A DNA stretch of 32,000 nucleotides from Promethearchaeia archaeon (lineage in GTDB: Archaea; Asgardarchaeota; Lokiarchaeia; Sigyniarchaeales; SOKP01). Shown here one piece after another: positions 1-32,000 of the stretch (within the stretch, counting starts at the first letter, position 1; the number at the start of each line of letters is the position of its first letter). The notes beneath the pieces are model-generated. The model was not told the DNA's origin. It saw nothing but the letters and a program-made list of their open reading frames with translations, and searched no databases. Both the position numbers and the translations under genes were made by a program. The stretch spans positions 60,001 through 92,000 of the forward strand of contig JAWOFX010000007.1 in the NCBI GenBank assembly GCA_046497275.1. The letters are read 5' to 3'.

Positions 1-571
1 TTCCACTCGCATAACTTATAGGATCAAATGCTATAAATGGGAGAAATCTTGCAACTAATACTGCTCCAAGACCGTACTTATGAATAAATTTATCCGCCAT
101 ATTAATCGCTGTCTCTCCTACCAATTTTTCTGCTAATGGTCTACCTCCTCTTCTACTTATGTAATAACAGAGAATTCCAGCGGCAAGGGATCCAATAATT
201 CCCATTATCCCTCCGATCCATAAACCCCATATCATCCCTGTGGCTAACAACACAACCTCAGATGGGATAGGTATGATTAAACCCTGCAATCCCATCACCG
301 CAACAAATAAAAAAATACCCCATATCCCAATACTATAGATTGGATTTACAAACCAATCAATAACTAAGCGATAAAGGAATGTTTGATCAACAAATAGAAG
401 AATATATACTAAATATAAAGATATTCCGACTAAAATTAACATAATAACCATATATATTATAGTTTTAGGATCATAGGAAGAGAAATCCACCAAATTTTTG
501 AAATACTGTTTTATTTTATCTGAAAGGTTTCTCTTCTCGTTGGATGAATCCACTTCTTGATTTTCATTCAT
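1..571 (-). CDS. DedA/VTT (TVP38/TMEM64-like) membrane protein, runs off the window start
   Basis: Manual translation from ATG at 571: MNENQEVDSSNEKRNLSDK...GLQGLIIPIPSEVVLLATGMMWG...GGRPLAEK...LVARFLPFIAFDPISYASG. The PxPSE and ARFLP..FD..SY.SG motifs are DedA/SNARE-associated hallmarks. Absent from the ORF track because it is truncated. Confidence 0.9.
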   Translation of the reverse strand, partial: MNENQEVDSSNEKRNLSDKIKQYFKNLVDFSSYDPKTIIYMVIMLILVGISLYLVYILLFVDQTFLYRLVIDWFVNPIYSIGIWGIFLFVAVMGLQGLIIPIPSEVVLLATGMIWGLWIGGIMGIIGSLAAGILCYYISRRGGRPLAEKLVGETAINMADKFIHKYGLGAVLVARFLPFIAFDPISYASG

Positions 572-751
572 TCTTATCAATTGTTTAATATCAAATTAAG
601 TAATATTGCAAATGTTTTTTATTATTAAAATTAATAGTTTAATCAATTTATTTCGCTTCGATTGTAATAATTGTTATATTTGATAAGGATTTTGCTATTA
701 TTTGCCTCAAATAAACATGTTTATTTAGAGAGATAATTATACATTAATTTT

Positions 752-1273
752 TCAATCCTTTTTCAATATATAATTAACTATTGACTCAAAGGCTAAATTA
801 ACATTCATTCCAGATTTAGAGGAGACTTTTATGTAATCTATCAATCCTAATTGCTCTTTTTTCTTATTCGCGAAAAGATCTCCGACGATAGAATATTCGG
901 AAAGATCATATTTTGCAGCAATCAAAATAATCGGTATTTCTTCATTTGAAGTGTTTCTTTCTCTAAGAATTTTTACCCATTTATCGAGATTTACAAAACT
1001 GGTCATACTTGTAATATCAAATAATAAAAGTGCCCCGCTTGCTCCACGTAAATATTTATCAATCATAAAGAAAAATCTCTCTTGACCTGAAATGTCCCAT
1101 AAATTGAGCTGACAAATAGTCTCCTCAAATTTGATCTCTTTAACATAGAAATCTACGCCAATAGTCATCGTTGAAGTGTCTATAAACTCCCCGTTAATAT
1201 ATCGATGCAAGAGGGTTGTCTTTCCAACACTTCCATCCCCAATTACGACAACTTTAAGAGATATTTGATTCAT
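752..1273 (-). CDS. Rab/Ras-like small GTPase
   Basis: G1 GDGSVGKT, switch I TIGVDF, G3 WDISGQE, G4 AAKYD, G5 VSSK. ATG at 1273 (MNQISLKVVVIG) fits the family start better than 1330. Confidence 0.93.
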   Translation of the reverse strand: MNQISLKVVVIGDGSVGKTTLLHRYINGEFIDTSTMTIGVDFYVKEIKFEETICQLNLWDISGQERFFFMIDKYLRGASGALLLFDITSMTSFVNLDKWVKILRERNTSNEEIPIILIAAKYDLSEYSIVGDLFANKKKEQLGLIDYIKVSSKSGMNVNLAFESIVNYILKKD

Positions 1274-1504
1274 ATTAACCAATATTAAATGCTTTCTTGA
1301 AGAAATGTAAAGATATAATATTGAATTCAACCTCTAAATAATTTTTTTTGATTTTCTAAATTGAAACAAAATTACATATTTGGATATTGAAATCTTTTTT
1401 ATTGATTTTTTAAAATCGAAAGAAATGTTATTCTAAAAATGATTTTATTTTAACATTTTCAAATTTTCTAAGTGCAAGTAAAAATATTCTATATAAGGAA
1501 AAAA

Positions 1505-2242
1505 TCAATATTTAATAATATAGGAAGCTTTAAGATAAGTTTCAACCAAAAGTATTTCAGTGTCAGATTCTGCCTTAATTAATATTTCATCTTCCACCTT
1601 GATCTTTGCTGAAGATAATTCAGTCATTTTAATATCATTTAATAATATTGGACCTCCTTCTAAAATATACAAATAAACCCCCCATTCTTTTTGAATTTGA
1701 TATGAAAGAGTTTTATTTGTCTCTAGAAAAGAGGAACAAACGATTGCATCAGAACGAATTGGTAAGGCATTATCATGGCTTTTAGAGACAATCGGTAATA
1801 ATATATTAGTTCTCTCACTTTTTTCCACCTTCATTTGCTCAACAGAAGGAGTAAGACCCAATTTCTCTGGATAAAACCACATCTGAATAAATCTCATCGG
1901 TTTATCTGGATTATTATTAATTTCAGAGTGATCCATTCCCGTTCCAATAGTAGTATGTTGAACCCAACCTTTTTTTAATATTCCTCCTTCTCCATTCTCA
2001 TCAGCGTGTTTAAATTCTCCCTCTGCGCAATAAGTTACTACTTCATTTTTGGTATGATGATGTAATGGCCATATTGCCCCAGGAGAAAGAATATCATCAT
2101 TAAAGACCCTTAAGGTTCCAAAATGGATGTTTTCTGGATCATAATTTTCTCCGAATGAAAAATGCCAGCGACCAGTAAAAGTACCATTTTTAATTCTTCC
2201 GTGTGCTTCGTAAATCTCTTCAGGTTGTCTAATTTCTATAAT
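1505..2242 (-). CDS. Pirin family (bicupin) protein; start codon non-canonical or lost
   Basis: The frame is open upstream of the track ORF to a TAG at 2255-2257 and encodes GRWHFSFGENYDPENIHFGTLRVFNDD...WPLHHHTKNEVVTYCAEGEFKHADE...QHTTIGTGMDHSEIN (pirin metal-binding motifs). There is no ATG/GTG/TTG before this domain, so the start is approximate (ATA 2248, ATT 2242 or ATA 2239). Confidence 0.88.
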   Translation of the reverse strand: MIEIRQPEEIYEAHGRIKNGTFTGRWHFSFGENYDPENIHFGTLRVFNDDILSPGAIWPLHHHTKNEVVTYCAEGEFKHADENGEGGILKKGWVQHTTIGTGMDHSEINNNPDKPMRFIQMWFYPEKLGLTPSVEQMKVEKSERTNILLPIVSKSHDNALPIRSDAIVCSSFLETNKTLSYQIQKEWGVYLYILEGGPILLNDIKMTELSSAKIKVEDEILIKAESDTEILLVETYLKASYIIKY

Positions 2243-2493
2243 ATTTATTTCCCTCTAATTTATTGAATTTTGAATATATCTAGAGATAGATATTTATAAA
2301 ATTGATGTTAATAAAATTTTCATAAGAGATTTATAATTCATTTATGAGAATGGTCTCTGTATCTTAAAATAAGATCTATTTTCAAATAATTAGAATAATT
2401 ATTTTAATTAAATATTAAATTTTTTCATACTTCAATACAAAAATAATTCAAATTAAATTATCTCTTAATGAAACAATAAAATTTCAGAAAAAA

Positions 2494-3225
2494 ATGAGCA
2501 AACCAATAATTTTTGGTCATAGAGGAGCATCGGGCTATTGTATAGAAAATACTATTAATTCTTTTAAAACTGCAGTTAAAATGAATGCTAATATTGAAAC
2601 AGATTTACGATTAACTAAAGATAATTTTTTGATTTGTTTTCACGATCCTGGATTCAAAATTAATAAAAAATGGTATAAAATTAAAAATATAACACTTCAA
2701 GAACTAAAGAATTTAGAATTCAAGGATCATCGAAAAATTTTCACTTTGGAGGAGGTTTTAGAATATTTTAATGGAGATTCTTATATTGATCTTCTCTATA
2801 GTTTCGATATAGTAGACATTAATGCGGGATTTCAAGCCATAAAATTAGCTAAGAAATATAACATTTTGAATAACATTATTATAACCGATACAAGAGTCAA
2901 ACTCTTATCAAAATTAAGGGATTTCAATAAAAAAGTGAAATTAGTTCACACAATTCCCCATAATATCCCAATATTAAAAGAAGAGAAGATACCATATAAA
3001 TTTTTGAAAGATATTATTATCACGACCTTAAATATCAAAGCAAATAGATTTTTGGAAGAAAATGTTAAATTTATTAAGAAAAGCGGCTTCAAATGCTTTG
3101 TCTGGGGCGTAAATTCTAAAATTCGTATGAAAAAGGTCTTGAATTTAAATAAAAAGGGTTATCGTGTTAAGGCAATATATACTGATTATCCAGATAAGTT
3201 ATATAAACTTAAAATACAGATATAA
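2494..3225 (+). CDS. Glycerophosphodiester phosphodiesterase (GDPD)
   Basis: IFGHRGASG...ENT, ETDLRLTKD..ICFHD, C-terminal IYTDYPD motifs. Confidence 0.92.
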   Translation: MSKPIIFGHRGASGYCIENTINSFKTAVKMNANIETDLRLTKDNFLICFHDPGFKINKKWYKIKNITLQELKNLEFKDHRKIFTLEEVLEYFNGDSYIDLLYSFDIVDINAGFQAIKLAKKYNILNNIIITDTRVKLLSKLRDFNKKVKLVHTIPHNIPILKEEKIPYKFLKDIIITTLNIKANRFLEENVKFIKKSGFKCFVWGVNSKIRMKKVLNLNKKGYRVKAIYTDYPDKLYKLKIQI

Positions 3226-3252
3226 TAATAATTAATTTAATAGTATAAAATA

Positions 3253-4065
3253 GTGATTTCATTGAGATGGATTAATAGAAAGTATAAGTTAATATTTTAT
3301 TTCTCTATTGTTAGTTGGATTATTTTAGCCATTGTTTTTGGTTTTTATGATTTACAAATTTCAAAATATATTGCTAATCCAAATTCTATTGCGGGAATAA
3401 TTGGAAGAGATTTTGGAGAGACTCTTGGGTTTGGCTTAATTGGGATAAGTATAGCGATATTGATTGGAATGAATTTTAAAAAGATTGAAAAACAAAAAAT
3501 AGGCATTATATTCCCAATACTTAGTGGATCAATATATTTGATTATTGGTATCCTTTCTTTATCGATAAAAAGTATTATAGATAGTTCAAGTATGATTATT
3601 TGTAGTATTATATTTCTTGGTCTTACTTGGAAAAAAGACTGGAAGAAGTATAAAACCTTTGCATGGATAACCTTTCTTGTATTCATTATCAATGTTCTTC
3701 TCATTGTCCAAATATTTAAAATTACATGGGGACGTGTAAGATTTGAGGATCTTGCTCCAGATTATTCTGATTATACTCCGTGGTTTATACCAAGAGGTTT
3801 TACAGGAAATAAATCCTTCCCTTCGGGACATGCTTCAACATCCTTTATTACTTTAACTCTTTTGTTGTTAATAAACAACTTAAATTTTAAAAAAGTATAT
3901 AGATTTATAATATCGTTTATAATAATTGGCTGGGCTTTATTTGTAGCAATTTCAAGAGTCTTAATAGGTGCTCATTATGCATCTGATGTGTTATTTTCAG
4001 CAGAAATATCTATATTGCTTACAGTTTTGTTGGCAAATTATCTTTATAAAGAAAAGCAAGATTAA
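3253..4065 (+). CDS. PAP2-family membrane phosphatase
   Basis: KITWGRVRF, SFPSGH and SRVLIGAHYASD (C1-C3 motifs); multiple TM segments; GTG start. Confidence 0.92.
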   Translation: MISLRWINRKYKLIFYFSIVSWIILAIVFGFYDLQISKYIANPNSIAGIIGRDFGETLGFGLIGISIAILIGMNFKKIEKQKIGIIFPILSGSIYLIIGILSLSIKSIIDSSSMIICSIIFLGLTWKKDWKKYKTFAWITFLVFIINVLLIVQIFKITWGRVRFEDLAPDYSDYTPWFIPRGFTGNKSFPSGHASTSFITLTLLLLINNLNFKKVYRFIISFIIIGWALFVAISRVLIGAHYASDVLFSAEISILLTVLLANYLYKEKQD

Positions 4066-4128
4066 AAATCTAATTTGATAAAGAAAAATTAATGATTTTA
4101 ATCTAATATATAAGAACTTTAAAAAAAG

Positions 4129-4791
4129 ATGAAGAAAATTGTAGATAAGATATATTATATAGGACTTTTCGGTTGTCAAGTCTACTTAATTAATACTCGG
4201 AGTAAAGAAGGATTAGTTTTAATTGATTGTGGAATGGATTCTGAGATAATAGAAGATATTTCTGATGATGGATTTAATCCTAAAGATATTAAGCATTGCA
4301 TTATCACTCATTGCCACATCGACCACATCGAAGCATGCCATGAACTCAAGGAAATGATTCCCGATATTAAATTTTATGCTCATGAGTTAGACGCACAAGC
4401 TATAGAAGAGATAGGACATGACCAACGAACTGCTGCATCGTGGTATGGGAAAAAATATAACCCCGTACAATTGTATAAAAAATTCACTAAAGATTTGGAA
4501 ACGCTAATATTAGGAAACTTAGAATTTAAAATAATCCATACTCCAGGTCATACTCCAGGTTCTATTTCCATACTAGTAGAAAGCGAAGGAAAAAAAGTTT
4601 TATTTGGGCAAGATATTCACGGTCCTTTTTATGAGAGTTTCGGCTCAAATTTAAAAAATTATCAAAAATCTATGCAAAAACTCCTTGACTTGGAACCGGA
4701 TATATTATGTGAAGGTCATTTTGGAATAATAAAGCCAAAAGAAGAAGTAGAAAGATATATTAAAGGGTATATGAAACAAAATCGTCCTTAA
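4129..4791 (+). CDS. MBL-fold metallo-hydrolase
   Basis: THCHIDH, HTPGHTPG, LFGQD, LCEGH. Confidence 0.92.
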   Translation: MKKIVDKIYYIGLFGCQVYLINTRSKEGLVLIDCGMDSEIIEDISDDGFNPKDIKHCIITHCHIDHIEACHELKEMIPDIKFYAHELDAQAIEEIGHDQRTAASWYGKKYNPVQLYKKFTKDLETLILGNLEFKIIHTPGHTPGSISILVESEGKKVLFGQDIHGPFYESFGSNLKNYQKSMQKLLDLEPDILCEGHFGIIKPKEEVERYIKGYMKQNRP

Positions 4792-4956
4792 ATCATATTT
4801 TTATCTTCATAGATTTCATCTATGAAAATTTCATGGCTAGGGAGTTTCTAATATGAAAATTTACTTCCAATCACCCCTCTAGTCATTTAAATATGATGAA
4901 AATTATTCATTCTTACTTATATGAAAATGACAATTAAATAAATAAAGAGGTCCTAT

Positions 4957-5229
4957 ATGAGTATTTTTAGAGAATTATATGATATTTTTAAAGAATTCTT
5001 TAATGGAATGATTAGAAAGAAAAAACTTAGAAAACTGATTGATAATATGATGATTGCAATTGAGACCGATACTGTTACGAACTATTTTCCATACAAGTTT
5101 AAAAAATTAGAGGGATTAGCGTTATCAATCAACTTAATGGATCGAAATGAAAAAGAATATTTAAATAAATATTTAGAAATTAAAAGGTATTATAAAACTC
5201 ATTTTAAAGACATAAAATTAACCTATTAG
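4957..5229 (+). CDS. Hypothetical protein (90 aa)
   Basis: ATG preceded by an SD-like GAGGT; fills the gap between genes; no recognised motif. Confidence 0.55.
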   Translation: MSIFRELYDIFKEFFNGMIRKKKLRKLIDNMMIAIETDTVTNYFPYKFKKLEGLALSINLMDRNEKEYLNKYLEIKRYYKTHFKDIKLTY

Positions 5230-5265
5230 GATAAAATAATCTTTATATTATTGCTTTTTAGAATT

Positions 5266-6615
5266 TTATAGCTTATGAGGTTTTATCTCGGGCACATTTT
5301 CTCCTGCTATTTTCATATAGTTTTTTATTAGTTTTCTTAATTTTTTTCTGACATCATTATAACTTGGATCTTCCACAAGATTTTGATGCTCAAAAGGATC
5401 ATCTTCTAAATTATAGAGGCAATCTTCCCTGTATTTATTACTATTCATAAAAAGAAATCCCGATTTCCTTGGAGCCCTAATTGAGTACTTCCAATTTTTA
5501 GTTCTGATAGCTCTTCCAACTTGGGATTCAGATATTTGAATAAATACCTCCTCAGGCCAATTCTCGTAATCTTCATTGAGTAAGAGCTGTAATGGTTGTC
5601 CTTTCATTTGCTTGGGAACTTCTACTCCTGCGGCTCTTAGTATTGTAGGTGTTATATCGAGAGTATTGACCATTTTATCAATTTCCTTACCCCCTAAGAA
5701 ATCTAATCCTTTTATAATAAGAGGAATATGAATGGAGGAGTCATGACAAGATCTCTTATATTCCCAGTTCCTCGTCTTAAAGTGGCATCCATGATCACTC
5801 ATAAAGAAAATGATGGTATTCTCCAAAATATTTAATTCATTTAATTTTTCATATAATCTTTGAACATTTTTATCTATGCTATTACAGCATCCCAGATAAT
5901 CAGGATAATTCTCTCTTCAATCTCCTTCTAGTCCCTTTAAGTCACCAGGAATCTTATAATTTTTAAATTTCTCTTGAGATGATTTGGGACCTACCATTCT
6001 TTCCATATCATTTTGTTGATGAGGTTCTAAATATGATAAAAATAGAAAAAATGGTTTCTTTTGATTATAAGATTCTAAAAAATCTAAAGCGAAATCTGTA
6101 AGATAATCAACTCTATATCCTTCAAAATCAACTTTATTCATATCAGAATCGAATAGATGACCCTCAAATGGATGGGACGTATTTTCAAGTAAATCGGAAG
6201 CAATCCAAAAATCTTTATATCCGCCTCTACGCTCTGGAGGTATCGGTTTTTCTTGGAAATCTATTTGCTTTTCAATATCTTCTTTTGATGGTAATATTGT
6301 GGATGCTAAATGCCATTTTCCGATATATCCAACGAAATATCCTGCATCAGAAAGATAGTGAGCAATCATTCTTGAATTAATAGGCAATGCGATACCATTA
6401 CGATAACAACCCGTTTCAGTGGCATATAATCCCGTTTGTAGGCAAGATCTGGCTGGACCGCAAACCGGTTGAGACGTAAATGCATTAGTAAATTTTACTC
6501 CCTCTTTTGCTATTTTATCTAAGTTGGGAGATATATCCAATCCTTGTCCATAACATCCTAAAGTATCATGTCTTTGTTGATCAGTAAAAACAAAGAGGAT
6601 ATTTGGGTTTTTCAT
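5266..6615 (-). pseudogene. Sulfatase-like hydrolase (arylsulfatase A family) interrupted by a single in-frame TGA at 5917-5919
   Basis: N-half: NILFVFTDQQRHD, CGPARSCLQTG (CxPxR formylglycine motif), GKWHL. Past the TGA the same frame continues RENYPDYLGCCNSIDKNV...ENTIIFFMSDHG...SIHIPLII...LYNLEDDPFE, so the two track ORFs are one 449-codon gene. Confidence 0.88.
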
Positions 6616-6910
6616 ATTATGTTAAAAGATATTATATTGAATTTGAAATTAATCACTATGATTTCTCAATTATTTAAAATTAATGAAAGAGGGCGTAATT
6701 TGAAACTGAAGATCATTATTCGAAGAAATTCGCTATTATGAGTCGTAAAAATTATATAAATTATAGTTAAAAATATAAAATAGGATTTTTTAGCCCTATT
6801 AAGATGAGATCAAATAAAATTTTGATAAACATTTATAATATTGAAAATGTTATTTTTATAGTATAAATTTTAATAATTTTTAATTAACAAAAAAGTTGTG
6901 AAAATTCAAA

Positions 6911-7234
6911 ATTAGTGAAGATAGAGATATCTGTCCAGTCTGTGGTTTGCCTAGCGAGCTGTGTGTATGCGATTCCCTTAGCGCTGACGAACAGGAAATA
7001 GTAATTTCTAATGGCAGACGAAAATGGGGAAAAGTTGTGACGTTGATTTCCTTTAAAGGAAAAACTGACGCTAATTTAGATCAAATGTTAACAAAGGCTA
7101 AAAAAAAAGTTGGTGCGGGTGGAACATTACGTGGAAACAATACTGTCGAATTACAAGGAGAACATAAGTTTAGAATGAAAAAATTCCTCATAGATATGGG
7201 ATATGATGAGGACAGAATCAGAATAGAAGAATAA
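6911..7234 (+). CDS. sui1: Translation initiation factor SUI1/aIF1, probable AUU start
   Basis: RRKWGKVVT, KKKVGAGGT, VELQGEH motifs. The in-frame sequence upstream of the track's TTG encodes (I)SEDRDICPVCG, completing the archaeal N-terminal CPVCGLPxELCVC. In-frame TGA at 6899-6901, with no ATG/GTG/TTG between it and 6947. Confidence 0.9.
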   Translation: MSEDRDICPVCGLPSELCVCDSLSADEQEIVISNGRRKWGKVVTLISFKGKTDANLDQMLTKAKKKVGAGGTLRGNNTVELQGEHKFRMKKFLIDMGYDEDRIRIEE

Positions 7235-7385
7235 ATTTACTAAATTAATTTTCTACAAAAACGCTTCTTTTTAATATTCTTTTTTTTATTTTTTCTGAGA
7301 TTAATCATAAATTGATTAAAGTGGAAAATTCGAAAAAAGAAGTAAATTATTTATCTTTTTAAAATTCTCTTTAAATTAGATATAA

Positions 7386-8885
7386 ATGCTAGATGTTAAA
7401 AACTTAGGATCTCCCGAAGAATTTTGGAGATATTTTCAAGAAATATCAAAAATTCCTAGATGTTCATGGAAAGAGGAAAAAATAAGAGAATATATTAAAA
7501 ATGAGGCAGAAAGATTCAATTTTGTTGTGGAAACTGATCCAGCAGGTAATTTGATCGTCGATGTTCCTTCAAACCAAGAATCTACCAAAATTTTTATTAT
7601 TCAAAGTCATATGGATATGGTTTGTGAAAAGAATGAAGATATACAACATAATTTTTCTAAAGATCCTCTAAAATTGAAAAAAATTGAATTTGGAGGAGAT
7701 GAATGGATTACAGCTGAAGGGACTACCTTAGGTGCTGATAATGGAGTTGGATTAGCTCTATCTTTAGCTTTAATGGATAAAATCAATAAAAATGAGATTA
7801 AATTAAACAATATAAATCTCAGATTAATTTTTACTGTTAATGAAGAATCTGGGTTATCGGGTGCACTCCATATTGATAAGAAATATATAGATGGGGACTA
7901 TTTAGTGAATTTAGATTGCATGGATGAAAATAGTATAGTAGTTGGAAGTACAGATTGCGAATACTCTATGATCAATATTAAAATAAAACGAGATTCAGAA
8001 ATTAATAAAATTATAGACTTTTTACCCGTAAGAATATCGGTTTCAGGACTACTCGGAGGTCATTCGGGAATTGATATTCACAAAGGGAGGGGAAATGCCA
8101 TAAAAATACTAGCTGAAGTTCTAAAAACAATTGAACAAAAATTTGATTGTTGTGTTGTTTCCTTAGAAGGAGGTGAAAGCTTTAATGCGATTCCGAGAGA
8201 GGCTTCAGCTGATATTTATATTAAAAATAATCAATCAAATGAAATTAAGAATTTAATAAATTCATTGGAGAATTGTTTCAAAAAGAGATTCCAAGGATAT
8301 GAAAATAATATTCAAATTAATATTGAATATGTTCAGGAGGATGAACTTAATTTCAACATTTTTCAAAGAAAAATTCAAAATAAAATTCTCAATATTCTTT
8401 ATCTCCTTCCATTTGGTCCGATCTGTTGGCACCCATTTATGGAAAATCTTGTTCATAGCTCAACTAATTTAGGTACTGTCATGTCGATGAAGAATAAAAT
8501 CCAAATAGAAATATATCAACGCAGTTTTAATCACCAAAATATAGATTTTATTTCAGATCAAATTAAAACATTGTTAGATTTAGCAGATATAACACATAAA
8601 ATTAGTAAAGTTGGAGAATTTACACTTTGGAAACCTGATTTAGATACAAAATTTTTAAAATATGCACAAAATGTTTATAAGAAATTATATAATACCGAAC
8701 CACAAATAAGGTCTGTTCATGCTGTGCTCGAATGCGGTATCTTCAAAAATAAATGCCCTAATTTAGAGATTATTACTTTAGGCCCAACAATAGAGGCGTG
8801 CCATTCTCCTGATGAAAAGTTGAAAATTTCCAGTGTTCAACATACATGGAATTTTTTAATTGCTCTATTAGGACAAATTGAATAA
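7386..8885 (+). CDS. pepD: Aminoacyl-histidine dipeptidase (M20, PepD-like)
   Basis: QSHMDMVCEK, TTLGADNG, FTVNEESGL, GGHSGIDIHKGRGNA, HAVLECG, HSPDEKL. Confidence 0.92.
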   Translation: MLDVKNLGSPEEFWRYFQEISKIPRCSWKEEKIREYIKNEAERFNFVVETDPAGNLIVDVPSNQESTKIFIIQSHMDMVCEKNEDIQHNFSKDPLKLKKIEFGGDEWITAEGTTLGADNGVGLALSLALMDKINKNEIKLNNINLRLIFTVNEESGLSGALHIDKKYIDGDYLVNLDCMDENSIVVGSTDCEYSMINIKIKRDSEINKIIDFLPVRISVSGLLGGHSGIDIHKGRGNAIKILAEVLKTIEQKFDCCVVSLEGGESFNAIPREASADIYIKNNQSNEIKNLINSLENCFKKRFQGYENNIQINIEYVQEDELNFNIFQRKIQNKILNILYLLPFGPICWHPFMENLVHSSTNLGTVMSMKNKIQIEIYQRSFNHQNIDFISDQIKTLLDLADITHKISKVGEFTLWKPDLDTKFLKYAQNVYKKLYNTEPQIRSVHAVLECGIFKNKCPNLEIITLGPTIEACHSPDEKLKISSVQHTWNFLIALLGQIE

Positions 8886-8952
8886 ATTATACTTTTTTTT
8901 ATTCTAATTAAGACAATGATTAAATCTAGGCCATAAAATAAATGAATCGTAA

Positions 8953-9147
8953 TTAATAATCATCCATATATGCATCTTCAATATCTAGATCCTCTTCCTC
9001 CCAATTATCTTCCCCGATGTCATCCCAATCCCCATCATTATATTCATCAAAATCTCCATCATATTCTTCTTCAAATTCTTCATCCCAATCATCATCATCG
9101 TCCCAATCTTCTTCTTCCTCTGGACCATATATTTCTAAATTCTCCAT
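8953..9147 (-). CDS. Small, extremely acidic protein (64 aa)
   Basis: Strong SD GGAGGT upstream of the ATG; 37 of 64 residues are D/E, with no K/R/H. Confidence 0.7.
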   Translation of the reverse strand: MENLEIYGPEEEEDWDDDDDWDEEFEEEYDGDFDEYNDGDWDDIGEDNWEEEDLDIEDAYMDDY

Positions 9148-9448
9148 TTATATAACCTCCATTGTTTATTAATTGATTATTATTATAAATCATATATTTC
9201 TTCTGAAATTACATATCATAACTTATATTTAAATATTACTATTTCACTTCAAGAGTGTTTTCCATTACATAATTATTCTAAAATTTGGTTAAGTTTAAAT
9301 CTTTAAGTAACTATGAAATTTAATCTAAATCTATGGTTATTCAACATATTTAGCAAGAACAGACTAATATTTAACCGATCTAAACAAAAAAGTTTAAATT
9401 AAAGCAAAATAGAAAATTGTTGAATATGTTGCATAAAATGAAAGATTA

Positions 9449-10261
9449 TCATCTGCTAAAAAAAAGTTTGATCTCACTCTTAATCTTTTCAAACTCATTG
9501 TCTTCAAAAGGTTCATGATCCATATCTTTAATTACTATTAATATTAAATCTTTATGTTGGTTTTTTACAAGAAAATTTACTTCTTTTAATGGAGTTATTT
9601 TGTCATCTTCACCCATTATTATCTTCAATTTCTTATATTGAAGTTTTTCTGCTACTTGATTCAAATTTAGATGCTTCTCAGACAATTCTTCTTTTGTTGA
9701 TTTGATAAATTCCTGGATGTCATTAGTTCCTCTAATACTGGTTGGTAGAAATTTTTTTATATATTCTAAAACTCTTTTAAAATCCTCTTGAAAGACATGC
9801 TTTTCCAAATCTATAATAGGACTTATCAGTAAAAGACGATTTATAAGATCTATTTTATGAGTTAGAAGCAAAGCAATATAAGCTCCCAAATCATTGGCAA
9901 TTATATTTATATCATCTAAATCGAAAATATTTTTATCTGCCATCTTCGATACAAATTCACATACACTTAATCCATCAGAAACCTGCGATCTCAGAGATAT
10001 TTCACCCTCACTTAATCTATAACCTCGAAAATTAAACATAAGGAAAGCATAACCCATTTCTAATAGATATTTGTAATCTCTTATAATATTTTGAAAGGAT
10101 AATAGTTGAGGAAATTCATGAAAATAGATTATGAGAGGATAAGGTTTTAAAAATTTATTAGGTGGAAAATATAAAATCCCCCTTATTCTCTCTCCTTGAT
10201 TATGAATTTCGATTTCAAAAACCTCAAATTTCCCGTCATATTGTTTATCTTTAAATTCCAT
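9449..10261 (-). CDS. Alpha/beta hydrolase fold protein with atypical nucleophile elbow
   Basis: GERIRGILYFP, FNFRGYRLSEG, IIANDLGAYIAL (elbow position), IIMGEDDKITP, MDH. Confidence 0.8.
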   Translation of the reverse strand: MEFKDKQYDGKFEVFEIEIHNQGERIRGILYFPPNKFLKPYPLIIYFHEFPQLLSFQNIIRDYKYLLEMGYAFLMFNFRGYRLSEGEISLRSQVSDGLSVCEFVSKMADKNIFDLDDINIIANDLGAYIALLLTHKIDLINRLLLISPIIDLEKHVFQEDFKRVLEYIKKFLPTSIRGTNDIQEFIKSTKEELSEKHLNLNQVAEKLQYKKLKIIMGEDDKITPLKEVNFLVKNQHKDLILIVIKDMDHEPFEDNEFEKIKSEIKLFFSR

Positions 10262-10382
10262 GCTATTAACATTTATAATAGATAATAAACAAAAATAAAT
10301 TTTCTAGTTTATTTTCTTATATAATTTGTTATAAAATTTAAATTGCCAATTAAAATTAAGTTTTGGTAAAAGAGATAAAAGA

Positions 10383-11228
10383 ATGTGTGAAGATTGGCAT
10401 ACTCATAATCGTCTTTGCCGACACGCTGAAGGAAATATTGAAGATTACATACAATCAGCAATTAATAAAAATTTAAAGACTATAGGGATTAGTGATCATT
10501 TTCCCTATGAATTCTATCAAAATTTCGAAAGAATTCCATACCAAGAATATAGTATGAATCTTGCCGAAATTGGTGATTATATAGAAACAGTTGAAGATTT
10601 TAAAAAAAAATATCAGAATAAAATTAATATTAGATTATCTTTTGAAATTGACTATATACTGAATCAAGAAGATTTATTGAATACTCACTTAAATAAAATA
10701 AAAGAAAAGCTTGATTATATATTAGGATCTTTACATGTATTATATTCCGAGAATGGACCATGGTGCTTTGATGACAGTAAATTTTTAAAAGAATTTGACC
10801 TATATAGAACTATCGATAATGTGTATCTTGAATATTATGAAATGCTGTTAAAAATGATTGAGAATAAGAATTTTGATTTTGATATTGTCAGCCATCTTGA
10901 TTTGCCGAAAAAGTTTGGAAAATTACCTGAGAATAAGATTTTGGTTCAAGAAAAAGTTGATAAAGGCCTAGAAAGTATAAAAAAACGAGATTTAACCATA
11001 GAAATTAATACAAGTGGATTTAGAAAGGAAATCGGAGAGCAATATCCAAGTATAGATATTATTAAAAAAATGTACGAATTAGATATCCCAATTATTTTAG
11101 GTTCCGATGCGCATAATCCTGAAGAAGTCGCATATATGTTTAAGGATATGATAAATATACTGCAGGATATCGGATATTCTCAATTAGTTCATTTCGAGAA
11201 TCGAAAAATAAGCTTTATAGAAATTTAA
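10383..11228 (+). CDS. hisK: PHP-family histidinol-phosphatase (HisJ/HisK type)
   Basis: DWHTHN..CRHA, GISDHFP, GSLH, VSHLDLPKK, EINTSG, GSDAHNP. Confidence 0.88.
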   Translation: MCEDWHTHNRLCRHAEGNIEDYIQSAINKNLKTIGISDHFPYEFYQNFERIPYQEYSMNLAEIGDYIETVEDFKKKYQNKINIRLSFEIDYILNQEDLLNTHLNKIKEKLDYILGSLHVLYSENGPWCFDDSKFLKEFDLYRTIDNVYLEYYEMLLKMIENKNFDFDIVSHLDLPKKFGKLPENKILVQEKVDKGLESIKKRDLTIEINTSGFRKEIGEQYPSIDIIKKMYELDIPIILGSDAHNPEEVAYMFKDMINILQDIGYSQLVHFENRKISFIEI

Positions 11229-11251
11229 TTTTAATAGAAGATTATTAGTTT

Positions 11252-11383
11252 TTAATCATTGAAGGTAATAAACTTAGTAGGATCACATTTGGAGTCTTGT
11301 ATTGCAAATGTACAGAAAGCAATTTGATCTTCTATGAGTTCAAGAATTATTTCAGATTCAACTCCCTTTTGTTTTTTTTCCAT
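11252..11383 (-). CDS. Possible 43-aa ORF at the end of the DGC operon
   Basis: ATG at 11383 overlaps the end of the upstream DGC gene: MEKKQKGVESEIILELIEDQIAFCTFAIQDSKCDPTKFITFND. No recognised homology. Confidence 0.3.
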   Translation of the reverse strand: MEKKQKGVESEIILELIEDQIAFCTFAIQDSKCDPTKFITFND

Positions 11384-11789
11384 AAAACTCATCAACTTTT
11401 TGAGCAATCTCTTCCGCAATAATTTTTGCTAATTCTAATCCTTTTTCACCTAATCTTCGAGGATTTTCTGGAACTAATTCGGGATGACTGTCTATAAATT
11501 TCTTTACATTAATAGTTGCTGCGGGACTCCCGCTATATTGATCAACAGCAATTCTTGCACATTCTTCTTCGCAGCCCTCTATTGTTATAGTCGGGTGGTT
11601 TTTTGCAAAATCTCTTTCCTCTTGTCCACCATGTCTTTCTAACCCTCCTGCCATGAAAAGAGGTTGACACAAGATAATAGTATTATTGGGACGTAAATCC
11701 TCAACTACCATTCTTGCTGCTGCTCTTGTTAGAGTCCCTCCAACTAAATCCTCACCGCTACATGCGATAATTCCTACTTTCTTCTTCAT
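11358..11789 (-). CDS. DGC-domain putative Zn/metal-binding protein (paralog 3, EGC variant)
   Basis: IIACSG ... LCQP ... ITIEGCEEECA (four Cys); SD GAGGTGA upstream. Confidence 0.85.
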   Translation of the reverse strand: MKKKVGIIACSGEDLVGGTLTRAAARMVVEDLRPNNTIILCQPLFMAGGLERHGGQEERDFAKNHPTITIEGCEEECARIAVDQYSGSPAATINVKKFIDSHPELVPENPRRLGEKGLELAKIIAEEIAQKVDEFYGKKTKGS

Positions 11790-12209
11790 TTATTCATTCA
11801 CCTCACCATTTTCAAGTAATTTCTCTACTTTATTTGCTACTTTCTCAGCTAATTTTTGGGACAGCTTTTTGGTATTTTCCTCAATCGGTATTATTTTCTG
11901 TTCAGGCTTAAGATCTCGATTTTCTTTAATTACATCTATAGTCATAAAAGTTGCATCAACATTTCCCGCAGCTTCATTAATATCATTGTAAGAACATTTT
12001 AATGGACAACCGTCGATAGCAATGACATAATTTTCTTTTAATCGTTCAATTACTTCTTTTTTGCCTTTCACAATTAATGGTAAGCATTCGATTTCCGCTT
12101 TCCCTTTAGCCAATTCATCTACAACGATATAAGCAGCTTCTCTGCCAATACTGCCAAAAACCTTACCAATCCCACTACATGGGATAATATATACTTTTTT
12201 TTCATTCAT
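11790..12209 (-). CDS. DGC-domain putative Zn/metal-binding protein (paralog 2)
   Basis: IIPCSG ... ECLP ... IAIDGCPLKCS. Confidence 0.88.
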   Translation of the reverse strand: MNEKKVYIIPCSGIGKVFGSIGREAAYIVVDELAKGKAEIECLPLIVKGKKEVIERLKENYVIAIDGCPLKCSYNDINEAAGNVDATFMTIDVIKENRDLKPEQKIIPIEENTKKLSQKLAEKVANKVEKLLENGEVNE

Positions 12210-12214
12210 AATGA

Positions 12215-13090
12215 TCAATTTTCATCTTTATTTTGTCGACTTTCTTTTTCTGCTTTGTTTTTCATATAATTAAAATAATTTGTACCATTCATTACCAATT
12301 GTTTATCTTCCTCAAAATTCCTCAATTCAAGTTCTAAGAACCATCCTTGTTCATAAGGGTCTTGATTCATCAATTCTGGTGAATCTTCTAAGTTTCTATT
12401 AACATTAATAACTTTTCCAGATCCGGGAGAGATCAATTGTAAGACAGTTTTAGTCGACTCAAAACTCCCCACGTCGTCAAATTGTTCAATTTCTTTTCCA
12501 ATCTCTGGTAGATCTACAAATAAAATATCAGATGCTTTGTTCTGTAAGTAATCAGTTATCCCCATTAAAGCCGTGTCACCTTCAGGTTTAATCCAACAAT
12601 CATTTTCATTGAAAAAATATCCCTCTTTTGGAACCCTAAAATGATATTTATCGATTGTTGTTTTAAAGTATTCGATTTCTTCAAACTTCTTTTTAGTAAT
12701 AGACTTTTCTTTAGGTTTCTCTAATTCCTCAATAATACTTTTTACTATAGCATTAATCAAGTTCTTACCATCTTGGTTGAGAACTAAACCTGTTCCTGGC
12801 TTAAAATCAAATTTTTTGATCATATCTGGTATAAAAATCCTTTTAAATATTTTTTCCTCTCGCTCTTCAATTAAATCTGTAGCGCACCTTGTCATACATC
12901 CATCGATTACTAAGACTTTAGAATCCTCTACAATTTCTTCATATTTCTCATCCCCTCTGTTTAAAGACACAGGACAAACGATCTCTATTTCAGGTTTCTT
13001 TTCATTTAACTTCAATGCAACATTTCTTGCTATTACTCCCAATGATTTATCTAAACCATTACAAGGTAAAACACACAGTTTTTCTGTCAT
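12215..13090 (-). CDS. DGC domain fused to a glycine-cleavage-H-like lipoyl carrier
   Basis: N-term VLPCNG...VCP...VIDGCMTRCA. C-term YFFNENDCWIK..GDTALMGITDY..NKASDILFVDLP..G......VGSFESTKTVLQLISPGSGKVINVN.......LMNQDPYEQGW is GcvH-like, with the lipoyl Lys214 (12449-12451) intact. Confidence 0.92.
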   Translation of the reverse strand: MTEKLCVLPCNGLDKSLGVIARNVALKLNEKKPEIEIVCPVSLNRGDEKYEEIVEDSKVLVIDGCMTRCATDLIEEREEKIFKRIFIPDMIKKFDFKPGTGLVLNQDGKNLINAIVKSIIEELEKPKEKSITKKKFEEIEYFKTTIDKYHFRVPKEGYFFNENDCWIKPEGDTALMGITDYLQNKASDILFVDLPEIGKEIEQFDDVGSFESTKTVLQLISPGSGKVINVNRNLEDSPELMNQDPYEQGWFLELELRNFEEDKQLVMNGTNYFNYMKNKAEKESRQNKDEN

Positions 13091-13105
13091 ATTATATCGA
13101 CCCTA

Positions 13106-13405
13106 TTATTGACTATTTCTTAATTTTTTTATATATTCTTTAATTTCTGTTTTATCTGGGAAATCAAGGGCATCTGGAGAACAAGCCTTGGAACATGCTC
13201 TACAAAAAACGACACAATTATTAGGATTTTTAACTATCAATTGTTTTTCTTCTTGCTCTCGCACTTCGAATACATCATGAGGACAAAATTTTACACATTC
13301 CATACAATAATCGCATTTATCATAATCAATTCTGGGATACCAGTCTATCTTATTTCTTGGAACACCCATAAAGGTTTCAGTTTCAGAGTCATACTCTTTA
13401 CTCAT
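13106..13405 (-). CDS. 2x[4Fe-4S] ferredoxin-like protein
   Basis: CDYCMECVKFCP and CVVFCRACSKACSP. Confidence 0.92.
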   Translation of the reverse strand: MSKEYDSETETFMGVPRNKIDWYPRIDYDKCDYCMECVKFCPHDVFEVREQEEKQLIVKNPNNCVVFCRACSKACSPDALDFPDKTEIKEYIKKLRNSQ

Positions 13406-13790
13406 CTTTTTTCTCCTCCTCTAATTCTTTCAATGTTTTTTCTACTAAATCTACAGCTTCTTGGGTGCTCATTTCTCTAATATCTAAAGGAATAAGATCT
13501 TTTTTAACATCAAGACCTACATTTTTAAAGGCATCTCTAAAAAGCTTGTATTGCATATTAGGAGCGCACCCTCCTACAATATATTTTCGACCAGGACGTA
13601 AAAAATCCTCCAAAAAGCGGTCTCCATCTTCCTCACAAAGTTGTGGATGTATAAAACCATATTCAACGGGTAGCTCAATACGAACTTGGTTTATAAAATC
13701 CCAAATATCCATTTTCGCAAATCCTGGGCATTTTCCTGTACAGACACACATTATAAAACCTACTTTTTTATCTTTCGATTCAATACTCAT
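13398..13790 (-). CDS. Stand-alone HdrA N-terminal-domain-like Fe-S protein
   Basis: KVGFIMCVCTGKC, HPQLCEEDG, YIVGGCAP, LDIRE parallel the HdrA N-terminal CxC / LC / ACSP / NIRE pattern; no FAD domain follows. Confidence 0.78.
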   Translation of the reverse strand: MSIESKDKKVGFIMCVCTGKCPGFAKMDIWDFINQVRIELPVEYGFIHPQLCEEDGDRFLEDFLRPGRKYIVGGCAPNMQYKLFRDAFKNVGLDVKKDLIPLDIREMSTQEAVDLVEKTLKELEEEKKDE

Positions 13791-13878
13791 CAAAAATCAC
13801 TCAGCTTTTCTTTTTTTTATGGAAATAATTATTTTTAATAAAATCACAAGATTTATATTATATATTCGTTTATAAATA

Positions 13879-13904
13879 TATGTATTAAAACGCATAAATG
13901 CATA
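13879..13904. promoter_or_regulatory. Imperfect inverted repeat in the divergent promoter, candidate ArsR operator
   Basis: TATGTATT-N10-AATGCATA, containing GCATAAATGC, directly upstream of arsR. The AT-rich context weakens it. Confidence 0.35.
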
Positions 13905-13925
13905 AAAATTATTAGTTTGATTAAA

Positions 13926-14246
13926 ATGGAAATTGATGATTTAAGATTGGAAGTTTTAAAAGCATTATCAGATGAAACAAGGTTAAAATTATTAGATTAT
14001 TTGAAACATGGAGAAGAGATATGTGTTTGTGAAATTGAAAGAGATTTCGACAAATCTCAATCTACATTATCGCGTCATTTAAAAACTCTCGAAGATGCAG
14101 ATATAATTAAGAGTCGAAAAGTGGGGATAAAAAAGTTTTTTAGTATAAAAGATACTCAGGTTTTTAAAATATTAGCGGTAATTGATAATCTAATTAAAAG
14201 AAATAAAAAATATGAAAAAATTATTGAAATTCAGCAATCATTATAA
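13926..14246 (+). CDS. arsR: ArsR/SmtB repressor, As(III)-sensing CVC type
   Basis: KALSDETRL, EICVCEI, SQSTLSRHLKTL. Confidence 0.92.
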   Translation: MEIDDLRLEVLKALSDETRLKLLDYLKHGEEICVCEIERDFDKSQSTLSRHLKTLEDADIIKSRKVGIKKFFSIKDTQVFKILAVIDNLIKRNKKYEKIIEIQQSL

Positions 14247-14257
14247 GAGGTGAGCAA

Positions 14258-14548
14258 ATGACAGAACTCAAACAAGATGAACAGAAAAATAAATTAAATG
14301 TTGATATTTATGTTCCATTGAATGTGTGTGCATGTCAATGGGAAAGTTTCATGAACTTGGTATTTAGAGTTTTAACGGAATATAATGAATATATAGATTT
14401 CGAAACGAAAAATCTTAATTCTGAGGAGGCCCGCGAATTGAACCTTCACGGAAATAGCATTGTTATTGATGGTAAAGAGGTTGTTACAAGTTCCTTTGCG
14501 CTTAAAAGGAAATTACCAGAAATTTTGAAAGAAAAAGGTTTGATATAA
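14258..14548 (+). CDS. Small thioredoxin-like-fold protein with CxC
   Basis: SD GAGGTGA; VDIYVPLNVCAC followed by a helix and late SIVIDG. The fold assignment is pattern-based only. Confidence 0.55.
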   Translation: MTELKQDEQKNKLNVDIYVPLNVCACQWESFMNLVFRVLTEYNEYIDFETKNLNSEEARELNLHGNSIVIDGKEVVTSSFALKRKLPEILKEKGLI

Positions 14549-14549
14549 T

Positions 14550-15023
14550 GTGAGAGAACTAGAAGAAAAATTTGAAAATATCATATTGATACCTTGTTCA
14601 GGTTCCGAATATCATGGGGAGTTAGCCCGTCGGGTAGCTATAAGTTTAGCTGAAAAGAGTGAAATCTCCATGTTGGCTTCAATGACATGCTCAACCATTT
14701 TTCTTAAAAATGTGTTATTAGAGAAGGAGCAACTGGTTGAAATATCAAAAAATCACTTGAAGAATTCATTTGTTGTAATAATAAATGGGTGCCATACTTC
14801 TTGTTCAAGTCAAATTTATGAACATTTGGGAATTTCACCAGATCTAATCATCTCCGTTCAAGACGTTATCCCTAAACAACGCATTAATTTCAATGATATA
14901 AATTCATTTAAAAATCAAAGAAAATTGAGTGAAATAAAGACTGAAGACATTCAAAAAGTAGTGGATCACGTAATAAGGCAACTTGAAAATAGAGGTCTTG
15001 ATATAGAAACAATTAAGACTTAG
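14550..15023 (+). CDS. DGC-domain protein (paralog 4, NGC variant)
   Basis: LIPCSG ... MTCS ... IINGCHTSCS; GTG start 1 nt after the upstream stop. Confidence 0.8.
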   Translation: MRELEEKFENIILIPCSGSEYHGELARRVAISLAEKSEISMLASMTCSTIFLKNVLLEKEQLVEISKNHLKNSFVVIINGCHTSCSSQIYEHLGISPDLIISVQDVIPKQRINFNDINSFKNQRKLSEIKTEDIQKVVDHVIRQLENRGLDIETIKT

Positions 15024-15132
15024 GACTCAACAAATTTTTTTGAATCCAAACGATTGGGCAATTGTCTTTATCTACAGTATCGATCTTAGATAGTAAAAAA
15101 GATTCATTCAATTTTAATTACTAATCCCGATT

Positions 15133-15585
15133 CTACCTTAGAGGTCCCTTATAGTATTTAGACCCTGGACACCCAATACATTGATCTTTTATGAATGATT
15201 TACAAAATTTACAGCATACCCCACATGGAGAATCTTCATTCAATTGATCCAATTTTGAAACCTCAATTTCAAAAAAGAGATCTTTTCTTTCGTTTTCTGC
15301 TAAAATATGAATATTTGATTTTCTCACACCATTAATATTATAAAGTAAACACTGATTTGTAATGGTATCTACTAATTCAAAATCTTCACAAAAGAATAAA
15401 AGAAAAAGATTATATTCACCAATTAATCGGTGGTACATTAATACTCTTGGGCATTTTGAATAAATTTTTACCACATGTTCATAGGCTTGTGATTCCACTT
15501 CCAAAAGAAGTAATATGAGAGGAAAATTCAACTTTGAAATGTTTATTTTAATACAAGGTTTTATATAATTATTTTCTATCAATGA
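15133..15585 (-). pseudogene. Lrp/AsnC-family regulator with Cys-rich tail, HTH missing (5'-truncated)
   Basis: SLIENNYIKPCIKIN...CPRVLMYHRLIGEYNL...PCGVCCKFC....QCIGCP fits an AsnC ligand-binding domain plus Cys tail. The first 17 aa of the track ORF are the antisense of the neighbouring gene, not an HTH. Confidence 0.7.
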
Positions 15586-15802
15586 AAAAACGATATGTTT
15601 ATTGCAAAATGCCGTATATTTTGCTAATAAAAACATAAAAGAAATAGGGGATGCACTTGATCAAGGATTAAAAGTAATTGCATGTGAAGAAGATATCACT
15701 ATTCGTGGATTAAAAGGATATATTTACGACAACGTAGAAATAAAGGATTATGGCGAAATCATCGATATCGTGCTCTCAAATGATTCTATAATCAATATTT
15801 AG
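15584..15802 (+). pseudogene. DsrH/TusB-like sulfur-relay protein, 5'-truncated
   Basis: EKTICLLQNAVYFA...KVIACEEDITIRGL....IKDYGEIIDIV resembles DsrH/TusB. An in-frame TAA at 15566-15568 leaves no room for the N-terminus. Confidence 0.6.
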
Positions 15803-15924
15803 AAAATTATAAATATTTTTTTTATTTTTTCTGTTTAATTCATTATAATCTAATTTCATGCTAATTGATATTTTCGCATTTATGAATTCATACACTAGAG
15901 AAATGAGTTTTGTCCAAAATTATA

Positions 15925-15990
15925 CTATTCTAAATATAGGGGACCACCCTACGGTCCATCTTTCACTATTATTTTTTTGAAAGATCTCAT
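15925..15990 (-). pseudogene. Possible decayed 5' remnant of a CDGSH-type gene
   Basis: MRSFKKIIVKDGP*GGPLYLE* resembles the 'I.KDGPY...GG.PL' N-terminus of CDGSH Fe-S proteins; very short. Confidence 0.25.
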
Positions 15991-16129
15991 CCCAATTAGT
16001 TAAATATTGTTATTATTGTTTTCGTTTTACATTGAAATAATGTGCAAATTTTTCATTATTTTTTCCAAATTTTTTGCGAATAAGCGTTTTAAACTCGCCT
16101 TTATCCAATCTATTTCTCACCTTTTCTCA

Positions 16130-16495
16130 TCAACATCCGGAGTCAGGTTGTATATCGATCACGCTATCGGGATATAAATTGAAATGGATGTTCTCTCGTA
16201 ACGGCATAAATTTCCTTAGATTTCCATTTTCATCGGGACCATAAGCATATAATCCAATATCTTCATAAATCTTATCTTTTTTTGGATTCCATACTAATTG
16301 AAGATAATAATATATATAGTCTTCATATATCGGAAAAATCGATTCTTCGGGGTGCTCGTGTATATATTTATCAACCTTTGCTAATGCTTCTACGACATCC
16401 GTATCATCCTCAAGTTCAAGACTAAACGTTTTCCCTTGTTCTAATCCCGTTAATGGGATACTAATTTTTATTGTAACTTTTTTAATAGGAACCAC
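16130..16495 (-). CDS. Hypothetical protein, possibly beta-grasp/MoaD-like, ending in -SGC
   Basis: VTIKISIP..., LELEDDTDVVEALAKV, ...SVIDIQPDSGC followed by TGA TGA; GTG start. The fold is a guess from the pattern. Confidence 0.7.
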   Translation of the reverse strand: MVPIKKVTIKISIPLTGLEQGKTFSLELEDDTDVVEALAKVDKYIHEHPEESIFPIYEDYIYYYLQLVWNPKKDKIYEDIGLYAYGPDENGNLRKFMPLRENIHFNLYPDSVIDIQPDSGC

Positions 16496-16584
16496 CTATT
16501 TTCTTGTTAGTCATTTATATTTATTTTATTTCCCTTATTTTGTATTATTATTTTTTAAAAAAAATTATCCAAATCGATATTAGT

Positions 16585-16604
16585 AAATCTGAATCGATAG
16601 ATTT
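16585..16604. promoter_or_regulatory. Inverted repeat upstream of acr3, candidate ArsR operator
   Basis: AAATCT-GAATCGAT-AGATTT, with a second ATCGAT at 16573-16578. Confidence 0.35.
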
Positions 16605-16662
16605 TAATATAATAATATTATATATTATATAAAAATATCTAATAAGAAAATAATGAAATAAA

Positions 16663-17811
16663 ATGAATGAACAAAACAGTGAAAAAAAATGGGTTTGTCC
16701 TGAATGCGGACACGTTCACTATTACGAAGGTGCCCCACCGGATGAGTGTGTCAAATGTGGTGGGGGATTAGAGCTTTTCGACAGATTTCTCCCATTATGG
16801 ATCGCAATCTGTATAATAATTGGGCTACTACTTTCTCAATTTGTACCTAGAATCGGCGAAGTGATTGATTCTTGGCAAATCGGAGGGATTTCCGTTCCAA
16901 TCGGTATCTGTTTATTTCTAATGATGTATCCCGCAATGTTAAATCTTAAAAGTTCTGAGATTAAAAAGTTAGGGCAGAATCCAAAACCCATAATTCTCTC
17001 TCTTCTTTCAAACTGGATAGTCGCGCCCTTTGTGGGTTTGTCAATGGCACTGCTCTTTTTAGGAGGTAATCCACAGTTAGTACTTGCTGTAATATTACTA
17101 TCTAGTAGTCCATGCACTGCAATGGTATTAGTATGGGGCTGGTTGGCTAAGGGAAATCAAGAGCAAAATGTCATAACAACAAGTTTGAACACAGTTACGA
17201 TAATCTTTTTTTATATACCGATGGTTTATTTCTTAGTTACTCTGGCAAATCTTACATTAACAGAACCAATACCCTTAGATGTCTTCCAATTACTAATTTC
17301 ATTGGTGGTTTTTATAGGGTTACCACTGGCATTAGGGTTAGCAAGTAGAAAAACTCTAATTAATGCTAAAGGAGAATTGTGGTTTGATGAAACATATCGT
17401 CCCGCAGTCGGTAAGGTCGCGATCCTAGCGCTTTTGATGACATTGATTATTCTATTCTCATTAAATGGAGATGTTTTAATTAACAATCCCCTTCTATTAC
17501 TTCTAGTCACAACTCCATTGCTTGTTGGATTTGCTATTGTCGTTGGATATAACATTCTAGTTACTAGATTGGTAAAATTAAGATACAGACAAGCGATCAT
17601 TACAGTAATTATTGGCTCATCCAGTCATTTTGAAATTGCTATTGCTGTTGCAGTTGCGATGCATGGGGTTGGTTCGATTACAGCTTTAGGTACTACGATG
17701 GGTTTGTTTTGGGAAGTACCCGTGATGCTTTCATTGGTATATTTGGGCAGATATCTTGGAAGACGTGGTTATTGGAAAGGTTATGAAGAAGCAATAACAA
17801 AATATTCATAA
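16663..17811 (+). CDS. acr3: ACR3 arsenite/antimonite efflux transporter with N-terminal rubredoxin-like domain
   Basis: DRFLPLWI, LMMYPAM, SSPCTAMVLVW (conserved Cys), SSHFEIAIAVA, EVPVMLSLV; N-term WVCPECGHVHYYEGAPPDECVKCG. Confidence 0.93.
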   Translation: MNEQNSEKKWVCPECGHVHYYEGAPPDECVKCGGGLELFDRFLPLWIAICIIIGLLLSQFVPRIGEVIDSWQIGGISVPIGICLFLMMYPAMLNLKSSEIKKLGQNPKPIILSLLSNWIVAPFVGLSMALLFLGGNPQLVLAVILLSSSPCTAMVLVWGWLAKGNQEQNVITTSLNTVTIIFFYIPMVYFLVTLANLTLTEPIPLDVFQLLISLVVFIGLPLALGLASRKTLINAKGELWFDETYRPAVGKVAILALLMTLIILFSLNGDVLINNPLLLLLVTTPLLVGFAIVVGYNILVTRLVKLRYRQAIITVIIGSSSHFEIAIAVAVAMHGVGSITALGTTMGLFWEVPVMLSLVYLGRYLGRRGYWKGYEEAITKYS

Positions 17812-17862
17812 ATTTCTTTTTTTTTATTTAAAATAAAATTACTTTAATTAGATTTTTTTAAT

Positions 17863-18267
17863 ATGAAGCAACAAAAAAAACGAGAAATTATCAATAGTCT
17901 TAGGTTGTGTAAGGATTTATCTGATAAGGCTTTAGAGAATTATTTTGAAAATCTACGTAAAATAGGAAAGAATTTTACAAAAGATAACATGCTAAAAAAT
18001 CTTGAAAAATTCTTTACTATTCTTGGAAATGACACGAGATTAATAATCTTGAAGTTATTGAGTCAGAATGATTATTGCGTCTGTGAATTGGAAGCAATCT
18101 TGGATAAAGCTCAATCATCTGTCTCACATCATTTAAGATTGCTTGAAAAAGCGGGACTAATTAGAGGTATAAAAAAAGGTTATTTTACACATTACGAAAT
18201 TATAAATGAAAATTTTGAAAAATTTTTTAGATATTTATATGAGCAATACCCCTTCCTTAAGGATTAA
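17863..18267 (+). CDS. arsR: ArsR/SmtB repressor, CVC type, with N-terminal extension
   Basis: LGNDTRLIIL, DYCVCEL, AQSSVSHHLRLLE. Confidence 0.9.
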   Translation: MKQQKKREIINSLRLCKDLSDKALENYFENLRKIGKNFTKDNMLKNLEKFFTILGNDTRLIILKLLSQNDYCVCELEAILDKAQSSVSHHLRLLEKAGLIRGIKKGYFTHYEIINENFEKFFRYLYEQYPFLKD

Positions 18268-18306
18268 ATTAGGTAAAAAAAGTAATAAGAAGATTATAAA
18301 TATCTT

Positions 18307-18903
18307 TTAAGATTCTATATTATTTTTTAATTGGATGATACCTTCTTCTCTTGCTTTTAATAAATCTCGTTCGGAAACACCTTTCATTTCTTCACTTTTT
18401 AAAATTTTTTGTTTAAGGACTTTTCTAAAGATTAAATATTCATCTTTTCTGCTGATAAAAGGATCTACTTTTTCTGTATGAATAAATTCTTCTATGGATT
18501 TCTTTTTACCGTTATTGTTACCTTCAGTTAGATCGAATCTATAGTTTTTGTAAACTAAAAAGCAATGTACCATCGGTATATACGAGATTTCATATTTTTC
18601 GAGAATCATATTTACACCATCAGAAATTTGCTCCGTGAATTTATATATTCCCACATATTTAAAAAGGGGGATGGCGAGTTCCTCAGCTAATCCTGCAATA
18701 ACAGCATGTTTAGTAGTACATGTTCCTTTATTTTCTTTGAACAGAATCATTTTATCATCATAATCAGAGTTATATCCATACTCTAAATTGTGGACGTAAT
18801 GACAGGCTTCTTTAAACGATTTAATCCCTAATTTTAAAAATTTTTTGGATATTTCTCCTCGATCCGATATTTTCTTATCTGGTAATAAATTTAGATCATC
18901 CAT
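18307..18903 (-). CDS. Hypothetical protein, transglutaminase/papain-like Cys-His-Asp pattern
   Basis: GTCTTKH, PMVHCFL, RFDLT; fold inferred from pattern only. Confidence 0.55.
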   Translation of the reverse strand: MDDLNLLPDKKISDRGEISKKFLKLGIKSFKEACHYVHNLEYGYNSDYDDKMILFKENKGTCTTKHAVIAGLAEELAIPLFKYVGIYKFTEQISDGVNMILEKYEISYIPMVHCFLVYKNYRFDLTEGNNNGKKKSIEEFIHTEKVDPFISRKDEYLIFRKVLKQKILKSEEMKGVSERDLLKAREEGIIQLKNNIES

Positions 18904-18992
18904 AAGGATAATTCAGATCGATGATAATAAAATTTTAATGATTATGAATTATAAAGGTTATTACTCGCATTAATATTTAAAAAAAGAATATA

Positions 18993-19754
18993 ATGATTAA
19001 AACACGGGTAATATCTCCCAGCGTTACAGATCCCTATTTAAATCAAGCAATTGAAGAACTCCTCCTTGATTTAGTTTCTGATAGAGATTTTAATTTAATC
19101 TTGAGATTTTGGAAAGTAAAACCATCCGTAATTATCGGCAGAAACCAATCAATAAAAGCAGAAGTAAATATCAATGCTTGTAAAAAGTATCAAATTCCCA
19201 TAATAAGAAGAATTACAGGAGGAGGGGCGGTATATTTAGATTTAGGATGTTTGAATTTTTCATTTTATCTAAATAATAAATCACAATTTTTTTCAAAAAA
19301 TGTGAAAAGACTAAATAGATTCTTTTTATCAATTGTTATAAATGCCTTAAATAAAAACAATTTAGAGAGTTATTTTAAACCTCCAAATTCAATTTTTATC
19401 AATGGAAAAAAAATTTCAGGAAATGCCCAAATTTTTAGAAAAGATTCTGTATTACACCATGGAACCTTACTAGTAAACACAGATCTCAAAATACTTAAAG
19501 ATGTTCTCAAACCGAAAAACAATACTAATGCGGGGCGATATGTTCCCAGTTTGAGAGCCGATACATTAAATCTTAGTGATATCGATAATAATTTAACAAT
19601 TGAAAAGATTATTCATGATATGATTATACAAACTGAGAAGAAATTTCATCAAACATTTTACAGTATGAGTTTAACAGAAGAAGAGATAAATCTCGCAAAA
19701 AAGATGATGAAAGAAAGATATTTAAATCATAATTGGCAATTTCGAATTCCTTAA
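18993..19754 (+). CDS. lplA: Lipoate-protein ligase, catalytic domain only
   Basis: DPYLNQAIEE, IIGRNQ, RRITGGGAVYLD, GKKISGNAQ, LHHGTLL. Confidence 0.92.
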   Translation: MIKTRVISPSVTDPYLNQAIEELLLDLVSDRDFNLILRFWKVKPSVIIGRNQSIKAEVNINACKKYQIPIIRRITGGGAVYLDLGCLNFSFYLNNKSQFFSKNVKRLNRFFLSIVINALNKNNLESYFKPPNSIFINGKKISGNAQIFRKDSVLHHGTLLVNTDLKILKDVLKPKNNTNAGRYVPSLRADTLNLSDIDNNLTIEKIIHDMIIQTEKKFHQTFYSMSLTEEEINLAKKMMKERYLNHNWQFRIP

Positions 19755-19892
19755 TATATAACTTATTTAAGTGAATAAATCTAGGTGAGATGAGAATAGT
19801 CTTATGATATTTAGATTAAAAATTGAGTAATTTCATATGAAAGTTTATCGAGATTAATTTAAAACAAGATTGAAGTAAAATCTTAGATTTTA

Positions 19893-20693
19893 TCATATTT
19901 TCTTACTTCTTAACCAGGTTTCCATGACAGCTGATTGGAATAATTTAATATGGTGTGGATCTCGTGTTTGAAAAGTGAGGAAATTATTTTCATCGCTTCC
20001 GATAACTGAAAATAATAATTCTTCACCATCTCTCAAAATTACAAACCTATCTTCTCCCTCATAAAGGCGAATAGATATATTATCTAAACTTTCCAATTCT
20101 TCCAATAATTCCGAATGTAATTCAATTCCAGGATTAATAAGGCATGAAATTTTCATATTCACAGAAGATCGTATTTCATATAGATACAAGTCTTGTAAAT
20201 CTATTATTGATGGTACGGCAATCATTACATTATGAAGAGCTTTTCCTAAAATATCTCTCATTTTTTCAATAATTTGGTCCTTTGTAATTTCTACCTTAGT
20301 ATAATCAATTATTCCCGTAACACTTGATTGAGCAGTTGATTCTCTAATCTTTTCGATTTCAGCTTCTAACTTTTCAAAGTCTTGATCTGATTTTTCCAAT
20401 TCTTCATTTAAAATTTTAACTTTCTCTTCGAGTTCTTCAATTATTTTATTTTTATCCTCTAATAATTCTTTATTTACGGAGGATTTTTTAATTTCCTTAA
20501 TTTGTTCCTCTTTTACTTTGATAGATTCTTCCAATGTTTCCACTTTTTCATTTTTCAAATCTAAAGAACTCTCAAGCGTGTCAAGTTGTTCATTTTTTAA
20601 ATCCAATGACTCTTTTAAAGTAGTTATTTGTTCGTCCTTAAGCTTAATTGAATCTTTAAGTGTTTTTATCATTCTATCTTTGTTTTCTTCCAT
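19893..20693 (-). CDS. Coiled-coil protein with four 14-aa repeats and a C-terminal globular (TrmB/PLD-like?) domain
   Basis: TLKDSIKLKDEQIT / TLKESLDLKNEQLD / TLESSLDLKNEKVE / TLEESIKVKEEQIK; C-term NISIRLYEGEDRFVILRDGEELLF. Confidence 0.7.
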   Translation of the reverse strand: MEENKDRMIKTLKDSIKLKDEQITTLKESLDLKNEQLDTLESSLDLKNEKVETLEESIKVKEEQIKEIKKSSVNKELLEDKNKIIEELEEKVKILNEELEKSDQDFEKLEAEIEKIRESTAQSSVTGIIDYTKVEITKDQIIEKMRDILGKALHNVMIAVPSIIDLQDLYLYEIRSSVNMKISCLINPGIELHSELLEELESLDNISIRLYEGEDRFVILRDGEELLFSVIGSDENNFLTFQTRDPHHIKLFQSAVMETWLRSKKI

Positions 20694-20848
20694 GGTCTAA
20701 GTCAAGTTTTATGATTAATATGTTTAATAAAATATTTCTTTTTAATATTATATAAAGTTTAAGCTAAAGATCTTTTGAAATTCCTAAATTTATTATCAGC
20801 TTACATAAATCCATTAAACATAAAAATATAATTTTTTATTAATATGAT

Positions 20849-21604
20849 ATGAATAACGGGAAAGATTTAGATCCTAAAATTGCTAAGTTAGAAGAGGATA
20901 TAAGAGATTTAATTAATAAAAAAATAGAAGAATCTGATGGTCTTCTATCGATTGTGGTTGGTACACATGGGGGAACTCTGATAGCAAGTGAATTTAAGAA
21001 ACCTATTGGAATGAGAGAACAAGAATTAACAGCTGCTAACAGTAGTATCTTATTTCTCTCTTCTAAATTGCTGAAAAATTCTCTAAATCAAGAAATTTCA
21101 TATGATTTAATAGCAGGTAAAGAAAGGATCGTTCTATCTGTACTAACTGAGCATATTACCCTAATTGCTCATTTAAATAGAGAATTAGCCGAGTTAGAAG
21201 GAATCAATACATATATCTCAAGTTTGAAAGAATTTTCACTTAAATTATCTGCGATCGTGGAAACTTCCGGAATTATAAAAGAGGAAATCTTTGTAAAATT
21301 AAAAAGAGCGATTCCTAATGCGATGGTTATTGCTATAATCACAAAAGAAGGTATGCCTATAAAAGTTCAATCAACAATGGCAGAACCAATGCTCTCTGCT
21401 ATGATTTCAGCCTTATACAAATTATCAGGGATATTATTAGAAAAAGGAGGCATTGAGTATACAGTTATTGGAGGGACAGCAGGATCTATAATAGTTCATG
21501 AGTTAGATGAAACTCGAATTTTGTGTGTTGCTGTACCTGAAGAGGCAGAAAATAAGAAATTAGGAACTTATATCGCAAAAATTAAATCTATAGTAGAGAA
21601 ATAG
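20849..21604 (+). CDS. Tandem roadblock/LC7-domain protein
   Basis: Two units: GLLSIVVGTHGGTLIAS...LTAANSSILFLS...LIAGKERIVLS, and AMVIAIITKEGMPI...LSAMISALYKLS...VIGGTAGSIIVH. Confidence 0.8.
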   Translation: MNNGKDLDPKIAKLEEDIRDLINKKIEESDGLLSIVVGTHGGTLIASEFKKPIGMREQELTAANSSILFLSSKLLKNSLNQEISYDLIAGKERIVLSVLTEHITLIAHLNRELAELEGINTYISSLKEFSLKLSAIVETSGIIKEEIFVKLKRAIPNAMVIAIITKEGMPIKVQSTMAEPMLSAMISALYKLSGILLEKGGIEYTVIGGTAGSIIVHELDETRILCVAVPEEAENKKLGTYIAKIKSIVEK

Positions 21605-22849
21605 TCATTCAATAATTTGGAATACTTTATCAGCAATTTTAAGCGCTCCAAAATATGATTTTTTATAATTTTGATCCTTATATAAAATAGTGCAAATTGG
21701 TTGATCTTTTTTAATCTTTTCATTAGGGGGCGTTTTATCATGGACATTTTCAATTTTATTAATTTTCTTAATTTTAGCAATATTTATATCATCAGGAGCA
21801 AATATAATCAATTTTGTGGTAAATAACTGATTTTTATTATTCTTTAGTTTTTCTATTATTTCGTTCCATTTAGAATAATTAAAACTCTCTATATGTAAGA
21901 ATAACAAATTAAGGTTTAACGATTCCTCCGATGCTCTTATGGAACCGGGTATTCTGGGATTAATTTCCATAAGAAAAGGCTCATGATCTCTTAAAACGAA
22001 ATCAAATCCATTAATACCTTTTAAGCCGAGACTTCTAGCTAAATATGAGGAAAGTTTAGAAATTTTAACAATATCTTGATTAGATAAATTTGATGGAACC
22101 ACATTACCACAATAGATAAAATCTTTAGGAGGATTCAAAATTTTTAATCCAATAATTTGACGGTTTATTGAGATTATCTGATTCTCTTTTCCGTTAGCTA
22201 TTACTGTACAACTTATAGGGATGCCATCAATATATTCTTGTATTAACCAGTCTTCGATACTGTCTCTCTCATTTATTAGATTGAATTGTAATTCAAATTC
22301 CTCTATCCTATTGATTTTGTAAACGTTTGTACCCCCAGAACTGGATTTCTTTTTTAATATAATAGGATAAGATATATCTAATTGATTTTTTTTAAAATCT
22401 ATTAAAGGTTTAGTATATGGGATCTTGAAGTCTTCAGATTCTAAAGATTGATAAATACTTCTAATATCTCGTGCTTGTCTAATCACTTCCAAATCATTAT
22501 TCAAATTTATAATTTGATAATTATTCTTCAAAATATAATCCAAGACCATTTCTCGTTCTTTAAGCGCATCGTCTAAGCCGCTTCCAATCAGTAAATAATT
22601 GATATTTGGATATTTTCTCAAAAGGTCGATTGTGTATTTGGCCAAATAAGATTTATAATCCTCTTTAATTTGTTCATATCTCATATCTAACTCTTTTGTT
22701 ATAATGATGCAATCTTTAACGTATGGGAAAAGATCAAGATCTCCAAAAAAATCCACCGCAAAAACTTCCAAACCTGCTCTATATAAAGAATATGCTAAAG
22801 GTCTTGTATTAAATCCGACAACTAAGATTGATTGATTCGGTCTCTTCAT
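21605..22849 (-). CDS. ATP-grasp domain protein (archaeal carboligase-like)
   Basis: VVGFNTRPLA, AVDFFGDLD, ILKKKSSSGG, LIQEYIDG, YCGN, GFDFV, EINPRIPG. Confidence 0.85.
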   Translation of the reverse strand: MKRPNQSILVVGFNTRPLAYSLYRAGLEVFAVDFFGDLDLFPYVKDCIIITKELDMRYEQIKEDYKSYLAKYTIDLLRKYPNINYLLIGSGLDDALKEREMVLDYILKNNYQIINLNNDLEVIRQARDIRSIYQSLESEDFKIPYTKPLIDFKKNQLDISYPIILKKKSSSGGTNVYKINRIEEFELQFNLINERDSIEDWLIQEYIDGIPISCTVIANGKENQIISINRQIIGLKILNPPKDFIYCGNVVPSNLSNQDIVKISKLSSYLARSLGLKGINGFDFVLRDHEPFLMEINPRIPGSIRASEESLNLNLLFLHIESFNYSKWNEIIEKLKNNKNQLFTTKLIIFAPDDINIAKIKKINKIENVHDKTPPNEKIKKDQPICTILYKDQNYKKSYFGALKIADKVFQIIE

Positions 22850-23004
22850 AGAATTGGAATATAAGATATTAATTGAAAAAATGAAATTGTCTTAAAATAG
22901 TTTATATTCACAGAAGTATATAAATCAGATTTCTGATATATATAAAGAATTTTCTTGTTTCCGTCTAAGTTGTGAGAATAGGTAATGGAATGATATAACA
23001 AAAA

Positions 23005-25218
23005 TTAAAGGATCTTTTTTAATTTTAAAATTAAATTTTCTGGATGATATTTATCAAAGCGATAAATTTCAGCATTTCCGTATGTTTTAAAATTCTTTTT
23101 AATTTTATCAGCCGAATATGGGTGTACGCCTAGAGCTTGAGTAGCATAACTCTTTTTAGGTTCAAGCAGAACCATATGTACATTTTGTCGGGACAAAGTT
23201 TTTGTAATAGTCTTTAATTCTTCGACTATTAAGTTATAATCGCTCTCTAATTGTGCTATTAAATCTGGATGCTTCACAGAAATATTTGCTCCGCAATCAG
23301 AACAAATGAAGATCACTGGAATTATATTTCTATTTTTTAACTTTTCAATTTTTATTAATTCTTGACATTTCTTTAATCCAGCTGCCATTGGAGTATAAGA
23401 TTTACCCTCTAATTTTTTTAACTTTTGGATCGCATTTTGAAATGATACTGTTGGTTTTTGGAGGACAAGGGCATTTTTTCCCCTGAACACAATTAAACAA
23501 ATTTTATCTTTTTTACGATAACCCTCTCTTTGCAGTGATAAAATTACATCAGTCATTTGTTTTATCACATAATACATAGAGGCAGAACTATCAAGAACAA
23601 AAAATAAACATAAGGGAGCACGATATTCATAGATCTTATCTTTTAAATCATATTTATTAAATTTTATGGGAAAATCAATCTCTGTTTTATTATAAACTGA
23701 ATTTTTTAAGTAACTCCGTATAGTGGCATCTAATGCGATACTTTTGGGGTGTTGTCCAATAGGAGAGCGATATGAGACATATCTTCCTTTTTGAGAAGAT
23801 GCAACTTTTATTCTTCGACCAATTCCCCGCCCTCCATAATTAGAAATCTTTCGTTCATTTCGGATATTATCCAAAATAGATGTCATTTTTTTTTCCATTT
23901 TATAGATTAATGGAAATGGATCAAATCCATTACTAGTGAAATTAAAATCATTTTCTGAAGGAATTTCTTTAACTTTCCATCCTCCAGCAGGTTTTGGATT
24001 TCTTTTTCTTTCATCTTCATATTTCGGAGGTGGTAATTTTTGTTCTTTCGTCTCTGGTAGATCTACTTTATCAGGATCTATTGATTGCCGTTTAAATTCT
24101 TCTTGTGGTTCGTCCGAATGTTTCAAGGGTCCTTCTGTTTCCCTATTAGGCTGATAAATATCAGGATCTTCATATGCCTCTCGAATCTTTCCATAGACTT
24201 CTTTTATTTTAGTTTTGATTTCTTCAGGAGTTAATTCATAATGTAAGGATTTAATTCTATGTTCAAAAACTAAATCCATTGCAATATCAAGATCTTTTTC
24301 TATAAGATGATTCCTATTGCTAAATGCGGCATGAGCTCGAGCACAACGAATGAAGGTTATATCCGCCCTCTGTGAGAATATATCTAATTCATTAACAGTT
24401 CTCGCAACTAATTCATAAATAGTACTTGGTATCTTCACTTCTTTAATTATTTTCCTTGCTTTTAATAATTTTTCTCTTAATTCTTTTTGTTCCCCCTCAT
24501 ATTTTGCTATAAACTGCTTTGGATTATCATTAAATTCAATAACTCTTTTTGTAATTTCTGCACGTAAACTGGGATCACATGGCGCTTGAATTCTCACCTC
24601 TAAACCTAATCTGTCAGCTATCTGTGGCCTTAATTCTCCTTCTTCTGGATTCATACTGCCTACTAGTACAAAACGCGAAGGATGCATTATTGAGATTCCT
24701 TCTCGTTCAATTATATTTACACCAGAAGCAGCAGCATCAAGTAAGGTATCTACGATATGATCTTGTAAAAGATTGATCTCATCGATATAAAGAATTCCTC
24801 TGTTTGCTTTTGCTAATAATCCAGGATGGAGTTCAGAAATGCCTTCCGTGAGCACCTTGTCAATTGAAAGCGAGCCAGTCACCATATCCTCTGTGACTCC
24901 AAGCGGTAAATTGACTAAACGCATGTCACGCTTAATAACCTCAATCTGGCCATTCTTTTTCTTCTCTTGGCATTCAACACAAAGTTCATCCATCTCAGAA
25001 TTTGGATCACATAAAAATGGACATCCTTTTACCACTTCGATTTGAGGCATCACTTCTACCAAAGACCTAACTGCTGTGGATTTACCCGTACCTTGATGGC
25101 CAGAGAGAAGGACTCCACCTACTTGAGGGTCAATAACATTCAGAATTAATGCCATCTTCATTCTTTCTTGACCAAGTATTGCTGTGAAGGGAAAATTCAA
25201 TTTCTTCAATTTTTTCAC
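23005..25218 (-). CDS. Mg/Co-chelatase ChlI/ChlD-like AAA+ ATPase fused to a vWA domain
   Basis: FPFTAILGQE, Walker A GHQGTGKS, PGLLAKANRGILYIDEINLL, GSMNPEEGELRPQ, MIDAS FVLDSSASM, EGKSYTPMAAGL. Confidence 0.9.
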   Translation of the reverse strand: MKKLKKLNFPFTAILGQERMKMALILNVIDPQVGGVLLSGHQGTGKSTAVRSLVEVMPQIEVVKGCPFLCDPNSEMDELCVECQEKKKNGQIEVIKRDMRLVNLPLGVTEDMVTGSLSIDKVLTEGISELHPGLLAKANRGILYIDEINLLQDHIVDTLLDAAASGVNIIEREGISIMHPSRFVLVGSMNPEEGELRPQIADRLGLEVRIQAPCDPSLRAEITKRVIEFNDNPKQFIAKYEGEQKELREKLLKARKIIKEVKIPSTIYELVARTVNELDIFSQRADITFIRCARAHAAFSNRNHLIEKDLDIAMDLVFEHRIKSLHYELTPEEIKTKIKEVYGKIREAYEDPDIYQPNRETEGPLKHSDEPQEEFKRQSIDPDKVDLPETKEQKLPPPKYEDERKRNPKPAGGWKVKEIPSENDFNFTSNGFDPFPLIYKMEKKMTSILDNIRNERKISNYGGRGIGRRIKVASSQKGRYVSYRSPIGQHPKSIALDATIRSYLKNSVYNKTEIDFPIKFNKYDLKDKIYEYRAPLCLFFVLDSSASMYYVIKQMTDVILSLQREGYRKKDKICLIVFRGKNALVLQKPTVSFQNAIQKLKKLEGKSYTPMAAGLKKCQELIKIEKLKNRNIIPVIFICSDCGANISVKHPDLIAQLESDYNLIVEELKTITKTLSRQNVHMVLLEPKKSYATQALGVHPYSADKIKKNFKTYGNAEIYRFDKYHPENLILKLKKIL

Positions 25219-25322
25219 CTATAGTTTCAAAATCTTAGATATTGAAACGAAAAATGAAATAAAAAGTTAATAATTCGAAACAAATTGGTATTAATATCAA
25301 ATAGTAAATATGAGTCATTAAT

Positions 25323-25343
25323 AGAAAACCATAGTCAAAATCA
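25323..25343 (+). repeat. Direct repeat copy 1 flanking the TA module
   Basis: AGAAAACCATAGTCAAAATCA, versus AGAAAACATAGTCAAAATCA at 26143-26162 (1-nt indel; 14-nt identical core). Confidence 0.7.
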
Positions 25344-25395
25344 AAACATCGTATTAGTTTAAAATTAAAAGATCAAAAACAATAAGAAAGAAAAA

Positions 25396-25593
25396 CTATT
25401 TTTCATTTTTTTGTTTCATTTCTTCTAAAACTGAATCGATATCAAATTCTTTTAACCAAATTTCCCGCTCTTCTGTATAATCACCATTACCAGATTCGAA
25501 CTGATGCAAAAAACGAACCATTCCAACGGGACCTAATGCTTCAGTTAAAGCTTCAATTCCCTTTTTTCTTATTTCGCTCATATTCATTTCCAT
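25396..25593 (-). CDS. Putative antitoxin downstream of PIN toxin
   Basis: GIEALTEALGPVGMVRFLHQFESGNGDYTEER, a small protein type I recall from PIN-associated loci; starts 2 nt after the reconstructed toxin stop. Confidence 0.75.
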   Translation of the reverse strand: MEMNMSEIRKKGIEALTEALGPVGMVRFLHQFESGNGDYTEEREIWLKEFDIDSVLEEMKQKNEK

Positions 25594-25595
25594 TA

Positions 25596-26034
25596 CTATA
25601 AGACCTCTGTAAGAAATAATATTGGATTAAATATTTTAATTTTACTAAAAAATCTTTGTATGTTTGGTAATCTTTAATAATGTCAATATCTGTTGTAATA
25701 TAATCACATTTTATAAATTCCGCTGAGGCAATATGAAGGGCATCTATTGAATTTATACCTTTTTTCTCGATGATCTTTGCTCTTTTGATCAGTTTATCAA
25801 TGATTTTTTGTTTTTGATTTATTTTTTGACTTAGTAATTTCACTTTTTTTTTCGTTCTAGATCCGGAATTTTTGATATTTCAAAATCAATTATATCACTC
25901 CCCACTAGTTCCCAATTTTTTAATGATATATTAGAAAGAATTATTAAAACAGCTTCAGTTTCAAGATGAATTTTTTCTTGAGTTTGATCATCAAAAGGAC
26001 GATTATAGCAACAAACATCAAGATATATTCTCAT
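25596..26034 (-). pseudogene. PIN/VapC-type toxin with two -1 frameshifts in homopolymers
   Basis: MRIYLDVCCYNRPFDD ... [shift at A9, 25844-25852] VKLL...DALHIASAE..CDYITTD ... [shift at T6, 25647-25652] SKIKIFNPILFLTEVL* with TAG at 25596-25598. Confidence 0.82.
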
Positions 26035-26142
26035 AATAAGGATATTATAGATATTTTTTATTAAATAAGTTAGTAAACTTACATATAAATAATTGATTTT
26101 AATTAGCATACATATCAAATAGAGAATAAGAATCTTTATTAG

Positions 26143-26162
26143 AGAAAACATAGTCAAAATCA
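26143..26162 (+). repeat. Direct repeat copy 2 flanking the TA module
   Basis: AGAAAACATAGTCAAAATCA. The overlapping TTATTAGAGAAAA (26136-26148) recurs at 26416-26428. Confidence 0.7.
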
Positions 26163-26190
26163 TAAATATAAATTAATGAAGTGATGAAGT

Positions 26191-26361
26191 GTGAGTGATG
26201 AGTTTATATTATGCCAAAATTGTGGCGAAAATGGACCGGATGATGAAATTTTTTCATGTAAAAATTGTGGCAATATGATTTGTGATCTGTGTACCCGTAT
26301 CTGTAAAAAGTGTGGGGAGTATTTTTGTGATGCTTGCTATATTGATCATAAATGTGTTTAA
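26191..26361 (+). CDS. 56-aa Cys-rich multi-zinc-finger microprotein (not in ORF track)
   Basis: GTG start after GTGATG: MSDEFILCQNCGENGPDDEIFSCKNCGNMICDLCTRICKKCGEYFCDACYIDHKCV; five CxxC plus HxC. Confidence 0.75.
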   Translation: MSDEFILCQNCGENGPDDEIFSCKNCGNMICDLCTRICKKCGEYFCDACYIDHKCV

Positions 26362-26522
26362 TGAGTTTTATTTAAACAAAAAATAAATGGTCCTTCCTAG
26401 ATCATTAAAATTACCTTATTAGAGAAAATTCTAATAATTTTTTATTTATCCTTTCACTTCTTGGATTTAAGAGAAAAAAACAAATTTTAGTTGTCTATTC
26501 TATTAATAACAGATTCTAAAGT

Positions 26523-27686
26523 ATGAACAGATATAAATTAATCAATATAGCAAAAACGTATCTTAAATCCGTGTTTTATTCTCTTTTACCTAATAGAAAT
26601 GTACCTCTATGGGCGCATTTATGGGTTACTCATCGATGTAATCTAAGATGTGAATATTGTTATGTCTCCCGTGAAAAGTATCCTGAGATGAATTCAATGG
26701 AGCTTAAAAAAGCAATTAAGCATATTAAAGAAAAATTGCATTGCTCTTTTATCGCTTTAATGGGAGGTGAACCAACATTAAGGCAAGATTTACCTGAAAT
26801 CATAAAATATATGACAGAATTAAACATTACTTCTTTTTTAACCACAAATGGGATATTACTAACTGAGGAAAAGATTTTTCGGTTATGCGAGGCAGATATT
26901 GATTTTTTAGAATTATCTCTCGATGGGATGAAAGAATCCCCAATTAGTCAAAAGACGGGTGATAAATTGATTGAAATCCTTGATGTATTAATTGATTATA
27001 CTAAAACTTATGATGTAGGACTTTCAATTAATATGGTTATTACAAAACAAAATTATAAAGAATTGTATGACTTGATTCGCTTAATATCAGGGGAACCCAT
27101 TTCAATAACAACAGGTCTCTATATCCCTGATATCCTATCAAAAGACAATATTTATAGTGATCCATTCGCATTTAGCACCCATGAGGATTTAAAAAACCTT
27201 GAAAGGTTTACTAACAACATTATCAAACTGAAGGAAAAAGGTGCTTTTTTAGCTATGGACAAAACATATTACCAGAAATGGGTTCCATTTATGAAAGAAA
27301 TGTTAAAAAAGCCTAATCAAATACCAAAGCAATTATGGAATTGCAAAGCGGGAAAGAATTTTATAGAAATTGACTGTGATGGAAGGATTAGATATTGTTC
27401 TTATCTTAATGATTTAATTGATGAGAACTTTACAATATTTGATTTAGATTTGTCTTATTATAAGAAATTTGAATCGAAATTCCAAAAAATGTTGAACTAT
27501 TGCAATAGAAGATGTTTATCAAACTGTTTTTATCAAGTGAGTTTAATCAAAAATCATCCAGCTAGATTCGCCAATGATTTCGCATTTAAACATGCTATGC
27601 CATTTATAGATGAACTGTTTGATAGAAAGAGAACCATTGAAAAAAACCTATTAAAAAAGAAATGGCGTCAAGAATTCCAATTATAG
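26523..27686 (+). CDS. Radical SAM protein with SPASM/twitch-like C-terminus
   Basis: VTHRCNLRCEYC, MGGEPTL, TTNG, LSLDG, WNCKAG...IDCDGRIRYC, CNRRCLSNC. Confidence 0.9.
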   Translation: MNRYKLINIAKTYLKSVFYSLLPNRNVPLWAHLWVTHRCNLRCEYCYVSREKYPEMNSMELKKAIKHIKEKLHCSFIALMGGEPTLRQDLPEIIKYMTELNITSFLTTNGILLTEEKIFRLCEADIDFLELSLDGMKESPISQKTGDKLIEILDVLIDYTKTYDVGLSINMVITKQNYKELYDLIRLISGEPISITTGLYIPDILSKDNIYSDPFAFSTHEDLKNLERFTNNIIKLKEKGAFLAMDKTYYQKWVPFMKEMLKKPNQIPKQLWNCKAGKNFIEIDCDGRIRYCSYLNDLIDENFTIFDLDLSYYKKFESKFQKMLNYCNRRCLSNCFYQVSLIKNHPARFANDFAFKHAMPFIDELFDRKRTIEKNLLKKKWRQEFQL

Positions 27687-27752
27687 CAATTCGAAATCTA
27701 ATGGAAAAAGGTATTTTCTTATTATAAGTTCAATACTTGAATTTCTTAAACT

Positions 27753-28703
27753 TTAGAATTTATTTGCTAATTCAGTGAATTTATTATCCAATTGGGCAAC
27801 TTTTTCATCCCATTTAGAGAGAATTTCCTTAACTTTAGGAATGACTTTTCCTCGTTCCTTAAATTCTAGGTAATCCATAAATTCTTTAATATTTTCAATA
27901 TTAATATAGGTTTGAGCTACAAATCTTCTAATATCCTTCACTTGCTCTTCCAAAACTTCTTGAGTTCTGTGGCCTTCACCTTTTCTGATCAGAGTTTTCA
28001 AATATTCTTCGGTTCCCAATAATTTTGAGTTTAATTCATTTATCTTATCATTGACAAATTTTTCATATCGAATGTAAATATTTTTTCTTGGGAAGAAATT
28101 TGTGATATCAATAATGAATTTTTGAATTTGCTTGACTAGTTGTTCTTCACTTTCATATCCTTCTATTTTATAATCAACTTCATGATATGAGGCTTCAATA
28201 CCTCGATTGACGTTGTCAAGACGGAAAATTTTAAACCCAGGATCGTTTTTCAATTGTTTAACTGGATTCCCTTTTTTTTCGGGAAGCTCTACCTGTCGGA
28301 TAAGTCGAACTGGATTGAATACTAAAGAAATTGCTTTTGGATTATTTTGTTGATAAGAAAGTGTAGTTTTAACATCAAGTTGAGACATCATTACTTTAAA
28401 TCCTGGATGACTATGCCACCATCCAATGGTAAAATTTCCTTCAGAGAAAGCTTTATCATCAATTAAACTAAATGATTCATAATCTTCTGTACTCCAATAT
28501 ACTTTATCAATTATATCTTCTGGATTCTTTTCTTGATGGGTTATTGGATAAGCTTTGGAAACAATTACATCATCACCATCCACACTACCAATAAAAATAC
28601 CATATACTTCTAGCCAATCATCTTCCGGAACGCGAGTGTTTGCAAATCTAACAGCTGCGGCTACTATAGTTTGATATTCTTTTTTCGGTATAATTACAGT
28701 CAT
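27753..28703 (-). CDS. JAMM/MPN+ (Mov34/Rpn11-like) metalloprotease with C-terminal coiled coil
   Basis: WLEVYGIFIG, GWWHSHPGFKVMMSQLD (HxH-x10-D), SLVFNP. Confidence 0.9.
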   Translation of the reverse strand: MTVIIPKKEYQTIVAAAVRFANTRVPEDDWLEVYGIFIGSVDGDDVIVSKAYPITHQEKNPEDIIDKVYWSTEDYESFSLIDDKAFSEGNFTIGWWHSHPGFKVMMSQLDVKTTLSYQQNNPKAISLVFNPVRLIRQVELPEKKGNPVKQLKNDPGFKIFRLDNVNRGIEASYHEVDYKIEGYESEEQLVKQIQKFIIDITNFFPRKNIYIRYEKFVNDKINELNSKLLGTEEYLKTLIRKGEGHRTQEVLEEQVKDIRRFVAQTYINIENIKEFMDYLEFKERGKVIPKVKEILSKWDEKVAQLDNKFTELANKF

Positions 28704-28911
28704 TTTTTAAATATTAAAGTATCTTTTCTTGACTTGGTTTATTGATACATAAAACTTCTTTTATTTAAAAATATGGAATTTCAAAATTAATTTTCATTTT
28801 ATGCGTATTTTAAGATAATTTAATATCTTTAGAATAATCGAATTTTTCTAACTGGTTCTATTTAGTTGAAAATGTAAGAAAATAAAAAAAACATTAAATT
28901 TTATTTTTATT

Positions 28912-29595
28912 TTAGTAATCCTTTAGATTCAGTAGAAATGCTATAAGTAATATTATGCCTCCATAACCAAGAACGGGATAACCTGTGGCGTTTGGTGATA
29001 TCCACGTAAATACTACGAATCCAATAATAAGCAGAACCCACCAAGAAAAGTCTAAGATTTTCAGATCAACAAAGTCAAAAATTAGGATTATCAATAAAAT
29101 TATTAATATTAAACCGAAAACAGCATTAACGATAAGAATTGGACTCGCAGACAAAAATAAGACAAAGCATTCATAAACTGTGAACCCCGCACCTACAAGC
29201 GCTACCATTTTAGAAGCTTTATAAGGTTTCTTTTGCATTACAAAATCGATTATTGCCGCCATTAATAATAAGATGCCAGGTAGATATTCGTATGCAAATC
29301 CGGTTCCAGGATCAAAGAAATAGGCCATCAATATTAAAATAGCACCGAAAATAAGCATTATCCACCATTCAAAAGGTATTTTGACAGGTCCAAAATCTAC
29401 TAATTCAAATGTTAGAAAAATTGCAAAAGCAATAGCTAATAAAATGATTCCCCAGAGAAATTGAAAGATTGGAAAGATAGGGGGATAAAAATAATCAATA
29501 GCTAATGCACCAATGTATAGCATAGCGATAAATGCGAGTAATTTTGGAGCAGGTGATTCTCTTTTAACAGTTGTACTTGTACTTGTTTCAGTCAT
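28912..29595 (-). CDS. Multi-pass membrane protein with internal duplication
   Basis: About 7-8 hydrophobic segments; FLTFELVDFGPVKIPFEWWIMLIFG versus LIFDFVDLKILDFSWWVLLIIG. Confidence 0.75.
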   Translation of the reverse strand: MTETSTSTTVKRESPAPKLLAFIAMLYIGALAIDYFYPPIFPIFQFLWGIILLAIAFAIFLTFELVDFGPVKIPFEWWIMLIFGAILILMAYFFDPGTGFAYEYLPGILLLMAAIIDFVMQKKPYKASKMVALVGAGFTVYECFVLFLSASPILIVNAVFGLILIILLIILIFDFVDLKILDFSWWVLLIIGFVVFTWISPNATGYPVLGYGGIILLIAFLLNLKDY

Positions 29596-29954
29596 TTTTT
29601 TTTCACTTTTTTATTTTTTAATTGGAAATTTCTAAATTATAATTAAAGCTAAACTATGCTTATCGGTTTAAAAAATTTTACCCTCTTTTTATTATATTAT
29701 TAATAGTATTCAATGTTAAAATCTTATATATACTGATGCTTAGTAAAAAACTAAGAGGATCTCCAATTTCGGAAATCTTCCGTTTTGCTAATTGATACTT
29801 TTTCATATTTTTCATTTGAAAATAAAAAACCCTAGTTATTTTCCAAAATAAAAATATAATATATTTAAAATCTTAAATTACTATAATAAAGATAATTCAA
29901 TATAATATACAATAAATAATTTTTTAAGTTTATAGAGAAAGGTTATCAGAAAAA

Positions 29955-30578
29955 ATGACAGAAAAAGGATTTGAACCATTATCCTCGCAACTGGGTATAC
30001 CAGGCACCTCTTATCGGCTCCAATTAGGATTAATCAATGAAAAATGGGCATCGAGAATATTAAAAGGGAACAATATCATCGATTCATATGTCTATAAGGA
30101 TGAAGATGTAGAAGGAGGATATCCTAACCAAAATCTTATTGTTGGATGGGTACTTAGGACAGTAGCTATTCCAAATATTAACCCTCATCAAGTAATGAAA
30201 ACAACACAAGCATTAATGAAACAAGCAAGAGAAAATAAGGATAAACAGAAAGTGGTTGCACCTTTATCAGAAACAAAAGATGTTGAATTAGAAAAAGTAC
30301 CTGAAGGTGAAATTAAACGTCCTAAAGCAAGTGGATGGGTTAAAGAAGAGGCACCACATGACACTAGTGAAGAACAAAAACGAAAGGCGTTTCAGGAGAG
30401 TGTGAAAGCTAAAAAGGAAGGTGAGACGATTCAATCCCAAAAAGGAAGACAATTACACTCCATACCTAGTGCAGATCAAGAAGAAAAAGCCGGAAAAGTT
30501 TTTTGCCCATTTTGTGGGGGTACTTTACCAGTTTTTGTGTATTGTCCCTACTGCGGTAAAAAGTTACCTCATGACTGA
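29955..30578 (+). CDS. Hypothetical protein with C-terminal double zinc-ribbon
   Basis: C-term CPFCG...YCPYCG; charged low-complexity linker. Confidence 0.75.
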   Translation: MTEKGFEPLSSQLGIPGTSYRLQLGLINEKWASRILKGNNIIDSYVYKDEDVEGGYPNQNLIVGWVLRTVAIPNINPHQVMKTTQALMKQARENKDKQKVVAPLSETKDVELEKVPEGEIKRPKASGWVKEEAPHDTSEEQKRKAFQESVKAKKEGETIQSQKGRQLHSIPSADQEEKAGKVFCPFCGGTLPVFVYCPYCGKKLPHD

Positions 30579-30702
30579 ATTTTAGTTTTCTCTTAATTAT
30601 TTATTTAATTTACTTTTTTCAATATTTTTAGGAACAAATAATATTCCTAGAGAAAAATAAAAAAATTTCTAACGAAAATTAGATTATAGTTAATTATCAG
30701 TC

Positions 30703-31314
30703 ATGATTAAAAATATAATATTCGATCTTGGAAATGTTTTGATTAATTTCAAACCAGATAAGTTTTTATTAAATTTTACAAAAGATCGGAAAAAAATAAA
30801 AAATTTCGTTAATGACGTCCCTAAAAGTAAAATTTGGTTTGATCTTGATAGAGGAAAATTTTCAATCAACCAAGCGTATGAAATATTTTTAAAGAAATAT
30901 CCCGAATATAAAGAATTACTTAAGAAATTTTTTGAAGATGATCGATGGATGGATATGCTTACTCCCATCACCCAAAATGTCGAAATTGTTAAATTGCTGA
31001 AAAAAGAGGGGTATAATTTATATATCTTATCAAGTTTTATTAAAGAAGCGTTTGAGTATATTGAATCTCGATATACATTTTTATCCCTCTTTGATGGAAG
31101 AGTTATATCGTATCAAGAAGGAATGATTAAACCAGAAAAAGAGATTTATCAAATATTATTGAAGCGCTATAATCTCAGACCCGAAGAATGTCTATTTATA
31201 GATGACCATAAAATAATTTTAGAACCAGCAAAAAAACTCGGTATGAAAGTAATACATTATCAAAATTCTAAAGATTTAAGAGAAGAATTAATCAAATTCT
31301 CTATAAAAATTTAA
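30703..31314 (+). CDS. HAD-family phosphatase
   Basis: IIFDLGNVL, ILSS, IKPEKEIY, LFIDD. Confidence 0.92.
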   Translation: MIKNIIFDLGNVLINFKPDKFLLNFTKDRKKIKNFVNDVPKSKIWFDLDRGKFSINQAYEIFLKKYPEYKELLKKFFEDDRWMDMLTPITQNVEIVKLLKKEGYNLYILSSFIKEAFEYIESRYTFLSLFDGRVISYQEGMIKPEKEIYQILLKRYNLRPEECLFIDDHKIILEPAKKLGMKVIHYQNSKDLREELIKFSIKI

Positions 31315-31448
31315 GGTTAGGTAAAAAATTCTAATTGTATTGTGTATTAATTTGAATAATTTAGAAAACATTTTTAAAACTATAATTTGTTTTAATGAAT
31401 ATATAGAAATAAAAATCTACAATTATACATAATTAGTTGTGATAAAGT

Positions 31449-32000
31449 ATGGGAAGCCGTAAATCAGCTATGTCGGATGACTCTATTGTTGTAATTAAAC
31501 CCGAAGCGTACTATAAAATGTTAGTTCATATTTTGAGATTTGGGGCAAAAACAATCCAGGGACGTGGTTATAAAGAAGTAATGGGAATACTAATTGGTCG
31601 TTTAGAGGGAGACGGGACGAGAAAAAATGTAATAGTAGAGGATGCAGTGCCTATTTCTCATGGAGGGTCAATTGAAGTAAGATTTGCTCCCGAAGATTAT
31701 GTTAGCTTCTCTATGATTGACGAGAGATTTGCTAAGGAGAATTTATTTAGCGTTGGCTGGTATCATTCCCATCCTGCTCTCGATATCTTTTTTTCAGGTA
31801 CAGATATTATGAATCAATTAGGATGGCAAACAGCTAATCCTAGTGCTATCGGAATTGTGTTCGATCATACCTATTTGGAAAAACCTGGAGATTTAGGTTT
31901 TCGAACTTTTAGATTAGATGATCCTTCTAAAGGAGAGTCTTCAGGTTATCATGAAGTCAAAACAAAGGTTGAAGAGCCTGATAGCTTAGAATTTTATAAT
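31449..32000 (+). CDS. Second JAMM/MPN+ (Rpn11-like) protein, runs off the window end
   Basis: Manual translation: MGSRKSAMSDDSIVVIKPEAYYKMLVHILRFG...KEVMGILIG...GWYHSHPALDIFFSGTD...AIGIVFD; alternative ATG at 31470. Confidence 0.9.
   Translation, partial: MGSRKSAMSDDSIVVIKPEAYYKMLVHILRFGAKTIQGRGYKEVMGILIGRLEGDGTRKNVIVEDAVPISHGGSIEVRFAPEDYVSFSMIDERFAKENLFSVGWYHSHPALDIFFSGTDIMNQLGWQTANPSAIGIVFDHTYLEKPGDLGFRTFRLDDPSKGESSGYHEVKTKVEEPDSLEFYN

Follow-up and report, generated by a model that had tools for sequence, protein, structure and literature searches.

At which codon does translation of the aIF1 gene of a Promethearchaeia archaeon begin, and could that codon allow the factor to limit its own synthesis? 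The question arises from a stretch of 32,000 nt (designated here as the window) of a genome placed in Lokiarchaeia; Sigyniarchaeales; SOKP01, which corresponds to positions 60,001-92,000 of the forward strand of contig JAWOFX010000007.1 (assembly GCA_046497275.1). The E. coli infC gene, which encodes the bacterial factor IF3, starts at an AUU codon and is subject to translational autorepression, as demonstrated experimentally, AUU starts being almost unique to infC in this bacterium; autoregulation of eukaryotic eIF1 through a poor context of its AUG was reportedly described by Ivanov et al. in 2010. The infC case is mentioned in PMC4705826 and PMC3326321, and the work on eIF1 is cited in PMC6237735 and PMC4705826. 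The original prediction for the window placed the start of aIF1 at an AUU codon and proposed the same negative feedback for the archaeal factor.

Reading frame and start codon of the aIF1 gene

In the frame of aIF1, a TGA stop codon (6899-6901) is followed by AAA, TTC, AAA, ATT (6911-6913), AGT GAA GAT AGA GAT and ATC (6929-6931), then by TGT CCA GTC TGT GGT, which specifies CPVCG (6932-6946), and by TTG (6947-6949), the frame remaining open up to the TAA at 7232-7234. Upstream of the TGA the nearest in-frame stop is the TAA at 6881, and only TTA ACA AAA AAG TTG separates the two. The TTG at 6896, immediately before the TGA, was rejected as a candidate since it would represent a start-stop only. 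The first ATG, GTG or TTG of the frame proper is the TTG at 6947-6949 (plus strand), located within the zinc knuckle, and the sole canonical-start ORF on the list for this gene accordingly runs from this TTG to 7234, with a length of 95 amino acids and without the first two cysteines of the knuckle. The only near-cognate codons between the stop and the knuckle are ATT 6911 and ATC 6929.

When read from the ATT, the coding sequence (6911-7234, plus strand) comprises 107 codons followed by the TAA, and its product matches Pfam PF01253 with 45.7 bits (cut-off 25.5) and NCBIfam NF002096 with 101.7 bits (cut-off 98), the latter over profile positions 2-101 of 102 and with profile position 2 falling on residue 5 as numbered from the ATT. 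The product also aligns with the structure of M. jannaschii aIF1 (4mo0; 78.6 bits), starting from residue 3 of the chain. The N-terminal zinc knuckle CPVCGLPSELCVC (CxxC...CxC; 6932-6970, plus strand) matches the 4mo0 segment ICPRCGLPKELCVC, its cysteines C2, C5, C12 and C14 are invariant (alignment A1), and the conserved RRxxGK loop and GGT...ELQG[DE]H motif correspond residue by residue to 4mo0. Based on these matches the product is identified as a SUI1/aIF1 protein of a normal 107 residues with a zinc knuckle, encoded by a single copy in this 3.85-Mb assembly (98.9% complete); its binding to the small ribosomal subunit and its rejection of near-cognate start codons are assumed by orthology with the S. 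solfataricus and P. abyssi proteins, for which both properties are known. In the NCBI records the protein bears the designation 'stress response translation initiation inhibitor YciH', taken from bacteria and ill-suited to an archaeal aIF1.

Orthologous aIF1 loci were taken from relatives and the frame upstream of the first cysteine was read in each. Within the family to which this genome belongs (f1), 54 of 69 loci, which being related represent few independent events, offer only ATT, ATC or ATA between an in-frame stop (or a point 14 codons upstream) and the knuckle, with no ATG, GTG or TTG; the remaining 15 loci contain a GTG within the ribosome-binding box, followed by an ATT or ATA at -6/-7, which is the usual place. 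Most genera have ATT as this codon, whereas part of genus g5 has ATC and g8 has ATA, and in most relatives in-frame stops are found 1-4 codons ahead of it. The signature of coding sequence begins at the ATT: across 45 distinct family sequences, the downstream entropy is 0-0.46 at codon positions 1 and 2, and 0.8-1.9 at position 3. Moreover, public NCBI protein records, including the record of this gene itself (P0001) and those of relatives, begin with M at the ATT. The start codon of aIF1 is thus very probably ATT 6911-6913 (plus strand), and the arrangement, as it recurs in dozens of independently assembled relatives, is considered to be due neither to chance nor to sequencing error. Read-through of the TGA, or an alternative genetic code, was rejected since TGA terminates 439 of 2825 long ORFs in the genome.

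If translation instead began at ATC 6929 or TTG 6947, or if the gene were damaged or misassembled, the N-terminal peptide in the case of the TTG would be MPSELCVC... as opposed to MSEDRDICPVCG... for the ATT. The TTG is indeed the only canonical in-frame start, and several public gene calls present truncated forms of 84-95 residues. However, with the TTG as the start, the invariant zinc knuckle would lose two of its four cysteines, no Shine-Dalgarno-like box precedes this TTG, and the corresponding position in relatives is L or F encoded by TTG, TTA, CTC, CTT, TTT or TTC, so that a start-capable TTG is not conserved. The Ile that precedes the first Cys is, moreover, conserved as a coding residue in every archaeal aIF1 sampled, the four codons from the ATT to this Ile exhibit conservation of the coding type, ATC 6929 lies 27 nt from the box, and error or misassembly is countered by the many independent assemblies with the same structure. 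Taken together, a downstream start or a damaged gene is regarded as extremely unlikely. The shortened public gene calls, in which the knuckle is lost, include P0004, P0010 and P0044, among others.

The features on which the original prediction relied were all retrieved, as the letters and their translation agree with a frame in which TGA 6899 and ATT 6911 are followed by CPVCG before the first canonical start, with a GTGA (6898-6901) located 9 nt before the ATT, and with a mini-ORF (6898-6915) overlapping the latter. The prediction had left the choice between ATT 6911 and ATC 6929: family conservation and the coding signature favor the former, and the distance of the latter from the box stands against it. 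It had also named a non-AUG codon at the Met-equivalent position of relatives as its test, and an ATG in close relatives as the outcome that would speak against it; the codon is ATT, ATC or ATA throughout the family, and ATG occurs at the aIF1 start in 0 of 69 loci.

The ribosome-binding box, the leader and the overlapping mini-ORF

The aIF1 gene is preceded by an AT-rich intergenic region (6616-6894), which presumably contains its promoter. On the far side of this region is a sulfatase-like ORF that points away from aIF1 (5917-6615, minus strand, as given in the ORF list). As this upstream gene lies on the opposite strand, aIF1 is not translationally coupled to an upstream cistron. On the 3' side of the stop codon a T-rich tract (7266-7300, plus strand) may, as judged by its composition, act as a transcription terminator, and the following gene has its ATG start at 7386. 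The sulfatase-like gene itself is apparently split (5266-6615, minus strand) into the ORF 5917-6615, with an N-terminal part of the CxPxR type, and the ORF 5266-5826, which represents the C-terminal part; approximately 90 nt separate the two, and the split may reflect a frameshift, a decayed gene (pseudogene) or faulty assembly.

Immediately upstream of the aIF1 coding sequence is an imperfect Shine-Dalgarno-like box, GTTGTGA (6895-6901, plus strand; family consensus AAGGTTGTGA), whose TGA is the in-frame stop and whose GTGA ends exactly 9 nt ahead of the ATT. The spacer between box and start codon (6902-6910, plus strand) is of fixed length in most family members, and its sequence varies without 3-base periodicity, while among the 45 distinct family sequences no non-coding columns are better conserved than those from -19 to -10. 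The capacity of the box for pairing was judged by motif enrichment rather than from rRNA, since the only 16S match of the assembly covers model positions 4-828 and lacks the 3' end; the 5-mers most enriched upstream of first ATGs in the genome are xGTGA, GAGGT and AGGTG. When compared with GGAGGTGA, the aIF1 box contains two mismatches, and its spacing of 9 nt compares with a genome mode of 5-6 nt after GTGA; both deviations are conserved. No conserved RNA structure was detected, as RNAalifold predicted no pairs across 16 family leaders and the leader in the window folds no better than shuffled sequences (z = -0.69).

Across the whole genome, ATT, TTG and GTG starts that follow GGTGA occur almost only at a spacing of 6, whereas ATG tolerates spacings of 4-10, an indication that in this genome weak codons depend on both an optimal box and an optimal distance from it. 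As aIF1 combines TGTGA with a spacing of 9, against this rule for weak codons, its start site should be unusually weak and unusually dependent on the permissiveness of initiation. A hint of compensation between codon strength and box strength comes from an Arf-like GTPase: the gene of this genome (L114), with an ATT, has the stronger box GGTGGTGA, and its relatives with ATG (L170-L172) have the weaker boxes AAGGTTAGT and AAGGTAAT.

The same few nucleotides also contain a mini-ORF, GTG AAA ATT CAA AAT TAG (6898-6915, plus strand), whose stop codon overlaps the ATT by one base. Initiation at the GTG of the box (6898), termination at the TAG and re-initiation at the AUU could in principle drive aIF1 synthesis, and the arrangement is widespread, given that a GTG is located 13 nt ahead of the start codon in 49 of 54 family loci and that an equivalent mini-ORF (GTG, four codons and an overlapping stop, uninterrupted) is present in 43 of 54. 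Yet this arrangement arises automatically from a GTGA box, a fixed 9-nt spacer and a second codon of the form A[AG]N, and the mini-ORF therefore looks like a by-product of these three elements. Its GTG also lacks a separate box at a distance that would serve it, while GTG and TTG starts in this genome need a GGTGA at 6 nt. Furthermore, the mini-ORF is cut off prematurely in L002, the closest relative, and in L017, runs on without an overlapping stop in two ATC variants (L008 and L011), and in genera with AGGAAGGAA boxes (L016 and L020) its GTG is absent and the ATT is still kept. A role of the mini-ORF in aIF1 translation is thus considered very unlikely.

Start codons in the genome, in the family and in other archaea

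In order to be counted in a scan of the whole assembly, a codon had to follow a GTGA-type box and to open an ORF of at least 100 codons, and its frame had to be free of canonical starts both upstream of it and over the following 8 codons; raw counts of GGTGA-N-codon combinations obtained without the ORF filter were uninformative, since most GGTGA copies lie inside genes. At a distance of 6 nt from GGTGA, the scan retrieved ATT 16 times, ATG 14, TTG 14, GTG 4 and ATA 3 times, and the control codons AAT, TAT, TTA, AAA and TTT 0, 0, 1, 2 and 0 times, respectively. Apart from aIF1, approximately 16-25 genes appear to start with ATT (about 25 pass the strict filter), which by a rough count corresponds to about 8% of box-led starts. 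Examples are L112 (contig C100), L113 (C157), L114 (C180), L115 (C130), L120 (C172) and L122 (C156), and initiation at the following canonical codon would shorten a Pfam domain in at least six of the ATT-start genes, the domains concerned being ADH_N, the Arf P-loop, IU_nuc_hydro, an HTH domain, SDR and Pyr_redox. By these counts AUU is a regular minority start codon of this genome and is not private to aIF1; the original treatment of AUU as exceptional is weakened to the same extent, and the rare codon in aIF1 is less telling than that of infC in E. coli.

The habit of starting at AUU may extend to other members of the family, for which small numbers were obtained at the same position: 800 kb of another family member contained 2 ATT, 3 ATG and 4 TTG, and 800 kb of a sister-family genome, in which aIF1 starts with TTG, contained 0 ATT versus 8 ATG. 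Use of AUU as a start this often is unusual for a prokaryote, and gene callers restricted to ATG, GTG and TTG truncate aIF1 and other AUU-start genes of these genomes. Considering initiator tRNA, ARAGORN found no tRNA-Met in the assembly, whether run with or without introns.

ATA is a likely start in a further gene, L118 (G000:C109:11184-14532, minus strand), which encodes a 1032-residue HdrA-like protein and in which an ATA follows GTGAGG at 6 nt; the next canonical start is only reached at codon 40, after the first Rossmann domain of this protein. Two more long ORFs present the combination of GGTGA, 6 nt and ATA (L127 on C7 and L128 on C59).

The persistence of ATT starts was then compared between genes. 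Close relatives have ATG instead in four of the five ATT-start genes tested: the nucleoside hydrolase (ATT in 2 of 6, ATG in 4), the HdrA-like protein (ATT in 1 of 14, ATG in 12 and TTG in 1), the Arf-like GTPase (ATT in 1 of 5, ATG in 4) and the SDR (ATT in 1 of 2, ATG in 1). For the Arf-like GTPase, the sequence in this genome reads TAG ATT CCT TCA CGT, and four relatives of the same genus read ATG CCA AGT CGT (N-terminal identity 81-94%), with their ATG at the position of the ATT; such orthologs are the plainest proof that ATT serves as a start in this genome. The fifth gene, encoding an HTH regulator, retained ATT in 5 of 5 cases (this genome and four orthologs of the same genus), with no other starts. 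An ADH-like ATT gene was not counted, since its matches in relatives are paralogs of about 40% identity. In aIF1 the AUH codon is kept down to approximately 50% protein identity, its third base changing to C and A, and not to G. ATT starts elsewhere usually flip within a genus, and a codon that is no more than tolerated would be expected to drift to ATG in aIF1 as well. Its long retention is therefore not the default, and this pattern of turnover, drawn from related loci with few independent events, speaks for selection acting against an AUG start of aIF1. Next to aIF1, the HTH regulator (L120, G000:C172:42780; orthologs L175-L178), whose ATT stands behind GGTGA, represents another gene in which an AUU start is conserved.

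Other initiation-factor genes served as controls. In this genome aIF1A, aIF2-alpha and aIF2-beta all start with ATG. The gene downstream of aIF1 keeps its synteny no further than the genus, and aIF1A was therefore chosen for comparison across relatives; in 30 of these relatives aIF1A starts with ATG in 27 cases, with TTG in 3 and with ATT in 0, and aIF1 has ATG in only 2 of the 30 loci of this sample.

Beyond the family, aIF1 starts mostly with TTG, GTG or ATA elsewhere in the class (ATG in 4 of 22 loci), TTG being the start in Promethearchaeum-like genomes, and over the Asgard phylum the start codon forms a mosaic of ATG, GTG, CTG and ATA. AUA is the sole candidate in families f5, f7, f14, f19 and f20 and in genus g17, and ATA was also found in one member of f23 (ATA loci of the phylum sample: L370, L378-L380, L382, L187, L188, L192, L193, L181 and L026). 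CUG is the sole candidate in f9 and in part of f12 (L356, L357, L363, L364 and L367), and about half of the remaining Asgard families have ATG. This mosaic indicates that very weak aIF1 starts arose repeatedly in Asgard archaea. In other archaeal phyla the aIF1 start is ATG in 67 of 69 loci, TTG in 1 and GTG in 1, these loci having been picked by similarity to the zinc-knuckle pattern so that the sample is not random; the weak-start trait is therefore placed as derived within Asgard archaea. On the basis of these comparisons the AUU start of aIF1 is taken to be real and old, having been kept as AUU, AUC or AUA, and never as AUG, across a family-level clade.

Proposed self-limited synthesis of aIF1 and its alternatives

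The reading that is favored here, with a probability of roughly 0.55, is that aIF1 limits its own synthesis by negative feedback through its AUU start. The single aIF1 gene, probably carried on its own short-leader transcript, would be translated from the AUU at 6911, located 9 nt after the imperfect box GUUGUGA, and the rejection of near-cognate start codons would be the task of aIF1 itself. Initiation at its own AUU would then drop when aIF1 is plentiful and increase when it is scarce, by a feedback resembling those of bacterial infC, with its AUU start, and of eukaryotic eIF1, with its poor AUG context. Given that the other AUU genes have a full GGUGA box at the optimal spacing of 6 nt, and that aIF1 joins a weak codon to a weaker box and a longer spacing, the aIF1 mRNA should be among those most sensitive to the stringency of initiation.

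The plausibility of this feedback derives from three elements, namely the rejection of an AUU mRNA by S. solfataricus aIF1, the selective retention of the codon in aIF1, and the replacement of ATT by ATG in other genes. As to the first, a review states that in vitro aIF1 of S. solfataricus prevents an AUU mRNA from binding, although this mRNA is accepted in the absence of the factor (PMC4705826), and aIF1 has been described to occupy the same site as eIF1 and to destabilize complexes formed on non-AUG codons (PMC6237735). The authors of that study, performed on P. abyssi aIF1, mention the feedback loop of eIF1 and not an archaeal one (PMC6237735), and the sole remark encountered in a review concerns a frameshift suspected in the sui1 gene of S. 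solfataricus. Our literature search found no paper on a non-AUG start or on autoregulation of an archaeal aIF1.

Several considerations weigh against the feedback. A lineage that tolerates AUU may possess an aIF1 that discriminates less against this codon, and a weak start could simply fix a low output. The strongest form of this objection holds that AUU is an ordinary weak start in this lineage, which in aIF1 ensures low constitutive output with no self-feedback. It finds support in the fact that ATT equals ATG in frequency at the best distance from GGTGA, at which control codons are found 0-2 times, in the Pfam domains of at least six ATT genes that the next canonical start would truncate, in the similar pattern of another family member and its absence from the sister family, and in the HTH regulator, which retains ATT across the genus and by which a conserved ATT is not unique to aIF1. 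Such a habit nevertheless leaves unexplained why aIF1 alone of four initiation-factor genes has AUU, why aIF1A has kept ATG in the 30 genomes compared, why no ATG is encountered among 69 aIF1 loci while other ATT starts flip within a genus, and why AUA or CUG appears independently in aIF1 of distant Asgard lineages. In addition, if any discrimination of aIF1 against AUU is left, the feedback follows automatically. The explanation by habit is on balance considered somewhat unlikely.

The frequent use of AUU may also be combined with self-limitation. With AUU being a regular start of about 8% of SD-led genes, the level of aIF1 might serve as a global dial for the whole set of AUU-start genes, its own mRNA, on which the AUU would be set in a deliberately poor context, being the most sensitive and thereby closing the loop. 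This extension, which would combine a codon logic similar to that of IF3 with a context logic similar to that of eIF1, is put forward tentatively and is rather doubtful as it stands. It may even be a low output of aIF1 that allowed AUU starts to become widespread.

With regard to known systems, the proposed self-limitation of aIF1 shares with infC that the gene of a fidelity factor has an AUU as its own start (with AUC or AUA taking its place in some lineages), that this start is conserved over a long evolutionary distance, and that the logic of negative feedback, shown for infC, would be the same. It differs in that IF3 and aIF1 are unrelated proteins and in that AUU starts some two dozen other genes here. 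The relation to eIF1 is of another kind, as aIF1 is its ortholog with the same binding site on the small subunit, and the initiation site conserved on the factor's own mRNA, suboptimal in eIF1, is probably so in aIF1 as well, as judged by the sequence of its imperfect box and by the 9-nt spacing. However, eIF1 keeps an AUG and relies on a weak Kozak context and scanning, whereas aIF1 here involves a near-cognate codon and the placement of a Shine-Dalgarno box, and most archaea sampled use AUG, so that the two are not continuous by descent. The link between the bacterial and eukaryotic versions that had originally been drawn is consequently reduced to an analogy, the ATG in 67 of 69 loci of other archaea marking the trait as one derived within Asgard archaea. 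The aIF1 proteins of M. jannaschii and P. abyssi (4mo0, 5jb3 and 5jbh) and of S. solfataricus belong to the same family and share the zinc knuckle, the RRxxGK loop and the GGT...ELQG[DE]H motif; they differ in the start, which is ATG in nearly all of the loci sampled outside Asgard archaea (67/69), and no autoregulation of any of the three was described in the papers found.

Self-limited synthesis of a fidelity factor is known in bacteria (IF3) and in eukaryotes (eIF1). If the proposed feedback is true, the AUU, AUC or AUA start of aIF1 would represent a principle reached in all three domains, one strengthened by the independent AUA and CUG forms of other Asgard lineages, and the case would concern the archaeal group nearest to eukaryotes and the ortholog of eIF1 itself.

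Several relatives (G023, G045, G053, G126, G130, G139 and G106) have a second aIF1 paralog (L019, L195-L199 and L240), in whose leaders a perfect GAGGTGA box is located 8 nt before an ATT or ATA, the weak codon thus being kept together with a strong box.

Follow-up and report, generated by a model that had tools for sequence, protein, structure and literature searches.

A conserved five-gene cassette with a lipoyl carrier fused to a Cys4 domain in a candidate arsenic resistance island of an Asgard archaeon

The 32,000-nucleotide stretch of Promethearchaeia DNA analysed here (the window) carries a leftward block of five genes, which the ORF calls place in the order HdrA-N-like protein, ferredoxin, DGC-GcvH fusion, DGC protein and DGC protein. 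Their coupling is tight: adjacent genes overlap by 8 or 4 nt or lie 0 to 15 nt apart. The first gene of the operon (13398 to 13793, minus strand) encodes a 131-aa protein like the N-terminal domain of HdrA. A Pfam search placed it in no family, and its sole sequence-family match was a faint one to NCBIfam HdrA (E 0.008). Its structural model (pLDDT 85) was matched by Foldseek to the HdrA chains 7bkd_A, 5odc_A and 8rvu_A with probability 1.0, with a TM of about 0.6 across about 100 residues against the solved N-terminal domain of 7bkd_A and 5odc_A, and the fold thus bears out the label "HdrA-N-like" given in an earlier note on this DNA. Five of its Cys residues (C15, C17, C21, C52 and C75) are invariant, and archaeal and bacterial versions are 62 to 83% identical. 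Overlapping this gene by 8 nt is that of a 99-aa dicluster [4Fe-4S]-type ferredoxin (13106 to 13405, minus strand; Pfam Fer4 families), which was present in 67 of 70 related loci and, where mapped, lay immediately 3' of the HdrA-N-like gene.

The third gene (12215 to 13090, minus strand) encodes a fusion of an N-terminal DGC domain (PF08859, 60 bits) to a full GCV_H domain (PF01597, 115 bits). The DGC domain has Cys at positions 10, 40, 65 and 69, and the lipoyl lysine, K214 in the motif E-S-T-K, is invariant across 37 relatives. The fusion also has Cys165 in the motif N-D-C-W, a position at which the host genome's two other H proteins have Q/E. In the model of the fusion (pLDDT 91), the H domain matched 1dxm_A with a Z of 22.9. 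The operon ends with two stand-alone DGC proteins, DGC_b (11790 to 12218, minus strand; PF08859, 57.9 bits) and DGC_c (11358 to 11789, minus strand; 42.5 bits), which are homologous to each other (hhalign probability 99.8) and in alignments have four invariant Cys each, at 14, 45, 71 and 75 and at 10, 41, 73 and 77, respectively. Against a PF08859 cut-off of 27 bits, the four DGC domains of the window score 42 to 60 bits.

A 123-bp intergenic region (13794 to 13916), presumed from the gene positions to hold promoter and operator sequences, separates the cassette from the divergent arsR1; an operator search of this region yielded AT-rich imperfect palindromes only, and no operator could be called. 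ArsR1 (13917 to 14246, plus strand) is an ArsR/SmtB repressor (HTH_5, 59.8 bits; NF033788, 82.7 bits versus a cut-off of 55) with no Cys other than its C-V-C pair. It is followed by CxC96 (14258 to 14548, plus strand), a small protein whose C-x-C (C24, C26) is invariant and which matched no Pfam or NCBIfam family. CxC96 was seen in 21 Asgard loci, and a paralog in the host genome adjoins ArsC on contig C84; a language-model lead (0.88) to Thioredoxin_3 found no support from hhalign (probability 3.7). The fourth DGC protein, DGC_d (14550 to 15023, plus strand; PF08859, 48.8 bits), is predicted to be co-transcribed with arsR1 and CxC96, and the arsR-CxC96-DGC triplet was found repeatedly in Loki-type loci.

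Between DGC_d and acr3 (15133 to 16495) lie an Lrp-like gene, a truncated DsrH-like ORF and p121 (16130 to 16495, minus strand), a small protein with G-C at its C-terminus that occurs in 12 Asgard loci, mostly adjoining acr3, and whose resemblance to ThiS/MoaD/Urm1 is a weak lead (score at most 0.84). The Acr3 arsenite efflux permease (16663 to 17811, plus strand) passes the ACR3 equivalog TIGR00832 (287.7 bits versus a cut-off of 282.8) and has an N-terminal zinc-ribbon-like extension, found in 1 of 22 related Acr3 proteins. At 51 nt 3' of acr3 starts the gene of ArsR2 (17863 to 18267, plus strand; HTH_5, 63.2 bits; NF033788, 74.4 bits), which like ArsR1 is of the ArsR/SmtB type and has a C-V-C, as had been noticed. 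Further on is the catalytic domain of an LplA paralog (18993 to 19754, plus strand; PF21948, 172 bits). At the other end, the segment from 11252 to 11419 is what remains of a small ORF found after DUF166 in relatives. The genes named in the earlier note were thus found where it had put them and coupled as it described (ORFs, Pfam and NCBIfam), and each of those with a family model passes it.

We compared the locus with the rest of the 3.85-Mb genome, where all four DGC domains and the only acr3 match are confined to this one locus, so the grouping goes beyond chance. Two absences that the note had reported hold for the window and fail for the genome: a canonical gcvT-H-PA-PB set with its own H protein lies on contig C109, and a thioredoxin-type ArsC, with a CTGNSCRS motif and two downstream Cys, adjoins an ArsR on C84. 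The reported lack of ArsM extends to the whole genome, in which none scored above the cut-off. A third H protein and a second LplA, of the housekeeping type and 37% identical to the island LplA, lie on C69. Housekeeping-type LplA proteins occur in 58 of 61 genomes of the family and are 30 to 37% identical to the island LplA, the only full-length close homologue of which in the family (57%; genome G252) sits within the same type of island. LplA also lies directly 3' of the cassette in Actinomycetota loci, and LplA and a radical-SAM gene adjoin it in locus L045. Sequence comparison thus supports the note's claim of a dedicated ligase, with the window LplA a rare second paralog that would serve the island.

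The 70 species loci that keep the order of the five-gene core come from Asgard archaea and from seven or more bacterial phyla (Bacillota, Actinomycetota, Chloroflexota, Desulfobacterota, Armatimonadota, Acidobacteriota and Planctomycetota). In 42 loci (of the 62 with an HdrA-N-like match among the 70), an ArsR gene lies upstream of the cassette at a distance of no more than 1.5 kb, and all 44 ArsRs found in that range carry CxC. Dedicated ars structural genes lie within 10 kb of the core in half of the loci (35 of 70, in 6 of 9 taxon groups; 21 of the 36 long loci), namely Acr3 in 21, ArsC in 16, ArsA in 13, ArsD in 10 and ArsP in 8. In the other half, many of them on short contigs, that distance is free of ars structural genes; several loci of the Heimdall type and some copies from Acetobacterium and Eubacterium are examples. 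Within the Asgard sample the cassette is patchy, being present in some 41 to 42 of 251 genomes and in 6 of 55 in its own family. Of 41 cassette-positive genomes, 20 have acr3 no more than 13 kb away on the contig of the cassette and 12 have it within 1 kb, against a background of one or two acr3 copies per 3- to 4-Mb genome. These results uphold the genetic link to arsenic that had been proposed. In at least two of these genomes (loci L100 and L101), acr3 is the first gene of a single acr3-cassette-CxC96-arsR operon.

The arrangement around the core varies. Loki-type loci have the divergent arsR-CxC96-DGC with acr3 close by; in Actinomycetota, acr3-arsR is divergent from the cassette and lplA is downstream. 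Bacillota have ArsC within 10 kb in 14 of 21 loci, where mapped as part of a string arsC-DGC-arsR that diverges from the cassette, and the cassette of Bacillota is followed by a dihydrolipoyl dehydrogenase (Lpd; passes TIGR01350, 514 bits); in Acetobacterium, arsC-arsC-DGC-arsR is divergent from the cassette, which is followed by lpd-arsA...arsD. This variety argues for repeated recruitment. An independent experimental hint of an arsenic role for DGC comes from P. mercurii ND132, in which a DGC gene lies within an arsR5-arsP-Trx_3-DGC operon that the authors report among those differentially expressed under arsenic (bioRxiv 10.1101/2022.10.17.512643). A literature search found no paper describing the five-gene cassette, which appears to be conserved and, as the note had proposed, undescribed.

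What is shown here comprises the identities of the genes, their folds, the conservation of Cys and Lys residues and a linkage to ars genes across phyla. We favor, with a probability of about 0.6, an arsenic (metalloid) resistance island built around the cassette, controlled by a CxC-type ArsR and including arsR-CxC96-DGC, acr3-arsR and a dedicated LplA. We infer every biochemical step of its working. As(III) or Sb(III) binding to the Cys pair of ArsR1 would release the repressor from the divergent promoters, and the island LplA would lipoylate K214 of the fusion. Reduced ferredoxin could then pass electrons through the cassette ferredoxin and the HdrA-N-like cluster, and possibly also by way of the Cys4 DGC domains, at metal or Fe-S sites, to hold the lipoyl arm as a dithiol; in the Bacillota variant, the adjacent Lpd would do so with NADH. 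Arsenic-thiol chemistry would follow, with the swinging dihydrolipoyl arm and the cysteine sites of DGC either capturing As(III) or organo-As(III) and handing it to the efflux pump or delivering reducing power to arsenic-thiol adducts. A lipoyl function is supported by the invariant K214, the H-protein fold, the island LplA paralog, the Bacillota Lpd and the LplA and radical-SAM genes of L045, and electron input by the HdrA N-domain fold and the dicluster ferredoxin.

Several observations weigh against this reading, one being the half of the loci with no ars structural gene near the core. ArsR/SmtB regulators respond to other metals and to thiol stress too, and CxC alone is no proof of As(III) sensing. 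With its four invariant Cys, a DGC domain looks more like a site for Zn or an Fe-S cluster than like an As(III) site of three thiols. Thioredoxin/CcdA, AhpC-like, cysteine desulfurase and IscA-like neighbors would go just as well with a general function in thiol chemistry or cofactor repair. The 1.6 kb of other ORFs between the cassette and acr3 in the window, and their separate ArsRs, count against an island. They suit, as does the genome's use of glycine cleavage, an ordinary H protein and ligase that happen to sit near acr3-arsR, a notion with next to no probability: a different contig carries the canonical gcvT-H-PA-PB and the H protein belonging to it, and the fusion and its four partners form one block across domains with recurrent ars linkage, including co-operonic acr3, so the comparative data contradict it. 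The cassette could also be a general thiol or peroxide stress relay of the kind Lpd-lipoyl protein-AhpD/AhpC or Lpd-H protein-OsmC, co-induced with ars genes since arsenic brings thiol and oxidative stress, with the DGC domains as disulfide-exchange partners. AhpC/Redoxin-like and DsbD/CcdA genes in 6 to 7 Asgard loci, thioredoxin and DsbD/CcdA across eight taxon groups and the Bacillota Lpd speak for such a relay, which we nonetheless consider unlikely, as peroxiredoxin, OsmC and AhpD are absent from the window and the conserved core, arsenic-specific transporters and ArsA/D/C, not peroxide genes, dominate among the recurring neighbors, and disulfide exchange needs two Cys, not the four invariant in DGC.

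Dihydrolipoyl arms and Fe-S clusters are targets of As(III) poisoning, and the island might supply or rebuild lipoyl and Fe-S cofactors without handling arsenic itself, with the fusion as a scaffold for lipoyl assembly or relay akin to GcvH in the Bacillus lipoyl relay. LplA paralogs within or adjoining the island, a LipA-sized radical-SAM gene next to LplA in L045 and L012, and Acetobacterium islands with a cysteine desulfurase (TIGR01977, 445 bits), a PF04060 Fe-S protein and an IscA-like CC protein count in favor of such repair. It seems rather unlikely, however, because strict conservation is limited to the five-gene core, which has no radical-SAM sulfur-insertion enzyme, while the ligase, radical-SAM and desulfurase genes are lineage-specific; the genome already has a housekeeping LplA and a canonical GcvH, and three or four Cys4 DGC domains are left unexplained. 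Quite improbable is a role in handling sulfane or thioarsenate-derived sulfur by the sHdr-LbpA logic, in which a lipoate-binding protein would cooperate with Hdr-like Fe-S proteins, under an ArsR-type persulfide sensor. Besides the likeness to that system in the HdrA-like domain, the lipoyl carrier and the dedicated ligase, it can draw on DsrH/DsrE/DsrE and TauE near the cassette in one Jordarchaeal locus, on a YeeE-type sulfur transporter and a DsrH-like gene in 4 to 5 Loki loci, which also have small genes that we take to be TusA- or DsrE-like, and on the truncated DsrH-like ORF of the window. Against these, no HdrB/HdrC CCG domain or FAD-binding HdrA was found among the 20 window proteins scanned or the annotated recurring neighbors, and sulfur genes are rare as neighbors (5 of 70 loci versus 35 of 70 for ars genes). 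In known persulfide sensors the two Cys lie far apart, whereas those of ArsR form a CxC within the DNA-binding region, as is typical of metalloid and metal sensors.

Within the favored arsenic resistance island, the module is accessory to ArsC rather than a substitute for it. The earlier note had it replacing the thioredoxin/glutaredoxin-ArsC route, an idea that is not supported in view of the ArsC on C84, an ArsC-like gene elsewhere in each of five other Asgard genomes with acr3-cassette operons and the ArsC near Bacillota cassettes; with ArsC in the same genomes, an As(V)-reductase role for the cassette is unnecessary. The note's interpretation is partly supported: the arsenic link, the dedicated ligase and the lack of a published description are, and its premises of missing gcv genes and ArsC replacement are not. 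The chemistry it put forward, with Fe-S proteins reducing a lipoyl arm that would in turn reduce As(V) or capture As(III), is a candidate mechanism. A lipoyl carrier fused to a Cys4 domain recurs with arsenic sensors and an arsenite pump in many anaerobes too. Lipoic acid, a classic arsenic target, may thus serve arsenic defence.

The window (G000:C118:60001-92000) belongs to a genome of 3.85 Mb with approximately 29% G+C that is 98.9% complete, and the gene list read from its sequence was borne out by ORF listing and family scans. The first gene of a leftward operon encodes a Cys-rich protein of 131 residues, called HdrA-N-like here (13398-13793), and then come the genes for a dicluster ferredoxin (13106-13405), for a DGC-GcvH fusion (12215-13090), and for the stand-alone DGC proteins DGC_b (11790-12218) and DGC_c (11358-11789). 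These five genes, hereafter the cassette, are spaced by overlaps of 8 and 4 nt and gaps of 0 to 15 nt. A rightward operon diverges from them over a 123-bp spacer and carries arsR1 (13917-14246), the gene for the 96-residue CxC protein CxC96 (14258-14548), and the gene for a fourth DGC protein, DGC_d (14550-15023). Between this operon and acr3 lie an Lrp-like gene, a DsrH-like ORF that is truncated, and the small gene p121 (16130-16495, minus strand). The acr3 product (16663-17811) passes the ACR3 equivalog model TIGR00832 with 287.7 bits (cut-off, 282.8), and acr3 is followed by arsR2 (17863-18267), an uncharacterized gene of 198 residues, and lplA (18993-19754). ArsR1 and ArsR2 both score above the cut-offs of HTH_5 and NF033788 and carry the metalloid-site cysteines as C-V-C, and an operator search of the two promoter regions returned AT-rich imperfect palindromes only, with no motif common to both. 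Genome-wide, the sole acr3 and all four DGC genes are those of this locus, and no ArsM scored above cut-off in the genome.

Several other features of the window were recorded. Within 15133-15802, the Lrp-like gene encodes an Lrp/AsnC-ligand-domain-like protein with a C-terminal Cys-rich tail (CGVCCKFC...CIGC) and overlaps the DsrH-like ORF, which has 66 to 77 residues and lacks the first approximately 24 profile positions. In relatives, a DsrH-like gene, a YeeE-type sulfur transporter gene, and small neighbours form a cluster, of which the ORF in the window looks like a relic. An ORF of 55 residues (11252-11419, minus strand) overlaps the 3' end of DGC_c and matches the C-terminal part of a family of approximately 93 residues that follows DUF166 in Loki-type loci. 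DUF166 comes after the cassette in 17 Asgard loci; its location in this genome, on a different contig (C109:43754), suggests a local deletion or rearrangement. Acr3 begins with an N-terminal CPxC...CxxC extension (16663-16790) that is zinc-ribbon or rubredoxin-like (RUBY_RBDX, E = 0.001, under the cut-off) and common to just 1 of 22 related Acr3 proteins (at locus L029). The p121 protein, which has no family and ends in G-C, was found in 12 Asgard loci, mostly adjoining acr3; its ThiS/MoaD/Urm1-like features were a weak language-model lead only. A 64-residue ORF (8953-9147, minus strand) is composed almost wholly of D, E, and W/Y, has mirror ORFs on the opposite strand, and may be a low-complexity acidic protein or noncoding. 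The genes at 19893-22849, encoding a coiled-coil protein with a TrmB-like C terminus, a two-domain Roadblock/LC7 protein, and an ATP-grasp enzyme, are typical Asgard neighbours for which no link to the island was seen.

The DGC-GcvH fusion was modelled with a pLDDT of 91. Its C-terminal half has a true H-protein fold, with a Z score of 22.9 and an rmsd of 1.0 over 131 residues to the pea H protein (1dxm_A), and scores 115 bits against PF01597 (cut-off, 22.2), 117.8 against NF002270 (cut-off, 117), and 113.7 against TIGR00527, slightly under that model's cut-off of 115.85. The lipoyl lysine, K214, sits in an E-S-T-K hairpin and is invariant in alignments of 15 and of 37 relatives. Where the genome's two other H proteins have the canonical H-(E/Q)-W, the fusion has D-C-W, and this provides an extra, nearly invariant cysteine, Cys165. 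The earlier note had seen no glycine-cleavage P or T genes; this holds for the window and fails for the genome, which has gcvT-gcvH-gcvPA-gcvPB on contig C109 and a third H protein on C69. The C109 cluster has its own H protein, neither gcvP nor gcvT was found among the annotated recurring neighbours of 70 cassette loci, and the fusion lacks the canonical motif; on these grounds it does not fit a glycine-cleavage H protein working with P, T, and L.

The four DGC proteins score 42 to 60 bits against PF08859 (cut-off, 27), a family whose four conserved cysteines include that of its D/E/N-G-C motif. C10, C65, and C69 are invariant and C40 is mostly kept in the DGC domain of the fusion, and DGC_b and DGC_c, which are clear paralogs of each other, have four invariant cysteines each. 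The N-terminal DGC domain of the fusion adopts a flavodoxin-like alpha/beta fold, for which the best solved match was an uncharacterized Wolinella protein (3pu6_A, Z = 9.6) and the remaining matches were generic. The 3pu6_A structure was not retrieved by a DsrE query and was not named in the literature found; likewise, the DGC profile matched nothing among PDB sequences below an E value of 0.1, and an ESM Atlas search with DGC_b gave no usable match outside PF08859. According to the secondary structure of the model, the four conserved cysteines lie at the C-terminal ends of strands 1 to 3 and at the start of the next helix, which is the layout of a metal or cluster site.

No Pfam family matched the HdrA-N-like protein. 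An AlphaFold model built with 36 relatives as input (pLDDT, 85) was matched by Foldseek, with a probability of 1.0, to the HdrA N-terminal domain of four solved Hdr complexes (TM scores of 0.59 to 0.63 over approximately 100 residues to 7bkd_A, 5odc_A, and 8rvu_A); the match to MvhD was weaker than that to HdrA. Five invariant cysteines (C15, C17, C21, C52, and C75) follow strands 1, 2, and 3, and the protein is thus predicted to carry the fold of the Cys-rich Fe-S domain at the N terminus of HdrA. Full-length HdrA (NF041778) was rejected as an identity, as the protein has only 131 residues and scored 14 bits against a cut-off of 1400; the structures align with the N-terminal domain only, approximately 100 of approximately 650 residues, and there is no FAD-binding core. 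DGC and HdrA-N-like were not demonstrably homologous (profile-profile probability, 0.8, not significant), and their similar placement of cysteines after strands 1 to 3 is a topological resemblance only. A complex prediction for HdrA-N-like with the fusion scored 0.00 and was counted for neither side.

A scan of one genome per species returned 70 loci that encode a DGC-GcvH fusion. Almost every one of them had matches to the window's proteins for each of the five core families, and the order was unchanged at all loci that were mapped. Their hosts include Asgard archaea of the Loki, Heimdall, Jord, Frey, and Thor types and, among bacteria, Acetobacterium, Eubacterium, Actinomycetota, Dehalococcoidales, Desulfovibrio, Armatimonadia, Acidobacteriota, and Planctomycetota. 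Of the 62 loci having an HdrA-N-like match, 42 encode an ArsR no more than 1.5 kb upstream of the cassette, and all 44 ArsRs found within this distance had the CxC pair; such positions suggest that the cassette is under ArsR control. Neighbouring ORFs of the 70 loci were clustered de novo, and the clusters were then annotated. The recurring neighbours proved to be arsenic genes: Acr3 at 21 loci, LMWP-type ArsC at 16, ArsA at 13, ArsD at 10 (Bacillota), and ArsP at 8, with at least one of the five at 35 of 70 loci, at 21 of the 36 loci of at least 18 kb, and in 6 of 9 taxon groups. In Actinomycetota, acr3-arsR is divergent from the cassette and lplA lies immediately downstream; in Acetobacterium, arsC-arsC-DGC-arsR is divergent from the cassette and is followed by lpd-arsA and arsD; and in Dehalococcoidales, the cassette, a thioredoxin-CcdA pair, and acr3 come in turn. 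These lineage-specific arrangements argue for repeated recruitment rather than inherited synteny.

As a second, independent test, we used the HdrA-N-like protein as a marker in 251 sampled Asgard genomes. The marker was patchy, being present in 42 of the 251 and in 6 of 55 genomes of the host's own family, and was absent from the sampled relative of the same genus. One of the 42 was a full-length HdrA match and was excluded, leaving 41 cassette genomes. ACR3 was common (173 of 251 genomes, usually in one or two copies). Comparison of coordinates placed acr3 within 13 kb of the cassette on the same contig in 20 of the 41 genomes, and within 1 kb in 12, and the chance expectation for one or two copies per 3 to 4 Mb is approximately 1%; several of the remaining cassette genomes are broken at contig ends. 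Two of three loci fetched (L100 and L101) had a co-directional string of acr3, HdrA-N-like, ferredoxin, DGC-GcvH, DGC, DGC, CxC protein, and arsR, one of them with two LplA genes 2 kb downstream as well. Comparative genomics therefore supports the arsenic link claimed for the cassette. Across loci L014 to L083, HdrA-N-like was 62 to 83% identical between Asgard archaea and bacteria, well above the 39 to 65% of the other cassette proteins. This identity and the patchy distribution together point to strong constraint with horizontal transfer between domains and mark the cassette as a horizontally mobile module.

Some lineages have additional genes near the cassette. At three Heimdall-type loci with no other ars gene nearby (L041:11765-13153 and its equivalents at L040 and L042), the last DGC gene is adjoined divergently by a gene for a 462-residue protein with an N-terminal FMN_red/Flavodoxin_2 domain, the family to which ArsH belongs. 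In Acetobacterium islands, arsA is immediately followed by the gene for a small IscA-like protein that has two CC pairs (e.g., L079:16991-17269), and an arsR adjoins the gene for a radical-SAM/SPASM protein close to the tungsten-cofactor maturase model (e.g., L060:18276-19292; 343 bits, cut-off 380).

The genome encodes two LplA proteins, the window copy and a copy on C69. LplA 30 to 37% identical to the window copy was present in 58 of 61 genomes of the family, and the C69 copy, being at this same level of identity, was taken as the housekeeping ligase. The one close full-length homologue of the window LplA in the family (57% identical) was in genome G252, a second match, in G263, being a fragment. 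G252 has the order arsR2-p121-lplA-acr3-DGC-CxC-arsR1, divergent from its cassette, and this position, with the rarity of the protein, indicates that the window LplA is an extra paralog borne by the island. Such a paralog supports the claimed link between ligase and carrier, and a dedicated lipoylation is thus backed by comparative genomics. Other cassette-positive relatives, which lack an island LplA, presumably use the housekeeping enzyme.

The proposal that the cassette replaces the ArsC route did not survive the genome-wide searches. Contig C84 of this genome encodes a thioredoxin-type ArsC with a CTGNSCRS loop and two downstream cysteines (125 bits to TIGR02691), and each of five Asgard genomes with acr3-cassette operons had one ArsC-like gene elsewhere in the genome; no glutaredoxin-type ArsC was found in these five. 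ArsC was also encoded within 10 kb of the cassette at 14 of 21 Bacillota loci; those that were mapped have it in a string, arsC-DGC-arsR, that diverges from the cassette. The presence of ArsC in the genome and in Bacillota islands argues that the cassette is an addition to the ArsC route.

The C84 ArsC adjoins another CVC ArsR and a CxC96 paralog. Thioredoxin_3/redox-active disulfide protein 2 (PF13192) was rejected as an identity for CxC96, as there was no Pfam or NCBIfam match and the motif is CxC rather than CxxC; the resemblance was a language-model lead only (0.88), and hhalign against bacterial Trx_3 neighbours was unsupportive (probability, 3.7). The string on C84, outside the window (C84:51513-54313; loci L085 and L094), is divergent from arsR and consists of ArsC, the CxC96 paralog, an HgcB-like ferredoxin, and a 554-residue fusion of a CpaM-like methyltransferase with an HgcA-like corrinoid protein (170 bits, cut-off 275; N-V-W-C-A cap-helix motif). 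In a second Promethearchaeia genome, this HgcAB-like pair occurs again, at a distance of 1.4 kb from the cassette (L078:12720-14810). A link between hgcAB and arsenic has been proposed, and both strings echo it.

The island provides a lipoyl carrier with a conserved lysine, a travelling ligase, an electron-carrier pair (dicluster ferredoxin and HdrA-type domain), and three to four Cys4 domains; at 13 Bacillota loci, an Lpd that passes TIGR01350 directly follows the cassette. Low-potential electrons, or NADH through Lpd, would keep the lipoyl arm as a dithiol, and this dithiol and the DGC cysteine sites would carry out arsenic-thiol chemistry that assists efflux. The likeliest version seems to be that they capture As(III) or organo-As(III) and hand it on, since no partner is as tight as acr3 and the genome already has ArsC. 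The four invariant cysteines of DGC fit a Zn or Fe-S cluster better than an As(III) site, so these domains may serve in electron transfer or have a structural part, and not bind arsenic. Three other functions were kept under consideration, each drawing on neighbours confined to particular lineages: cofactor repair, which would account for a cysteine desulfurase and for IscA-like and PF04060 proteins; a general thiol or peroxide relay, which would suit AhpC-like proteins and the CcdA/thioredoxin pair; and sulfur handling, to which DsrE/H and YeeE-type genes would belong. All of these neighbours, however, are less widespread than the ars genes. The boldest reading is a new arsenic-processing machine in which an Fe-S relay driven by ferredoxin (made up of the ferredoxin, HdrA-N-like, and the Fe-S or metal sites of DGC) charges a protein-bound dihydrolipoyl arm, and this arm, the DGC cysteine clusters, and Cys165 bind or reduce arsenic species and hand As(III) to Acr3. 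We hold it tentatively, at a probability of roughly one in three. If true, it would provide the first chaperone or reductase partner for Acr3, the first case of lipoic acid, arsenic's classical target, as a defence cofactor, and the first function for the DGC domain.

The classical explanation of arsenite toxicity is that arsenite binds dihydrolipoyl groups. This picture would be reversed by a dedicated lipoyl protein that has a ligase and an electron supply to itself and belongs to the arsenic islands of anaerobes, among them Asgard archaea, acetogens, and Actinomycetota. Such a protein would add a missing component to anaerobic arsenic resistance and assign a role to the uncharacterized DGC domain and to the free-standing HdrA N-domain. 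Full-text literature searches returned no description of the cassette; those that covered the cassette itself and the pairings of DGC and arsenic, GcvH and ArsR, and lipoamide dehydrogenase and ars operons led only to a Pseudodesulfovibrio mercurii preprint, the one paper found that names PF08859, and a paper on arsenate respiration in Fusibacter did not mention the cassette genes. The cassette is widespread and undescribed, and its presence in the culturable Acetobacterium woodii, A. wieringae, Eubacterium limosum, and E. callanderi makes it directly testable in acetogens.

Several known systems resemble it in part. P. mercurii ND132 has an arsR5-arsP-Thioredoxin_3-DGC operon that its authors list as differentially expressed in arsenic-grown cultures, leaving the DGC protein as of unknown function (bioRxiv 10.1101/2022.10.17.512643). 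As in arsR1-CxC96-DGC_d, a small thioredoxin-like or CxC protein gene adjoins a DGC gene, but lipoyl carrier, HdrA-like protein, and ferredoxin are missing from ND132's operon. ArsD (PF06953), the thioredoxin-fold metallochaperone that brings As(III) to ArsA, is likewise a small Cys-rich product of ars operons; it binds As(III) and delivers it for efflux, and we consider a comparable role the most likely one for the DGC and lipoyl thiols. Acr3 is not known to have a chaperone. The two are unrelated in sequence and fold, however, DGC being flavodoxin-like. Among structural matches of the fusion was 5a35 (Z = 14.5), the GcvH-L of the GcvH-L/SirTM/macrodomain/LplA2 operon of Streptococcus and Staphylococcus. 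In that stress response operon, too, an orphan carrier resembling the H protein is paired with an LplA paralog dedicated to it. Sirtuin and macrodomain genes are absent here, however, the carrier is joined to DGC, and its H domain is nearer to true H proteins than to GcvH-L.

The Lpd-DlaT-AhpD-AhpC relay of Mycobacterium tuberculosis and the Lpd-H protein-OsmC relay of Trichomonas hydrogenosomes likewise use a protein-bound dihydrolipoyl arm as the reductant for thiol-based detoxification, and Lpd directly follows the cassette in Bacillota. The cassette core, in contrast, contains no AhpD, AhpC, or OsmC, its electron input in most lineages is seemingly ferredoxin with an HdrA-like domain rather than NADH with Lpd, and its genetic context is arsenic rather than peroxide. 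The sHdr-LbpA pathway of sulfur oxidation, as reportedly described by Cao et al. in 2018 and in later work of the Dahl laboratory, combines a heterodisulfide-reductase-like complex and lipoate-binding proteins that have their own ligase, sLpl(AB), and LipS1/LipS2. Both systems have a GcvH-like lipoyl carrier that works apart from glycine cleavage and the 2-oxoacid dehydrogenases and whose gene accompanies those of Hdr-related Fe-S proteins, regulation (presumed here) by an ArsR-family repressor, and a dedicated lipoate ligase paralog, to which the window LplA, a rare second copy moving with the island, would correspond. They differ in that only the 130-residue HdrA N-terminal domain is present here, without an FAD domain, and neither the scan of 20 window proteins nor the annotation of recurring neighbour clusters yielded an HdrB/HdrC CCG subunit; in addition, DGC Cys4 domains, which sHdr lacks, are fused to the carrier and also flank it, and the recurring neighbours are ars genes rather than dsrE, tusA, or sox. 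The nearest described systems are sHdr-LbpA and the Lpd-lipoyl-AhpD/OsmC relays. The defining partners of each are absent here, and we class the cassette with lipoyl-protein thiol relays and with the accessories of ars islands.

Follow-up and report, generated by a model that had tools for sequence, protein, structure and literature searches.

A conserved DGC–H-protein fusion and its five-gene module in Asgard archaea and anaerobic bacteria: a possible lipoyl and iron-sulfur relay acting on arsenic

In a 32,000-nucleotide stretch of a Promethearchaeia archaeon contig (hereafter the window), a DGC domain and an H-protein (GcvH) domain are encoded by a single gene. We propose that the fusion protein is the hub of an ArsR-controlled five-protein module acting on arsenic via protein-bound lipoic acid, and that the module is best read as a lipoyl-dithiol and iron-sulfur relay. 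The probability that we give to this reading is roughly one half. The evidence is drawn from protein families, structural models, residue conservation and gene neighbourhoods.

The fusion protein and its relatives

The reading frame is open, starts with ATG and encodes a product of 291 residues (Table 1). Pfam assigns residues 6-92 to DGC (PF08859; E 2.5e-16, 60 bits against a cut-off of 27, profile positions 1-87 of 106) and residues 159-278 to GCV_H (E 1.9e-33, 115 bits against a cut-off of 22.2). Both domains thus lie above cut-off in one open frame, which bears out the DGC-GcvH fusion announced in an earlier note on this DNA. Cys10, Cys39, Cys65, Cys69 and the E211-S212-T213-K214-T215 motif occupy the positions given there, and the charged linker was found as described, being rich in Lys and Glu and including one long helix between the domains (residues 106-124 of the model). 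Two other cysteines had gone unmentioned: Cys6 of the DGC part, which is not conserved, and Cys165 of the H-protein part, which is kept in 76 of 77 family members. The AF2 model reached a pLDDT of 89 but a pTM of 0.59, and its relative placement of the two domains is uncertain.

Relatives of the fusion are encoded at 153 places among pattern-selected stretches of a one-genome-per-species collection, and those of the same length fall into more than 120 clusters. The 80 loci that we read (34 archaeal-type and 46 bacterial) come from Asgard archaea and from anaerobic bacteria such as Acetobacterium, Clostridium ljungdahlii and Moorella, among others. Across 77 full-length relatives from the two domains of life, Lys214, Cys10, Cys65 and Cys69 are invariant, Glu211 and Ser212 are as unchanged as the lysine (77/77), and Cys39 is present in 71, which argues against a chance fusion. 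The DGC-GcvH fusion is a stable, ancient architecture and no assembly oddity, so that the worry that it might be unique to this assembly is dispelled. A search among shorter proteins returned almost no unfused forms: a 155-aa protein with NDCW, probably truncated, comes from a contig of 613 bp, another shorter protein carries NDVW, and the remaining matches were ordinary GcvH with HEW, HTW or HVW. In a tree of the gene set, the Asgard-type and bacterial groups are parted by a single split.

Table 1. Features of the fusion gene and its surroundings, in window coordinates
Feature	Position	Strand	Basis
Third DGC protein, 143 aa	11358..11789	(-)	Pfam DGC E 7.5e-11
Second DGC protein, 142 aa	11790..12218	(-)	Pfam DGC E 1.2e-15
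DGC::GcvH fusion protein, 291 aa	12215..13090	(-)	Pfam domains, same-length relatives, AF2 model
H-protein (lipoyl carrier) domain, residues 141-283	12242..12670	(-)	Fold and residue conservation
Predicted lipoyl Lys214 codon	12449-12451	(-)	
Pocket Asn163-Asp164-Cys165	12596-12604	(-)	
DGC domain and C-terminal helix, residues 1-125	12716..13090	(-)	Cys conservation, fold match
DGC cysteine codons	Cys10 13061-13063, Cys39 12974-12976, Cys65 12896-12898, Cys69 12884-12886	(-)	
Ferredoxin, 99 aa, two [4Fe-4S] motifs	13106..13405	(-)	Pfam Fer4 family
X131, first gene of the operon, 131-aa stand-alone HdrA-N-terminal-like [4Fe-4S] protein	13398..13793	(-)	Profile, Foldseek
Divergent ArsR-type regulator, ICVCEI motif	13917..14246	(+)	Pfam HTH_5 E 2.3e-16
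96-aa protein, CAC motif, between ArsR and fourth DGC	14258..14548	(+)	No known family
Fourth DGC protein, 157 aa	14550..15023	(+)	Pfam DGC E 8.3e-13
ACR3 arsenite efflux transporter, N-terminal zinc-ribbon-like piece	16663..17811	(+)	TIGR00832
Second ArsR, YCVCEL motif	17863..18267	(+)	Pfam HTH_5 E 2e-17
Lipoate-protein ligase catalytic subunit (LplA type), 253 aa	18993..19754	(+)	Pfam LplA-B_cat E 1.7e-50

A fixed five-gene operon

The fusion gene stands third in an operon of the order X131-Fdx-DGC::GcvH-DGC-DGC, where X131 is the HdrA-N-terminal-like [4Fe-4S] protein and Fdx the 2x[4Fe-4S] ferredoxin. This order was read directly in nine loci, archaeal as well as bacterial, and gene positions show it in 75. 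Of 85 sources, between 78 and 85 have a relative of any given partner (83 have the ferredoxin), and the gaps fall on short or cut contigs. The X131 gene overlaps the ferredoxin gene by 8 nt, the start of the second DGC gene overlaps the fusion stop by 4 nt, and the third DGC gene follows the second with zero gap. X131 has five invariant cysteines and is 60-83% identical across archaea and bacteria. Its profile matched residues 5-93 of HdrA in 7bkb (E 1e-4) with the cysteines aligned, and its top 7 Foldseek matches were all HdrA.

The three DGC paralogues of the operon correspond to three orthologue groups in fixed order. The second DGC protein, which gave no usable match in the protein atlas, constitutes a separate conserved group found in 75 loci, and the third belongs to another, in which a G..ER.FA stretch is invariant. 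The genome encodes four DGC domains, all of them in this cluster. The fusion had been read as a Rosetta stone linking DGC domains to lipoamide; its conservation supports that reading in part, and the reading left out the fixed five-gene set with its two Fe-S proteins and two further DGC proteins. Full-text literature on DGC/PF08859, on GcvH with ars and on lipoate with arsenic yielded no description of the five-gene module.

An H-protein domain outside glycine cleavage

The H-protein part superposes on the pea H-protein 1dxm with a Z-score of 22.4 and an rmsd of 1.1 over 131 aligned residues (VIA-align), and on 1onl with a TMt of 0.93 (Foldseek). Together with the presence of Lys214 in 77 of 77 relatives, this fold match confirms the complete H-protein domain with a lipoyl-lysine motif that the earlier note had seen. 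The domain shares with GcvH (PF01597, TIGR00527) both the H-protein fold and the E-S-x-K lipoyl-lysine hairpin.

An identity of about 50% to Thermus GcvH in the aligned stretch, and a score that barely exceeds the cut-off of NCBIfam PRK01202 (GcvH; 117.8 against 117), would suit an ordinary glycine cleavage H-protein that carries a structural zinc domain, the two domains being independent. However, the score stays below the TIGR00527 equivalog cut-off (113.7 against 115.85 bits), and the pocket differs. In the E. coli H-protein, Glu12-His13-Glu14 hold the loaded (aminomethyl-lipoyl) arm (PMC7733448). This arm-holding Glu-His-Glu is replaced by Asn163-Asp164-Cys165 in the 77 family members, save for one Tyr at position 165. 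The surroundings differ as well, since the neighbours of the fusion are the Fe-S/DGC operon and ars genes, not gcvT/gcvP. Neither gcvT nor gcvP was found among the window ORFs scanned or in the neighbour families that recur at the other loci, while a normal gcvT-gcvH(SHEW)-gcvP cluster lies elsewhere in the genome, on another contig. Finally, GcvH carries no counterpart of the DGC domain, and both this fusion partner and the operon are fixed in archaea and bacteria alike. Judged by its pocket and its neighbours, the fusion is not a glycine-cleavage H-protein, and we regard the ordinary role as very improbable.

Lipoate enzymes beside the module

The LplA of the window is 57, 56 and 40% identical to the module-adjacent ligases of three archaeal-type loci, against 36% to the other LplA of the genome and 29-38% to module-linked bacterial ligases. 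A lipoate ligase is encoded within 10 kb in 23 of the 80 loci; several bacteria have it immediately behind the operon. Ahead of the operon and within 10 kb, 19 of the 46 bacterial loci have a dihydrolipoyl dehydrogenase (Lpd). The Lpd proteins score 496-532 bits against TIGR01350 (cut-off 408.8). The arrangement Lpd-X131-Fdx-fusion-DGC-DGC-LplA is found on one strand in Ca. Formimonas (L090) and Caloramator (L076), with ArsR and ACR3 adjoining; the L090 ligase reaches 356 bits against TIGR00545 (cut-off 280). Given the invariant lysine, the lipoate ligase nearby and the dihydrolipoyl dehydrogenase in front, the lipoyl part of the fusion looks functional.

An arsenic gene neighbourhood

ArsR regulators are encoded within 10 kb of the fusion in 62 of 80 loci, and nearly all of those within 2.5 kb carry a CVC (CxC) arsenite-type motif. 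Such a motif is what As(III)-sensing ArsR proteins typically have. At least one of ACR3, ArsA, ArsD, an LMWPc-type (ArsC-like) protein or ArsP is encoded within 10 kb in 41 of the 80 loci, with ACR3 in 24. By Pfam/NCBIfam, these ars structural genes mark 12 of 34 archaeal-type and 29 of 46 bacterial loci, where chance would give about 1% for a stretch of 20 kb if a genome of 3-4 Mb holds one or two such loci, a figure that is an estimate and not a computed control. A classical ars structural gene is absent within 10 kb in 39 of the 80 loci, and many of these contigs are short.

In the window, the ACR3 protein scores 287.7 bits against TIGR00832 (cut-off 282.8). The 96-aa CAC protein, which matched no Pfam or NCBIfam family, has relatives in 22 sources by blastp and in 19 loci by clustering, all of them Asgard-type. 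Between the operon promoter region and the region upstream of acr3, no shared operator was detected but only AT-rich palindromes. Although the genome has no PF03960 ArsC, an arsenate-reductase reading argued from this absence was rejected because four LMWPc-type genes are present elsewhere in the genome.

The earlier note had DGC domains exchanging electrons or a metal(loid) with lipoamide. As read from the ArsR and ars genes, the gene context adds a name to this: the metalloid is arsenic. With arsenic sensors and pumps beside a lipoyl module, lipoic acid seems to be used by the module for arsenic handling.

A sulfur relay would make use of similar parts. Sulfane sulfur would be moved, or a persulfide or disulfide reduced, as in sHdr-LbpA with DsrE-type carriers; that system likewise combines a GcvH-like carrier and its dedicated ligase with Fe-S parts related to Hdr and a regulator of the ArsR type. 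On this reading the ArsR-type regulators of the module would sense persulfide and not arsenic. A Jordarchaeial locus with DsrE, DsrE, DsrH and a TauE exporter within 8 kb and a cysteine desulfurase nearby in 13 bacterial loci are consistent with such a role. The regulators within 2.5 kb speak instead for As(III) by their CVC motif, and the enriched neighbours are ACR3, ArsA, ArsD, the LMWPc-type protein and ArsP rather than Sox, Dsr or HdrB/C. No Hdr B/C family member was found among the window ORFs scanned or among ten annotated recurrent neighbour families. We consider a sulfur relay improbable.

The DGC domain

Across 25 DGC domains, the four cysteines and both glycines of the pattern C10, C39, G64-C65, C69 are invariant. 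The domain adopts a flavodoxin-like alpha/beta fold; among solved structures, 3pu6, itself uncharacterised, matches it best (Z 9.6, rmsd 2.9 over 112 residues). No PDB chain matched the sequence of the DGC domain alone or the 25-sequence DGC profile. DsrE-family structures (DsrE, TusD and YchN chains) are absent among its 50 best fold matches, and a search with DsrE as query did not retrieve 3pu6. Databases name the DGC family zinc-binding. A paper on M. mazei 'putative zinc-binding proteins' is about other proteins.

DGC matches the N-terminal Fe-S domain of HdrA weakly by profile (probability 37%, E 3.6e-4); the two have a common strand-Cys layout in which the cysteines after strands 1 and 3 are aligned. 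This match hints at Fe-S in DGC and makes Fe-S an alternative to Zn for its cysteines. Candidate ligands of the four cysteines are Zn, an Fe-S cluster and As(III), and the four may serve to bind one of the first two instead of reacting with arsenic. The fusion is not the first functional clue for the DGC family, as had been suggested, because a preprint already mentions in passing a DGC gene in the ars operon arsR5-arsP-arsE-DGC of P. mercurii (bioRxiv 10.1101/2022.10.17.512643).

Proposed mechanism

In the proposed relay, the nearby LplA-type ligase would first attach lipoate to Lys214. Secondly, the lipoyl disulfide would be reduced to the dithiol; electrons would flow in this archaeon from ferredoxin through the HdrA-N-like [4Fe-4S] protein to the DGC sites, and in many bacteria, judging from gene content, also from NADH via the dihydrolipoyl dehydrogenase whose gene precedes the operon. 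It is established that As(III) is bound by vicinal dithiols, dihydrolipoamide among them, and that its preferred coordination is to three sulfurs. Thirdly, the swinging dithiol would act on an arsenic species together with Cys165, which belongs to the pocket that receives the arm in H-proteins, and with the four-cysteine sites of the three DGC proteins. The arsenic would be bound, reduced or both, the species being As(III) itself, or else As(V) or some organoarsenical ending as an As(III)-thiolate. Lastly, arsenic would be handed to ACR3 for export or, in bacteria, to ArsA/ArsD or ArsP.

Thiol-to-thiol transfer of As(III) needs no electrons, so that a role as chaperone only does not explain the three Fe-S clusters. 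A reductase role would be partly redundant with LMWPc-type genes, which occur in 15 of the bacterial loci and, as noted, elsewhere in this genome. The furthest-reaching version of the scheme makes lipoic acid the working cofactor of a new arsenic-handling complex, driven by ferredoxin, NADH or both, in which the two lipoyl sulfurs and Cys165 form a three-sulfur site that captures or reduces arsenicals, and DGC domains pass them to the pump; we offer this version tentatively, as it has well below even odds of holding in full.

The same genes could instead protect lipoate metabolism without detoxifying arsenic as such. The module would then be a spare lipoyl As(III) sponge induced by arsenic, or a ferredoxin:lipoyl-protein oxidoreductase whose Fe-S DGC domains re-reduce or free poisoned lipoyl groups. 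Lipoyl proteins are the classic target of As(III), the genome has some that would need protection (gcvT-H-P), and the obligatory partnership of two Fe-S proteins, like the Cys layout and weak profile match that DGC shares with the HdrA-N-like Fe-S domain, fits the repair form. Yet a decoy needs neither three DGC paralogues, each kept as an orthologue group of its own in archaea and bacteria, nor an altered pocket with a new, near-invariant Cys165, and for repair the Fe-S in the DGC domains is itself putative. We judge protection to be unlikely in either form, if somewhat less so than a sulfur relay.

Comparison with known systems and implications

Five classical enzyme systems use lipoate as their cofactor, and sHdr sulfur oxidation has more recently been recognised as another user; lipoate is also the textbook target of arsenite. 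Cao and colleagues are said to have described in 2018 the sHdr-LbpA system, in which a GcvH-like lipoate-binding protein reportedly goes with its own ligase, Hdr-like Fe-S parts and an ArsR-type regulator, sHdrR. The module resembles it in having a GcvH-like carrier outside the classical lipoate enzymes, with a dedicated ligase of the LplA type close by, a regulator of the ArsR family and an Fe-S part derived from Hdr. It differs in lacking, among the ORFs and neighbour families scanned, the HdrB/C CCG domains and the full HdrA flavoprotein, of which only a free N-terminal Fe-S domain is represented, in having DGC proteins instead of DsrE3/TusA and arsenic rather than sulfur neighbours, and in its hosts, which are strict anaerobes and not sulfur oxidisers.

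With classical ars operons (ArsR, ACR3/ArsB, ArsC with thioredoxin/glutaredoxin, ArsD-ArsA), the module shares a CVC regulator, an ACR3 pump and cysteine chemistry, to which it adds lipoate, a ferredoxin and an HdrA-like Fe-S protein. In the literature we found no description of an ars operon component using any of these three. In the Lpd-DlaT-AhpD-AhpC relay of Mycobacterium tuberculosis, electrons pass from NADH to Lpd, to protein-bound lipoamide and to a cysteine protein. This is likewise a lipoyl relay serving detoxification and not 2-oxoacid metabolism; its carrier, however, is an E2 lipoyl domain, its acceptors are AhpD/AhpC and its substrate is peroxide, whereas the module has an H-protein domain as carrier, DGC and Fe-S proteins as partners and an arsenic context.

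If the proposed relay is right, lipoate, the target of arsenic, becomes a tool, with a dedicated lipoyl protein, ligase and reductase placed under an arsenic sensor. Strict anaerobes, which to our knowledge are without glutathione-based arsenic routes, would have a new class of ars genes, and a lipoyl arsenic complex would be common to Asgard archaea and to anaerobic bacteria, acetogens among them. The DGC family (PF08859) would gain its first function as kin to the HdrA N-terminal Fe-S domain. A testable function would also be assigned to the free form of that domain, with the gene set at hand in genetically manipulable model acetogens; tractable carriers of it include Clostridium ljungdahlii, Acetobacterium woodii and Eubacterium callanderi.

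Complex prediction and RNA-labelled runs

Prediction of a complex between the three DGC domains, a candidate hetero-oligomer of three paralogues in the manner of DsrEFH or TusBCD, gave a weak ipSAE of 0.43 (0.43, 0.59 and 0.32 in the individual runs; best control 0.02). Passing scores in this range, up to 0.60, came from only 7 of 80 solved complexes and from 2 of 110 mismatched pairs, these being both of the mismatched pairs that passed. Contacts agreed to at least 87% between runs, and the pLDDT of the partners was at least 78. In a sequence index, 12 RNA-labelled runs from salt lakes contained up to 0.83 of the sampled words of positions 11358-14246, which span the operon and the divergent ArsR gene.

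The fusion and its operon

Translation of the fusion gene, open from ATG over 291 residues, places Cys10, Cys39, Cys65 and Cys69 and the ESTK214T motif exactly where the earlier note had described them. Pfam assigned residues 6-92 to DGC (E 2.5e-16) and residues 159-278 to GCV_H (E 1.9e-33). Two further cysteines escaped that description: Cys6, which is not conserved, and Cys165, which is conserved and lies within the H-protein part. In the AlphaFold2 model, built on 41 relatives (mean pLDDT 89), a long helical linker (106-124) joins a beta-alpha-beta domain to the H-protein domain; as the pTM is only 0.59, it does not fix the relative placement of the two domains.

The fusion lies third in a tight operon on the minus strand: genes 1 and 2 overlap by 8 nt, 15 nt separate gene 2 from the fusion, the fusion and gene 4 overlap by 4 nt, and gene 5 follows gene 4 directly. 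The identical five-gene order was read directly in nine loci, from Loki-, Jord- and Heimdallarchaeota, C. ljungdahlii, Acetobacterium, Ca. Formimonas, Moorella and Caloramator. By position, a DGC gene occupies both places downstream of the fusion in 75 loci, and each operon partner has relatives in 78 to 85 of 85 sources, the missing cases being short or cut contigs. Each of the two stand-alone DGC proteins has an orthologue group of its own, retained from archaea to bacteria, and all four DGC domains of this genome fall within the window's one cluster.

Features of the window and of related loci (L, loci carrying a fusion relative)
Feature	Position	Strand	Remark
Gene 1, 131-aa Cys-rich protein	13398-13793	-	HdrA-N-like
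Gene 2, 99-aa ferredoxin	13106-13405	-	two [4Fe-4S] motifs
Gene 3, DGC-GcvH fusion	12215-13090	-	291 residues
Gene 4, second DGC protein		-	
Gene 5, third DGC protein		-	
Interval compared with public runs	11358-14246		
96-aa protein with CAC motif	14258-14548	+	between ArsR and fourth DGC gene
121-aa protein	16130-16495	-	C-terminal Gly-Cys
N-terminal piece of ACR3	16663-16770	+	CxxC...CxxC
Lipoate-protein ligase	18993-19754		
387-aa radical-SAM protein	26523-27686	+	
E2-E3 protein, 871 aa	L008:2525-5140		Lokiarchaeial
DUF166 protein, examples	L008:6519-7250, L030:3201-3914		
PF04060 protein/desulfurase, examples	L050:11744-12283, L054:11855-13545, L088:12364-14057		

From its sequence profile and model, the 131-aa protein is predicted to correspond to the N-terminal [4Fe-4S] domain of HdrA (heterodisulfide reductase subunit A), encoded as a free-standing protein. 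Among solved complexes, its profile matches HdrA residues 5-93 (7bkb, E 1e-4), and the cysteine ligands align; HdrA chains fill the top seven places in a Foldseek comparison with its model. Five cysteines are invariant, four aligning with those of HdrA and one extra. Between Asgard archaea and Firmicutes this protein retains 60-83% identity, against only 31-47% for its operon partners (31-40% for the DGC proteins).

Distribution

Uniqueness to one assembly, which the earlier note had named as fatal to its idea, does not apply: a scan of one genome per species revealed a fusion relative encoded at 153 places, the best 80 of which were analysed as loci. A protein search returned more than 120 clusters with the length and both Pfam domains of the fusion (49-81% identity), the named ones nearly all Asgard (Promethearchaeia/Lokiarchaeota, Thor-, Jord-, Heimdall- and Hermodarchaeota). 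Beyond Asgard MAGs, the loci include bacterial copies with 40-47% identity over the full length, carried by cultured organisms (several Acetobacterium species, Clostridium ljungdahlii, Eubacterium callanderi, Moorella, Caloramator fervidus and Ca. Formimonas warabiya) and by MAGs of Actinomycetota and Desulfotomaculia. In a tree of 77 full-length proteins, one branch (SH-aLRT 96) splits 34 Asgard-type from 43 bacterial fusions. Three Asgard-type copies, 51-67% identical, sit on contigs filed under Nanopelagicaceae (L012), Deferrimicrobium (L031) and Bathyarchaeia (L037); they are placed within the Asgard side of the tree, and the contigs are probably mis-binned.

Arsenic genes around the module

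The genomic context of the module names arsenic. All ORFs within 10 kb of whole fusion genes in the 80 loci were clustered and recurrent families annotated. An ArsR-type regulator was found in 62 loci, the ACR3 arsenite pump in 24, an LMWPc-type (ArsC-like) protein in 15, ArsA in 13, ArsD in 12 and ArsP in nine. At least one of the five structural genes occurs in 41/80 loci (12/34 archaeal-type, 29/46 bacterial), many contigs being short among the remainder; chance expectation, a rough estimate and not a computed control, is about 1% for a 20-kb stretch when a genome of 3-4 Mb contains one or two ars loci. Of the ArsRs encoded no more than 2.5 kb from the fusion, nearly all have a CxC motif, which is mostly CVC. 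In the window, the divergent ArsR has ICVCEI, and ACR3, 3.6 kb distant, passes its equivalog cut-off and is followed by a second ArsR with YCVCEL.

In ars operons, the module occupies the place of accessory thiol-redox genes. Since a DGC gene in the ars operon of P. mercurii ND132 had already been mentioned in passing (bioRxiv 10.1101/2022.10.17.512643), the fusion is not the very first functional clue for the DGC family, which the earlier note had thought it could be.

The DGC domain

No solved structure related by sequence to the DGC domain was found. In the model it adopts a flavodoxin-like alpha/beta sandwich, whose four cysteines are located immediately behind strands 1, 2 and 3 and where the next helix begins. 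The closest solved fold is 3pu6, an uncharacterised Wolinella protein (Z 9.6, rmsd 2.9, 112 residues); the remaining matches, at Z 8 or below, are background for this fold class. Profile-profile comparison with the HdrA-N-like protein (probability 37%, E 3.6e-4), in which the cysteines after strands 1 and 3 align, is only suggestive, and DGC may hold an Fe-S cluster instead of the zinc assumed by database names.

Prediction of a three-DGC complex gave an ipSAE of 0.43 (runs 0.43, 0.59 and 0.32; best control 0.02), with at least 87% contact agreement between runs and partner pLDDT of at least 78. In the calibration, marks of 0.60 or under were obtained by only 7/80 solved complexes and, of 110 mismatched pairs, by both of the two that passed. 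Given this weak prediction, a complex of the three domains is not claimed.

The lipoyl domain

The lipoyl part of the fusion appears both functional and specialised. Its residues E211, S212 and K214 do not vary. A lipoate-protein ligase is encoded within 10 kb in 23/80 loci, the window included, and in several bacteria it is the next gene after the third DGC. Dihydrolipoyl dehydrogenase (Lpd) is encoded nearby in 19/46 bacterial loci, scoring 496-532 bits against an equivalog cut-off of 408.8; its gene immediately precedes the operon in Ca. Formimonas and Caloramator.

In the H-protein of E. coli, the aminomethyl group is hydrogen-bonded by Glu12 and Glu14 while the arm rests in the cavity, where His13 touches one of the arm's sulfurs (PMC7733448). 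The aligned positions in the fusion are Asn163-Asp164-Cys165, invariant in 77 members save one Tyr at position 165. This genome has, on another contig, a normal gcvT-gcvH-gcvP cluster with SHEW in its H-protein; it also has a third H-like gene. The protein collection contains hardly any unfused copies of the NDCW type. By its own features, the H domain is thus predicted not to be a working glycine-cleavage H-protein. The fusion fails two defining features of GcvH proper, and an ordinary H-protein is highly improbable.

Proposed function

We read the module, with a probability of about one half, as an arsenic-directed lipoyl-thiol/Fe-S relay, its functional steps being drawn from sequence and gene context. 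The linked ligase would load the arm on K214, which would be reduced to the dithiol by ferredoxin via the HdrA-N-like cluster, perhaps also via the DGC sites; in many bacteria, further electrons could come from NADH via Lpd. The dithiol, Cys165 and the DGC cysteines would then act on arsenic. As(III) prefers three sulfur ligands, and the two lipoyl sulfurs with Cys165 would provide a three-sulfur site where H-proteins park their arm. The presence of the three Fe-S clusters speaks for a consumption of electrons, and we therefore prefer a step of reduction, or a carrier that is re-reduced continually, to a pure chaperone. It is unlikely that the module serves to repair lipoyl proteins or acts as a decoy for them.

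The closest systems in their working are non-classical lipoyl-carrier relays, sHdr-LbpA and Lpd-DlaT-AhpD of M. tuberculosis. A sulfur relay like sHdr-LbpA appears less probable still than repair. With no full HdrA, and no HdrB/C among the scanned window ORFs or the annotated recurrent neighbour families, the module falls outside the sHdr family. The remaining probability falls to some other function. No published description of the module was found in a full-text literature search.

Other genes at the loci

The window ACR3 carries an additional N-terminal piece before its first membrane helix, with a weak rubredoxin-like Pfam match (PF21349, E 0.001). The 96-aa protein has no family match; its relatives, in 22 sources by blastp and 19 loci by clustering, are all Asgard-type, and it may replace the thioredoxin-like gene adjoining DGC in a bacterial ars operon. 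The 121-aa protein belongs to no known family and is encoded close to the module in 13 Asgard-type loci. In 15 archaeal-type loci, but not in the window, the module adjoins a gene for a DUF166 protein, which weakly matches the DfsP selenoprotein model. In L008, a protein with E2 (lipoyl, E3-binding, catalytic) and E3 (Pyr_redox) domains adjoins the ligase, 5 kb from the module. Directly after the module, Acetobacterium and Eubacterium encode a protein of 179 aa whose Fe-S domain, PF04060, also occurs in the CODH/ACS gamma subunit (20 bacterial loci), and a class-V cysteine desulfurase (13).

The window radical-SAM protein shares a BLAST cluster with radical-SAM/SPASM genes adjoining the module in nine other loci, for example directly upstream in L062; its link to the module is unsure, because radical-SAM proteins cluster easily. 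In a public-run index, 12 salt-lake metatranscriptome runs that are labelled as RNA and belong to three studies contain as much as 0.83 of the words sampled from the compared interval.
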